From positions 7,314-39,313 of the forward strand of contig JAVRCF010000017.1 of assembly GCA_034530935.1 (NCBI GenBank): a stretch of 32,000 nucleotides of DNA, read 5' to 3'. Below the pieces are notes generated by a model, which was not told the origin of the DNA, did not search any database, and saw only the letters and a program-made list of their open reading frames with translations. Positions 1 through 32,000 of this stretch are shown in pieces. The DNA comes from Aulosira sp. DedQUE10. GTDB lineage: Bacteria > Cyanobacteriota > Cyanobacteriia > Cyanobacteriales > Nostocaceae. The translations under genes were made by a program, and so were the position numbers. How positions within the stretch are numbered: position 1 is the stretch's first letter; every line of letters starts with the position of its first letter.

Positions 1-725
1 GTCAAAACTTGCTGCGCCATTTGGTACATTTTGACTGTGGTTTCATCAGTGGGTAAAGGACTAGCGCCTGGTTCGTAGTAACGACCAAAGGCTGTACCTG
101 GCTCTATGGTAAGGTCATAAATTGAGATATGAGTAGGTGCGATCGCAACTGCTTGCAAGAGTGAATCCTGCCAACGCTCTAAAGACTGATGCGGTAAACC
201 AGAAATTAAGTCTAAACTAAATTCGGGAATCTCGACTTTGCGGACTAATTCTACAGCTGCAAAAATATCTGCAATTGAATGCGATCGCCCAGCAAGTTTT
301 AACAACTCTTCTTGAAACGCCTGTACGCCTAAACTGACCCGATTCACCCCTAGACTGCTGTAACTTGCTATATGTGCTAAATCAAATGTCCCTGGGTCCA
401 TTTCCATTGAAATTTCAGCCCCAGGTAAAATCCCAAAATTACTCTCTAATGCTGCTAGTATCTGCTGTAATTGGTCTGTTGAGAGCAGCGAAGGAGTACC
501 ACCACCAAAGAAAATCGTTTCTAAAGGTTTACCAAATGTCGGTGTGGTGGCAATTTCTTGAGTTAGCACTTCTACATATTGGGAAATAGTACCAGATGTT
601 TCCCCCCGCAAGCGATCGCCTACAACAGAGATGGGAAAATCACAGTAAAAACACCGCCGTCTGCAAAAGGGAATATGCACATAAGCAGAACTGGGAATGC
701 TATAAAAATTTACTTTTTGGGGCAT
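1..725 (-). CDS. hemW: Radical-SAM heme chaperone HemW / HemN-like (coproporphyrinogen III oxidase family); the C-terminal end runs off the window
   Basis: The complement of 723-725 is ATG. Translation gives MPQKVNFYSIPSSAYVHIPFCRRRCFYCDFP..., which carries the CxxxCxxC radical-SAM motif, then ...TIFFGGGTPSLL.... The frame stays open to position 1. It is absent from the ORF track only because it is open-ended. Confidence 0.8.
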   Translation of the reverse strand, partial: MPQKVNFYSIPSSAYVHIPFCRRRCFYCDFPISVVGDRLRGETSGTISQYVEVLTQEIATTPTFGKPLETIFFGGGTPSLLSTDQLQQILAALESNFGILPGAEISMEMDPGTFDLAHIASYSSLGVNRVSLGVQAFQEELLKLAGRSHSIADIFAAVELVRKVEIPEFSLDLISGLPHQSLERWQDSLLQAVAIAPTHISIYDLTIEPGTAFGRYYEPGASPLPTDETTVKMYQMAQQVL

Positions 726-976
726 TGTAAGAAACAATAAAATTAATCATACTGAAAATTACAAAGGATAAAAATTAGTAGTTTATTTACAAGTATTATC
801 GTTTCACAACAAAACGAGCAAAAATATGAAGCTAAAACTATTTCGTTATAATATTTGCAGATATTGCCTGCTTAAACCCCTAGAGTTAAGTAAACATTTC
901 TAAAGCTATTTTGCCAATGAAATAAAAAATACTTAGACTTTTTCGGTTAATACAGTTGCAGGGAAACAACATAACC

Positions 977-2053
977 ATGCTTGATGCCATTATCATTCTC
1001 TCATTCATCCTAGCAGCATCGGGAATAGGGTTCTATAGCATTGAACTACTACCCAATGGCTCGCTAGACCGGGTAACAAATTTAGAAGCCTTGCGCTTAG
1101 TTGTTGCCGTCTTTGCCGCTATCATTGGCGGTGCCGTTGGGCTAAGTTTTCAAACGACATATCGTCGCCTAGAAGCACAAGTCCGAGAAATGCCCTTAGA
1201 AGTGATCTTAACTCGTGCAATTGGTTTGGTGATTGGGCTATTGTTAGCCAACCTGATGTTAGCACCGTTATTTTTACTACCCATTCCCCCAGATTTTAGT
1301 TTTATCAAGCCCTTAGTGGCAGTGGTTGGCAGTATTATATTGTCTGTCACTGGCATGAATTTGGCAGATACCCACGGACGAGGCTTATTGCGGTTTATTA
1401 ATCCGAACACAGTAGAAACAATGGTAGCAGAAGGTACTCTTAAACCTGCTAATACTAAAGTTTTAGATACTAGCTGTATTATCGATGGTCGCATTGAAGC
1501 ACTTTTAGAAACTGGGTTTCTAGAAGGGCAAATTATCGTACCGCAGTTTGTCTTGCAAGAATTGCAACAAGTAGCCGATGCGAGTAAAGACCAAAAACGG
1601 GTACGGGGAAGACGAGGATTAGAAATTCTCAACCGCGTTAAAGAAGCTTATCCCGATCGCATTCTGATTAATCCCTCTGACTACGAAGATATTCCCACAG
1701 TCGATGCGAAGTTAGTACGATTCGCCCAAGAGATCAACGGTACACTGCTGACTAACGATTACAACTTATCAAAAGTTGCTAGCGTCCAGAAAGTACCAGT
1801 TTTAAATGTCAATGATTTAGTTAACGCCGTCCGTCCCACCTATTTACCTGGGGATAACCTTGATTTGAAAATTCTCAAGGAAGGTAAAGAACCCAGTCAG
1901 GGAATTGGCTACCTAGATGATGGCACAATGGTTGTCGTTGAGGAAGGTAGTAGTTATGTAGGTGGTGAACTGCGAGTAGTAGTCACCAGTGCTTTACAAA
2001 CTACAGCAGGACGCATGATTTTTGCGAAACCACAGGCTTCCGCATTGGCATGA
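977..2053 (+). CDS. PIN/TRAM domain membrane protein (YacL-like)
   Basis: The track ORF is 956-2053 (TTG); the first ATG is at 977 (MLDAIIILSF...). The N-terminal third is hydrophobic with about four TM segments. A PIN-like block follows (KVLDTSCIIDGRI...LTNDYNLSKVA), then a C-terminal TRAM-like beta region (GIGYLDDGTMVVVE...LRVVVTSALQT). Confidence 0.8.
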   Translation: MLDAIIILSFILAASGIGFYSIELLPNGSLDRVTNLEALRLVVAVFAAIIGGAVGLSFQTTYRRLEAQVREMPLEVILTRAIGLVIGLLLANLMLAPLFLLPIPPDFSFIKPLVAVVGSIILSVTGMNLADTHGRGLLRFINPNTVETMVAEGTLKPANTKVLDTSCIIDGRIEALLETGFLEGQIIVPQFVLQELQQVADASKDQKRVRGRRGLEILNRVKEAYPDRILINPSDYEDIPTVDAKLVRFAQEINGTLLTNDYNLSKVASVQKVPVLNVNDLVNAVRPTYLPGDNLDLKILKEGKEPSQGIGYLDDGTMVVVEEGSSYVGGELRVVVTSALQTTAGRMIFAKPQASALA

Positions 2054-2086
2054 GACAATAGAATGTTTAATCGATGTGAATTTGCG

Positions 2087-2120
2087 ATCGGTGTAGGTTA
2101 ACTGCACCGATTGTTTATTG
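2087..2120 (+). terminator. Weak candidate intrinsic terminator after the PIN/TRAM gene
   Basis: A 7-bp stem atcggtg/caccgat (2087-2093 / 2105-2111) with an 11-nt loop is followed by tgtttattg. Confidence 0.35.
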
Positions 2121-2172
2121 CTTTCATTTAATCAATAAGGGTTGAACATTGGTATATGTATTTAATCCAACC

Positions 2173-2694
2173 TTATTGCTTATCGTCGCTTCCTAATTCT
2201 GTCTGGAAATGCTGTAACTGCTCAGTTGATAAGCCTGTAACTCTTGCTACTTGTTCTAATACCATACCAGTATTAATTAGATTTCTTGCCACTTCCAGTA
2301 AAGCTTCAGTCTTACCTTCAGCCTTACCTTCTTCTAGAATATCTTGATAAATCACTGATTCGCGCATAATATCTGACCTCAAAATTCGTTTGATGACCTC
2401 TTTTTCCAATACTAAACCAGCTAAAATTGCCGTAGCAGCAGCAATATTACTTTGAGTTGCGGATTCTGTCATGCTATTAATTTCTCGTGCCACTTGGTTT
2501 AGCACTGCTTCTGGATCAATTGTACTACTCAATACGGCAAAAGGTAACAGTCCAGGCGTTCTCAGAAATACTTCGGTTAGTTGTTCCCAAAGTCTGATAA
2601 CTGTAAATTCATGATGTGTCCCCGGAATTGAAAATGTGTTTTGTTGCACCAAATCTGAATTTGTCTGTTTAAGGTAAATTACAAATTGATGCAT
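2173..2694 (-). pseudogene. 5'-truncated Rpn-family recombination-promoting nuclease/putative transposase remnant (C-terminal part only)
   Basis: The translation starts inside the family-typical block HQFVIYLKQTNSDLVQQNTF...VIRLWEQLTEVFLRTPGLLPFAVL...QSNIAAATAILAGLVLEKEVIKRILRSDIMRESVIYQDI. From memory, full-length relatives carry roughly 100 additional N-terminal residues holding the nuclease core. That space is occupied here by an unrelated plus-strand ORF. Confidence 0.55.
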
Positions 2695-3056
2695 TGCTTT
2701 TGTGGGAAAGCGCCGATAGCCGCGAACCCGATAACGCAGTACGTGGGGGATTTTACTTTAATCCACTCAATTTAGCTGCTGTTAAAAGTTTGCTAACTAA
2801 AGAACCAGAAGCTGCAATTCCTTTTTTGGATCGATGTCTAAAATTTCCCGATCGCCCATCTTTTTCTCGCTTTTTGGTTCTGATGAATCCTCATATACTG
2901 AGTTCATTTCTAGCAAGATACTATAAATCTTGGTTTTGGCCAGAAAGGTATGCGATCGCTCAAAACCCTAATACCGATACCGACATTTGCCAACAACTAA
3001 CGCAAGATCCCAATAGCATTGTTCGTGCTGCTGCACGAAATAATTTAAAGTTGTAG
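2694..3056 (+). CDS. Short ORF with a leucine-rich-repeat-variant/HEAT-like C-terminus; possibly a gene fragment
   Basis: It has a TTG start only, and the first ATG is far inside. The C-terminus ...YAIAQNPNTDTDICQQLTQDPNSIVRAAARNNL resembles LRV-type repeats. It abuts the truncated Rpn remnant exactly. Confidence 0.3.
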   Translation: MLLWESADSREPDNAVRGGFYFNPLNLAAVKSLLTKEPEAAIPFLDRCLKFPDRPSFSRFLVLMNPHILSSFLARYYKSWFWPERYAIAQNPNTDTDICQQLTQDPNSIVRAAARNNLKL

Positions 3057-3102
3057 TGGCTCTTAATACTAATTGAGGATAGATATACAAAAAAATAATT
3101 TT

Positions 3103-3489
3103 TTAATCTTCATAAATTTCTAAAGGCAAGTTATCAGGGTCTTTAAAGAAAGTAAACTTCTTGCCTGTAATTTCATCAATTCTGATATTTTCTACTTCTA
3201 TACCTTGTGATTGTAAATCAATAACAATTTGCTCTATATTATCAACTGTAAATGCCAGATGCCTTAACCCACAAGCTTCAGGCGTACTAGGTCTTTGTGG
3301 AGGATTAGGAAAAGAAAATAATTCAATTTGGCTATTATCGCCAACTCTTAAATCTAATTTATAAGAATTGCGGTGCGCGCGAAAAGTTTCTTCAATAATC
3401 GGAAACCCTAACACTTCTACATAAAATTTTTTAGATCGTTCGTAGTCAGAACAAATGATGGCTATATGATGAATGCCATTGATTTTCAT
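3103..3489 (-). CDS. VOC-family (glyoxalase/bleomycin-resistance/dioxygenase fold) metalloprotein, YaeR-like
   Basis: 128 aa. MKINGIHHIAIICSDYERSKKFYVEVLGF...GLRHLAFTVDNIE...FFKDPDNLPLEIYE is a typical paired beta-alpha-beta-beta-beta VOC signature. Confidence 0.85.
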   Translation of the reverse strand: MKINGIHHIAIICSDYERSKKFYVEVLGFPIIEETFRAHRNSYKLDLRVGDNSQIELFSFPNPPQRPSTPEACGLRHLAFTVDNIEQIVIDLQSQGIEVENIRIDEITGKKFTFFKDPDNLPLEIYED

Positions 3490-3490
3490 A

Positions 3491-3508
3491 AATTAAGAAT
3501 TACGAATT
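3491..3508. repeat. Copy of the AATTAAGAATTACGAAT(T) STRR-type motif
   Basis: The same 17-mer recurs at 15374-15390, and as its reverse complement at 15011-15027. Confidence 0.7.
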
Positions 3509-3546
3509 ATAAATTATGAAGGTACGTGATATGCCTACCCTAGCAA

Positions 3547-4827
3547 TTATTCTTGTAAAACTGTCTTGGAGACAATTCTAGTTTTTTTACGGTCTGCTTC
3601 TGAAAGTTCTTCACCAGCTTGTAAGCGAGTGGCGGAAGTTTGTAATACTGTGGCTGCACCTGTATCTCCGATTTGCAGGGCGGTATTGGCGGCTGTTTGC
3701 AGCATGGTTGCTGCACCAGCGCGATCGCCTTGTTGTAATTTCACTTCTGCTAACTGAGTTTGGCGATACTTGGCTAATGTCAAAATAGACTGTTGTACCT
3801 GGGGGTTAGCAGTTGGTTGGTAAACCTGCACCACATCTGCATACACAGGTGCGATCGCAGAAAGTAAGCCTTGTTTATCTACGGCTGGATCGTCATAGCG
3901 AATTTGAATCTGCCCAATCTCTTGTTTACCTTCAGGTAAATTGCCAAGATAAATATTGGCTAAAACTACCCGTTCGACATCTTGCATCAAGTCTCCCAAA
4001 CGCACAGCAAAGCGTCCATCTGCTTCTTGTTGCACTGGTAACTCAATTGTATCTGGCGCAACTTGGGCAATTGGTTTAAGTTCTGCTAGCCGAATATTGG
4101 GCATTAAGGACAATAGCAAGTAAGCGTTAGTTAGCCCTACAGACTGAATGCGTCTAAATAAACGGCTAAATTCCTCAACAGCTTGCTCAGGATGCTCAAT
4201 ATAAGCTAAGGTTCCACCACCAGCATCGGCAATTTTTTCTAGTAAATCCTGGTTCCAATTAGTCCCAAACCCCAGAGTATTAAGAGTCAGGTTAAACTTA
4301 GTGGCTTTGTGGGCTAGTTCTAGACAACGTTTGTTGTCATCTGGGCCTAACTCCCATTTCCAAATTCGCAAGCTGCTTTCACCCTGTCCATCTGTGAGTA
4401 AAAACGCCTGGGAAACAGTTCCTTTTGTACCTTTCATCAGTTCTGTAATTCCCAGGGCCAAACCATCAGCAATTACTGTACCGCCACTAGCGTTAAGTTT
4501 GTTTTTAATGAGTTTTTTAATACTGCCCAGGTCTTGGACTTCCTGGTTAGGTACAATAACTTCAGCTGCACCAGCAAAGGCTACTACCGAAATCCGATCG
4601 CCTGGTGTTAACTGATCCAGTAATCCCTCAACTGCTTGAATGACTGTGTTGATGGGTTTTCCATGCATGGAACCACTTTTATCGAGAATCAAGCAGAGGT
4701 TGAGAGGGAGATTGCGATCAAATTCCCCCGCAATTGCAGAAATCGAAATTCCGAGTTGACGCTGGCTACTTACTTGAGCCAGATCAACACTAGTATCACT
4801 TAGCGCCGACAGTAATTTTACTTTCAT
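3547..4827 (-). CDS. von Willebrand factor type A (vWA) domain protein, paralog 2
   Basis: 426 aa. MIDAS residues are present: DKSGSMHG (DxSxS), ASGGT, LLTDG. The C-terminal half is highly similar to the upstream paralog. Its start overlaps the upstream stop (ATGA at 4824-4827). Confidence 0.85.
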   Translation of the reverse strand: MKVKLLSALSDTSVDLAQVSSQRQLGISISAIAGEFDRNLPLNLCLILDKSGSMHGKPINTVIQAVEGLLDQLTPGDRISVVAFAGAAEVIVPNQEVQDLGSIKKLIKNKLNASGGTVIADGLALGITELMKGTKGTVSQAFLLTDGQGESSLRIWKWELGPDDNKRCLELAHKATKFNLTLNTLGFGTNWNQDLLEKIADAGGGTLAYIEHPEQAVEEFSRLFRRIQSVGLTNAYLLLSLMPNIRLAELKPIAQVAPDTIELPVQQEADGRFAVRLGDLMQDVERVVLANIYLGNLPEGKQEIGQIQIRYDDPAVDKQGLLSAIAPVYADVVQVYQPTANPQVQQSILTLAKYRQTQLAEVKLQQGDRAGAATMLQTAANTALQIGDTGAATVLQTSATRLQAGEELSEADRKKTRIVSKTVLQE

Positions 4828-6080
4828 GGGCGTGGTGTATCTTGCAACACTGTTTTTGAGACAATTCTGGTTTTCTTGCGATCGCCCTCGGATAACTCTT
4901 CACCAGCTTGCAGGCGAGTGGCGGAAGTTTGCAACACTGTCGCTGCACCTGTATCTCCCATTTGCAAAGCAGTTTTGGCAGCAGTTTGCAGCATTGTCGC
5001 CGCCCCAGCGCGATCGCCTTGTAGCAACTTCGCCTCTGCTAATTGGGTTTGGCGATACTTGGCTAATGCTAGGATAGATTGTTGTACTTCGGGATTAGCC
5101 GATGGTTGGTAAACCCTAGCCACATTTGCATACACTGGGATATTGGCTGTGAATAAACTCATTTGGTTGCTAGCTGGGTCATCGTAGCGGACTTGCAAAT
5201 TTGCGATCGCCTGTTTACCTTCGGGTAACTGTCCCAAATAAATATTAGCTAAAATTACCCGTTCCACATCCTTCATTAAGTCTCCCAAGCGCACCGCAAA
5301 CCTGCCATCGGCTTCTTGTTGGATTGGTAACTCAATTGTATCTGGTGCAACTTGGGCAATTGGTTTAAGTTCTGCCAACCGCACATTTGGCATCAGGGAG
5401 AATAGCAAATAGGCATTAGTCAAGCCAATTGTTTGAATCCGGCTGAAAAGACGGTTAAACTCCTCCACTACCTGATCGGCTTTTTGAATGTAAGACAACG
5501 TACCCAAACCAGCGTCCGCAATTTTTTCTAAAATATCTTGATTCCAGTTGTCACCAAAACCTAAGGTGTTTAAAGTCAAACTATAATTAGCAGCTAATTG
5601 GGCAAATTTCAAACAGCGATCGTTATTGCCGTGTTCATTCTCACCATCAGTTAACAAAAAGGCTTGAGAAACAGTATCCTTTTTGCCTTTTGCTAACTCC
5701 TCAATGCCCAAACGCAAACCTTCATCAATTGCCGTCCCACCATCGGCAGTAAGGCGGTTAATTTGTCTTTTAATATATTCTGGATCTTCTATAGCTTGAT
5801 TGGGTATAAGGACTTTAGCCCGATGATCAAACACCACAACAGTCAGCCGATCCCCTGGTTTGAGTCTGTCAACCAGCCTATTTGCTGCTTGCTTGACGGT
5901 TTCTAAGGGTCGCCCATTCATTGAACCACTATGATCGAGAATTAAACATAAATTTAGTGGGACATTCCGATCCACAATTTCTGCGATCGCAGAAATTGAA
6001 ATCGCTAACTGACGCTGACTGCTCGGTTGATTGGCATCTAAATTACTATCATTCAGAGCAGGTTGTAAATTAACTTTCAT
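4824..6080 (-). CDS. von Willebrand factor type A (vWA) domain protein, paralog 1
   Basis: 418 aa. MIDAS residues are present: DHSGSMNG, ADGGT, LLTDG. No signal peptide. The C-terminal tail ...GDRAGAATMLQTAAKTALQMGDTGAATVLQTSATRLQAGEELSE is shared with paralog 2. Confidence 0.85.
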   Translation of the reverse strand: MKVNLQPALNDSNLDANQPSSQRQLAISISAIAEIVDRNVPLNLCLILDHSGSMNGRPLETVKQAANRLVDRLKPGDRLTVVVFDHRAKVLIPNQAIEDPEYIKRQINRLTADGGTAIDEGLRLGIEELAKGKKDTVSQAFLLTDGENEHGNNDRCLKFAQLAANYSLTLNTLGFGDNWNQDILEKIADAGLGTLSYIQKADQVVEEFNRLFSRIQTIGLTNAYLLFSLMPNVRLAELKPIAQVAPDTIELPIQQEADGRFAVRLGDLMKDVERVILANIYLGQLPEGKQAIANLQVRYDDPASNQMSLFTANIPVYANVARVYQPSANPEVQQSILALAKYRQTQLAEAKLLQGDRAGAATMLQTAAKTALQMGDTGAATVLQTSATRLQAGEELSEGDRKKTRIVSKTVLQDTPRP

Positions 6081-6234
6081 AACGCAAAGTTCCTAGCAAG
6101 GATACAGATATTTATAAATAACTTCAAAGCGTAACATTAACGCTACGGAAAACAAATAGATTTATAAGCTGTAACGTTTTGAAACGTCAAAAATCCAGAT
6201 TCCAAAGTCAAATGAATTTTGCCTTTTGCCTTTT

Positions 6235-6256
6235 GAGACGCGATGAATCGCGTCTC
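6235..6256. repeat. Small dispersed hairpin repeat GAGACGCGATGAATCGCGTCTC
   Basis: A perfect 9-bp stem with a 4-nt loop. Related copies lie at 21575-21594 and 29837-29861. It is flanked by TTTTGCC heptamers. Confidence 0.8.
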
Positions 6257-6453
6257 TACGACTTTTGACAACCTTAACGAAAAAATATGCAACTTAAAAT
6301 CGCAGTAGCTTATATTCAGAATATCTTAGAAGCTAAGGATTGGCAGATGCTCAGCCCCCTGACCCATTAGCCAGAAATCCACACCTTGAAGATAGCTAGC
6401 ATCGCGCTAGTATGTATTACAGTTAACGGCATAATTTCAGGCGCTCAGTAGCT

Positions 6454-7116
6454 ATGGACAATTCCCCCATCAAGGCTGTTCAAGCCCCCTATTACGGCGA
6501 TAACTCTTACCGGACACCGCCGCCAGATTTACCTTCCCTCTTATTAAAGGAGCGAATTGTCTATCTTGGGATGCCACTGGTGCCTGCTGTCACGGAATTG
6601 ATTGTCGCCCAACTACTGTATTTACAGTCCGACGATCCAGAGAAGCCGATTAAAATTTATATCAACTCCACCGGCACATCCGGTTATAGTGGCGATCCCA
6701 TTGGCTTTGAAACCGAAGCCTTCGCCATCTATGACACCATGAAATACATCAAGCCACCCATCCATACTATTTGCATTGGTTCAGCAATGGGTATGGCAGC
6801 GATGCTACTCGGTGCCGGTACTAAAGGTTGCCGCGCGAGTTTACCCAACGCCAATATTATCCTGCATCAGCCCAAGAGCTACGCCCAAGGTCAAGCAACG
6901 GATATTCAAATTCGGGCGAAGGAAGTTCTGGCAAACAAGGCTTCAATGGTTGACATCATACATCGCACCACCGGGCAAGCCCCAGAAAAAATTACCAAAG
7001 ATATGGATCGCCTGTTCTACATGACTCCCTATCAAGCTAAGGAATATGGTTTGATTGACCGAGTTTTTGAAAAAGAAGAACTGGCCAATCCACCTCTGCC
7101 TGCTAGTGTCCTTTAA
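6454..7116 (+). CDS. clpR: ClpR, a catalytically inactive ClpP-like subunit
   Basis: 220 aa of the ClpP family. Aligned to the downstream ClpP, CIGSAMGMAAMLL versus [13 protein letters not shown] puts Gly where the catalytic Ser should be. DRLFYM versus DRDFFM shows loss of the triad Asp. Confidence 0.85.
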   Translation: MDNSPIKAVQAPYYGDNSYRTPPPDLPSLLLKERIVYLGMPLVPAVTELIVAQLLYLQSDDPEKPIKIYINSTGTSGYSGDPIGFETEAFAIYDTMKYIKPPIHTICIGSAMGMAAMLLGAGTKGCRASLPNANIILHQPKSYAQGQATDIQIRAKEVLANKASMVDIIHRTTGQAPEKITKDMDRLFYMTPYQAKEYGLIDRVFEKEELANPPLPASVL

Positions 7117-7117
7117 T

Positions 7118-7188
7118 TTGTTATTTGTCCTTTGTCCTTTGTCTCAAGACTAATGACTAATGACCAATGACTAATGACCAATGACTAA
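7118..7188. repeat. STRR-type heptamer tandem repeats in the clpR-clpP spacer
   Basis: TTTGTCC units are followed by alternating AATGACT/AATGACC units. TGACCAA is the complement of the classic STRR heptamer TTGGTCA. Confidence 0.8.
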
Positions 7189-7209
7189 ATTACTTTTGGA
7201 GTAGCGACA

Positions 7210-7803
7210 ATGCCTATAGGTGTTCCTAAAGTTCCTTACCGGATGCCCGGCGGGCAGTTTACAGATTGGATTAGTATCTACGATCGCCTGTACCGAGAAA
7301 GAATTATTTTCTTGGGGCGTGACATTGATGATGAAATAGCCAATCAAATTATTGCCGTTATGCTGTATCTGGATTCAGAAGATCCAGGTAAGGATATTTA
7401 TTTGTACATCAATTCCCCTGGTGGTATGGTTACCTCAGGCTTGGCAATTTTTGATACCATGCAACACATCAAATCAGATGTGGTGACAATCTGTGTCGGT
7501 TTAGCCGCCTCAATGGGTTCTTTCCTGTTGGCAGCTGGAACCAAAGGCAAACGCATGGCATTACCTCACTCACGGATTATGATTCACCAACCTTCTGGTG
7601 GAACCCGTGGACAAGCAACCGATATCGAAATTGAAGCTAGAGAGATTCTGCGGATTCGTCACCAGCTCAATCAGATTTATGTCAACAATACAGGTCAGAC
7701 TTTAGCCAAGATTGAAAAAGACATGGATCGTGACTTTTTCATGTCTGCCGCAGAAGCTAAAGAGTACGGTTTGATTGACCGTGTAATTGAAGAACGCCCA
7801 TAA
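7210..7803 (+). CDS. clpP: ATP-dependent Clp protease proteolytic subunit ClpP (ClpP3-like by its pairing with clpR)
   Basis: 197 aa. The Ser-His-Asp context is intact (GLAASMG, IMIHQP, DRDFFM). It lies 93 bp downstream of clpR on the same strand. Confidence 0.9.
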
Positions 7804-7805
7804 TC

Positions 7806-7891
7806 GGAAGGGGATGAGGCGGATGAGGGGGATGAGGGGGACAAGGAGGAAATAACAAATCCCAATTACCAATGCCCCATGCCCCATTCCC
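7806..7891. repeat. Nonamer (TGAGGGGGA-like, about 5 units) and heptamer (ATGCCCC, about 3 units) tandem repeats
   Basis: cggaagggga tgaggcgga tgaggggga tgaggggga caaggagga at 7806-7850; atgcccc atgcccc attccc at 7872-7891. Confidence 0.8.
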
Positions 7892-7999
7892 AAAAACTGT
7901 CAATACTGAACTTTCAATTAGAAAATTACTTTTTATTATTAATAACTCAACTTGAAGCACAAAGCTTTAAGCTGAACATTTGCTAGCTCATAGCTCAAG

Positions 8000-8629
8000 A
8001 TGGATCTTGGAGATTGCTACCGTTTATTGGGTTTAAGATCAGGAGCCTCTTTTGCCGACATCAAAACGTCTTACAGACGATTGGCGCAGCAATATCATCC
8101 TGATATCAACCCAGATGACAACCAAGCTAAAGACAAATTTATTGCCTTAACCGAGGCTTACAAATTTCTGTTGACGGTAGTAATACCAGAGGATACAGTT
8201 GGCGCAAAGTCGAGTCAGTACCCAGTGTCCGAGGGTGAGGGCGCAAAGTCAACTGCTCAAGAAAAAGCACCAGCGACTTCGGTGAAAACCCCAAAGACGC
8301 AAACCGCACCAAAGCCACCAAGCGTCACAGCAATAGAACAAAGGCTAAAATGGAAGACTTATGAACAGTTGCAGCGCTTTTTAAAAGAAAAACGATTTCC
8401 TCAGGCGATCGCACTTGCCGAAGCTTTGGCAGATCGTTTACCAGACGATGCAGAAGTTCGTCAGTGGCAAGCCATCGCTTATCAACTTTGGGGACGAGTG
8501 CTAATTGATCAACATCAAGTGCACAAAGCTAGAATTTATCTTAAAAAAGCCTTAAAGACTGACCCTAACAACAAAGCTTTGTGGAATGAAGTACAACGGG
8601 ATTTCCAGCGTTTAGATCAGATTTTTTAA
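8000..8629 (+). CDS. J-domain (DnaJ N-terminal) protein with a TPR-like C-terminus
   Basis: CYRLLGLRSGASFADIKTSYRRLAQQYHPDINPDD...FIALTEAYKFL contains the HPD tripeptide. The C-terminal part is helical and TPR-like (KARIYLKKALKTDPNNKALW). Confidence 0.8.
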   Translation: MDLGDCYRLLGLRSGASFADIKTSYRRLAQQYHPDINPDDNQAKDKFIALTEAYKFLLTVVIPEDTVGAKSSQYPVSEGEGAKSTAQEKAPATSVKTPKTQTAPKPPSVTAIEQRLKWKTYEQLQRFLKEKRFPQAIALAEALADRLPDDAEVRQWQAIAYQLWGRVLIDQHQVHKARIYLKKALKTDPNNKALWNEVQRDFQRLDQIF

Positions 8630-8769
8630 GATTTTAGGAATACTAAAAAATAAATTATCTAATATTTCGTAGAGTGCGTTAGGCATTGCGCCCAAAGTAC
8701 TCCACTTTCTGGTATGAGATGCAACGGGGTTTACAGGGCTTAGATCAATTCTGTATGAAGATGCACATA

Positions 8770-8826
8770 ACAAGACCCCCCTGTAGTCCCCCCTTGCTAA
8801 GGGGGGACGGCGTTAGCCGGGGGGTA
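8770..8826. repeat. Nested C6/G6 hairpin element (small dispersed repeat type)
   Basis: acccccc tgtagt cccccc ttgctaa gggggg acggcgttagcc gggggg. The inner stem is at 8788-8806 and an outer C6/G6 pair encloses it. Confidence 0.6.
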
Positions 8827-9172
8827 AATATATGCAGCTTCACAGAGAAATGGTATTAGATCAGATTTTTTCAGATTATTAGATAAACACTCTGACAACA
8901 CTTCTTTGCTCTGCCTTTTAAGTCTCCTTATCACTACAGTTCTGTTTAGATATTCATTTCAATTATCTACCTGTAATCGGTGTTTATCAGCATTTATCGG
9001 TGGTTAATTATTAATTATTTGGACTTTTTTTAGAAGTCTGTAGTATTATATTTTTATGAAAATTTTTTGTTTTAAAATTACAGCAAACCCCAACATAATT
9101 ACCCTGATAGGTAAAAGCTAGTTTGGGTAAATGATCCCTGTATGTGATGGCAGGGAATAATAAATTTTATTT

Positions 9173-9433
9173 ATGTCAAATTCTTCAATCAGTATAACCG
9201 TCAAGTTATTTGCCGCCTATCAAGAAGCTTATGGGGCATCAGAACTAGTGTTAGAACTTCCCAATGGTACGCCAGTGAGAGCAGTATGCGATCGCTTAAT
9301 TGGCGAACATCCAGAACTCAGGCAGTTGCGAGATATCACCCGCTTTGGTATTAATCTAATATTTGTTGAACCAGATACCCCCCTCCAAAATGGCGACGAA
9401 GTGGTATTAATTCCACCTGTTAGCGGCGGTTAG
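9173..9433 (+). CDS. moaD: MoaD/ThiS-family sulfur carrier (molybdopterin synthase small subunit-like)
   Basis: 86 aa with a beta-grasp-like sequence ending ...GDEVVLIPPVSGG, a C-terminal Gly-Gly. Confidence 0.7.
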   Translation: MSNSSISITVKLFAAYQEAYGASELVLELPNGTPVRAVCDRLIGEHPELRQLRDITRFGINLIFVEPDTPLQNGDEVVLIPPVSGG

Positions 9434-9507
9434 CTTTAACATAAACTGCTGCTGAGTAAGTCAAAAATCAAAAGTCAAAAGAATTGTATTCCCAGCTTTT
9501 GCACTAT

Positions 9508-9549
9508 TGTGAACTAACCAGTCTTCACTTGAAGACTGGTTAGTTCACA
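9508..9549. repeat. 42-bp perfect palindrome (20-bp arms, 2-nt centre)
   Basis: tgtgaactaaccagtcttca ct tgaagactggttagttcaca. It lies between moaD and the next gene, and no clear U-tract follows. Confidence 0.85.
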
Positions 9550-9576
9550 AGCGCCTTATATTTTTACAAATGACAA

Positions 9577-10008
9577 ATGACACATGACCAACATATTAAA
9601 CCAATAGTTTGGGTACATGGAGACTGTCTTAGTCCTCACAATCCCGCACTCCAAAATTATCCCAACGTCCCAGCCATCTGGGTGTGGGATGATGCTTTGA
9701 TAGCAGAATGGCAACTGAGCCTGAAACGCCTCACCTTTATCTACGAATGCTTACTAGAATTACCAGTCGTCATCCGTCGTGGTGATGTAGCACAAGAAAT
9801 TGTAGCGTTTGCCAAAGAGCATCATGCCGACTTAGTTGTAACCACCGCAAGTCCTAGCCCACGCTTTGCTGATATTTGCAACTCAGTGGAATCTTCTTTA
9901 GCTATGGAAGTGCTACAAGTAGAAGCATTTTTTGATTACGACGGGTATATTGACCTGAAGCGCTTCTCCCGCTATTGGAAAGTTGCCCAGAATTATGTTT
10001 TTGAATAA
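9577..10008 (+). CDS. Hypothetical protein resembling the N-terminal alpha/beta domain of photolyase/cryptochrome (stand-alone)
   Basis: 143 aa. IVWVHGDCLSPHNPAL...VIRRGDVAQEIVAFAKEHHADLVV recalls the photolyase N-terminal pattern (xxWFRRDLRLxDNPAL...RRGDP...). There is no FAD-binding helical domain. The start codon sits inside AAATGAC heptamer repeats. Confidence 0.5.
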   Translation: MTHDQHIKPIVWVHGDCLSPHNPALQNYPNVPAIWVWDDALIAEWQLSLKRLTFIYECLLELPVVIRRGDVAQEIVAFAKEHHADLVVTTASPSPRFADICNSVESSLAMEVLQVEAFFDYDGYIDLKRFSRYWKVAQNYVFE

Positions 10009-10132
10009 GCAGCGATCGCTAAATCTAGCGTTAAGTTGACACGTATGAGCATTGCTGTGCCCTTACAGTGTGGTTCAAATAGGTGAAAACTGCTGTATAC
10101 CAATTTGAAAAAAGAATGTAACAAATGGGTAG

Positions 10133-10153
10133 GGGCACAGCACTGCTGTGCCC
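10133..10153. repeat. SDR-type hairpin GGGCACAGC-ACT-GCTGTGCCC
   Basis: A perfect 9-bp stem. A near-identical copy with the same GTAGG left flank is at 18146-18165, and a partial copy (gctgtgccc) is near 10053. Confidence 0.8.
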
Positions 10154-10186
10154 TCCGAATGATTTATCTGTCGCTCTACATACTCA

Positions 10187-10396
10187 TTCACGAGTATTAA
10201 AGACTCGTTCACGGAGTTAAAACCCACATTCACGGAGCTAAAAGCCTGATTCACGGAGCTAAAAGCCTTATTAACGGAGCTAAAAGCCTCGTTCACAGAG
10301 CTAAAAGCCTCATTGACGAAGCTAAAAGCCTCGTTCGCGGAGCTAAAAGCCTCGTTGATGGAGTTCAAAGCCTCATTAACGAGTATCAAAGACTCA
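10187..10396. repeat. Tandem array of ten 21-bp units (consensus TTCACGGAGCTAAAAGCCTCG)
   Basis: Unit starts are at 10187, 10208, 10229, 10250, 10271, 10292, 10313, 10334, 10355 and 10376. Central units are near-identical. The two terminal units are more diverged and resemble each other (GAGTAT-AAAGACTC). Confidence 0.9.
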
Positions 10397-10567
10397 ACTG
10401 CATAACATCTTGAGAAAAACTATTCTCATACTCAAGCTCAAAGCAAGAAATATCCTGATTAGAGGCAGAAAATGGTTGTGATCCTAAGTTTGTATCATTA
10501 TCTCCCTAAGTTTACTGAAAAAATTCCTTATAATCATTGGTAATGGTCTAATATCGTACTCAAGGAC

Positions 10568-11023
10568 ATGGAACCAATTACCGTCGGTGCGATCGCTCTT
10601 TTAACTTTAATCGGCAATAAGATCATCGATTGGTCAACAGAAAAGGCTTTGGATGCTGGTTTAGACAAAGCCAAGCAAGTTATTAAAGCTAAATCACCCG
10701 ATACAGCCGCAGCTTTAGAAACCGCAGCCGCACAAGCAGCTTTACCGCCGGGAGAACGAGAAGATATTGGTGAGGCTGTGTTAGTAGAACAGGTAAAAAA
10801 AGCAGCAGAAGCAGACCCGGAAATTAAGGAGGCTGTAGATGCATTAGGAAATCAAGTCACGACGGCTGCACAGGCTAACCCGGAACTGGCAAAGGCTATT
10901 GCAGAGTTAACCGCAGCTATTAAAGCGCAAAGTCCGACAACGGTAGAGAACTGGCAAGGTATAAATATCAAGGGTGGCGAGAATACTATCAGTAATCCCA
11001 CTTTAAACTTTGGCAGCAAATGA
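10568..11023 (+). CDS. Small helical protein with a hydrophobic N-terminus and a C-terminal G/N-rich motif shared with the downstream NLR (Bell-like effector candidate)
   Basis: 151 aa. MEPITVGAIALLTLIGNKII is followed by an A/E/K-rich helical region. The C-terminus is ENWQGINIKGGENTISNPTLNFGSK. The stop overlaps the next start (ATGA at 11020-11023). Confidence 0.75.
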   Translation: MEPITVGAIALLTLIGNKIIDWSTEKALDAGLDKAKQVIKAKSPDTAAALETAAAQAALPPGEREDIGEAVLVEQVKKAAEADPEIKEAVDALGNQVTTAAQANPELAKAIAELTAAIKAQSPTTVENWQGINIKGGENTISNPTLNFGSK

Positions 11024-13140
11024 GCAATGAGAATTGGCAAGGGATAAACATTAAGGGTGGCGAGACTAACATCAACAACCCAACAATTAATATTGGATCA
11101 TCACAACAGACTTCTCCACCAAATATCCCCAACAATTTAATTTACAAAGGCGCTGTCAAGTTTGTTGGGCGAGACAATGAACTTAGCGACATCCATCAGA
11201 AATTGCAGCAGTCTGGTAACGTAGCAATTTCGGCGGTAGCTGGGATGGGAGGTATCGGTAAAACAGAACTAGCAACCCAGTATGCACTAAGACATGAGGC
11301 TGATTATCCTGGCGGTATCTGCTGGCTGAATGGGAGAGAATCGGATTTAGCAGCTAGCATTGTGCAATTTTATCTGTTGTACATCGGTAAAGAAATCCCC
11401 AAAGAATTAGGCGGAAAACTGCTGAACCTCCAAGAACAAGTGCGGTGGTGTTGGCAGCATTGGCAACCATCCGAGGGTTTGGTGTTGGTAGTATTAGATG
11501 ATGTCACTAATTTAGAGAATCTGCGAGAAGTACAACCGACAACCAACCGCTTCCGGGTACTCATCACCACCCGGTTACGCAATCTCAACCCCAATTTTGT
11601 CGAGGAAATTTCCTTAGATGTACTCCCGGAAATTAAAGCGTTAGAACTGCTAACAGCTTTTGTGGGTGAAAAGCGAATACAACGGGAAGAAACAACCGCT
11701 AAACAATTGTGTCAATGGCTGGGATATTTACCCTTGGGGTTGGAATTAGTCGGACAGTATTTAGCTGAAGATCCAGATTTATCTTTAGCAGAAATGTTGG
11801 AAAGACTGAAGGTGCAACGGCTAGAGGATGAAGCACTAGAACGGAGACAGCCAACCCTGAATACAGCACAGCTAGGAGTGAAAGCCGCCTTTGAATTAAG
11901 CTGGCGAGAACTGGAGGAAAAAACTCAGTTTGTGGGTGCGTTGTTGAGTTTATTTGCGCCTGATGTCATACCTTGGCAATTGGTAGAGTTTACCAGTGAG
12001 TTGCTGCATTGGGCAAAGGCAGATGTAACGGAAGCGAGAAAGCAACTCTACAAACGCTATCTCATTCAAAGATTAGAAGATAAAAACGCTTGCTATCAAA
12101 TTCATTCTTTAATTCGGGAGTTTCTCAAAGGGAAATTTGGACAAATTAGCTTCCTCGCTGGTGGTGAAGAGTTAGGAGTGGAATTCAAACAGGCTTTTGC
12201 AGCCACGATGGTAACAAAAGCCAAAGAAATTCCTCATACCCCCACCCGTGAAGTTACCGAGTCAGTGCAAGATACTATTCCCCATCTCCAAGAAGTAGCC
12301 CAAAATTTAATTGATGTCGTCAAGAATGAAGATTTAATTTGGGTGTTTGGGGGATTGGGTAGATTTTATCAAGGACAGGGTTTGTATGCATTAGCAGAAC
12401 CTTGGTACAAGCAGTGTTTATCAACAGTCAAAGCCCGTTTGGGAGAAGAACATCCCGACATCGCCACCAGCCTCAACAATTTGGCTTTACTCTACTTTTT
12501 CCAAGGAAATTACACCGCACCCGAACCCTTGTATCAGCAAGCTTTGGCAATGTATAAACGCTTGCTGGGAGATGAACATCCCCGTTTTGCCACCAACCTC
12601 AACAACTTGGCTTTACTCTACGAATCCCAAGGAAGGTACACTGAAGCCGAACCCTTGTACCAGCAAGCTTTGGCAATGAGAAAACGCCTGCTGGGAGATG
12701 AACATCCCGATGTTGCCGCTAGCCTCAACAACTTGGCTTTACTCTACTCTTCCCAAGGAAATTACACCGCAGCCGAACCCTTGTATCAGCAAGCTTTGGC
12801 AATGAGTAAACGCCTGCTGGGGGATGAACATCCCGACGTTGCCACTAGCCTCAACAACTTGGCTAATCTCTACTTTTTCCAAGGAAATTACACCGCAGCC
12901 GAACCCTTGTATCAGCAAGCTTTGGCAATGAGTAAACGCCTGCTGGGAGATGAACATCCCGAAGTTGCCACTAGCCTCAACAACTTGGCTTTACTCTACA
13001 AATCCCAAGGAAGGTACACTGAAGCCGAATTCTTTTATTTGCAAGCCTTGACGATTTATGAGCAAAAATTAGGTGTTAATCATCCTTATACAGTTAAGTG
13101 TCGTAAAAATCTTCAACTTCTTCGTGATGCTAACTCTTAA
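11020..13140 (+). CDS. NLR-like STAND ATPase: N-terminal G/N-rich motif + NB-ARC + TPR repeats
   Basis: 706 aa. The N-terminus is MSNENWQGINIKGGETNINNPTINIGS. Walker A GMGGIGKT is at nt 11242-11265. Also present: Walker B LVLVVLDDV, RVLITTR, and a GLPL-like YLPLGLELVG. The C-terminus has at least 6 TPR_10/12-type 42-aa repeats (HPDVATSLNNLALLY..QG.YT.AEPLYQQALAM.KRLLGDE). Confidence 0.9.
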   Translation: MSNENWQGINIKGGETNINNPTINIGSSQQTSPPNIPNNLIYKGAVKFVGRDNELSDIHQKLQQSGNVAISAVAGMGGIGKTELATQYALRHEADYPGGICWLNGRESDLAASIVQFYLLYIGKEIPKELGGKLLNLQEQVRWCWQHWQPSEGLVLVVLDDVTNLENLREVQPTTNRFRVLITTRLRNLNPNFVEEISLDVLPEIKALELLTAFVGEKRIQREETTAKQLCQWLGYLPLGLELVGQYLAEDPDLSLAEMLERLKVQRLEDEALERRQPTLNTAQLGVKAAFELSWRELEEKTQFVGALLSLFAPDVIPWQLVEFTSELLHWAKADVTEARKQLYKRYLIQRLEDKNACYQIHSLIREFLKGKFGQISFLAGGEELGVEFKQAFAATMVTKAKEIPHTPTREVTESVQDTIPHLQEVAQNLIDVVKNEDLIWVFGGLGRFYQGQGLYALAEPWYKQCLSTVKARLGEEHPDIATSLNNLALLYFFQGNYTAPEPLYQQALAMYKRLLGDEHPRFATNLNNLALLYESQGRYTEAEPLYQQALAMRKRLLGDEHPDVAASLNNLALLYSSQGNYTAAEPLYQQALAMSKRLLGDEHPDVATSLNNLANLYFFQGNYTAAEPLYQQALAMSKRLLGDEHPEVATSLNNLALLYKSQGRYTEAEFFYLQALTIYEQKLGVNHPYTVKCRKNLQLLRDANS
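12451..13080 (+). repeat. Five in-frame 126-bp tandem units encoding the TPR sensor of the NLR
   Basis: Units start at 12451, 12577, 12703, 12829 and 12955. The segment 12753-12864 differs from 12879-12990 at only 2 of 112 nt. Confidence 0.9.
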
Positions 13141-13217
13141 CTCTTGACCGAACAAGGCAAAAGTTAAAAGTTAAAAGGCAAAAGAAAGAAATAAAAAGAA
13201 AAATGGTCACAGAGCAA

Positions 13218-13517
13218 CTAAATTTATGATGTTGTTGGTCAATTCATGATGGGTTAAACCCCCCACCCTTAAAGCCTTAGTTTAGGGTTGCTTTCCCGCC
13301 CTGCAATGAATTGCGGGCTAATAGTTCAAGTGCGTTGAAACGCACTGAAATTAAAGAACTTGCCAATAGACATCTCCGAAAATGGCGTAGGCACAATTCA
13401 TGAATTGTGCCTACCAAGGATTTCAGACAACGCATAATTAATTTCTGGAGATGTCTAATGAATTGAGGCTGATAGGTTAAACCCCCTATCAATTCGCCAA
13501 CAACATCATAAATTTAG
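13218..13517. mobile_element. MITE-like non-autonomous element (about 300 bp) with 21-bp perfect terminal inverted repeats
   Basis: The left TIR ctaaatttatgatgttgttgg (13218-13238) is the reverse complement of the right TIR ccaacaacatcataaatttag (13497-13517). Imperfect pairing continues inward (ggttaaaccccc on both sides). An internal palindrome gtaggcacaattcatgaattgtgcctac is present. No credible ORF. Confidence 0.75.
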
Positions 13518-13612
13518 GGGCATTATCTTTTTACTTTTTACTTCTCTTCAGTAGCAGACATGGATCAAATAATTGCACAATAAAAGCAGTTCGTCATGGT
13601 TACTACCTAGAA

Positions 13613-15007
13613 ATGCCCACTAAACTAGCTGATACACAAAATTTACTTTCTGAGCTAATTGCCCGCTACTCATCTCGTGTAGATTATTTGATGATTCGCC
13701 TGGAAGAAGCAGAAGGTACTGATATCCTGTTGCGTGGTGACAAAGTAGAAACCCTGAGTGAAGGGATCTCAATCGGTGGACATATTCGCGCTTGTTATAA
13801 AGGTGGGTGGGGTTTGAGCTGCTTTAATCAGCTTTCGACAATTACCGCACGGATTGAAGAAGCGATCGCAGCTGCACGCATGGTAGGAGATGAAGAAACT
13901 GTACTAGCACCCATTGACCCGGTACAAGCAATATGCAGTCTACCCCTAACAGGAACAGATCCGCGAAAGATTTCTCTGTTTGAGAAAAAAGAATTGTGCG
14001 ATCGCTATTGTGAGTTACTCAAAAGCGTTGATTCCCGGATTACTACTACTTCAGTCCGCTACGGTGATAGTTTCCAAAAAATCATTCTCGCTACTTCTGA
14101 AGGTACATTAATCGAGCAATCTTGGGTGGATATGGAAATGCGGTTCGCCGCTACAGCCAGAAACGGCGACACTGTGCAAACTGGTAGAGAAACTACAGGT
14201 TCCCGAAAAGGCTATGAAGACTTAACTTCTTTAGATGCACAAGTTAAGAATGCAGCAAAAAGAGCGATCGCAGCCTTATCTCTACCGTCAGTAAAAGGCA
14301 ATACTTATACCGTAGTCATTGACCCCATACTTACTGGTTTGTTTGTTCATGAAGCTTTTGGGCATCTGTCTGAGGCTGATATGGCTTACGAAAACCCCGA
14401 TTTGTTGGAAGTAATGACCATTGGGCGGCGATTTGGCCCAGAAGAACTGCAAATTTTTGATGGTGCTGCGCCCCTAGGACATCGCGGTAGTTATTTTTAT
14501 GACGACGAAGGTACACCAGCCACGACAACACAATTAATTAAAGATGGAGTTTTGGTAGGACGGTTACATTCCCGTGAAACCGCAGGCAAATTAGAGGAAG
14601 CGCCCACAGGCAATGCTCGCTGTCTCAATTATCACTTTACACCAATTGTGCGGATGACAAACACCTGGATTGAAAGGGGTAAAACACCAGTTGCAGACTT
14701 ATTTAGTCAAATCAAAGAAGGAGTATATGCGCGTAATTGGCTAGGTGGGATGACAAATGGGGAAATGTTCACCTTTAGCGCTGGGGAAGCATGGATGATT
14801 AGAAACGGCAAAATTGCTGAACCTGTGCGAGATGTCACACTTTCAGGTAACGTTTTTCAAACCTTAGCCGATATTGAAGCAATTGGTGATGACTTTTACT
14901 GGGATGAATCTGGTGGTTGTGGTAAAGGTGGACAAAATGGCTTACCTGTAGGTTGTGGTGGCCCAAGTTTGCGAATTCGGGATGTAGTAGTTGGAGGTGA
15001 AGCTTAA
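13613..15007 (+). CDS. tldD: TldD-family metalloprotease (TldD/PmbA superfamily)
   Basis: 464 aa. The HExxxGH motif appears in LFVHEAFGHLSEAD. The glycine-rich C-terminus (GGCGKGGQNGLPVGCGGPSLRI) is typical of TldD. Confidence 0.8.
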   Translation: MPTKLADTQNLLSELIARYSSRVDYLMIRLEEAEGTDILLRGDKVETLSEGISIGGHIRACYKGGWGLSCFNQLSTITARIEEAIAAARMVGDEETVLAPIDPVQAICSLPLTGTDPRKISLFEKKELCDRYCELLKSVDSRITTTSVRYGDSFQKIILATSEGTLIEQSWVDMEMRFAATARNGDTVQTGRETTGSRKGYEDLTSLDAQVKNAAKRAIAALSLPSVKGNTYTVVIDPILTGLFVHEAFGHLSEADMAYENPDLLEVMTIGRRFGPEELQIFDGAAPLGHRGSYFYDDEGTPATTTQLIKDGVLVGRLHSRETAGKLEEAPTGNARCLNYHFTPIVRMTNTWIERGKTPVADLFSQIKEGVYARNWLGGMTNGEMFTFSAGEAWMIRNGKIAEPVRDVTLSGNVFQTLADIEAIGDDFYWDESGGCGKGGQNGLPVGCGGPSLRIRDVVVGGEA

Positions 15008-15010
15008 AAA

Positions 15011-15390
15011 ATTCGTAATTCTTAATTGATAATTCGTAATTAACTACGTAGGTTAGTATACGTAAACTGTCAACCCCTCCGGTTAATTCAAAATTCAAAA
15101 TTAATCACCCCACGGATGAATCCGGGGGCTTGAATTAATATTGTTTAAATTTTTTTTCCATAAATCAATTTAGCGAAAAGTTTGCGCGTCCGGGTATAGA
15201 GGCGCAAAACTTTTTAAGACAGGGGCTTGTCTCCTTCTTTTTTTCGGTCATTTGTAATTCGTAAGGATTTCAAGCCTGTTTATCTTTGATAACCTAGTTT
15301 TATTTATCGCCTTGTGCGATACCTGTAAAACTCCAAATCTTTAGATTGAAGATGTAGCATCCTTTTAATTACTAATTAAGAATTACGAAT
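15011..15390. repeat. About 380-bp spacer bounded by a 17-bp perfect inverted repeat built from AATTCGT-type heptamers
   Basis: attcgtaattcttaatt (15011-15027) is the reverse complement of aattaagaattacgaat (15374-15390). The interior carries further small hairpins, e.g. gtttgcgc...gcgcaaaac at 15180-15210 followed by ttttt. Confidence 0.6.
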
Positions 15391-15421
15391 TACGAATAAA
15401 TCATGCCTAATCAATTAAAAT

Positions 15422-15450
15422 ACCCGACTTCAAAAAAAAAGAAGTCGGGT
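15422..15450 (-). terminator. Candidate intrinsic terminator for the minus-strand gene ending at 15596
   Basis: A 10-bp stem acccgacttc/gaagtcgggt surrounds a 9-nt homopolymer loop. On the minus strand it is followed by an A/T-rich tail (tattttaatt). Confidence 0.45.
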
Positions 15451-15595
15451 GTCTGTTGCTTTCAGAGAAAAAAGGTATCCTTTTATAACCCCTCATTTTA
15501 ATTGCAGGGATTCTCTATTTAGTTTTTAATTTCAAAAATAACACATTAGACAAAAATTTTTATCCGTCCCAGTTTACCCAGTTGATGACAACTAC

Positions 15596-15922
15596 TCAAT
15601 CCAATATTACTTGCTTCACTAAAGCTATCCACATATCAGAGGGATCTGAGTAGTAATCAATTTCTTCAACTTGATACTGATAAGATTTACAGCCGGATTG
15701 CACAAGAATATAATCGCTAGATTTAATACCTTTTCCGGTTCCAGTCATGTAACCTCCTAAGCCTCCGTGTAATGGATCAAACACGTAGTCTCTTCCACGG
15801 ACTAATTGGCTATAATCGTGTATTTTATGTTTTTGTTTTGATTCATTTAATATAAGAAGCATTGGCAAGAACCCACTTACTAAACTGAAGCTAAAATTAA
15901 TACCTGTTTTAATAATAGACAT
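15596..15922 (-). CDS. Hypothetical small protein with a hydrophobic N-terminus
   Basis: 108 aa. MSIIKTGINFSFSLVSGFLPMLLIL... is followed by ...GYMTGTGKGIKSSDYILVQSGCKSYQYQVEEIDYYSDPSDMWIAL. I recognise no family. It is embedded in AT-rich DNA. Confidence 0.5.
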   Translation of the reverse strand: MSIIKTGINFSFSLVSGFLPMLLILNESKQKHKIHDYSQLVRGRDYVFDPLHGGLGGYMTGTGKGIKSSDYILVQSGCKSYQYQVEEIDYYSDPSDMWIALVKQVILD

Positions 15923-16618
15923 AGTGAGTTCTCCAAAAGGTTATGTTTACAGCAAGGGTTTTGACTAGGTAAATATGATGCTTTTACATCACCAAATCGG
16001 AAAAAAATGGTGTGTAAATTCTAATTAGAAAATAACCTCAAAAGACTATGATCTAGATAAGAATTTATCGAATTACAAACATATACTGCATCTATACGTG
16101 GCAAAAATTACTCATATAGTTCAGTTAGTCTTGTTTATTTTTTTGGATAAACCTCAACTCCTATTGAAGTAAAGGGATATCTAACCCAAGTGTTATTTGC
16201 ACCCTATGAAAACATAAACTAAAAAATTATTAGCAGTTCTTGTAAGAACAACCTCAAAAATAATTCCAAGATTGCTATTGATCATTTGGAAATATTTTTC
16301 TCAAAAGTGAATTAGAGAATATTTTATTAACTTGTGACTACATAAACTATTTATGGTTACTCATGCCCCATAAATAATGGACAACAGAAGTAGCAAACCT
16401 GTAACTAGCTAATCATATACCCTCAAGATAGAATTCGCTCTTAATAAATAGTCTACAGTAATTGTAATCTCGCCGTCTACTGTACAATTACGAAGATATT
16501 ATGTGGATTTGATTGAGATATTAAGTTTCCTATGTGTCACATTGGGATATTAATTAATCTACCAATATCTGATATTTTTGGGCTATGACTCAGATGTATT
16601 TTAAACAACAAAAATGCG

Positions 16619-17215
16619 CTATTTTGGGCTATTTTTTTTCAGTGCCGCATCTACGTGCTTAAATAGTATCTCCATAGATAATAAATTATCTAATACGTTA
16701 TCTGCTAAAGCAACTTTTTCTTCAATGGGCATTTGGCTAAGGATTCGAGCTTGTGCTTGCTCTTTATTTAAGTGATTACGCTGTATTAATCTTTGCATTT
16801 GTTGCGACTTAGAACAATACACTACCCAAATTTCTGTAACTAAATTAGTCATCTGCGCTTCAAACAGCAGAGGTATTACTAATACTAATGTTGGTGCAGA
16901 AGATTCCGCAATTTCATGGAGGAAGCGATCGCTTACATAAGGATGAATCAAACTCTCTACCCAATTGCGTTCCTCTGGACGATAAAAAATAATTTCCCCC
17001 AGGTTTTGACGGTTCAAGTTACCATCTGGTAGTAAAATTTCTGTGCCATAACGTTGTGCGATCGCACTCAGAATCAGTGAACCTACAGACACTGCTTCTC
17101 TGGCATAAACATCTGCATCCAAAATCGGCAGATTGTAAGCACTAGCCAAGTAATTAGCGACAGTAGTTTTACCTGTAGCAATACCTCCGGTTAAGCCGAT
17201 TATACGTTTGGTCAT
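16619..17215 (-). CDS. coaE: Dephospho-CoA kinase
   Basis: 198 aa. The P-loop IIGLTGGIATGKTTV and the overall CoaE pattern (LDADVYAREAV...) are present. Confidence 0.9.
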   Translation of the reverse strand: MTKRIIGLTGGIATGKTTVANYLASAYNLPILDADVYAREAVSVGSLILSAIAQRYGTEILLPDGNLNRQNLGEIIFYRPEERNWVESLIHPYVSDRFLHEIAESSAPTLVLVIPLLFEAQMTNLVTEIWVVYCSKSQQMQRLIQRNHLNKEQAQARILSQMPIEEKVALADNVLDNLLSMEILFKHVDAALKKNSPK

Positions 17216-17276
17216 TTGTCATTTTTACGTGTTATTGTGTCATTTTTTATTCTCCCTTCCCTTGTCCTCCCAGTTC

Positions 17277-18875
17277 CTATTCCCTATCTTTTTCCCATTT
17301 AATCAAAGCTTGGGTTAAGCCATCTAAAGTATATTCTTCCGCCTCTATATCTACTCGTCCGATTAAAGAGTGACAAGTTTTTGAAGTTTGAGGCCCAATG
17401 GAAGCAATACAGACTCCTGCTAAAACATCCGAGTTATTAGCGAATCTACTACTAATTAGTTGACAGAAAAATTGTACAGTTTTAGAACTGGCAAAAGTAA
17501 TGATATCCACTATGTGATTTTGCAGAGCTAATTCTGCGGATTGGGGGATACTACTGGGACAGCAAGATTGATATGCTGCTACTTCTATCACTTCTGCGTT
17601 CTTAGCAGTTAATTCCTTAACTAAAATTTCTCTTCCACCACTTTCAACTCTCGGAAATAAAACTTTTTTCCCCGCTAGTTCCTCCGGGAAGTTTTCCACT
17701 AAAGAATCTGCGACAAAGTTGGGGGGAATAAAATCTGGTTGCAAACCTTGCTGTTTGAGACTTTTGGCGGTTTTTTCGCCAACAACAGCAATTTTGACAT
17801 TAGCTAAGGTACGTGCATCTTTACCTCGTGCGGTCAATCTGTCAAAAAAGTAGTCTACACCATTAGTAGAGGTGAGAAATAACCACTCAAAGTCAGCTAA
17901 ATTAGCGATCGCATGATCCAACGCTTCCCAAGAAGAAGGGGGGCCAATTTCTAAAGTAGGCATTTCAATCACAGTTGCGCCTACTGCTGTAAGGCGATCG
18001 CAAAATTGGCTTGACTGTCCAACTGCACGTGTGACTAAGATTGTTTTACCACTGAGAGGAAGCTGAGGGTTCACTGGCATAATTGGAGGGCTGAAAGTTT
18101 GAGCTGTAGTTAAGTTCGCTGAGGATATTGTCTCAGGTTGTGTAGGGGCACAGCGTGCTGTGCCCTTGCGTAGCCTAACAACCTCACCAATGACAATTAC
18201 TGCTGGTGAAAGAGATAACCCAGCTGTTTGTTCAAGAATATTATCTAGTTGGGCTGTCCAAATTTGTTGATTAGGAGTACCAGCCCAGCGAATAATTGCA
18301 ATAGGTGTGAGACGCGATCGCCCTTGTTTGATCAGCCGATGTACAATCTCTGCGAGATGCTGTCCACCCATCAAGATTACTAAGGTTTCCAGCCGTGACA
18401 ACGCTTCCCAGTTTAAAGCATCTGGCTCATGGGCTGTTAACACTGCAAAACAACGGCTCAAAACTGGATCTGTCAGGGGAATAGCTGCAAGTAAAGGCGC
18501 AGCTAGGGCCGAAGAAATTCCTGGTACAACTTCAAATGCACAGCCAGATGCTTTCAAGGCTTCAATTTCAGCAGTACAGCGCCCAAAAATGAACGGATCG
18601 CCTGACTTCAGCCGCACAACTTGTTTTCCCTGCTGACAGTAACTTACTAATAACTTGTTAATCTCAGCTTGGGTTGTGCTGGGTTTACCACCACGTTTGC
18701 CTACATCTACTTTTAGGCAATCAACAGATACGCATTGCAACAATTGCTCATCTATTAAGGCATCGTATACCAACACCTGAGCTTGCTGCAAGAGATTGTA
18801 GGCTTTTACCGTTAGGTATACCACATCTCCTGGCCCGGCACCTACAAGGTAAACTTTGCCGATTGCATCAATCAT
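17277..18875 (-). CDS. cobA: Bifunctional uroporphyrinogen-III C-methyltransferase (CobA/SUMT) - uroporphyrinogen-III synthase (HemD) fusion
   Basis: 532 aa. The N-terminal half has VYLVGAGPGD...LKSGDPFIFGR...VPGISS (SUMT). The C-terminal half has GKTILVTRA...FLTSTNGV...IASIGPQT (HemD-like). The linker carries an SDR hairpin insertion. Confidence 0.85.
   Translation of the reverse strand: MIDAIGKVYLVGAGPGDVVYLTVKAYNLLQQAQVLVYDALIDEQLLQCVSVDCLKVDVGKRGGKPSTTQAEINKLLVSYCQQGKQVVRLKSGDPFIFGRCTAEIEALKASGCAFEVVPGISSALAAPLLAAIPLTDPVLSRCFAVLTAHEPDALNWEALSRLETLVILMGGQHLAEIVHRLIKQGRSRLTPIAIIRWAGTPNQQIWTAQLDNILEQTAGLSLSPAVIVIGEVVRLRKGTARCAPTQPETISSANLTTAQTFSPPIMPVNPQLPLSGKTILVTRAVGQSSQFCDRLTAVGATVIEMPTLEIGPPSSWEALDHAIANLADFEWLFLTSTNGVDYFFDRLTARGKDARTLANVKIAVVGEKTAKSLKQQGLQPDFIPPNFVADSLVENFPEELAGKKVLFPRVESGGREILVKELTAKNAEVIEVAAYQSCCPSSIPQSAELALQNHIVDIITFASSKTVQFFCQLISSRFANNSDVLAGVCIASIGPQTSKTCHSLIGRVDIEAEEYTLDGLTQALIKWEKDRE
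18146..18165. repeat. SDR-type hairpin GGGCACAGC-GT-GCTGTGCCC inside the cobA-hemD coding sequence
   Basis: A perfect 9-bp stem in the same family as 10133-10153. It is translated in frame as ...LRKGTARCAPTQ... between the two enzyme domains. Confidence 0.8.
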
Positions 18876-19001
18876 GGCTGAGATTTTTTAGTAATATTAT
18901 TTCCTTTAAATTATCCTGACAGCTATTGTGAGATAAATAGACCACGCAGTCTTAAAAATGTGATGTGCAGAACAATTACACCCTAAAATTCATCATTCAG
19001 C

Positions 19002-19325
19002 TCAATTGATTTGTGAGTTAATTTTTTGCAAAAATCGCTCAATACGCTCAACCATTTCGTTGTTCTTCTGAGCTTGAAATAACCCTCTAGCTTTTTGGAG
19101 ATTGGCAACGGCTTCATCTCGCTGGTCTTGTCTGCTAAGAGTAACCCCCAAATTATAATAAGTTAACGCAGAGTTCGGATCTAGACTCAGAGCCTTTTTG
19201 TACTGAGCGATCGCTTCTTTTGGTTTCCCTAGATTGTCAAGCGTATTACCTAAACCAGTGTAAGCCTTAATATAGCTAGGTTCTAAGCGAATGGTTTCTG
19301 TATATTCGGTTACTGCATCTTGCAC
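19002..19325 (-). CDS. TPR-repeat protein, C-terminal segment of an apparently frameshifted gene
   Basis: 107 aa with a GTG start. (V)QDAVTEYTETIRLEPS continues, in phase with the 34-aa periodicity, the TPR that the upstream ORF breaks off. Confidence 0.6.
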   Translation of the reverse strand: MQDAVTEYTETIRLEPSYIKAYTGLGNTLDNLGKPKEAIAQYKKALSLDPNSALTYYNLGVTLSRQDQRDEAVANLQKARGLFQAQKNNEMVERIERFLQKINSQIN

Positions 19326-19723
19326 CCTTGATCGTATAAAGCCCTAGCTAAATCATAGTGAGCTTCTGCATATTGTGGATCGAGGCTGATGGCTTTTTTA
19401 TATTGTGCGATCGCATCTTGCAGTTTCCCTTGATCGTACAAAGCATTTCCCAAAGCCACATAACCCACTGGATTTTTGGGTTCCAGACGAATGACTTCTT
19501 GATACTCAGCTATTGCTGCTGCCCATTTTTTTTGATTATATAGAGCATTTCCTAAGCTATAATGAGCTTCGGCATCTTGAGGCGCAAGACGGATCGCTTT
19601 TTTGTATTCTGCGATCGCTTCTTCTAAACGCTCAAGCTTTGCCAAAGCCATACCCAAATTTAAATAAGCTTCTGCATCGCTAGCATCAATTTCAAATAAT
19701 TTTTGGACACATAAAATATTCAT
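19310..19723 (-). CDS. TPR-repeat protein, N-terminal segment of an apparently frameshifted gene
   Basis: Three complete 34-aa TPRs (DAEAYLNLG..., DAEAHYSLG..., NPVGYVALG...) are followed by a fourth that stops midway (YAEAHYDLARALYDQG-CKMQ*). The ATG at 19723 is preferred over the track start at 19774. Confidence 0.6.
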   Translation of the reverse strand: MNILCVQKLFEIDASDAEAYLNLGMALAKLERLEEAIAEYKKAIRLAPQDAEAHYSLGNALYNQKKWAAAIAEYQEVIRLEPKNPVGYVALGNALYDQGKLQDAIAQYKKAISLDPQYAEAHYDLARALYDQGCKMQ

Positions 19724-19898
19724 AAAGGCACAACATTTTTGCGCCCTTACCCATCTGTCACATTCTTTTTTCAAATTTGTATAAGTATTTTCAATTTATT
19801 TTGTAAGGTACATTTGAAAATTAAAATAGTTCCTACTGTGAATTAGTTGGGAGCTAAATTCCCAACTAATCAAATACCACCAAAAAATTCGTGGATAA

Positions 19899-20053
19899 CT
19901 TATATCATGTCCGGGTAATTAGTTATGATTTCCATAGTCACTGCACCCCACCCCTTAATCCCCTCCCCGCAAGCGGGGAGGGGACACAAAGCGTCGCTTT
20001 GTTGGGGTGGGGTTCTTGAGATTTAGTAAGTAATCAAGCGGACATGATATTAA
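19899..20053. mobile_element. MITE-like element (about 155 bp) with terminal inverted repeats and nested internal hairpins
   Basis: atatcatgtccg (19902-19913) is the reverse complement of cggacatgatat (20039-20050), with imperfect extension. Inside are accccacccc...ggggtggggt and a perfect cccctccccgc-aa-gcggggagggg. Confidence 0.7.
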
Positions 20054-20112
20054 ACCCAAAAATTACAAATTATGTAGCTTGCTTCTCACCGCAGGCGAAT
20101 ATTACAAATTAG

Positions 20113-20580
20113 CTAATTGGATTTGGCGTTCATTTTAGCTAGAAGATGAGCAACTTTATCAGCCTTTTCTGGTTGACGTTGTTTCCGCAATAAATCTTGA
20201 GCTAATTGCAAATTAGTTTTAGCGGCTTCTCGCTGTTCTTGCTGCATCAGCACATTTGCCAGACGCAAGTAAGCCTGAGGATTTTTCGGACTGCGACGAA
20301 TCACATCTTCAAACCATTCTTTTGATTCCGCAATTTTCCCTTGCTGATTTAAGACATCTCCTAATAGCAAGCGCACCATGTCATTAGTAGAGTTGAGAGA
20401 AATCACTTGGCGGAAAGCGGCTTCTGCACCTTCATAGTCTTGCTCCTGATAAAGATTGACACCTTTTTGAAATAAATTCGAGGTAATCAAAGTTTTTACA
20501 GCAAAATAAATTAGTAGAGCAATACTGGAAACTACTAAAAGAATGGCAAAAATCTCAGAGGTTTGAAAAGTTTCTAGCAT
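20113..20580 (-). CDS. Membrane-anchored TPR-repeat protein
   Basis: The ATG at 20580 (MLETFQTSEIFAILLVVSSIALLIYFAV...) gives one TM helix followed by TPR-like repeats. It starts 4 nt after the HPT stop, so co-transcription is likely. Confidence 0.7.
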   Translation of the reverse strand: MLETFQTSEIFAILLVVSSIALLIYFAVKTLITSNLFQKGVNLYQEQDYEGAEAAFRQVISLNSTNDMVRLLLGDVLNQQGKIAESKEWFEDVIRRSPKNPQAYLRLANVLMQQEQREAAKTNLQLAQDLLRKQRQPEKADKVAHLLAKMNAKSN

Positions 20581-20584
20581 TTTG

Positions 20585-21517
20585 TTAAGCCAAAAGACAG
20601 GCAATGGGGAAAATCAAATATTCGATGAAAAAAAGTTTCCAGATAAATTGGTAGAATTGAGCGATCGCACTTTTTTCTTGTAAGTCCACTGCCAAACTCC
20701 GCACCCACATTATACACAGCACTACCAGATGGGTAATCACTAAGAACAGAGTGTTAACTGGTGCTAAATGTAACACACCCACTAAAATCATGCCCAAATA
20801 GCAGATAGTTAGCACCCAAAGTGCCAGATTAAATACCGCTTGCGTCCCAAGTTGGATAGTCAAAGTTCTGATATTGTACAAGCGATCGCCTTCCATATCG
20901 GGCACATCTTTAAAAATAGCGATCGCAAATGTAAACACCACAATAAATACTGTCAGCACCCATACAGTAGCTGGAATTGATGTATTTTTTTGCGCTAACC
21001 AACTAAAATGCAAAAATAGCCCTAAATTAACAATTGTCCCTCGCACCGAAAAAATACACAAAGCTGCCCAAAAAGGAAACCGCTTCAAGCGAATTGGTGG
21101 TAAAGAATAAGCAGTACCAATCGCCAAACTAATAGTTACCATCCCCAATAAAAACGGCCCAGATAGCGCCGCCACCACTAGCGCCAAAACACCAGTAATG
21201 GCAACAATTAACTGCCCTTGCTTCTGAGAAAAATCCCCTGATGCTAGCGGTAAATGAGGCTTATTAATCTTGTCAATCTCAATATCTTCTAGTTGATTCA
21301 GCCCCACAATATAAACATTGCCGCACAAACAGGCAAACCAAGCCCCTAAAACAGCTAAAAAAGAGTAATTGCTATTGCCTACAGCCACAGCAATCAAATA
21401 CAAAGCCAACACACTCAAACTCGTGCCAATAATCGTGTGTGGACGAGAAAACTGCCAAAAAGCATCAAGCCAGCGACCCCAAACACTAGGAGACTTTTGC
21501 CCAGAATACTGATTCAT
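20585..21517 (-). CDS. vte2: Homogentisate phytyltransferase (UbiA-family prenyltransferase, tocopherol pathway)
   Basis: 310 aa. FWQFSRPHTIIGTSLSV...GNVYIVGLNQLEDIEIDKINKPHLPLASGDFS...IAIFKDVPDMEGDR...FYQFIWKLFFIEYL matches, as I recall it, Synechocystis Slr1736 almost block for block. Confidence 0.85.
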   Translation of the reverse strand: MNQYSGQKSPSVWGRWLDAFWQFSRPHTIIGTSLSVLALYLIAVAVGNSNYSFLAVLGAWFACLCGNVYIVGLNQLEDIEIDKINKPHLPLASGDFSQKQGQLIVAITGVLALVVAALSGPFLLGMVTISLAIGTAYSLPPIRLKRFPFWAALCIFSVRGTIVNLGLFLHFSWLAQKNTSIPATVWVLTVFIVVFTFAIAIFKDVPDMEGDRLYNIRTLTIQLGTQAVFNLALWVLTICYLGMILVGVLHLAPVNTLFLVITHLVVLCIMWVRSLAVDLQEKSAIAQFYQFIWKLFFIEYLIFPIACLLA

Positions 21518-21574
21518 AAATAATTTTGGATGAACAAACAGCTAGTAACGCGGCGCACAAGTCAAGAGTCGGAG

Positions 21575-21594
21575 AGACGCGATTAATCGCGTCT
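21575..21594. repeat. Small dispersed hairpin repeat AGACGCGATTAATCGCGTCT
   Basis: An 8-bp stem in the same family as 6235-6256. It lies in the 137-bp spacer between the gamma-TMT and HPT genes. Confidence 0.75.
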
Positions 21595-21654
21595 GTACTC
21601 AAAAGTTATTTCTTCCTTGTCCCCTTTGTCCCGTTTTACCCATTACCCATTCCC

Positions 21655-22497
21655 CTACTTATTCCCGCACAATAACCCAAACCGAATCAACCCGCGCTGA
21701 TAACCCCGACGCATCAAACCTAGAGACAGCGCCCCAACAATCGTAGTCCAACCCGCAGTTAGTAACCCCCAAATCGCTTTGGGAGTAAATGCCGAATCAA
21801 TTACAAAATCCCAAAACGGGGCTACAGCCTTTGACCAATCATCTGTGCGAATATTTTGTAAGGACATTTGATTTGCGATCGCCGCATATTCTGGCAACGA
21901 AATCACATAAGGTAAACAATAGACCCGATAAATTTCTTGCAAGTGGTTTCGTTCATCATCTGTTAGTGGTGAATCATCAATTGGGCGATGACACCAAGTC
22001 ACCATAATCAACTTCCCACCAGGTTTCAGCACTCGGTAGCACTCTTGCATAAACTTGATTTTATTTGGCATATGTTCGCCACTTTCCAAAGACCAAACCA
22101 AGTCAAAACTATTGTCAGCAAAAGGCATTGCTTGAGCATCTGCGACCAAAAATTGACTTCTATCACTCAAATTCAGGTTTTGGGCACGTTCTTTGGCTCT
22201 AGCCGCCTGCACTGGACTCAGAGTCATCCCCGTCGCCTTAGCATGAAATTTTTCTGCCAGGTATAGAGAACTACCACCAATACCACAGCCTACATCCAAA
22301 ATATTCTCTGCTGTTTCTACCCCTGCCCAATGGAGTAGTTCCTCAATTAAATCAATTTGAGCCTGACGACGGTCTTTTTTCTCGGTACCGTCTGGCCCGT
22401 AGTAGCCGTGATGCATATGTTCACCCCAAATCTCTTCCCAAAGACCAGAGGATGCATCGTAAAACTGCTGAATTTGTTGGTACAGTGTTGTGCTCAT
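21655..22497 (-). CDS. vte4: Gamma-tocopherol methyltransferase (SAM-dependent)
   Basis: 280 aa. FYDASSGLWEEIWGEHMHHGYYGPDG...RRQAQIDLIEELL...LDVGCGIGGSSLYLA...VWSLESGEHMPNK...TWCHRPID...YCLPYVISLPEY matches, as I recall it, Slr0089-type gamma-TMT rather than the MPBQ methyltransferase. Confidence 0.85.
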   Translation of the reverse strand: MSTTLYQQIQQFYDASSGLWEEIWGEHMHHGYYGPDGTEKKDRRQAQIDLIEELLHWAGVETAENILDVGCGIGGSSLYLAEKFHAKATGMTLSPVQAARAKERAQNLNLSDRSQFLVADAQAMPFADNSFDLVWSLESGEHMPNKIKFMQECYRVLKPGGKLIMVTWCHRPIDDSPLTDDERNHLQEIYRVYCLPYVISLPEYAAIANQMSLQNIRTDDWSKAVAPFWDFVIDSAFTPKAIWGLLTAGWTTIVGALSLGLMRRGYQRGLIRFGLLCGNK

Positions 22498-22741
22498 GAA
22501 GAAAGCAGTGTTATGACAAAGCAGAACTTAAATAAACCTACTCGTAGGCTACCATGTGTGTTTTTAATTAAATAAGGGTATTTCTGCTTCCAAGGAGGGG
22601 AAAGCCCATTTATACCGCTAGAGGACAAATAATTAACTGAACTGTAAACGGCTGTAAAATATTGGAATTGATACAGTCAGCATCTAAGATTCTCAGTTAT
22701 TGAGAATTTTTTCATTTGGAATTTGGAATTTTGAATTATTT

Positions 22742-24076
22742 ATGACTGTTGCTCGAACAATTTGCTTAGGATTTTTGGCGGTCATTACTGTGGGTACTAT
22801 CCTACTGATGATGCCTTTTTCCACTACTAGTGGTAATTGGAATGATCCAATTGTGGCGCTGTTCACCTCCACATCCGCAGTTTGTGTGACTGGTTTATCA
22901 GTAGTTGATCCTGGGACTTATTTTTCCTTCTGGGGTCAGTTTTTTATGGCGCTGTTAGTCCAGATTGGTGGTTTGGGCTACATGACAACCACCACCTTTC
23001 TGATTTTGCTAATTGGGCGCAAGTTTGACTTAAGAGACAAAATTGCAATTCAACAAGCTTTAGACCGACCAGGAATGAGCGGTAGTACCCAAGTTATTCG
23101 CTCTATCATTGCTACTACCTTAATCTTTGAAATCACTGGTGTATTCTTACTACTACCCGCATTTGTACCAGATCATGGCTGGAATCAAGGGCTATGGCTA
23201 GCAATTTTTCATAGTATTAATTCTTGGAATAATGCAGGTTTTAGCCTTTTCAAAGATAATTTAATTGGCTATCAGTCATCGGCTCTAGTTGTATTTACCG
23301 TTTCAGGATTAATTATTTTTGGTGGGATTGGGTACCAGGTGATTTTAGAAATGTACTTCTGGTTACGCGATCGCTGGCTCAAAAAAACAACTCGCCAAGT
23401 ATTTTCGCTGGATTTTAAAGTTGCTACTAGCACAACTTTAATACTTTTGTTTATTGGTGTTATTGCCTTTTTAGCTATTGAGTTTAGAAACCCGCAAACC
23501 TTTGGCGGCATGAGGTTAAGTGACAAATTATTGTTAGCTTGGTTTCAATCAGTCACTCCTAGAACTGCTGGTTTTAACACCATTGATATCGGCAAGATGA
23601 CAACTGCTGGTTTATTTATCACAATTGCACTGATGTTTATTGGTGCTAGCCCAGGCGGTACAGGTGGGGGAATGAAAACTACAACTCTGAGAGTTCTCAC
23701 CAGTTGTACCCAATCAATTCTGCAAGGTAAAGAAGAAGTTTTATTATATGAACGCAAGATAGCAATATCTTTAATTCTCAAAGCTGTTGGTGTGTTAGTT
23801 GCTTCTGTTGCTACTGTAATTTTATCAACAGTTTTAATTGCCCTCACAGATCCAAATTTAGATTTCATTCAAATTTTGTTTGAAGTAGTATCTGCGTTTG
23901 CTACAGTCGGTCTTTCAACTGGAATAACCGGAACTGTCTCAACCGCCGCTAAGCTGATATTAATTGCCACAATGTATATCGGACGAGTAGGTGTTTTACT
24001 TCTCATGTCTGCTATACTCGGAGACCCACGCCCTACTAGGATTCACTACCCTGAAGAAAATTTATTAGTCGGATAG
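22742..24076 (+). CDS. ktrB: K+ transporter membrane subunit KtrB (TrkH/KtrB family)
   Basis: The ATG at 22742 (MTVARTICLGFLAVIT...) is preferred over the track TTG at 22700. It is polytopic with repeated pore-loop glycine motifs (TSAVCVTGLS, NNAGFS, RTAGFN, ATVGLSTG). Confidence 0.85.
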   Translation: MTVARTICLGFLAVITVGTILLMMPFSTTSGNWNDPIVALFTSTSAVCVTGLSVVDPGTYFSFWGQFFMALLVQIGGLGYMTTTTFLILLIGRKFDLRDKIAIQQALDRPGMSGSTQVIRSIIATTLIFEITGVFLLLPAFVPDHGWNQGLWLAIFHSINSWNNAGFSLFKDNLIGYQSSALVVFTVSGLIIFGGIGYQVILEMYFWLRDRWLKKTTRQVFSLDFKVATSTTLILLFIGVIAFLAIEFRNPQTFGGMRLSDKLLLAWFQSVTPRTAGFNTIDIGKMTTAGLFITIALMFIGASPGGTGGGMKTTTLRVLTSCTQSILQGKEEVLLYERKIAISLILKAVGVLVASVATVILSTVLIALTDPNLDFIQILFEVVSAFATVGLSTGITGTVSTAAKLILIATMYIGRVGVLLLMSAILGDPRPTRIHYPEENLLVG

Positions 24077-24324
24077 TTTGAGTCAATAAATAGATAAAGA
24101 TGTGGCGATAATAAATAATGTACAACCTGATACAATTTACACTGTCAGTTAAAAATTTATTTTTTCATCTGTAGAAAATTTAATTTGCGCCTGTTTCTAG
24201 ACAGGATTATTGAAGGTAGGCATCTTGCCCACCCTCATGATGCGAGTTCAAAGTACATTAGCTTACCCAAGCTAGTATAAATTTTTCCCATTAACACAGG
24301 ATGTACTAATAAAGGATAGTAATT

Positions 24325-25020
24325 GTGAATCTGTCAGCCTTAAGTTTTTTTCGCAGCTTACGTAAAGACAACCAACAATTTGCAGTGATTGGTTTAGGTC
24401 GTTTTGGTCGTTCTGTATGTTCCACACTGCATAAATTAGGTTATGAAGTATTGGCAACAGATATTGATGAAAGGCGAGTATCAGAAGCACTGATGGAGCA
24501 TATAGTGGGTCATGCGTTACAGCTAGACTCCACAGAACCAGCGGCACTCAAAGAAGCCGGAATTTTTGAATTTGATACTGTGATCGTGGCTATCGGTAAC
24601 TATGTCCAAGAAAGTATCATCACTACCCTGAATGTCAAAGAGGGGGGTGTACCTCATGTAGTTGCCAAAGCTTCTAGCGAAGTTCACCAGAAGCTGTTGA
24701 AACGAGTGGGAGCAGATCATGTGGTTTTCCCAGAATACGAAGCAGGTTGTGCCCTTGCACGTACACTTACTAAACCATCCATCCTAGAGCGTTTTGATCT
24801 CGATCCAGATAATAGTATTGTAGAGTTGATTGTACCTGACGAATTTCACGCTAAAACCATCACTGAACTGCAATTGCGTAACCGCTATGGCTTGAATTTG
24901 CTGGCGGTGAGCCAGGATGGTAAATTTATCATTAATCCTGATCCCACCAAACGTTTGGAGCGTGGTTCAGCGATGGTAGTTATTGGACACAATAAAGATA
25001 TTAATCGCTTACCAATTTGA
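24325..25020 (+). CDS. ktrA: K+ transporter peripheral NAD-binding subunit KtrA (RCK/TrkA-N + TrkA-C)
   Basis: 231 aa with a GTG start. It has the Rossmann motif FAVIGLGRFGRSV and a C-terminal TrkA-C-like segment. It lies 248 bp downstream of ktrB. Confidence 0.85.
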   Translation: MNLSALSFFRSLRKDNQQFAVIGLGRFGRSVCSTLHKLGYEVLATDIDERRVSEALMEHIVGHALQLDSTEPAALKEAGIFEFDTVIVAIGNYVQESIITTLNVKEGGVPHVVAKASSEVHQKLLKRVGADHVVFPEYEAGCALARTLTKPSILERFDLDPDNSIVELIVPDEFHAKTITELQLRNRYGLNLLAVSQDGKFIINPDPTKRLERGSAMVVIGHNKDINRLPI

Positions 25021-25340
25021 TTGACAATATCAACTTTGTCCGCAAGCTGAAGTCAAAAGTTTCTCAAAAGATCGACATTGCTCAGCAATTATCAAGCTAG
25101 TTGCACCATGAATATTGACAATTATTTAATTGAATAGTTCATCTTGTGAAAACAATTAAGTATAACTACTAATTGACAAAATTAGTATAGTTTTAATATT
25201 CCATAAAATCTCATGACTGGTTGTTGCTTACAGGTAAGATCTACCTATTTCTGCCCTAGTTAGTCATTCTCACTGTCACCTCAAATGTAGTAACTTATCT
25301 ATAACAATCCGATTTGATTTTTGAAAAAATCTAAGTATTG

Positions 25341-25482
25341 GCAAAGGAGCCAGCGCCGTGCTGGGGTTGCCCCCGTTGTAACCTTACGGGGAAGCAAGCT
25401 AAGCGTAGCGTCTCCGACAAGGAGAGGTGACTGGACGTAACGCACCAAAGCGTTCATACGGTGCGTTACTACGTACGTGATC
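25341..25482. other. GC-rich, helix-dense island inside a long AT-rich spacer; candidate structured RNA or decayed element (strand and class unknown)
   Basis: Several local stems are present: ccagc-gccgt-gctgg; ccccgt-N9-acgggg; tctcc-gacaa-ggaga; and a 10-bp stem gtaacgcacc (25437-25446) / ggtgcgttac (25460-25469), extendable with a bulge. I found no match to any RNA family I can recognise by eye. Confidence 0.25.
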
Positions 25483-26006
25483 AAAAATCAATTACGAGTC
25501 CTATAGGATAGCTCGGACAAAAAAATTGAATTACTTGGGTTCGAGAGAATAGCATATTATCAACCCATTTTCAGATGCCTCAGATTTTCCTCATTTTTCA
25601 GGTTTAAGTTAGAGCATAAGAAAATATCCAGTCAACTTATGCTCATAACTGTCATCTTGGTGCTTACTGATGTAACAAAACATACTATTACTTTAATTAT
25701 TACCGTTTAGGTACCACATCAACGGAGATATGGTATTTAGCCGAGATTGCTGGTAACTTACATTATTTAATCAAGCTAGCACAGCAAGCCCTAAATAAAC
25801 AGACAGTTTAAAACAGACCAAAAGTCTCAAATTATAGTCTTTTAACTTTTGACTTCCGCGCTGCGGTACTATCTAAATTATTAGGTTTATAATCAACTGC
25901 TTTAGAATACAAAAAATTACTATTTGCTTTTCTCAGATATATTAAAAAAAGCTTAATTTAAAAAGCTAATATTTGTATTTTTTTTTATTTATGGCTTTAA
26001 TATGAT

Positions 26007-26059
26007 TGCTATATTTCCTCTATAATGGCATTTTTTCGCATTATAGAGGAAATATAGCA
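26007..26059. repeat. 21-bp perfect inverted repeat with an 11-nt spacer
   Basis: tgctatatttcctctataatg (26007-26027) is the reverse complement of cattatagaggaaatatagca (26039-26059). It lies about 450 bp upstream of the surface-protein operon. Confidence 0.85.
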
Positions 26060-26513
26060 GTAAGTTATGCTTTTAAACTTCTTATTCAGTAGACTTTATC
26101 TACCTATTGAGATATTTAAGTATATGTTTTTTTCAAAAAAAGAAAAGTTGTGATGTTCTGATAATTTTAGTGATTGAAGATAAGAATTCATTATTTATAC
26201 GGAAGTTATTTTCTGTGATGCAAGATACATTCTTATTTATAAAGACAATTAAGCAGTACACACAAATCCAACGCCTTTCTTGATGTAAATAAGTCTTGAT
26301 GTTCAAGAATTAACAATGCTCAAGATAGAAAACATTTCTCGGAAGGACTGCTGTAATAGTTTTTCAGTTCAATTATTTATTGAACTTCTCAAATCTCTCC
26401 TAAAACTTTAAAGTTTTGGGTTACTTTAGATTGGCAATTGCCAGATGAATTGTTAAAAAAAATCCTGCGTGTTTCAGCAGGACTAGTTTCGATTGAATAT
26501 ATACACCTCTATC

Positions 26514-29096
26514 ATGCCAAAAAACAACAGATTTATCAAACAGCCTGCAAAGTTCTACCGTTCCTTGGTAGTAACAGCGTTATTAGCCAATGGCGTTTTC
26601 CAGTTTGTTGCACCTGTATTAGCTGAAGGAACCGCTGCCGGACAGTCGATCAGTAACACGGCAACTGCAACCTACCAAGACCCCAACGACACAAATACCA
26701 CAATAAATGCGACTTCTAACACTGTTACCGTGACCGTAGCAGAAGTTACAGGTATTGCTGCTACGGCTGGAACTATAAGCGACAATACAGGTGGTACAGT
26801 TCAAGTAGGTGACGTATTAACTTATAATTTTAGTGTTACCAACATTGGTAATGATCCTACTCAACTCCGCATTCCTAGTGCTGTAACCCTAACACAATCA
26901 GTAGCGGGTGCTGGTACTGTAGGCACAGTACAATATAGTACAGATGGTGGTGTAACTTGGATTAATGTTTCTAATCCTAATGCGTTAACACCGACAATTC
27001 CAGTTTACAATCCGGCTACTAATATAGGTGCAACTACAGTAAAAACTGGAACTGTATTAGTGCGTGTACCCGTAACAGTTAATGCGGCGGCAACACCTGG
27101 TACAACTATTAAGGTAACTTTAGGTAATACACCCTCAACTCCTAGCGATCAAAACCAACCATTAAGTATTTCCACTGCTAATCAAGAACTCTATACAGAA
27201 GACTTAGCTGATTCTGATGCTACTGATGTAGATGGCGCACCAGTAGGGGGAGAGAAAGAAGCATCCGCAAATAGCACTGCAACTGTTGGCAATAAAGATT
27301 ACGCTTTGGCAATCTTAAAGAAAACCCGCACTGCTTATAACAACAATAGTACCCAAGCGATCATCACAGATGACACTGTTACCTACGGATTGAGCTTGAA
27401 GGTTGATAACAACACTATAACAGGTACAAATATTACACCTTCTGCATTACAAGGTAGTTCAATTAGTGTAGACGGGTCAGCAGAAACTCGGATTTTGATA
27501 TCTGATGCTATTCCTGCAGGTACAGAATTAGACTTAAGTACGCTACCTGGTATACCTAATAGCGATTGGGAAGCTGTTTATACTACCAGTGCTGTGACTA
27601 CAGATGCTAATGCAGCCACATGGAAACGCTTTACTGGAAGTGGAGCTTTACAAAGTGGTGATACAACGGCAAACGTCACTCGCATAGGTTTCATTAACAA
27701 AAATAGTCTTACTTCTCTTCCAGCTAATGGAACAGATATTACTGGCTTCTCTATAAAAGTTAAAGTTACCGCATCGGCTGCACCTATAACTATTGCTAAC
27801 ATTGCCCAAGTATTTGGTAGCACTGCTGGTAATAACCTGCCAATATATGATGAATCAGGTGACAACAACCCCAGTAACTACGATCCTGGTACATCAAGCT
27901 TTCCTGGAACTGATACCAATGGTGATGGTGTTCCTGATACTATCCCCGCTGGGGCTGTTGAGGATGGTTATATCAACGATTCTACAGATTTAACTAGCAC
28001 AGGCACAGAAAGCAGTAACAATGGTAACGATGGTACTGGACCTCTTGGTGAAGCTAACGTTCTGGTAATTAATACATCTAGTCTTCTGAATGGCCCCAAT
28101 GGTCAACCAGGAGCTTTAGGTCCTACTAATGATAATAATACGGACTTTACTAACAAGTCTTTTACTGTTTTAGCAAATACAGCCCCCGGTTCTCTAATTG
28201 ATCCATCTGCGGTGACATTTACTAACACTATTCAGAATGGTGGTAGTGCTTCTGCTTCGATTGTATTAGTACCAACACCTCCAGCAACTCCAGGAGATTT
28301 ACCCACTGGTACTACAGTAATTATTACTGATCCCGATAATACAGCTAATACAGCAACATATACTTATGATAGTTCTGGTGCTGGTAGTTTTACTTTGACT
28401 AGCGGTACAGCTGTGTCACTCACTGTTGCTACTGGTGGTACAGATAATTACACCGTGAGCGTTAACTTACCAGGAAATACTCAACTCTCCACAGACACTG
28501 AAAAAGGTTATCCAGTAAGAATTACAGCGTTTGTTGATGGTGATGGTGACAAGGTGTTAGATTCTGGTGAAGCAACTAATATCACCATTGACCGTGTGTA
28601 CACTGGCTTCTTGAAGTTAGTGAAACTCTCTCGGATTTTAGATGCTAGTGGAAATGTCTTAACAGGAGCAAGAGCCGCTCAAAGTGATTTTGAAACTACA
28701 CCAATAGTTGGTACTGGAACTGCAACACCTAGAACTCCTCTACCTGGAGAAATGATTGAGTATCAAATCCGTTACAAAAATATTGCTTCTGAAGATAATA
28801 CCAATGGAGCTAATAATGTCCTTCTCAATGTCAGCGGTTTGGTAATTACTGAAGATGGTACTTTAGGCACTAACAGTAATTGGGCGTTAGATCAGGATAC
28901 CAACAGTATTATTGATACCAGTCACGTTATGAGTTCTGCTGTAGATTCTGGTACTGGTGCAACAATCACCTATACTCCTTCTGAGCAAAGTGGTACAACA
29001 CAGGCTACCGATGTCACTAAGTATGTGAATACTATCACTGTACAGATTGCTCCAGGTATACAAAGAACCTTTACTTTCAGACGTAAGGTGAACTAG
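26514..29096 (+). CDS. Large secreted, Cys-free, T/N/G/S-rich repeat protein with DUF11-like (conserved repeat domain) beta-sandwich modules and Dx[DN]xDG calcium-type motifs
   Basis: The ATG at 26514 gives the signal-peptide-like MPKNNRFIKQPAKFYRSLVVTALLANGVFQFVAPVLA-EG; the track TTG at 26493 is the alternative. DUF11-like blocks are VQVGDVLTYNFSVTNIGN and LPGEMIEYQIRYKNI. Calcium-type motifs are DTNGDGVPD (nt 27912-27938) and VDGDGDKVLD. There is no cysteine in the whole sequence. Confidence 0.75.
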   Translation: MPKNNRFIKQPAKFYRSLVVTALLANGVFQFVAPVLAEGTAAGQSISNTATATYQDPNDTNTTINATSNTVTVTVAEVTGIAATAGTISDNTGGTVQVGDVLTYNFSVTNIGNDPTQLRIPSAVTLTQSVAGAGTVGTVQYSTDGGVTWINVSNPNALTPTIPVYNPATNIGATTVKTGTVLVRVPVTVNAAATPGTTIKVTLGNTPSTPSDQNQPLSISTANQELYTEDLADSDATDVDGAPVGGEKEASANSTATVGNKDYALAILKKTRTAYNNNSTQAIITDDTVTYGLSLKVDNNTITGTNITPSALQGSSISVDGSAETRILISDAIPAGTELDLSTLPGIPNSDWEAVYTTSAVTTDANAATWKRFTGSGALQSGDTTANVTRIGFINKNSLTSLPANGTDITGFSIKVKVTASAAPITIANIAQVFGSTAGNNLPIYDESGDNNPSNYDPGTSSFPGTDTNGDGVPDTIPAGAVEDGYINDSTDLTSTGTESSNNGNDGTGPLGEANVLVINTSSLLNGPNGQPGALGPTNDNNTDFTNKSFTVLANTAPGSLIDPSAVTFTNTIQNGGSASASIVLVPTPPATPGDLPTGTTVIITDPDNTANTATYTYDSSGAGSFTLTSGTAVSLTVATGGTDNYTVSVNLPGNTQLSTDTEKGYPVRITAFVDGDGDKVLDSGEATNITIDRVYTGFLKLVKLSRILDASGNVLTGARAAQSDFETTPIVGTGTATPRTPLPGEMIEYQIRYKNIASEDNTNGANNVLLNVSGLVITEDGTLGTNSNWALDQDTNSIIDTSHVMSSAVDSGTGATITYTPSEQSGTTQATDVTKYVNTITVQIAPGIQRTFTFRRKVN

Positions 29097-29243
29097 TAAG
29101 AAATTGTAGGTTAGGTTAAGCAACAGCGCAACCCAATAAAATACCCATAATGTTGGGTTTCCTGACATCAACCCAACCTACACAGACTCACACCCTACTC
29201 AATTCATTGCAGACATCTATAGTTTTTGTAAAAGGTGATTCAG

Positions 29244-29813
29244 ATGAAACGTTTTTCCGTGATTGGTATAAGCGCGATCGCACTGATTGCAGGTATATCC
29301 TTTGCTGGTGAAATCCCAGTTGTTAGCAGTATATTTCATAGTGACACTGCGATCGCGCAAAATGCCAAAAAAGGGCCAGTAGAGTTGCGTCTAGAAGCAG
29401 AAAAGAAAGTAGTACAACAAGATAACCAAGGTAAGCAAACAGTTACTTGGCAAGCTTTGCAAGGTCAAGTTGTGGTGCATCCAGGAGATGTGTTGCGTTA
29501 TACAGTAACGGGTGGCAATAATGGCGATAAAGCCGTCAAGAACCTCACCATCAATCAAGCAATTCCCCAAGGAATGGTGTATGTAATAAAATCTGCTACC
29601 GTCAACGATAAACAAGGCGCAAAGATTACCTACAGCATTGATAGTGGACGTAGCTTTGTAGAAAATCCCACAATCAAAGTCACTCTTCCCAATGGCAAAG
29701 AAGAGACTCGTCCAGCACCAGCAACTGTTTACACTCATATCCGCTGGAATTTTGGCACATCTGTTTCTGCCAAGGAGACAGTTAAAGGAACTTATCAAGC
29801 TCAAGTGCGCTAA
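29244..29813 (+). CDS. Small secreted single-DUF11-domain protein
   Basis: The ATG at 29244 is preceded by aaagg. The signal peptide is MKRFSVIGISAIALIAGISFAG. The DUF11-like core is VHPGDVLRYTVTGGNNGDKAVKNLTINQAIPQGMVYV. Confidence 0.75.
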   Translation: MKRFSVIGISAIALIAGISFAGEIPVVSSIFHSDTAIAQNAKKGPVELRLEAEKKVVQQDNQGKQTVTWQALQGQVVVHPGDVLRYTVTGGNNGDKAVKNLTINQAIPQGMVYVIKSATVNDKQGAKITYSIDSGRSFVENPTIKVTLPNGKEETRPAPATVYTHIRWNFGTSVSAKETVKGTYQAQVR

Positions 29814-29836
29814 GTCGGTTTTAGATTTTTGCTTTT

Positions 29837-29861
29837 AGAGACGTTGCAGCACAACGTCTCT
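29837..29861 (+). terminator. Intercistronic 10-bp hairpin (GAGACG...CGTCTC family); a possible attenuator or RNA-stability element
   Basis: agagacgttg-cagca-caacgtctct lies 24 nt after the stop at 29813 and about 80 nt before the next start. No strong U-tract follows. Confidence 0.4.
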
Positions 29862-29942
29862 CAATATATCGTCAAAAATTTCCACAAATCTGGGTGTAGG
29901 CTCGAACCCAGTTACCGTCAAGTTTCACAGGAGAAAAGTTCA

Positions 29943-31469
29943 GTGCGCCGTCAAAGTTTGCGACATCAGATTTCTGATGGTGGCTGGGTTCAGCGTTTCG
30001 CAGCAACCATTTTAGTGGGAAGTTTTTTACAGAGTCCAATACCTGTTTTTGCTCAAATTAATAACGGGATTGCACCTAAAGCAATCACTAACCAAGTTAC
30101 ATATACTTATACAGATCCAAGCAGTCAATATACATTTCAAGGCACTTCTAGTGTAATCAACGCTAGTTCTAAACCCTTCATTGACCCTTTGGGACGAATT
30201 CTCGGTTGTGGTGGGCAACTTTTACCTGATTATCAAGGTTTTTCTGTTGCTTTGTACGAACCTAATCCTAACGATCCGACAGGTACAGAACTAGGACAAT
30301 TAGTATCCCTAACCCGGACAGAGGTTCCTGATCTTCCTAATAATAATATTTCTAAAGGGATAAACCCAAATTCAGAAAATAGTAATCCATTTTTCCTGAC
30401 GAATGCGACTGAGGGTTACTACAACTTCTTATTCGACCAAAATCGGGGACAAACTGCTCAAGGTAAAACTTATATTTTGGTAGTCAATCCGCCTGCCAAC
30501 TCTATTTATACCCAAAGACGCATTAAGTTAACAATTGTCAATACTACTGGTGAGGGTGACAATCTCATCGTCCAGTATACTGCTACTTCTATTGATGGTT
30601 TGCCAATCGGCCTTCAAGGTACAACTCAACTAAGTAACACAGTTTTAGTCTCGGATGCGGAACGGATCGGACTAAATTTATTACCCCTGAAATTGGACTT
30701 AGGGTTGTGTCAAACACAACAGGTGCAGATTATCAAAACAGCCGATCGTGCTACTGCTGAACCTGGAGATACGGTAATCTACCGCCTATCCCTCAAAAAT
30801 ATTGCTGATACTCCTTTAGATAATTTAGTAGTTAATGATACTTTTCCTTTAGGTTTCAAATTTCTGCCCAAATCCGTGCGGGGTGAGGCTGATGGTCAAA
30901 GTGTCAACTTTACAGCCGAAACTAGTGGTTCAGAAATTATCTTGCGGACTACAGCCGCGATCGCACCTGGAAGTGTCATCAATATTGCCTATGCTGCACA
31001 ACTAACTCCTGATGCTGTGCGTGGTTCGGGTCGAAATTCGGCAATTGTCAACGCCCAACGTGCTGACAACGATTTTGCTGTCAAAGATGGGCCAGCTACT
31101 CATTTGTTAAAAATTCGACCCGGAATAGTATCTGACTGCGGTACTATTATCGGTCGCGTTTTCGTAGATAAAAACTTTGATGGTGAACAACAGCCCGGTG
31201 AACCTGGTGTACCTAATGCTGTGATTTTCATGGAAGACGGTAACCGCATCACTACAGATCCAAATGGTTTGTACTCCGTAGCTAATGTCTTACCAGGAAA
31301 TCACACAGGTGTTCTCGACTTGAGTAGTCTTCCTGGTTATACCCTCGCGCCAAATTTGCGCTTCCGCGAACGCAATAGTCAATCTCGTTTGGTGCGTTTA
31401 GAACCTGGTGGTATGGTACGCATGAACTTTGCAGTCACTCCCACCTTTAAATCAGAGGTGAAGAAATGA
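29943..31469 (+). CDS. Secreted protein with an N-terminal domain, a DUF11 repeat and an SdrD-B/CnaB-like domain
   Basis: GTG at 29943 lies 8 nt after aggaga. It gives (M)RRQSLRHQISDGGWVQRFAATILVGSFLQSPIPVFA-Q. The track start at 29829 would translate through the hairpin. DUF11 block: IIKTADRATAEPGDTVIYRLSLKNIADTPLDNLVVNDTFP. SdrD-B-like block: GRVFVDKNFDGEQQPGEPGVPNAVIFMEDGNRITTDPNGLYSVANVLPGNH. Confidence 0.75.
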   Translation: MRRQSLRHQISDGGWVQRFAATILVGSFLQSPIPVFAQINNGIAPKAITNQVTYTYTDPSSQYTFQGTSSVINASSKPFIDPLGRILGCGGQLLPDYQGFSVALYEPNPNDPTGTELGQLVSLTRTEVPDLPNNNISKGINPNSENSNPFFLTNATEGYYNFLFDQNRGQTAQGKTYILVVNPPANSIYTQRRIKLTIVNTTGEGDNLIVQYTATSIDGLPIGLQGTTQLSNTVLVSDAERIGLNLLPLKLDLGLCQTQQVQIIKTADRATAEPGDTVIYRLSLKNIADTPLDNLVVNDTFPLGFKFLPKSVRGEADGQSVNFTAETSGSEIILRTTAAIAPGSVINIAYAAQLTPDAVRGSGRNSAIVNAQRADNDFAVKDGPATHLLKIRPGIVSDCGTIIGRVFVDKNFDGEQQPGEPGVPNAVIFMEDGNRITTDPNGLYSVANVLPGNHTGVLDLSSLPGYTLAPNLRFRERNSQSRLVRLEPGGMVRMNFAVTPTFKSEVKK

Positions 31470-32000
31470 AAACTAGACTGCACCATGTCAAGATTGTCAA
31501 TTTGAAATTAATTGGGGCTGTAGCTGGGGCTGTAAGTCTGATTCTGTATCCTGTCATAGCTAAGGCAGAAAATTCTGCGTTTATCCAAGAACAACAGAAC
31601 TTCACCGATGAAAAATCTCCTAAACAGGAAGAACTTCCACAGCAAAATGTCCTCTTTTCCCCCTCTTTGCCAATAGAAAAGAGAGTAGAAATTACAGATG
31701 AGTTAGATGTTGAAGAAGGGAGAAGGGTGCAATATGAACAGTTATCAGCCACTAAATTTTCGATTTTGGCAGGAGACTTAAACCCTTGCTCTGCAAAGGT
31801 TCTGTCAGAAGTTAAAGAGCAAAAGATTTCTGCCCTCTGCCCTGAAACTTCTGCCTTTGATGTTAAACTTACAAATCAACCATCCACCGCATCCGATACA
31901 GAATTCGTTGGTATAAAGCCTTTTCAACCTGCATCTAATACTCAATTGCCCCAAGGCTTACAACAAACAGCATCTGGCAAACAATTAGCTACTGGTACTA
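31466..32000 (+). CDS. Secreted protein of unknown function, fourth gene of the operon (partial, continues past the window)
   Basis: ATG at 31466 overlaps the previous stop (ATGA). The translation MKTRLHHVKIVNLKLIGAVAGAVSLILYPVIAKA-ENSAFIQEQQNF... stays open to the end of the window. It is not in the ORF track because it is open-ended. Confidence 0.65.
   Translation, partial: MKTRLHHVKIVNLKLIGAVAGAVSLILYPVIAKAENSAFIQEQQNFTDEKSPKQEELPQQNVLFSPSLPIEKRVEITDELDVEEGRRVQYEQLSATKFSILAGDLNPCSAKVLSEVKEQKISALCPETSAFDVKLTNQPSTASDTEFVGIKPFQPASNTQLPQGLQQTASGKQLATGT

What the first reader, a model, noticed from the sequence alone, without database searches (positions are those of the whole stretch)
10568..13140. 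Bell-like small protein + NB-ARC/TPR STAND ATPase sharing a terminal motif: candidate amyloid-signalling NLR (cell-death/antiviral) module
Two translationally coupled genes (ATGA overlap at 11020-11023) encode the module. The first is a 151-aa protein with a hydrophobic N-terminal helix (ITVGAIALLTLIG), an A/E/K-rich helical body and a C-terminal G/N-rich segment. The second is a 706-aa NLR-architecture protein with the same G/N-rich segment at its extreme N-terminus, then NB-ARC (GMGGIGKT, LVLVVLDDV, ITTR, LPLGL), then TPR repeats. This is the layout of the fungal NWD2/HET-S paradigm. It is also the layout of the bacterial Bell-domain/BASS (bacterial amyloid signalling sequence) pairs reported by Dyrka et al. 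2020 in filamentous cyanobacteria and actinobacteria. In those systems the activated NLR is proposed to template the effector's motif into an amyloid fold, unleashing a membrane-targeting N-terminal domain. NB-ARC/TPR STAND proteins are also the scaffold of Avs-type antiphage sensors. I know of no functional test of such pairs in a cyanobacterium, and I cannot assign this motif to a named BASS family by eye.
Basis: partly seen in the sequence, partly recalled or inferred. Interest (0 to 1): 0.85.

Follow-up and report, generated by a model that had tools for sequence, protein, structure and literature searches.

The report
Known BASS7 Bell/NLR amyloid-signalling gene pair
Two overlapping cyanobacterial genes encode a small helical "Bell" protein and an NB-ARC/TPR receptor that share a 24-residue motif; the pair is real, but it belongs to the already published BASS7 family of proposed amyloid-signalling cell-death modules, so it is an ordinary new member and not a new system.

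Summary
ORF A (10568-11023, 151 aa) and ORF B (11020-13140, 706 aa) overlap by ATGA. A residues 127-150 and B residues 4-27 are 19/24 identical (BLASTP E 4e-11). B is NB-ARC plus five to six TPR units.

It is BASS7 of Dyrka et al. 2020. A profile built from 19 published BASS7 instances hits only these two termini in the six-frame window (E 1e-13 and 2e-5). The orthologue OUL32057.1/OUL32058.1 (Nostoc sp. 106C, 83% identical) is listed as a BASS7 pair in that paper's Table S2.

Across 11 non-redundant pairs the two motif copies co-vary (own-pair identity 0.68 against 0.57 shuffled, p<1e-5).

The N-terminal domain meets the sequence criteria for Bell. The fold comparison was uninformative.

The mechanism is inferred by analogy: the receptor templates an amyloid fold onto the effector, and the effector then attacks the membrane. 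BASS7 has not been tested in the papers I read. No defence context was found.

Verdict: new member of a known kind, low interest.

One by-product lies outside the window. In 8 of 21 sampled sister loci the receptor has no motif of its own and lies in frame directly behind the Bell gene's stop codon. This suggests stop-codon readthrough.

The parts
10568..11023 (+). Effector gene (151 aa; NCBI MDZ7958458.1, annotated 'hypothetical protein', Aulosira sp. DedQUE10 MAG): Bell domain followed by a C-terminal BASS7 motif
   Evidence: ORF. Exact identity to MDZ7958458.1. 32 homologues in Nostocales and a few other filamentous cyanobacteria. 243 cluster representatives at E<=1e-3.
10568..10945 (+). 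Bell domain (residues 1-126): N-terminal hydrophobic helix MEPITVGAIALLTLIG with an acidic residue at position 2, then an all-helical body
   Evidence: AlphaFold2 gives six helices (3-13, 26-42, 44-57, 69-82, 84-103, 105-121), mean pLDDT 64. The N-terminus is MEP or MDP in 91 of the 150 representatives inspected. The family profile retrieves proteins whose matched stretch is the N-terminal domain and whose C-termini carry BASS7, BASS5-like or BASS9-like motifs.
10946..11020 (+). BASS7 motif, effector side (residues 127-151, ENWQGINIKGGENTISNPTLNFGSK)
   Evidence: A profile of 19 published BASS7 motifs scores E 1.2e-13, 46 bits. The motif matches Table S2 'bass_07' entries. AlphaFold2 gives it low confidence, pLDDT about 40.
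11020..11023 (+). ATGA overlap: the NLR start codon overlaps the effector stop codon
   Evidence: Read directly. The same 4-nt overlap is present in 9 of the 13 two-gene sister loci. Translational coupling is an inference.
11020..13140 (+). NLR-type STAND receptor gene (706 aa; NCBI MDZ7958459.1, annotated 'tetratricopeptide repeat protein')
11029..11100 (+). BASS7 motif, receptor side (residues 4-27, ENWQGINIKGGETNINNPTINIGS)
   Evidence: BLASTP against the effector motif gives 19/24 identical, E 4e-11. The BASS7 profile gives E 1.8e-5; the next best segment in the six-frame window scores E 0.59.
11158..12132 (+). NB-ARC nucleotide-binding oligomerisation module (residues about 47-371), with Walker A at 11242-11265
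   Evidence: Pfam NB-ARC 53-269 (E 1.2e-15), AAA_16 47-116, DUF7779 295-371. Walker A at 75, Walker B at 155, TTR at 181, GLPL at 235.
12316..13116 (+). TPR sensor region (residues about 433-699). It includes five near-identical 42-residue units encoded by a 126-bp tandem array at 12440-13050.
   Evidence: Pfam TPR_12 and TPR_10, six stretches each. Tandem Repeats Finder: period 126, 4.8 copies, 86% matches. Units listed.

Best explanation
The locus is a two-gene BASS7 module of the Bell/NLR amyloid-signalling type.

Shown here:
- A small Bell-domain protein and an NB-ARC/TPR STAND protein are encoded by overlapping genes.
- They carry the same 24-residue G/N/I-rich motif, at the C-terminus of the first and the N-terminus of the second.
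- The motif matches the published BASS7 family.
- The two copies co-evolve within pairs.
- The pair travels as a unit between different genomic neighbourhoods.

Inferred by analogy with HET-S/NWD2 in fungi and Bab/Agp in E. coli:
- The TPR region senses an unknown ligand.
- ATP-dependent oligomerisation of the NB-ARC brings several N-terminal motifs together, and they adopt a cross-beta fold.
- This fold templates the same motif on the Bell protein.
- Conversion releases the Bell N-terminal hydrophobic helix, which attacks the membrane and kills or arrests the cell.
- The biological role would be abortive infection or another regulated cell death in a filamentous cyanobacterium.

I put membership of BASS7 Bell/NLR at about 0.95 and the amyloid-templating, membrane-killing mechanism at about 0.6.
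For: - Architecture and motif identity.
- BASS7 assignment: the published motif lists and Table S2 contain this motif. A profile built from 19 published instances, with close orthologues left out, hits only the two termini in the whole six-frame window.
- Orthologues named in the paper: P0006 is OUL32057.1 and P0029 is PSB30757.1.
- Bell criteria: hydrophobic N-terminal helix with acidic residue 2, an all-alpha body of about 120 residues, and homology to proteins carrying other BASS families.
- Co-variation: in 11 non-redundant pairs own-pair motif identity is 0.68 against 0.57 (sd 0.023) for shuffled partners; none of 100,000 shuffles reached it. Examples are column 18 P/P, N/N or S/S, and columns 7-9 NIK/NIK against ITT/ITT or ITT/ITQ.
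- Gene linkage: 13 sister loci keep the pair, 9 of them with the ATGA overlap, while the flanking genes differ.
- Mechanistic precedent: BASS1 and BASS3 act as prions in Podospora and form fibrils. Bab/Agp (BASS11) is an abortive-infection system that works by amyloid conversion.
Against: - No BASS7 peptide was tested for fibril or prion behaviour in the papers I read.
- The function of Bell/NLR pairs is stated to be unknown.
- The structural model is only moderately confident (pLDDT 64). Foldseek found no solved structure at E<1, so no link to HeLo, MLKL or Bab folds could be shown. The PDB sequence profile search also found nothing.
- There is no Pfam, NCBIfam or PADLOC model for ORF A.
- The neighbours are housekeeping genes, not a defence island: ClpP x2, DnaJ, ThiS, TldD, CoaE, CobA/HemD and Trk.
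- No promoter or terminator consensus was found.
- The sequence comes from a metagenome-assembled genome, so this copy cannot be tested directly in its organism.
Confidence: 0.7

Rival explanations
1. The shared motif is an ordinary docking peptide. The two copies mediate a defined, non-amyloid heterotypic interaction, for example beta-strand pairing in a finite complex. The receptor would sequester or release the small protein with no prion-like templating.
For: Within-pair co-variation is equally expected for any specific interaction. AlphaFold2 gives no structure for the motif. BASS7 has not been tested for fibrils in the papers read.
Against: The composition (G, N, I and T, about 22-25 residues, terminal position) matches the other BASS and fungal motifs that do form amyloid. 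Homotypic rather than complementary sequence similarity is what templating predicts. The same Bell domain is combined with many unrelated motifs. That fits a generic self-templating tag better than a co-adapted interface on a fixed partner surface.
Confidence: 0.15
2. The mechanism is as proposed, but the role is not antiviral. The module would control developmental or allorecognition cell death within or between filaments, or respond to abiotic or proteotoxic stress.
For: BASS pairs are almost confined to multicellular bacteria. There is no defence-island context, no PADLOC system hit and no phage genes nearby. The ligand of the TPR region is unknown.
Against: The only functionally tested bacterial relative, Bab/Agp, is an antiphage abortive-infection system. 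Near-identical tandem TPR units and receptor lengths of 706 to 1025 aa among close orthologues are typical of fast-evolving immune receptors; this is an inference.
Confidence: 0.25
3. The similarity is a by-product of a recent local duplication or gene conversion and has no signalling function. ORF A would be an unrelated small helical protein, for example phasin-like or apolipoprotein-like.
For: There are weak sub-threshold Pfam matches to Phasin_2 and ApoLp-III (E 0.012 and 0.29, both below the cut-offs). The two motif-coding stretches are direct DNA repeats, 53/78 identical.
Against: The motif pair is conserved and co-varies across at least 11 non-redundant loci in several genera. The DNA copies are only 68% identical while the peptides are 79% identical, so the similarity is kept at protein level. 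The profile hits are specific to the two termini.
Confidence: 0.02

Closest known systems
BASS7 Bell / NB-ARC-TPR gene pairs of Nostocales (Dyrka et al. 2020, bioRxiv 10.1101/2020.01.06.895854, Table S2), e.g. OUL32057.1/OUL32058.1 of Nostoc sp. 106C and OYE01691.1/OYE01692.1 of a Peltigera cyanobiont Nostoc
   Same: The effector has the same size (151 aa in Nostoc sp. 106C, 83% identical). The motif family, its positions (130-151 in the effector, 2-30 in the receptor), the NB-ARC/TPR partner and the overlapping collinear genes are all the same.
   Different: Only the source organism (a metagenome-assembled Aulosira genome), the genomic neighbourhood and the number of TPR units differ. The window motif is the consensus NWQGINIKGG form, whereas Nostoc sp. 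106C carries the diverged QG(V/I)IT(T/Q)GG form on both partners.
HET-S / NWD2 of Podospora anserina (HeLo effector plus NACHT-WD receptor sharing a HET-s-type amyloid motif)
   Same: The logic is the same: adjacent genes, the motif at the effector C-terminus and the receptor N-terminus, and a helical effector with a hydrophobic N-terminal helix (the fungal facts are as summarised in those papers).
   Different: No sequence or detectable fold relationship was shown here. The receptor is NB-ARC/TPR instead of NACHT/WD40. There is one motif copy on the effector instead of two pseudo-repeats. The genes overlap and are probably co-transcribed.
Bab / Agp of E. coli ECOR25 (BASS11; Ibarlosa et al. 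2024 preprint 10.1101/2024.11.07.622273)
   Same: A small Bell-related effector carries a C-terminal amyloid motif, and the motif is shared with the N-terminus of the adjacent sensor. This system has been shown experimentally to be an abortive-infection defence that works by amyloid conversion.
   Different: [quoted passage not shown] The motif family differs (BASS11). Bab/Agp lies in a prophage defence hotspot, whereas the window pair lies among housekeeping genes.
Avs / antiviral STAND NTPases
   Same: A STAND NTPase with a C-terminal repeat sensor; the general NLR logic.
   Different: No PADLOC Avs model matches. Avs proteins carry their effector domain in the same polypeptide, not on a separate protein linked by a shared motif; this last point is from my own knowledge.

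Membership tests
BASS7 (bacterial amyloid signalling sequence family 7, Dyrka et al. 2020) | Sequence matches the family motif (consensus about ENWQGINIKGGxNTIxxNTFNF) | tested here: met
   An HMM from 19 published BASS7 instances scores the effector C-terminus at E 1.2e-13 and the receptor N-terminus at E 1.8e-5. The next best segment in the six-frame window scores E 0.59.
BASS7 (bacterial amyloid signalling sequence family 7, Dyrka et al. 2020) | Motif at the C-terminus of a Bell protein and the N-terminus of an NB-ARC/NACHT protein encoded within 5 kb, usually collinear | tested here: met
   Residues 127-151 of 151 and residues 4-27 of 706. The genes overlap by 4 nt on the same strand.
BASS7 (bacterial amyloid signalling sequence family 7, Dyrka et al. 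2020) | The two copies of a pair resemble each other more than copies from other pairs (co-evolution) | tested here: met
   In 11 non-redundant pairs own-pair identity is 0.68 against 0.57 shuffled; 0 of 100,000 permutations reach it. The pairs are phylogenetically related, so the p-value is optimistic.
BASS7 (bacterial amyloid signalling sequence family 7, Dyrka et al. 2020) | Forms amyloid fibrils, behaves as a prion-forming domain and cross-seeds between partners | not testable with these tools
   This needs peptides or in vivo reporters. In the preprint only BASS1 and BASS3 were tested. ArchCandy and similar predictors were not available.
Bell domain (bacterial domain analogous to HeLo-like) | All-alpha domain of about 100-120 residues in a protein of about 120-150 aa | tested here: met
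   AlphaFold2 predicts six helices over residues 3-121, pLDDT 64, pTM 0.54. Family members are mostly 120-170 aa.
Bell domain (bacterial domain analogous to HeLo-like) | Hydrophobic N-terminal helix with an acidic residue at position 2 or 3 | tested here: met
   The sequence starts MEPITVGAIALLTLIG. P3, T5 and I9 are nearly invariant in alignment A1. MEP or MDP starts 91 of the 150 representatives inspected. The criterion is quoted.
Bell domain (bacterial domain analogous to HeLo-like) | Sequence homology to proteins accepted as Bell | tested here: met
   83% identical to OUL32057.1 and homologous to PSB30757.1, both listed as Bell proteins in Table S2. The family profile retrieves proteins with BASS5-like and BASS9-like C-termini through the N-terminal domain, for example E 6.6e-11 over positions 1-144.
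Bell domain (bacterial domain analogous to HeLo-like) | Fold related to the HeLo, Hell, MLKL or Bab helical bundles; membrane-targeting, cell-killing activity | tested here: inconclusive
   Foldseek against the PDB gave no match below E 2.9 and TM scores no higher than 0.28. The model confidence is too low to count this as negative evidence. The activity cannot be tested here.
NLR-type STAND NTPase (NB-ARC plus repeats) | NB-ARC with Walker A, Walker B, sensor (TTR) and GLPL motifs, followed by a C-terminal repeat domain | tested here: met
   Pfam NB-ARC E 1.2e-15 and TPR_12 E 1.7e-103. The motifs are at residues 75, 155, 181 and 235.
Avs (antiviral STAND) defence systems | Match to an Avs/AVAST model, with the effector domain fused in the same protein | tested here: not met
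   PADLOC gives only a generic TPR model (E 2e-16) and two insignificant hits, with no Avs model. The N-terminus is a 27-residue motif, not an effector domain.

The most novel reading that the evidence does not exclude
The two-gene arrangement in the window may be one of two alternative encodings of the same signalling logic. This reading rests on related loci, not on the window itself.

In 8 of 21 sister loci sampled through effector homologues, and in all 5 loci found with a junction pattern that did not specify a stop codon, three things hold.
- The downstream partner has no BASS copy of its own. It is an NB-ARC receptor in most loci.
- It lies exactly in frame behind the Bell-BASS stop codon (TGA, once TAG, always followed by CTA or CTG).
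- A DNA junction of about 40 nt after the stop is conserved.
In 8 of the 11 loci with an NB-ARC receptor there is no ATG, GTG or TTG before the conserved FVGR start of the NB-ARC.

The reading this allows is programmed stop-codon readthrough, or an equivalent recoding. One gene would then make both the free effector (Bell-BASS) and a receptor that carries the very same motif (Bell-BASS-NB-ARC-TPR).

If true, this would be natural genetic evidence that sharing the motif is the essential feature of these systems. I found no description of recoding in a bacterial NLR system in the papers searched.
Probability: 0.4. Interest if true: 0.75.

Novelty: new member of a known kind. Interest (0 to 1): 0.3.

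Why it matters
As it stands the finding adds one more BASS7 pair, from an uncultured Aulosira, to more than 300 published Bell/NLR pairs. It does not change what is known.

Its practical value is as an annotation. The two proteins are currently labelled 'hypothetical protein' and 'tetratricopeptide repeat protein', and no Pfam, NCBIfam or PADLOC model recognises the effector. Automated pipelines therefore miss this class.

The biological question is still open: what do Bell/NLR pairs do in filamentous cyanobacteria, and is BASS7 really an amyloid switch? Culturable carriers of near-identical pairs, such as Nostoc sp. FACHB-152 and Nostoc sp. 106C, would be better test beds than this MAG.

The sister loci with an in-frame stop are the part of this work that could matter more widely, if confirmed.

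Tried and rejected
- Pfam, NCBIfam and PADLOC scans of ORF A gave no significant family. Those libraries contain no model that recognises it.
- A PDB sequence profile search with the family alignment found nothing at E<0.03.
- AlphaFold2 followed by Foldseek against the PDB gave pLDDT 64 and a best E-value of 2.9. This is uninformative, so it was not used for or against a HeLo/MLKL/Bab-like fold.
- The promoter and terminator scan of 10000-13700 found nothing.
- Rfam found nothing in the window at gathering threshold.
- A literal full-text search for the motif found nothing relevant. The supplements did contain it.
- I searched for continuous Bell-BASS-NB-ARC fusion proteins using the conceptual readthrough product of the Cylindrospermum locus. 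None appeared among the 120 best hits. A more distant continuous Bell-NACHT protein does exist (P0273).
- RNA structure after the in-frame stop: only a 5-bp hairpin with weak covariation was found. It is not claimed as an element.
- The junction element of the in-frame-stop loci is absent from the window.
- Avs membership was considered and rejected.
- The duplication-artefact reading was considered and rejected.
Full report
**1. Observation**

The window holds two same-strand ORFs. ORF A is 10568..11023 (151 aa) and ORF B is 11020..13140 (706 aa). The sequence 'aaATGAgc' places ORF B's ATG over ORF A's TGA at 11020-11023.

BLASTP of A against B gives one significant local match. A 127-150 (ENWQGINIKGGENTISNPTLNFGS) aligns with B 4-27 (ENWQGINIKGGETNINNPTINIGS) at 19/24 identical, no gaps, E 4e-11. 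The coding DNA of the two copies is only 53/78 identical, so the similarity is held at protein level.

ORF B is an NB-ARC protein (Pfam E 1.2e-15, residues 53-269). It carries TPR_12/TPR_10 repeats over residues about 433-699. Walker A GMGGIGKT is at residue 75, Walker B VLVVLDD at 155, LITTR at 181 and GYLPLG at 235.

Five 42-residue TPR units are encoded by a 126-bp tandem array that is 86% self-identical (12440-13050).

ORF A has no Pfam, NCBIfam or PADLOC family. AlphaFold2 with a 30-sequence alignment predicts six helices over residues 3-121 and a low-confidence tail that coincides with the motif (mean pLDDT 64).

**2. What it is**

ORF A is identical to MDZ7958458.1 ('hypothetical protein', Aulosira sp. 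DedQUE10, a MAG). ORF B is MDZ7958459.1 ('tetratricopeptide repeat protein').

ORF A has 32 homologues at E<=0.01, nearly all from Nostocales. A profile search of 1.84 billion cluster representatives finds 243 relatives. Almost all are 120-170 aa and begin MEP or MDP followed by a hydrophobic stretch.

The C-termini of these relatives carry varied short G/N/Q-rich motifs. Among the 150 best, 19 have the NW[QK]GINIKGG motif. Many have KLAEKIGxVxQGG, and a few have a ...GYQ/NYQ... type motif.

The supplementary data of Dyrka et al. 2020 (bioRxiv 10.1101/2020.01.06.895854) and of the follow-up grammar paper (PMC8086366) contain exactly these motifs:
- NWQGINIKGG...NTFNF is 'bass_07'.
- KLAEKIG...QGG is 'bass_05'.

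Three of my homologues appear by accession in those data:
- P0006 is OUL32057.1 of Nostoc sp. 106C. It is 151 aa and 83% identical to ORF A. With OUL32058.1 it is listed as a BASS7 pair.
- P0029 is PSB30757.1, also a listed BASS7 pair.
- P0027 is K9WZH9, which is in the BASS7 motif set.

BAY10909.1 of Calothrix sp. NIES-2098 shares ORF A's 90% cluster.

As a direct profile test, I built an HMM from 19 published BASS7 effector-side instances, leaving out the closest orthologues. I searched all 655 stop-to-stop segments of the six-frame window with it. Only the ORF A C-terminus (E 1.2e-13) and the ORF B N-terminus (E 1.8e-5) score. The next best segment scores E 0.59.

The module is therefore a BASS7 Bell/NB-ARC-TPR pair.

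**3. Evidence that the pairing is functional**

I fetched 14 genomic loci with the effector alignment and more through exact-protein look-ups.

Thirteen loci, counting the window, have the two-gene layout with a motif on both proteins. Nine of these have the same ATGA overlap. The other four have spacers of 7 to 237 nt.

The flanking genes differ between loci. Examples are a photolyase-like gene and TldD in the window, nuclease-like or plasmid partition and relaxase genes elsewhere. The pair therefore moves as a unit.

I combined my loci with the published pairs to give 11 non-redundant BASS7 pairs. The mean identity between an effector motif and its own receptor's motif is 0.68. With shuffled partners it is 0.57 (sd 0.023), and none of 100,000 shuffles reaches the observed value.

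The co-variation is visible by eye:
- Column 18 is P/P in the window clade, N/N in most others and S/S in Nostoc sp. 106C.
- Columns 7-9 are NIK/NIK in most pairs, but ITT/ITT and ITT/ITQ in two diverged pairs.
- Column 13 is P/P in the Peltigera-cyanobiont clade.

The pairs are related by descent, so the permutation p-value is optimistic. The direction of the result is nevertheless clear.

**4. Surroundings**

The neighbours are housekeeping genes:
- two ClpP paralogues, a DnaJ/TPR protein, a ThiS/MoaD-like protein and a small photolyase/Usp-like protein upstream;
- TldD/PmbA, CoaE and CobA/HemD downstream;
- further away, VWA proteins, a PIN protein, UbiA, a methyltransferase and TrkH/TrkA.

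There is no defence island, no Rfam element, and no sigma-70 or intrinsic-terminator consensus around the pair. A 21-bp tandem array lies just upstream (10183-10381).

**5. How it most likely works**

Shown here: the architecture, the family assignment, the motif sharing and co-variation, and the linkage.

Inferred from established knowledge of HET-S/NWD2 and from the Bab/Agp study:
- The TPR array binds an unknown trigger.
- The NB-ARC oligomerises.
- The clustered N-terminal BASS7 segments fold into a cross-beta nucleus.
- The nucleus templates the effector's BASS7.
- Conversion frees the Bell N-terminal hydrophobic helix to act on the membrane, causing cell death or arrest.

The overlap suggests co-translation of the two proteins.

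Weak points:
- BASS7 itself has not been tested in the papers I read. In the preprint only BASS1 and BASS3 were, including one Nostoc punctiforme BASS3.
- The 2024 preprint says the function of Bell/NLR pairs 'remains to be elucidated'.
- My model of the Bell domain found no structural neighbour.
- Nothing links this locus to phage.

I put membership at about 0.95 and the mechanism at about 0.6.

**6. Comparison and novelty**

The closest known systems are the BASS7 pairs themselves. Next come HET-S/NWD2, which shares the logic but shows no detectable homology here. Then Bab/Agp, which has a Bell-related effector and has been tested functionally, but uses a different sensor and motif family.

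It is not an Avs system by PADLOC.

The locus is a new member of a known kind. A specialist would not be surprised by it. Coming from a MAG, it does not make the open functional question easier to test than the published pairs do.

**7. By-product outside the window**

While collecting partner N-termini I found a second layout in sister loci.

It occurs in 8 of the 21 loci reached through effector homologues: L011, L012, L013, L014, L016 (same as L017), L018, L019 (same as L020) and L027. In each of them:
- The Bell-BASS ORF ends in TGA followed by CTA or CTG.
- The downstream protein's reading frame continues directly in frame after that stop.
- The downstream protein has no BASS copy of its own.

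The downstream protein is NB-ARC/TPR in five loci, NACHT-like in one, a predicted transmembrane segment plus TPR in one, and degenerate in one.

The first roughly 40 nt after the stop are conserved even at wobble positions (TGA CTA CAG TCG CCC GAA CGG GAA CGG GTA AAG...). The following codons vary mostly at third positions, as coding sequence does. The fraction of non-consensus bases at codon positions 1/2/3 is 0.16/0.08/0.10 for codons 1-11 and 0.21/0.15/0.35 for codons 12-28.

In 8 of the 11 NB-ARC loci there is no ATG, GTG or TTG between the stop and the conserved FVGR motif that opens the NB-ARC.

I scanned metagenome contigs with the junction pattern, leaving the stop codon out of the pattern. 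This returned five more loci:
- All five have a stop codon immediately 5' of the junction (TGA in four, TAG in one).
- All five have an NB-ARC in frame after it.
- The four with a readable upstream ORF have a Bell-like effector there.

The dichotomy is complete. All 13 two-gene loci have a motif on the receptor. All 8 in-frame-stop loci lack it.

No continuous fusion appeared among close relatives. A more distant continuous Bell-NACHT protein does exist.

A 5-bp hairpin 8 nt after the stop has only weak covariation support.

The preprint does not mention readthrough, and a full-text search found nothing relevant.

The simplest reading is programmed stop-codon readthrough. From my own knowledge, UGA-C, and UGA CUA in particular, are known leaky contexts. 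Readthrough would make both Bell-BASS and Bell-BASS-NB-ARC-TPR from one reading frame.

Two rivals remain: termination-reinitiation at the codon after the stop, and a motif-less receptor that starts at a non-canonical codon. The positions of the called downstream genes in CP003642 and CP051187 imply the second.

This layout is not present in the window. It is reported as a lead, not as part of the verdict.

Noticed in passing
Related loci, not the window: L011:4412-4414, L012:4436-4438, L013:4397-4399, L014:4496-4498, L016:3954-3956, L018:3948-3950, L019:3879-3881 (Cylindrospermum stagnale PCC 7417, Cylst_3053), L027:3412-3414. From the metagenome scan: L021:1997-1999, L022:711-713, L023:3489-3491, L024:1425-1427(-), L025:5290-5292(-): In these sister loci the Bell-BASS gene ends in TGA (TAG in L021) followed by CTA or CTG. 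The NB-ARC, NACHT-like or TPR partner continues exactly in frame behind the stop, has no BASS motif of its own and usually has no canonical start codon before its conserved FVGR motif. About 40 nt after the stop are conserved even at wobble positions. All 13 two-gene loci have a receptor motif and all 8 in-frame-stop loci lack one. This suggests stop-codon readthrough (or termination-reinitiation) producing both the effector and an effector-motif-receptor fusion. I found no mention of it in the papers searched.
   Followed up: partly
window 10183-10381 (minus-strand ORF 10075..10389): A 21-bp tandem array (9.5 copies, 80% matches, consensus CTCATTCACGGAGCTAAAAGC) lies about 190 nt upstream of the effector gene. 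On the minus strand it reads as a repetitive 104-aa ORF (NEAFSSV heptads) with no Pfam match. It is probably non-coding repeat DNA.
   Followed up: partly
window 12440-13050: The receptor's TPR region is a 126-bp tandem array (4.8 copies, 86% identical). The five 42-residue units differ mainly at a few positions (LY-xx-QG-x-YT-x-x-EP). Orthologous receptors range from 706 to 1025 aa. Together these suggest repeat shuffling or expansion, as described for fungal NLR repeats.
   Followed up: partly
L018:3501-6266 and L011 (both on contig JAECZA010000316.1, Dendronalium phyllosphericum CENA369); also L007: One 34.7-kb contig carries two different Bell modules (a BASS7-like and an NIQNQ-type motif, with an NB-ARC and a NACHT-like partner). 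They sit next to relaxase/MobC, ParB and PIN genes. L007 has ParA-like genes upstream. Some members of this family therefore appear to sit on plasmid-like or mobile DNA.
   Followed up: no
L009:4001-4576 (Nostoc sp. NMS7): This effector homologue has lost its stop after the BASS7 motif (191-aa ORF...NNTLNFCTVTFYLSL...). It has no downstream receptor on the same strand, and a 1165-aa Walker-A protein lies upstream. It looks like a decayed or rearranged module.
   Followed up: no
window 6454-7803: Two adjacent ClpP-family genes (220 and 197 aa) are followed by a DnaJ-TPR protein. This looks like ordinary cyanobacterial housekeeping and is noted only as context.
   Followed up: no

Follow-up and report, generated by a model that had tools for sequence, protein, structure and literature searches.

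Organization of the locus

The window (the whole 32,000-nucleotide stretch of Aulosira sp. DedQUE10 DNA that was analysed) carries two adjacent genes on the same strand that share an ATGA stop/start overlap (Table 1). The first encodes a small putative cell-death effector with the C-terminal end ENWQGINIKGGENTISNPTLNFGSK, and the second encodes an NLR-like receptor with the N-terminal start MSNENWQGINIKGGETNINNPTINIGS. A 24-residue tag is common to both proteins, as ENWQGINIKGGENTISNPTLNFGS in the effector (residues 127–150 of 151) and as ENWQGINIKGGETNINNPTINIGS in the receptor (residues 4–27 of 706). The copies are separated only by a lysine and the stop codon, followed by Met-Ser-Asn. They are identical at 19 of 24 residues, including all of the first 12, and at 52 of 72 nucleotides; the first-pass annotation had given the coordinates, both peptides and the residue identities exactly. 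The effector copy contains five Asn, four Gly and three Ile residues. A BLASTP comparison of the effector tail with the whole receptor gave E = 2e-12 (as a single comparison) and no second match, so the similarity of the tags is not due to chance.

The same 4-nt overlap is present in the related loci L001–L008, L017, L018, L020, L021 and L048. It suggests translational coupling of the effector and receptor genes and, as the tag copies stand back to back over it, the two genes are probably co-translated. In the receptor, Pfam TPR_12 (E = 1.7e-103) and TPR_10 (E = 9.1e-86) each matched in six stretches, and positions 12440–13050 hold 4.8 copies of a 126-nt unit. Orthologous receptors range in length from 656 to 1089 aa. 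The neighbourhood of the locus consists of housekeeping genes, with no defence island. A scan of positions 9900–13700 for sigma-70 promoters and intrinsic terminators, which is uninformative for a cyanobacterium, returned nothing, and Rfam and tRNA scans of the window were empty.

Table 1. Features of the effector/receptor gene pair, in window coordinates.
Feature	Position	Strand	Evidence
Effector gene, 151-aa predicted Bell-domain protein with C-terminal BASS7 tail	10568..11023	+	ORF, homology to listed Bell protein
Bell-like helical domain, residues 1–125	10568..10942	+	AF2 model, profile search, N-terminal signature
BASS7 copy 1, effector side, ENWQGINIKGGENTISNPTLNFGS	10946..11017	+	Sequence match; ortholog dN/dS
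ATGA stop/start overlap	11020..11023	+	Read from sequence; same 4-nt overlap in relatives
NLR-like receptor gene, 706 aa: BASS7 tag, NB-ARC, TPR	11020..13140	+	Pfam
BASS7 copy 2, receptor side, ENWQGINIKGGETNINNPTINIGS	11029..11100	+	Sequence match; ortholog dN/dS
NB-ARC NTPase domain, residues 53–269	11176..11826	+	Pfam NB-ARC, E = 1.2e-15
P-loop GMGGIGKT	11242–11265	+	Read directly from sequence
TPR sensor repeats	12316..13119	+	Pfam TPR_12/TPR_10

Relation to BASS7 and to Bell-domain effectors

BASS7 has been described as the motif of Bell-domain effector/NLR pairs in filamentous cyanobacteria, with the consensus NENWQGINIKGGxNTIxxNTFNF (Dyrka, Coustou, Daskalov ... Saupe, 2020, bioRxiv 10.1101/2020.01.06.895854; Table S2). 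As defined by Dyrka et al. (2020), a Bell-BASS effector is short (~120–140 aa), has a Bell-homologous N-terminal part with a helical-bundle fold and shows an N-terminal hydrophobic helix in which residue 2 or 3 is acidic. A motif of ~25 residues is common to the effector C-terminus and the NLR N-terminus, the partner combines NB-ARC or NACHT with TPR or WD repeats, and the genes lie within 5 kb of each other, typically ≤10 bp apart or overlapping; 91% of the pairs were collinear and 42% were overlapping. The window tags match BASS7 strings in Table S2 of that study, in which the syntenic ortholog pair from Nostoc sp. 106C (OUL32057.1/OUL32058.1) is listed. The effector-side consensus over 19 non-redundant pairs recovered here is ENWQGINIKGGxxTIxxxTxxF. 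The receptor combines NB-ARC with TPR repeats, as the Bell-BASS partner architecture requires, the adjacent, same-strand arrangement with a 4-nt overlap fits the collinear genes of such pairs, and a host from the Nostocales fits the cyanobacteria-only range of the motif. Judged by sequence, the tag is BASS7; the finding is real and already described. The literature searched for experiments on BASS7 yielded none, the motif being a small family known only from computation.

Searches of Pfam, NCBIfam and PADLOC returned nothing for the effector, a protein not covered by any PADLOC model, and we know of no Pfam model for Bell. The protein starts M-E-P-ITVGAIALLTLIG, and its N-terminal hydrophobic helix is MEPITVGAIALLTLIG, with Glu at position 2. 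In all 31 members of the effector family M1 is conserved and residue 2 is acidic (E or D), and P3, T5 and I9 hardly vary; the acidic position 2 and the hydrophobic N-terminal helix match the description of Bell. An AF2 model placed six helices between residues 6 and 121 with only moderate confidence (mean pLDDT 63.5) and left residues 122–151, the tail with the tag, unstructured in the monomer (pLDDT < 50). The effector is 83% identical to a Nostoc sp. 106C protein (P0006) that agrees in length and in its C-terminal 22 residues with the Bell protein listed as OUL32057.1 by Dyrka et al. (2020, Table S2); to the protein of L005, the match of entry OYE01691.1 in the same table, its identity is ~60%. 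A profile search with the family recovered 243 cluster representatives, mostly of 120–170 aa, among which the tails included BASS7, BASS5 and probably BASS4. A profile search of PDB sequences with the effector found nothing meaningful, and in a Foldseek comparison of the AF2 model with the PDB no entry, the Bab structure 9H9V included, matched with E < 1; Bell membership is therefore without structural confirmation. Bell folds differ widely in topology (bioRxiv 10.1101/2024.11.07.622273). The effector is predicted to be a membrane-targeting Bell-domain protein, a membership that rests on homology to the listed proteins.

Divergence and co-variation of the tag copies

A codon alignment of the window copies, one of the checks proposed in the first-pass annotation, gave 9 identical codons, 10 with synonymous differences and 5 with non-synonymous differences; by NG86, dN is 0.15 and dS is saturated. 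The statement that the DNA copies had diverged at synonymous sites was therefore correct. The second proposed check, a comparison in related genomes, showed neither partner to lack the motif in any of the orthologous pairs examined: it was kept in 18/18 other BASS7 pairs recovered, which with the window makes 19 loci from several genera. Against the orthologs L001–L004, the effector-side tag has dN 0–0.05 and dS 0.16–0.50, and the receptor-side tag dN 0.018–0.11 and dS 0.24–0.46; these substitution rates show purifying selection on both copies among orthologs. Copy-versus-copy comparisons across the pairs gave dN 0.12–0.37 and dS from 0.66 to saturated, except in L006 (dS 0.26). As judged from the codons, both copies are ancient and subject to selection, and the proposal that their similarity is maintained at the protein level and is not a very recent duplication holds (dN 0.15 versus saturated dS between the copies, dN 0–0.11 versus dS 0.16–0.50 between orthologs).

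Partner tags are more alike than non-partner tags (15.1 versus 13.1 of 22 positions; reached in 0/20,000 permutations, with the kinship of the pairs ignored). In Nostoc sp. 106C both motif cores have diverged together from those of the window (dN 0.37 and 0.33), with flanks that are about 91% identical (dN ~0.04); dS is 0.59 and 0.89 in the cores versus about 0.2 in the flanks. This joint change with raised dS suggests imported DNA. Identity dips separately at the two cores, with a conserved junction between them, and a single recombination tract is not proven. The tag pair is one unit of ~155 bp, in which the copies change together and can be replaced together.

There are two further explanations for the similarity of the copies. 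A tandem duplication that spanned the gene boundary and has since been decaying without a function would account for copies in direct orientation 83 nt apart, but we give it almost no credence: it is refuted by the substitution pattern between the copies, dN/dS of each copy is far below 1 between orthologs, and the pair is kept in 19/19 BASS7 loci. It is also highly improbable that gene conversion or recombination (concerted evolution), and not selection on matched sequences, mainly keeps the copies alike. L006, with only two synonymous differences in 20 shared codons and 62 of 72 nucleotides identical, points in that direction, as do the Nostoc sp. 106C cores, which changed together with raised dS. 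In most pairs, however, that of the window among them, about half of the synonymous sites differ between the copies, so no recent conversion has taken place between them, and the amino acids are retained nonetheless. Gene conversion can contribute occasionally; as the chief cause of the likeness in the window pair it is excluded.

Related loci with an in-frame UGA codon

At 14 related loci (within L011–L045) the receptor has neither a tag copy nor a start codon. There the effector ORF runs to an in-frame UGA-CU(A/G) that never varies; 8 nt beyond it lies a hairpin with covarying pairs, and then comes the receptor. The TGA is followed by C in 14/14 unique junctions (CTA in nine, CTG in five), the 5-bp hairpin is paired in 70/70 cells, with C-G/U-A and G-C/A-U/U-A exchanges, and in-frame ORFs of 771–862 aa lie downstream of the UGA. 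Cylindrospermum stagnale PCC 7417 and Gloeotrichia echinulata CP02, whose genomes are finished, are among the sources of these loci; in one of the loci, L045, the receptor is 82% identical to that of the window. The junction element itself is absent from the window.

Type II readthrough signals of eukaryotic viruses consist of UGA-CUA/CGG and, some 8 nt further downstream, a stem-loop (Firth & Brierley, 2012, PMC3542737). The 14 loci resemble them in the UGA followed by CUA or CUG, the 8-nt spacer, the conserved hairpin and the in-frame downstream ORF. They differ in being bacterial chromosomal genes and in a hairpin that has 5 bp and is thermodynamically unremarkable: single-sequence folding gave it no greater stability than shuffled sequences have (z from −0.1 to −0.5), and thermodynamics therefore gives no support. 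An outer helix, UGACU/AGUUA, shows no covariation and is not claimed. A pseudoknot from the loop to a downstream CCCCC, noticed by eye, was dropped because conserved Pro-Pro codons explain the CCC run. When the peptide expected from readthrough served as the query, no homolog in which a sense codon replaces the UGA was retrieved; the search yielded only two variants with short in-frame deletions. No Bell/NLR readthrough signal of this kind was reported in the literature searched. By its sequence features the element looks like a candidate for programmed readthrough, and apparently an unreported recoding signal.

We tentatively propose, at somewhat less than even odds, that there are two interchangeable routes by which the receptor could be supplied with the tag of its effector: a second copy at the start of the coupled receptor gene, which is the known route and that of the window, or occasional readthrough of the UGA, by which one message would also yield an effector–tag–NLR fusion. 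If so, readthrough would determine how much receptor is made relative to effector and would ensure that the tags match perfectly, and conserved programmed stop-codon readthrough, rare among bacterial cellular genes, would operate in a chromosomal immune operon. The proposal would also account for the many Bell-tail proteins to which no NLR-side motif corresponds and for the inconsistent annotation of NLR start codons in these genomes, and it would provide an easy experimental way to address the stoichiometry of receptor and effector in amyloid-based immune signalling.

Interpretation and comparison with known systems

The reading that we prefer, with a probability of about 0.8, is that the pair is a two-gene Bell-BASS NLR/effector module in which the effector tail and the receptor N-terminus carry the BASS7 amyloid signalling motif. 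Binding of a ligand by the TPR repeats would lead to oligomerization of NB-ARC, which would gather the N-terminal tags into a cross-β fold; this fold would template the matching tail of the soluble effector, and the toxic helical domain would be released. Such amyloid templating from the activated receptor to the effector is likely, by analogy with experiments on BASS1, BASS3 and BASS11. BASS1 and BASS3 behave as prions in Podospora and assemble into fibrils in vitro, with conversion of the Bell-side motif by its NLR-side counterpart. BASS11, too, has been shown to form amyloid, and the BASS11 pair Bab/Agp acts against phages by abortive infection (Ibarlosa et al., 2024, bioRxiv 10.1101/2024.11.07.622273).

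Two readings of the tag had been offered in the first-pass annotation. The first, a β-arch or amyloid-type motif on effector and NLR, is supported by the match to published BASS7, with amyloid formation predicted by analogy. The other, a non-amyloid homotypic adaptor resembling effector-associated domains that would simply hold effector and receptor together as a 1:1 complex, fits less well and we consider it unlikely. Its genomic logic is the same, with a matching tag on an NTPase and on a neighbouring effector, and partner-specific co-variation is also expected of a binding interface. The effector-associated domains of STAND conflict systems are reportedly small globular, mostly helical adaptors on both NTPase and effector; here, the tag lies after the last predicted helix, without secondary structure and with pLDDT < 50 in the AF2 model, and no Pfam domain covers the segment. 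The tag, moreover, has only 24 residues, among which G, N, Q and I are frequent and hydrophobic residues alternate; it has no predicted monomer fold, and its motif class also includes BASS1 and BASS3, which are amyloid by experiment.

The window pair is one more instance of a described class, for which the analysis provides new quantitative support: the BASS7 copies are ancient, individually constrained, co-varying with their partner and replaceable as a unit of ~155 bp. The wider interest lies beyond this pair, in the UGA and hairpin of its relatives. Compared with the Bell/NLR pairs of Dyrka et al. (2020), the window pair carries the same motif, likewise at the end of the effector and the start of the NLR; its genes are collinear and overlap, its receptor combines NB-ARC with TPR, and its host is again one of the Nostocaceae. 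The exact pair from the Aulosira sp. DedQUE10 MAG is absent from their table, the window tail has NP at positions 17–18 and not NN or GN, and the window tags carry a GSK/GSS extension common to both partners.

Bab/Agp (BASS11, Escherichia coli) likewise consists of adjacent genes with a common amyloid motif, and its Bell-type effector, activated by its partner on infection, kills the cell. It differs in its motif family and in a much shorter Bell domain (Bab 1–90), and neither its sequence nor its fold detectably matches the window effector; its role is phage defence, for the cyanobacterial pair only a possible one. HET-s/HET-S with NWD2 of Podospora anserina and the other fungal amyloid signalling motifs (HRAM, sigma and PP) differ from the window pair in host, which is bacterial here, and have no sequence homology to it. 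The HET-s effector has two pseudorepeats, in contrast to the single copy per protein in the window pair, and the NWD2 receptor is NACHT/WD and not NB-ARC/TPR. The proposed likeness lies in an N-terminal motif of the NLR that templates the C-terminal prion-forming motif of a pore-forming, helical effector encoded by the adjacent gene.

The effector and NLR genes of the window

The effector and NLR ORFs of the window share an ATGA overlap, which suggests translational coupling. The final 25 residues of the effector are ENWQGINIKGGENTISNPTLNFGSK and the NLR starts with MSNENWQGINIKGGETNINNPTINIGS. The duplication of a 24-residue motif across this gene boundary, noticed in the first-pass annotation, was confirmed: 19 residues are identical between the two 24-mers (the initial 12 consecutively), as are 52 of 72 nucleotides. 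The similarity is not due to chance, as a BLASTP comparison of the effector tail with the entire NLR gave a single match with E = 2e-12. Coordinates are collected in the table. The large protein contains an NB-ARC domain (residues 53–269; Pfam, E = 1.2e-15) and six TPR_12/TPR_10 stretches, and on these domain matches was assigned an NLR-like STAND architecture. The effector gave no match in Pfam, NCBIfam or PADLOC. Its AlphaFold2 model (31 homologs, mean pLDDT 63.5) has six helices within residues 6–121, followed by an unstructured tail (residues 122–151) that coincides exactly with the motif; the N-terminus, M-E-P-ITVGAIALLTLIG, comprises an acidic residue and then a hydrophobic helix. A protein identical to the effector has been recorded for an Aulosira sp. 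DedQUE10 MAG; the hosts of its relatives are all Nostocales or other filamentous cyanobacteria.

The neighbourhood is one of housekeeping genes (DnaJ, ThiS, TldD, HemD/CobA, TrkH and two ORFs that are ClpP-like by sequence). The 560-nt gap 5' of the effector gene holds a 21-nt tandem repeat (10183–10381; 9.5 copies, 80% matches), which gives a spurious-looking 104-residue minus-strand ORF of NEAFSSV heptads; the corresponding place in Nostoc sp. 106C (locus L048, 3033–3347) has a gene call of 104 residues. The TPR region contains a 126-nt unit in 4.8 copies with 86% identity (12440–13050). Orthologous NLRs (loci L001–L008) range from 656 to 1089 residues, so the number of sensor repeats changes fast between close relatives.

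Coordinates of window features and of type-2 junctions in related loci (positions within each locus)
Feature	Position	Strand	Remark
Effector ORF, 151 aa	10568–11023	+	ORF reading of window
NLR ORF, 706 aa	11020–13140	+	ORF reading of window
Motif copy 1, effector side	10946–11017	+	24-mer
Motif copy 2, NLR side	11029–11100	+	24-mer
Core differing from L048	10928–10990		comparison with Nostoc sp. 106C
Core differing from L048	11033–11075		comparison with Nostoc sp. 106C
Junction, L011	4412–4460		
Junction, L012	4436		
Junction, L013	4397		
Junction, L014	4496		
Junction, L024	528		
Junction, L025	1150		
Junction, L027	3045		
Junction, L029	3939		
Junction, L031	645		
Junction, L032	3933		
Junction, L036	4379		C. 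stagnale PCC 7417
Junction, L039	4448		
Junction, L040	723		
Junction, L045	3954		G. echinulata CP02

Selection on the paired motif copies

The two window copies use different codons at 10 of the 19 identical residues (dN 0.15, dS saturated), which bears out the earlier proposal that the similarity is maintained at the protein level. Over 17 pairs, the copy-versus-copy dN was 0.12–0.37 and dS ranged from 0.66 to saturated, L006 (4001–4500) excepted; here dS was 0.26, with two synonymous differences in 20 shared codons and 62 of 72 nucleotides identical, and recent or occasional gene conversion between the copies may account for the low value. When the window was compared with its orthologs L001–L004, the effector-side copy gave dN 0–0.05 and dS 0.16–0.50 and the NLR-side copy dN 0.018–0.11 and dS 0.24–0.46, a constraint equal to that on the globular domains. 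Retention by both partners of orthologous pairs, also raised at first pass, was found in 18/18 other BASS7 loci examined, both where the ORFs have a 4-nt overlap and where up to 230 nt separate them. Neutral decay of a recent tandem duplication is excluded by the substitution pattern together with this retention.

Partner specificity was assessed over 19 non-redundant pairs. Partners were on average identical at 15.1 of 22 positions, an effector and the NLR of another pair at 13.1, and none of 20,000 partner permutations reached the observed within-pair value, a statistic that ignores kinship among the pairs. The NLR-side motif is more variable than the effector-side motif in this set. Nostoc sp. 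106C is ~91% identical to the window across the initial 1500 nt of both genes, with flanks at dN ~0.04 and dS ~0.2. Its motif cores, VNPQGVITTGGQTTVKGSTFNF on the effector and ENLQGIITQGGKVIVQDSTFNF on the NLR, give dN 0.37 and 0.33 and dS 0.59 and 0.89. Nucleotide identity falls to 0.62 and 0.53 precisely over the two cores and the intervening junction is conserved; both tags have therefore been replaced together, and the elevated dS of the cores suggests an import of DNA.

An in-frame UGA junction in related loci

Fourteen unique loci whose effectors belong to the same family lack the NLR-side motif; all of them have what we call a type-2 junction, an element absent from the window. The effector ORF ends in TGA followed by C in 14/14 (CTA in nine, CTG in five), and in 13 an NTPase follows in the same frame after a conserved linker (LQSPERER.KL.PP...F.GRE.EL). 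An NB-ARC P-loop lies 48–51 codons 3' of the TGA in 11 loci; the P-loop of L027 is divergent and L039 encodes a NACHT-like protein. The junction is neither an artefact nor decay, because the finished Cylindrospermum stagnale PCC 7417 genome and two independent SRA assemblies share it in identical form, it recurs in the finished Gloeotrichia echinulata CP02 genome, the frame is open for 771–862 codons in five loci of different genera, and the NB-ARC dN/dS is ~0.07–0.30 (pairs with estimable dS).

Nucleotide-level conservation extends over the 48 nt past the TGA, with dS 0–0.25 among five closer loci and no third-position excess, versus dS 1.15 to saturated for codons 17–50 (0.27 for the closest pair, L029/L032). 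A 5-bp hairpin starting 8 nt past the UGA is paired in 70/70 cells, through the exchanges C-G/U-A (10/4), G-C/A-U/U-A (12/1/1) and G-U/G-C/A-U (7/6/1); slid controls paired in at most 46% of cells. Compensatory double changes separate the close loci L029/L032 and L011/L014, and synonymous-site conservation spans ~45 nt around the hairpin. The junction folding energies alone are unremarkable (z −0.1 to −0.5).

No ATG, GTG or TTG occurs over 17–46 codons after the TGA, and gene callers disagree on the NLR start (an ATT 16 codons past the TGA in one assembly, 38 codons past in another). The tails found at the junction are BASS7, BASS5-like, probably BASS4 and others. The window NLR and the type-2 NLR in L045 share 82% identity (dN 0.10, dS 0.35), so the two architectures interconvert quickly. 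Our preferred reading of the junction is a candidate programmed UGA readthrough that would give an effector–tag–NLR fusion. Alternatives are non-canonical initiation or reinitiation and use of the junction in recombination for tail exchange. Bacterial SECIS elements are hairpins immediately past a UGA, an arrangement that the type-2 hairpin also matches, and selenocysteine insertion is a further alternative. As for readthrough, UGA-CUA with structure from ~8 nt 3' is the eukaryotic viral type II signal (PMC3542737), and UGA with C at +4 is leaky in many organisms; the sole bacterial gene in a review table of readthrough is Bacillus subtilis SacB (PMC7026636). Stop codons and readthrough are mentioned in neither BASS paper (Dyrka et al., 2020; Ibarlosa et al., 2024), and a full-text literature search gave nothing connecting readthrough with Bell/BASS systems. 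None of the homologs found by the search has a sense codon in place of the UGA; only two short variants were recovered. In these proteins, P0179 and P0180, the initial effector residues are followed at once by the linker that lies past the TGA (MEP|PERERVKLNPP and MEPLTAGAIAVGTIVG|VKLNPPNN), and both look like in-frame deletions. The 909-residue P0173 is a natural single chain of Bell, a GVIQMG-like segment and a P-loop NTPase. The in-frame UGA/hairpin architecture of the relatives is the part worth pursuing.

Several loci depart from these arrangements. In L018 (1651–2433) and L020 (3965–4744), a BASS7 copy opens a gene that overlaps the effector by ATGA and encodes, in place of the NLR, a protein of ~260 residues without a Pfam domain or P-loop, which looks like an uncharacterized BASS7-tagged partner. 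In L012 (Nostoc sp. XA013; 4439–5524), the place of the NLR, after the junction and ~25 initial linker codons, is taken by a GUN4-like/Ig-like protein that has its own ATG; the junction apparently persisted through a rearrangement. The effector/NACHT-like pair of L039 (Dendronalium phyllosphericum CENA369; 1–8450) adjoins relaxase, MobC/NikA, ParB and PIN genes, a plasmid-like context suggesting that the modules may be mobile. In L009 (Nostoc sp. NMS7; 4001–4576), the effector ORF is normal as far as ...IKNNTLNF, past which its sequence is unrelated, and no NLR follows; the pair was probably destroyed by an insertion or deletion. The type-2 NLR is broken past the NB-ARC/winged-helix part in L011 (5533) and L014 (5626), with the TPR in a separate ORF with its own ATG, and is frameshifted where the TPR region starts in L032 (5195); these could be decay, assembly errors or genuine split receptors.

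Comparison with described BASS and Bell systems

Ten bacterial amyloid signalling sequence families, BASS1–10, were described by Dyrka et al. (2020; bioRxiv 10.1101/2020.01.06.895854); their 346 pairs, mostly from filamentous Actinobacteria and Cyanobacteria, were collinear in 91% and had overlapping ORFs in 42%. The first-pass reading of an amyloid-type signalling motif is supported: by the bass_07 rows of their Table S2 (e.g. PTIINENWQGINIKGGTNTINNNTFNF; cyanobacteria only), the window motif is evidently BASS7, a small family known from computation only. One row (OUL32057.1/OUL32058.1) is L048, with an effector 83% identical to that of the window and the same synteny (DnaJ, ThiS, small ORF, effector, NLR, TldD); another (OYE01691.1/OYE01692.1, a Peltigera cyanobiont Nostoc) is L005. 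An exhaustive profile search with the effector N-terminal domain gave 243 cluster representatives, nearly all of 120–170 residues, with tails including BASS7, BASS5 (KLAEKIG...GG) and probably BASS4; judged by sequence, the family behaves in this as the Bell set does. No structural confirmation was obtained, as Foldseek with the effector model gave nothing significant, including against the Bab Bell structure 9H9V; Bell topologies differ widely (Ibarlosa et al., 2024; bioRxiv 10.1101/2024.11.07.622273).

The anatomy, family membership and selection pattern of the window pair were established here; for its action, the published mechanism of amyloid templating from NLR to effector is the best-supported explanation. 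A ligand would cause NLR oligomerization and nucleate a cross-β fold in the N-terminal tag, which would template the effector tail and activate the Bell domain. BASS1 and BASS3 show prion behaviour and form fibrils, and the Bell-side motif is converted by the NLR-side motif (Dyrka et al., 2020); the BASS11 pair Bab/Agp of Escherichia coli confers antiphage abortive infection (Ibarlosa et al., 2024). By analogy, we infer that BASS7 acts likewise. The window pair is one more case of a system known from the literature, a Bell/NLR pair with BASS7 tags, for which the present work further supports selection for tags that match.
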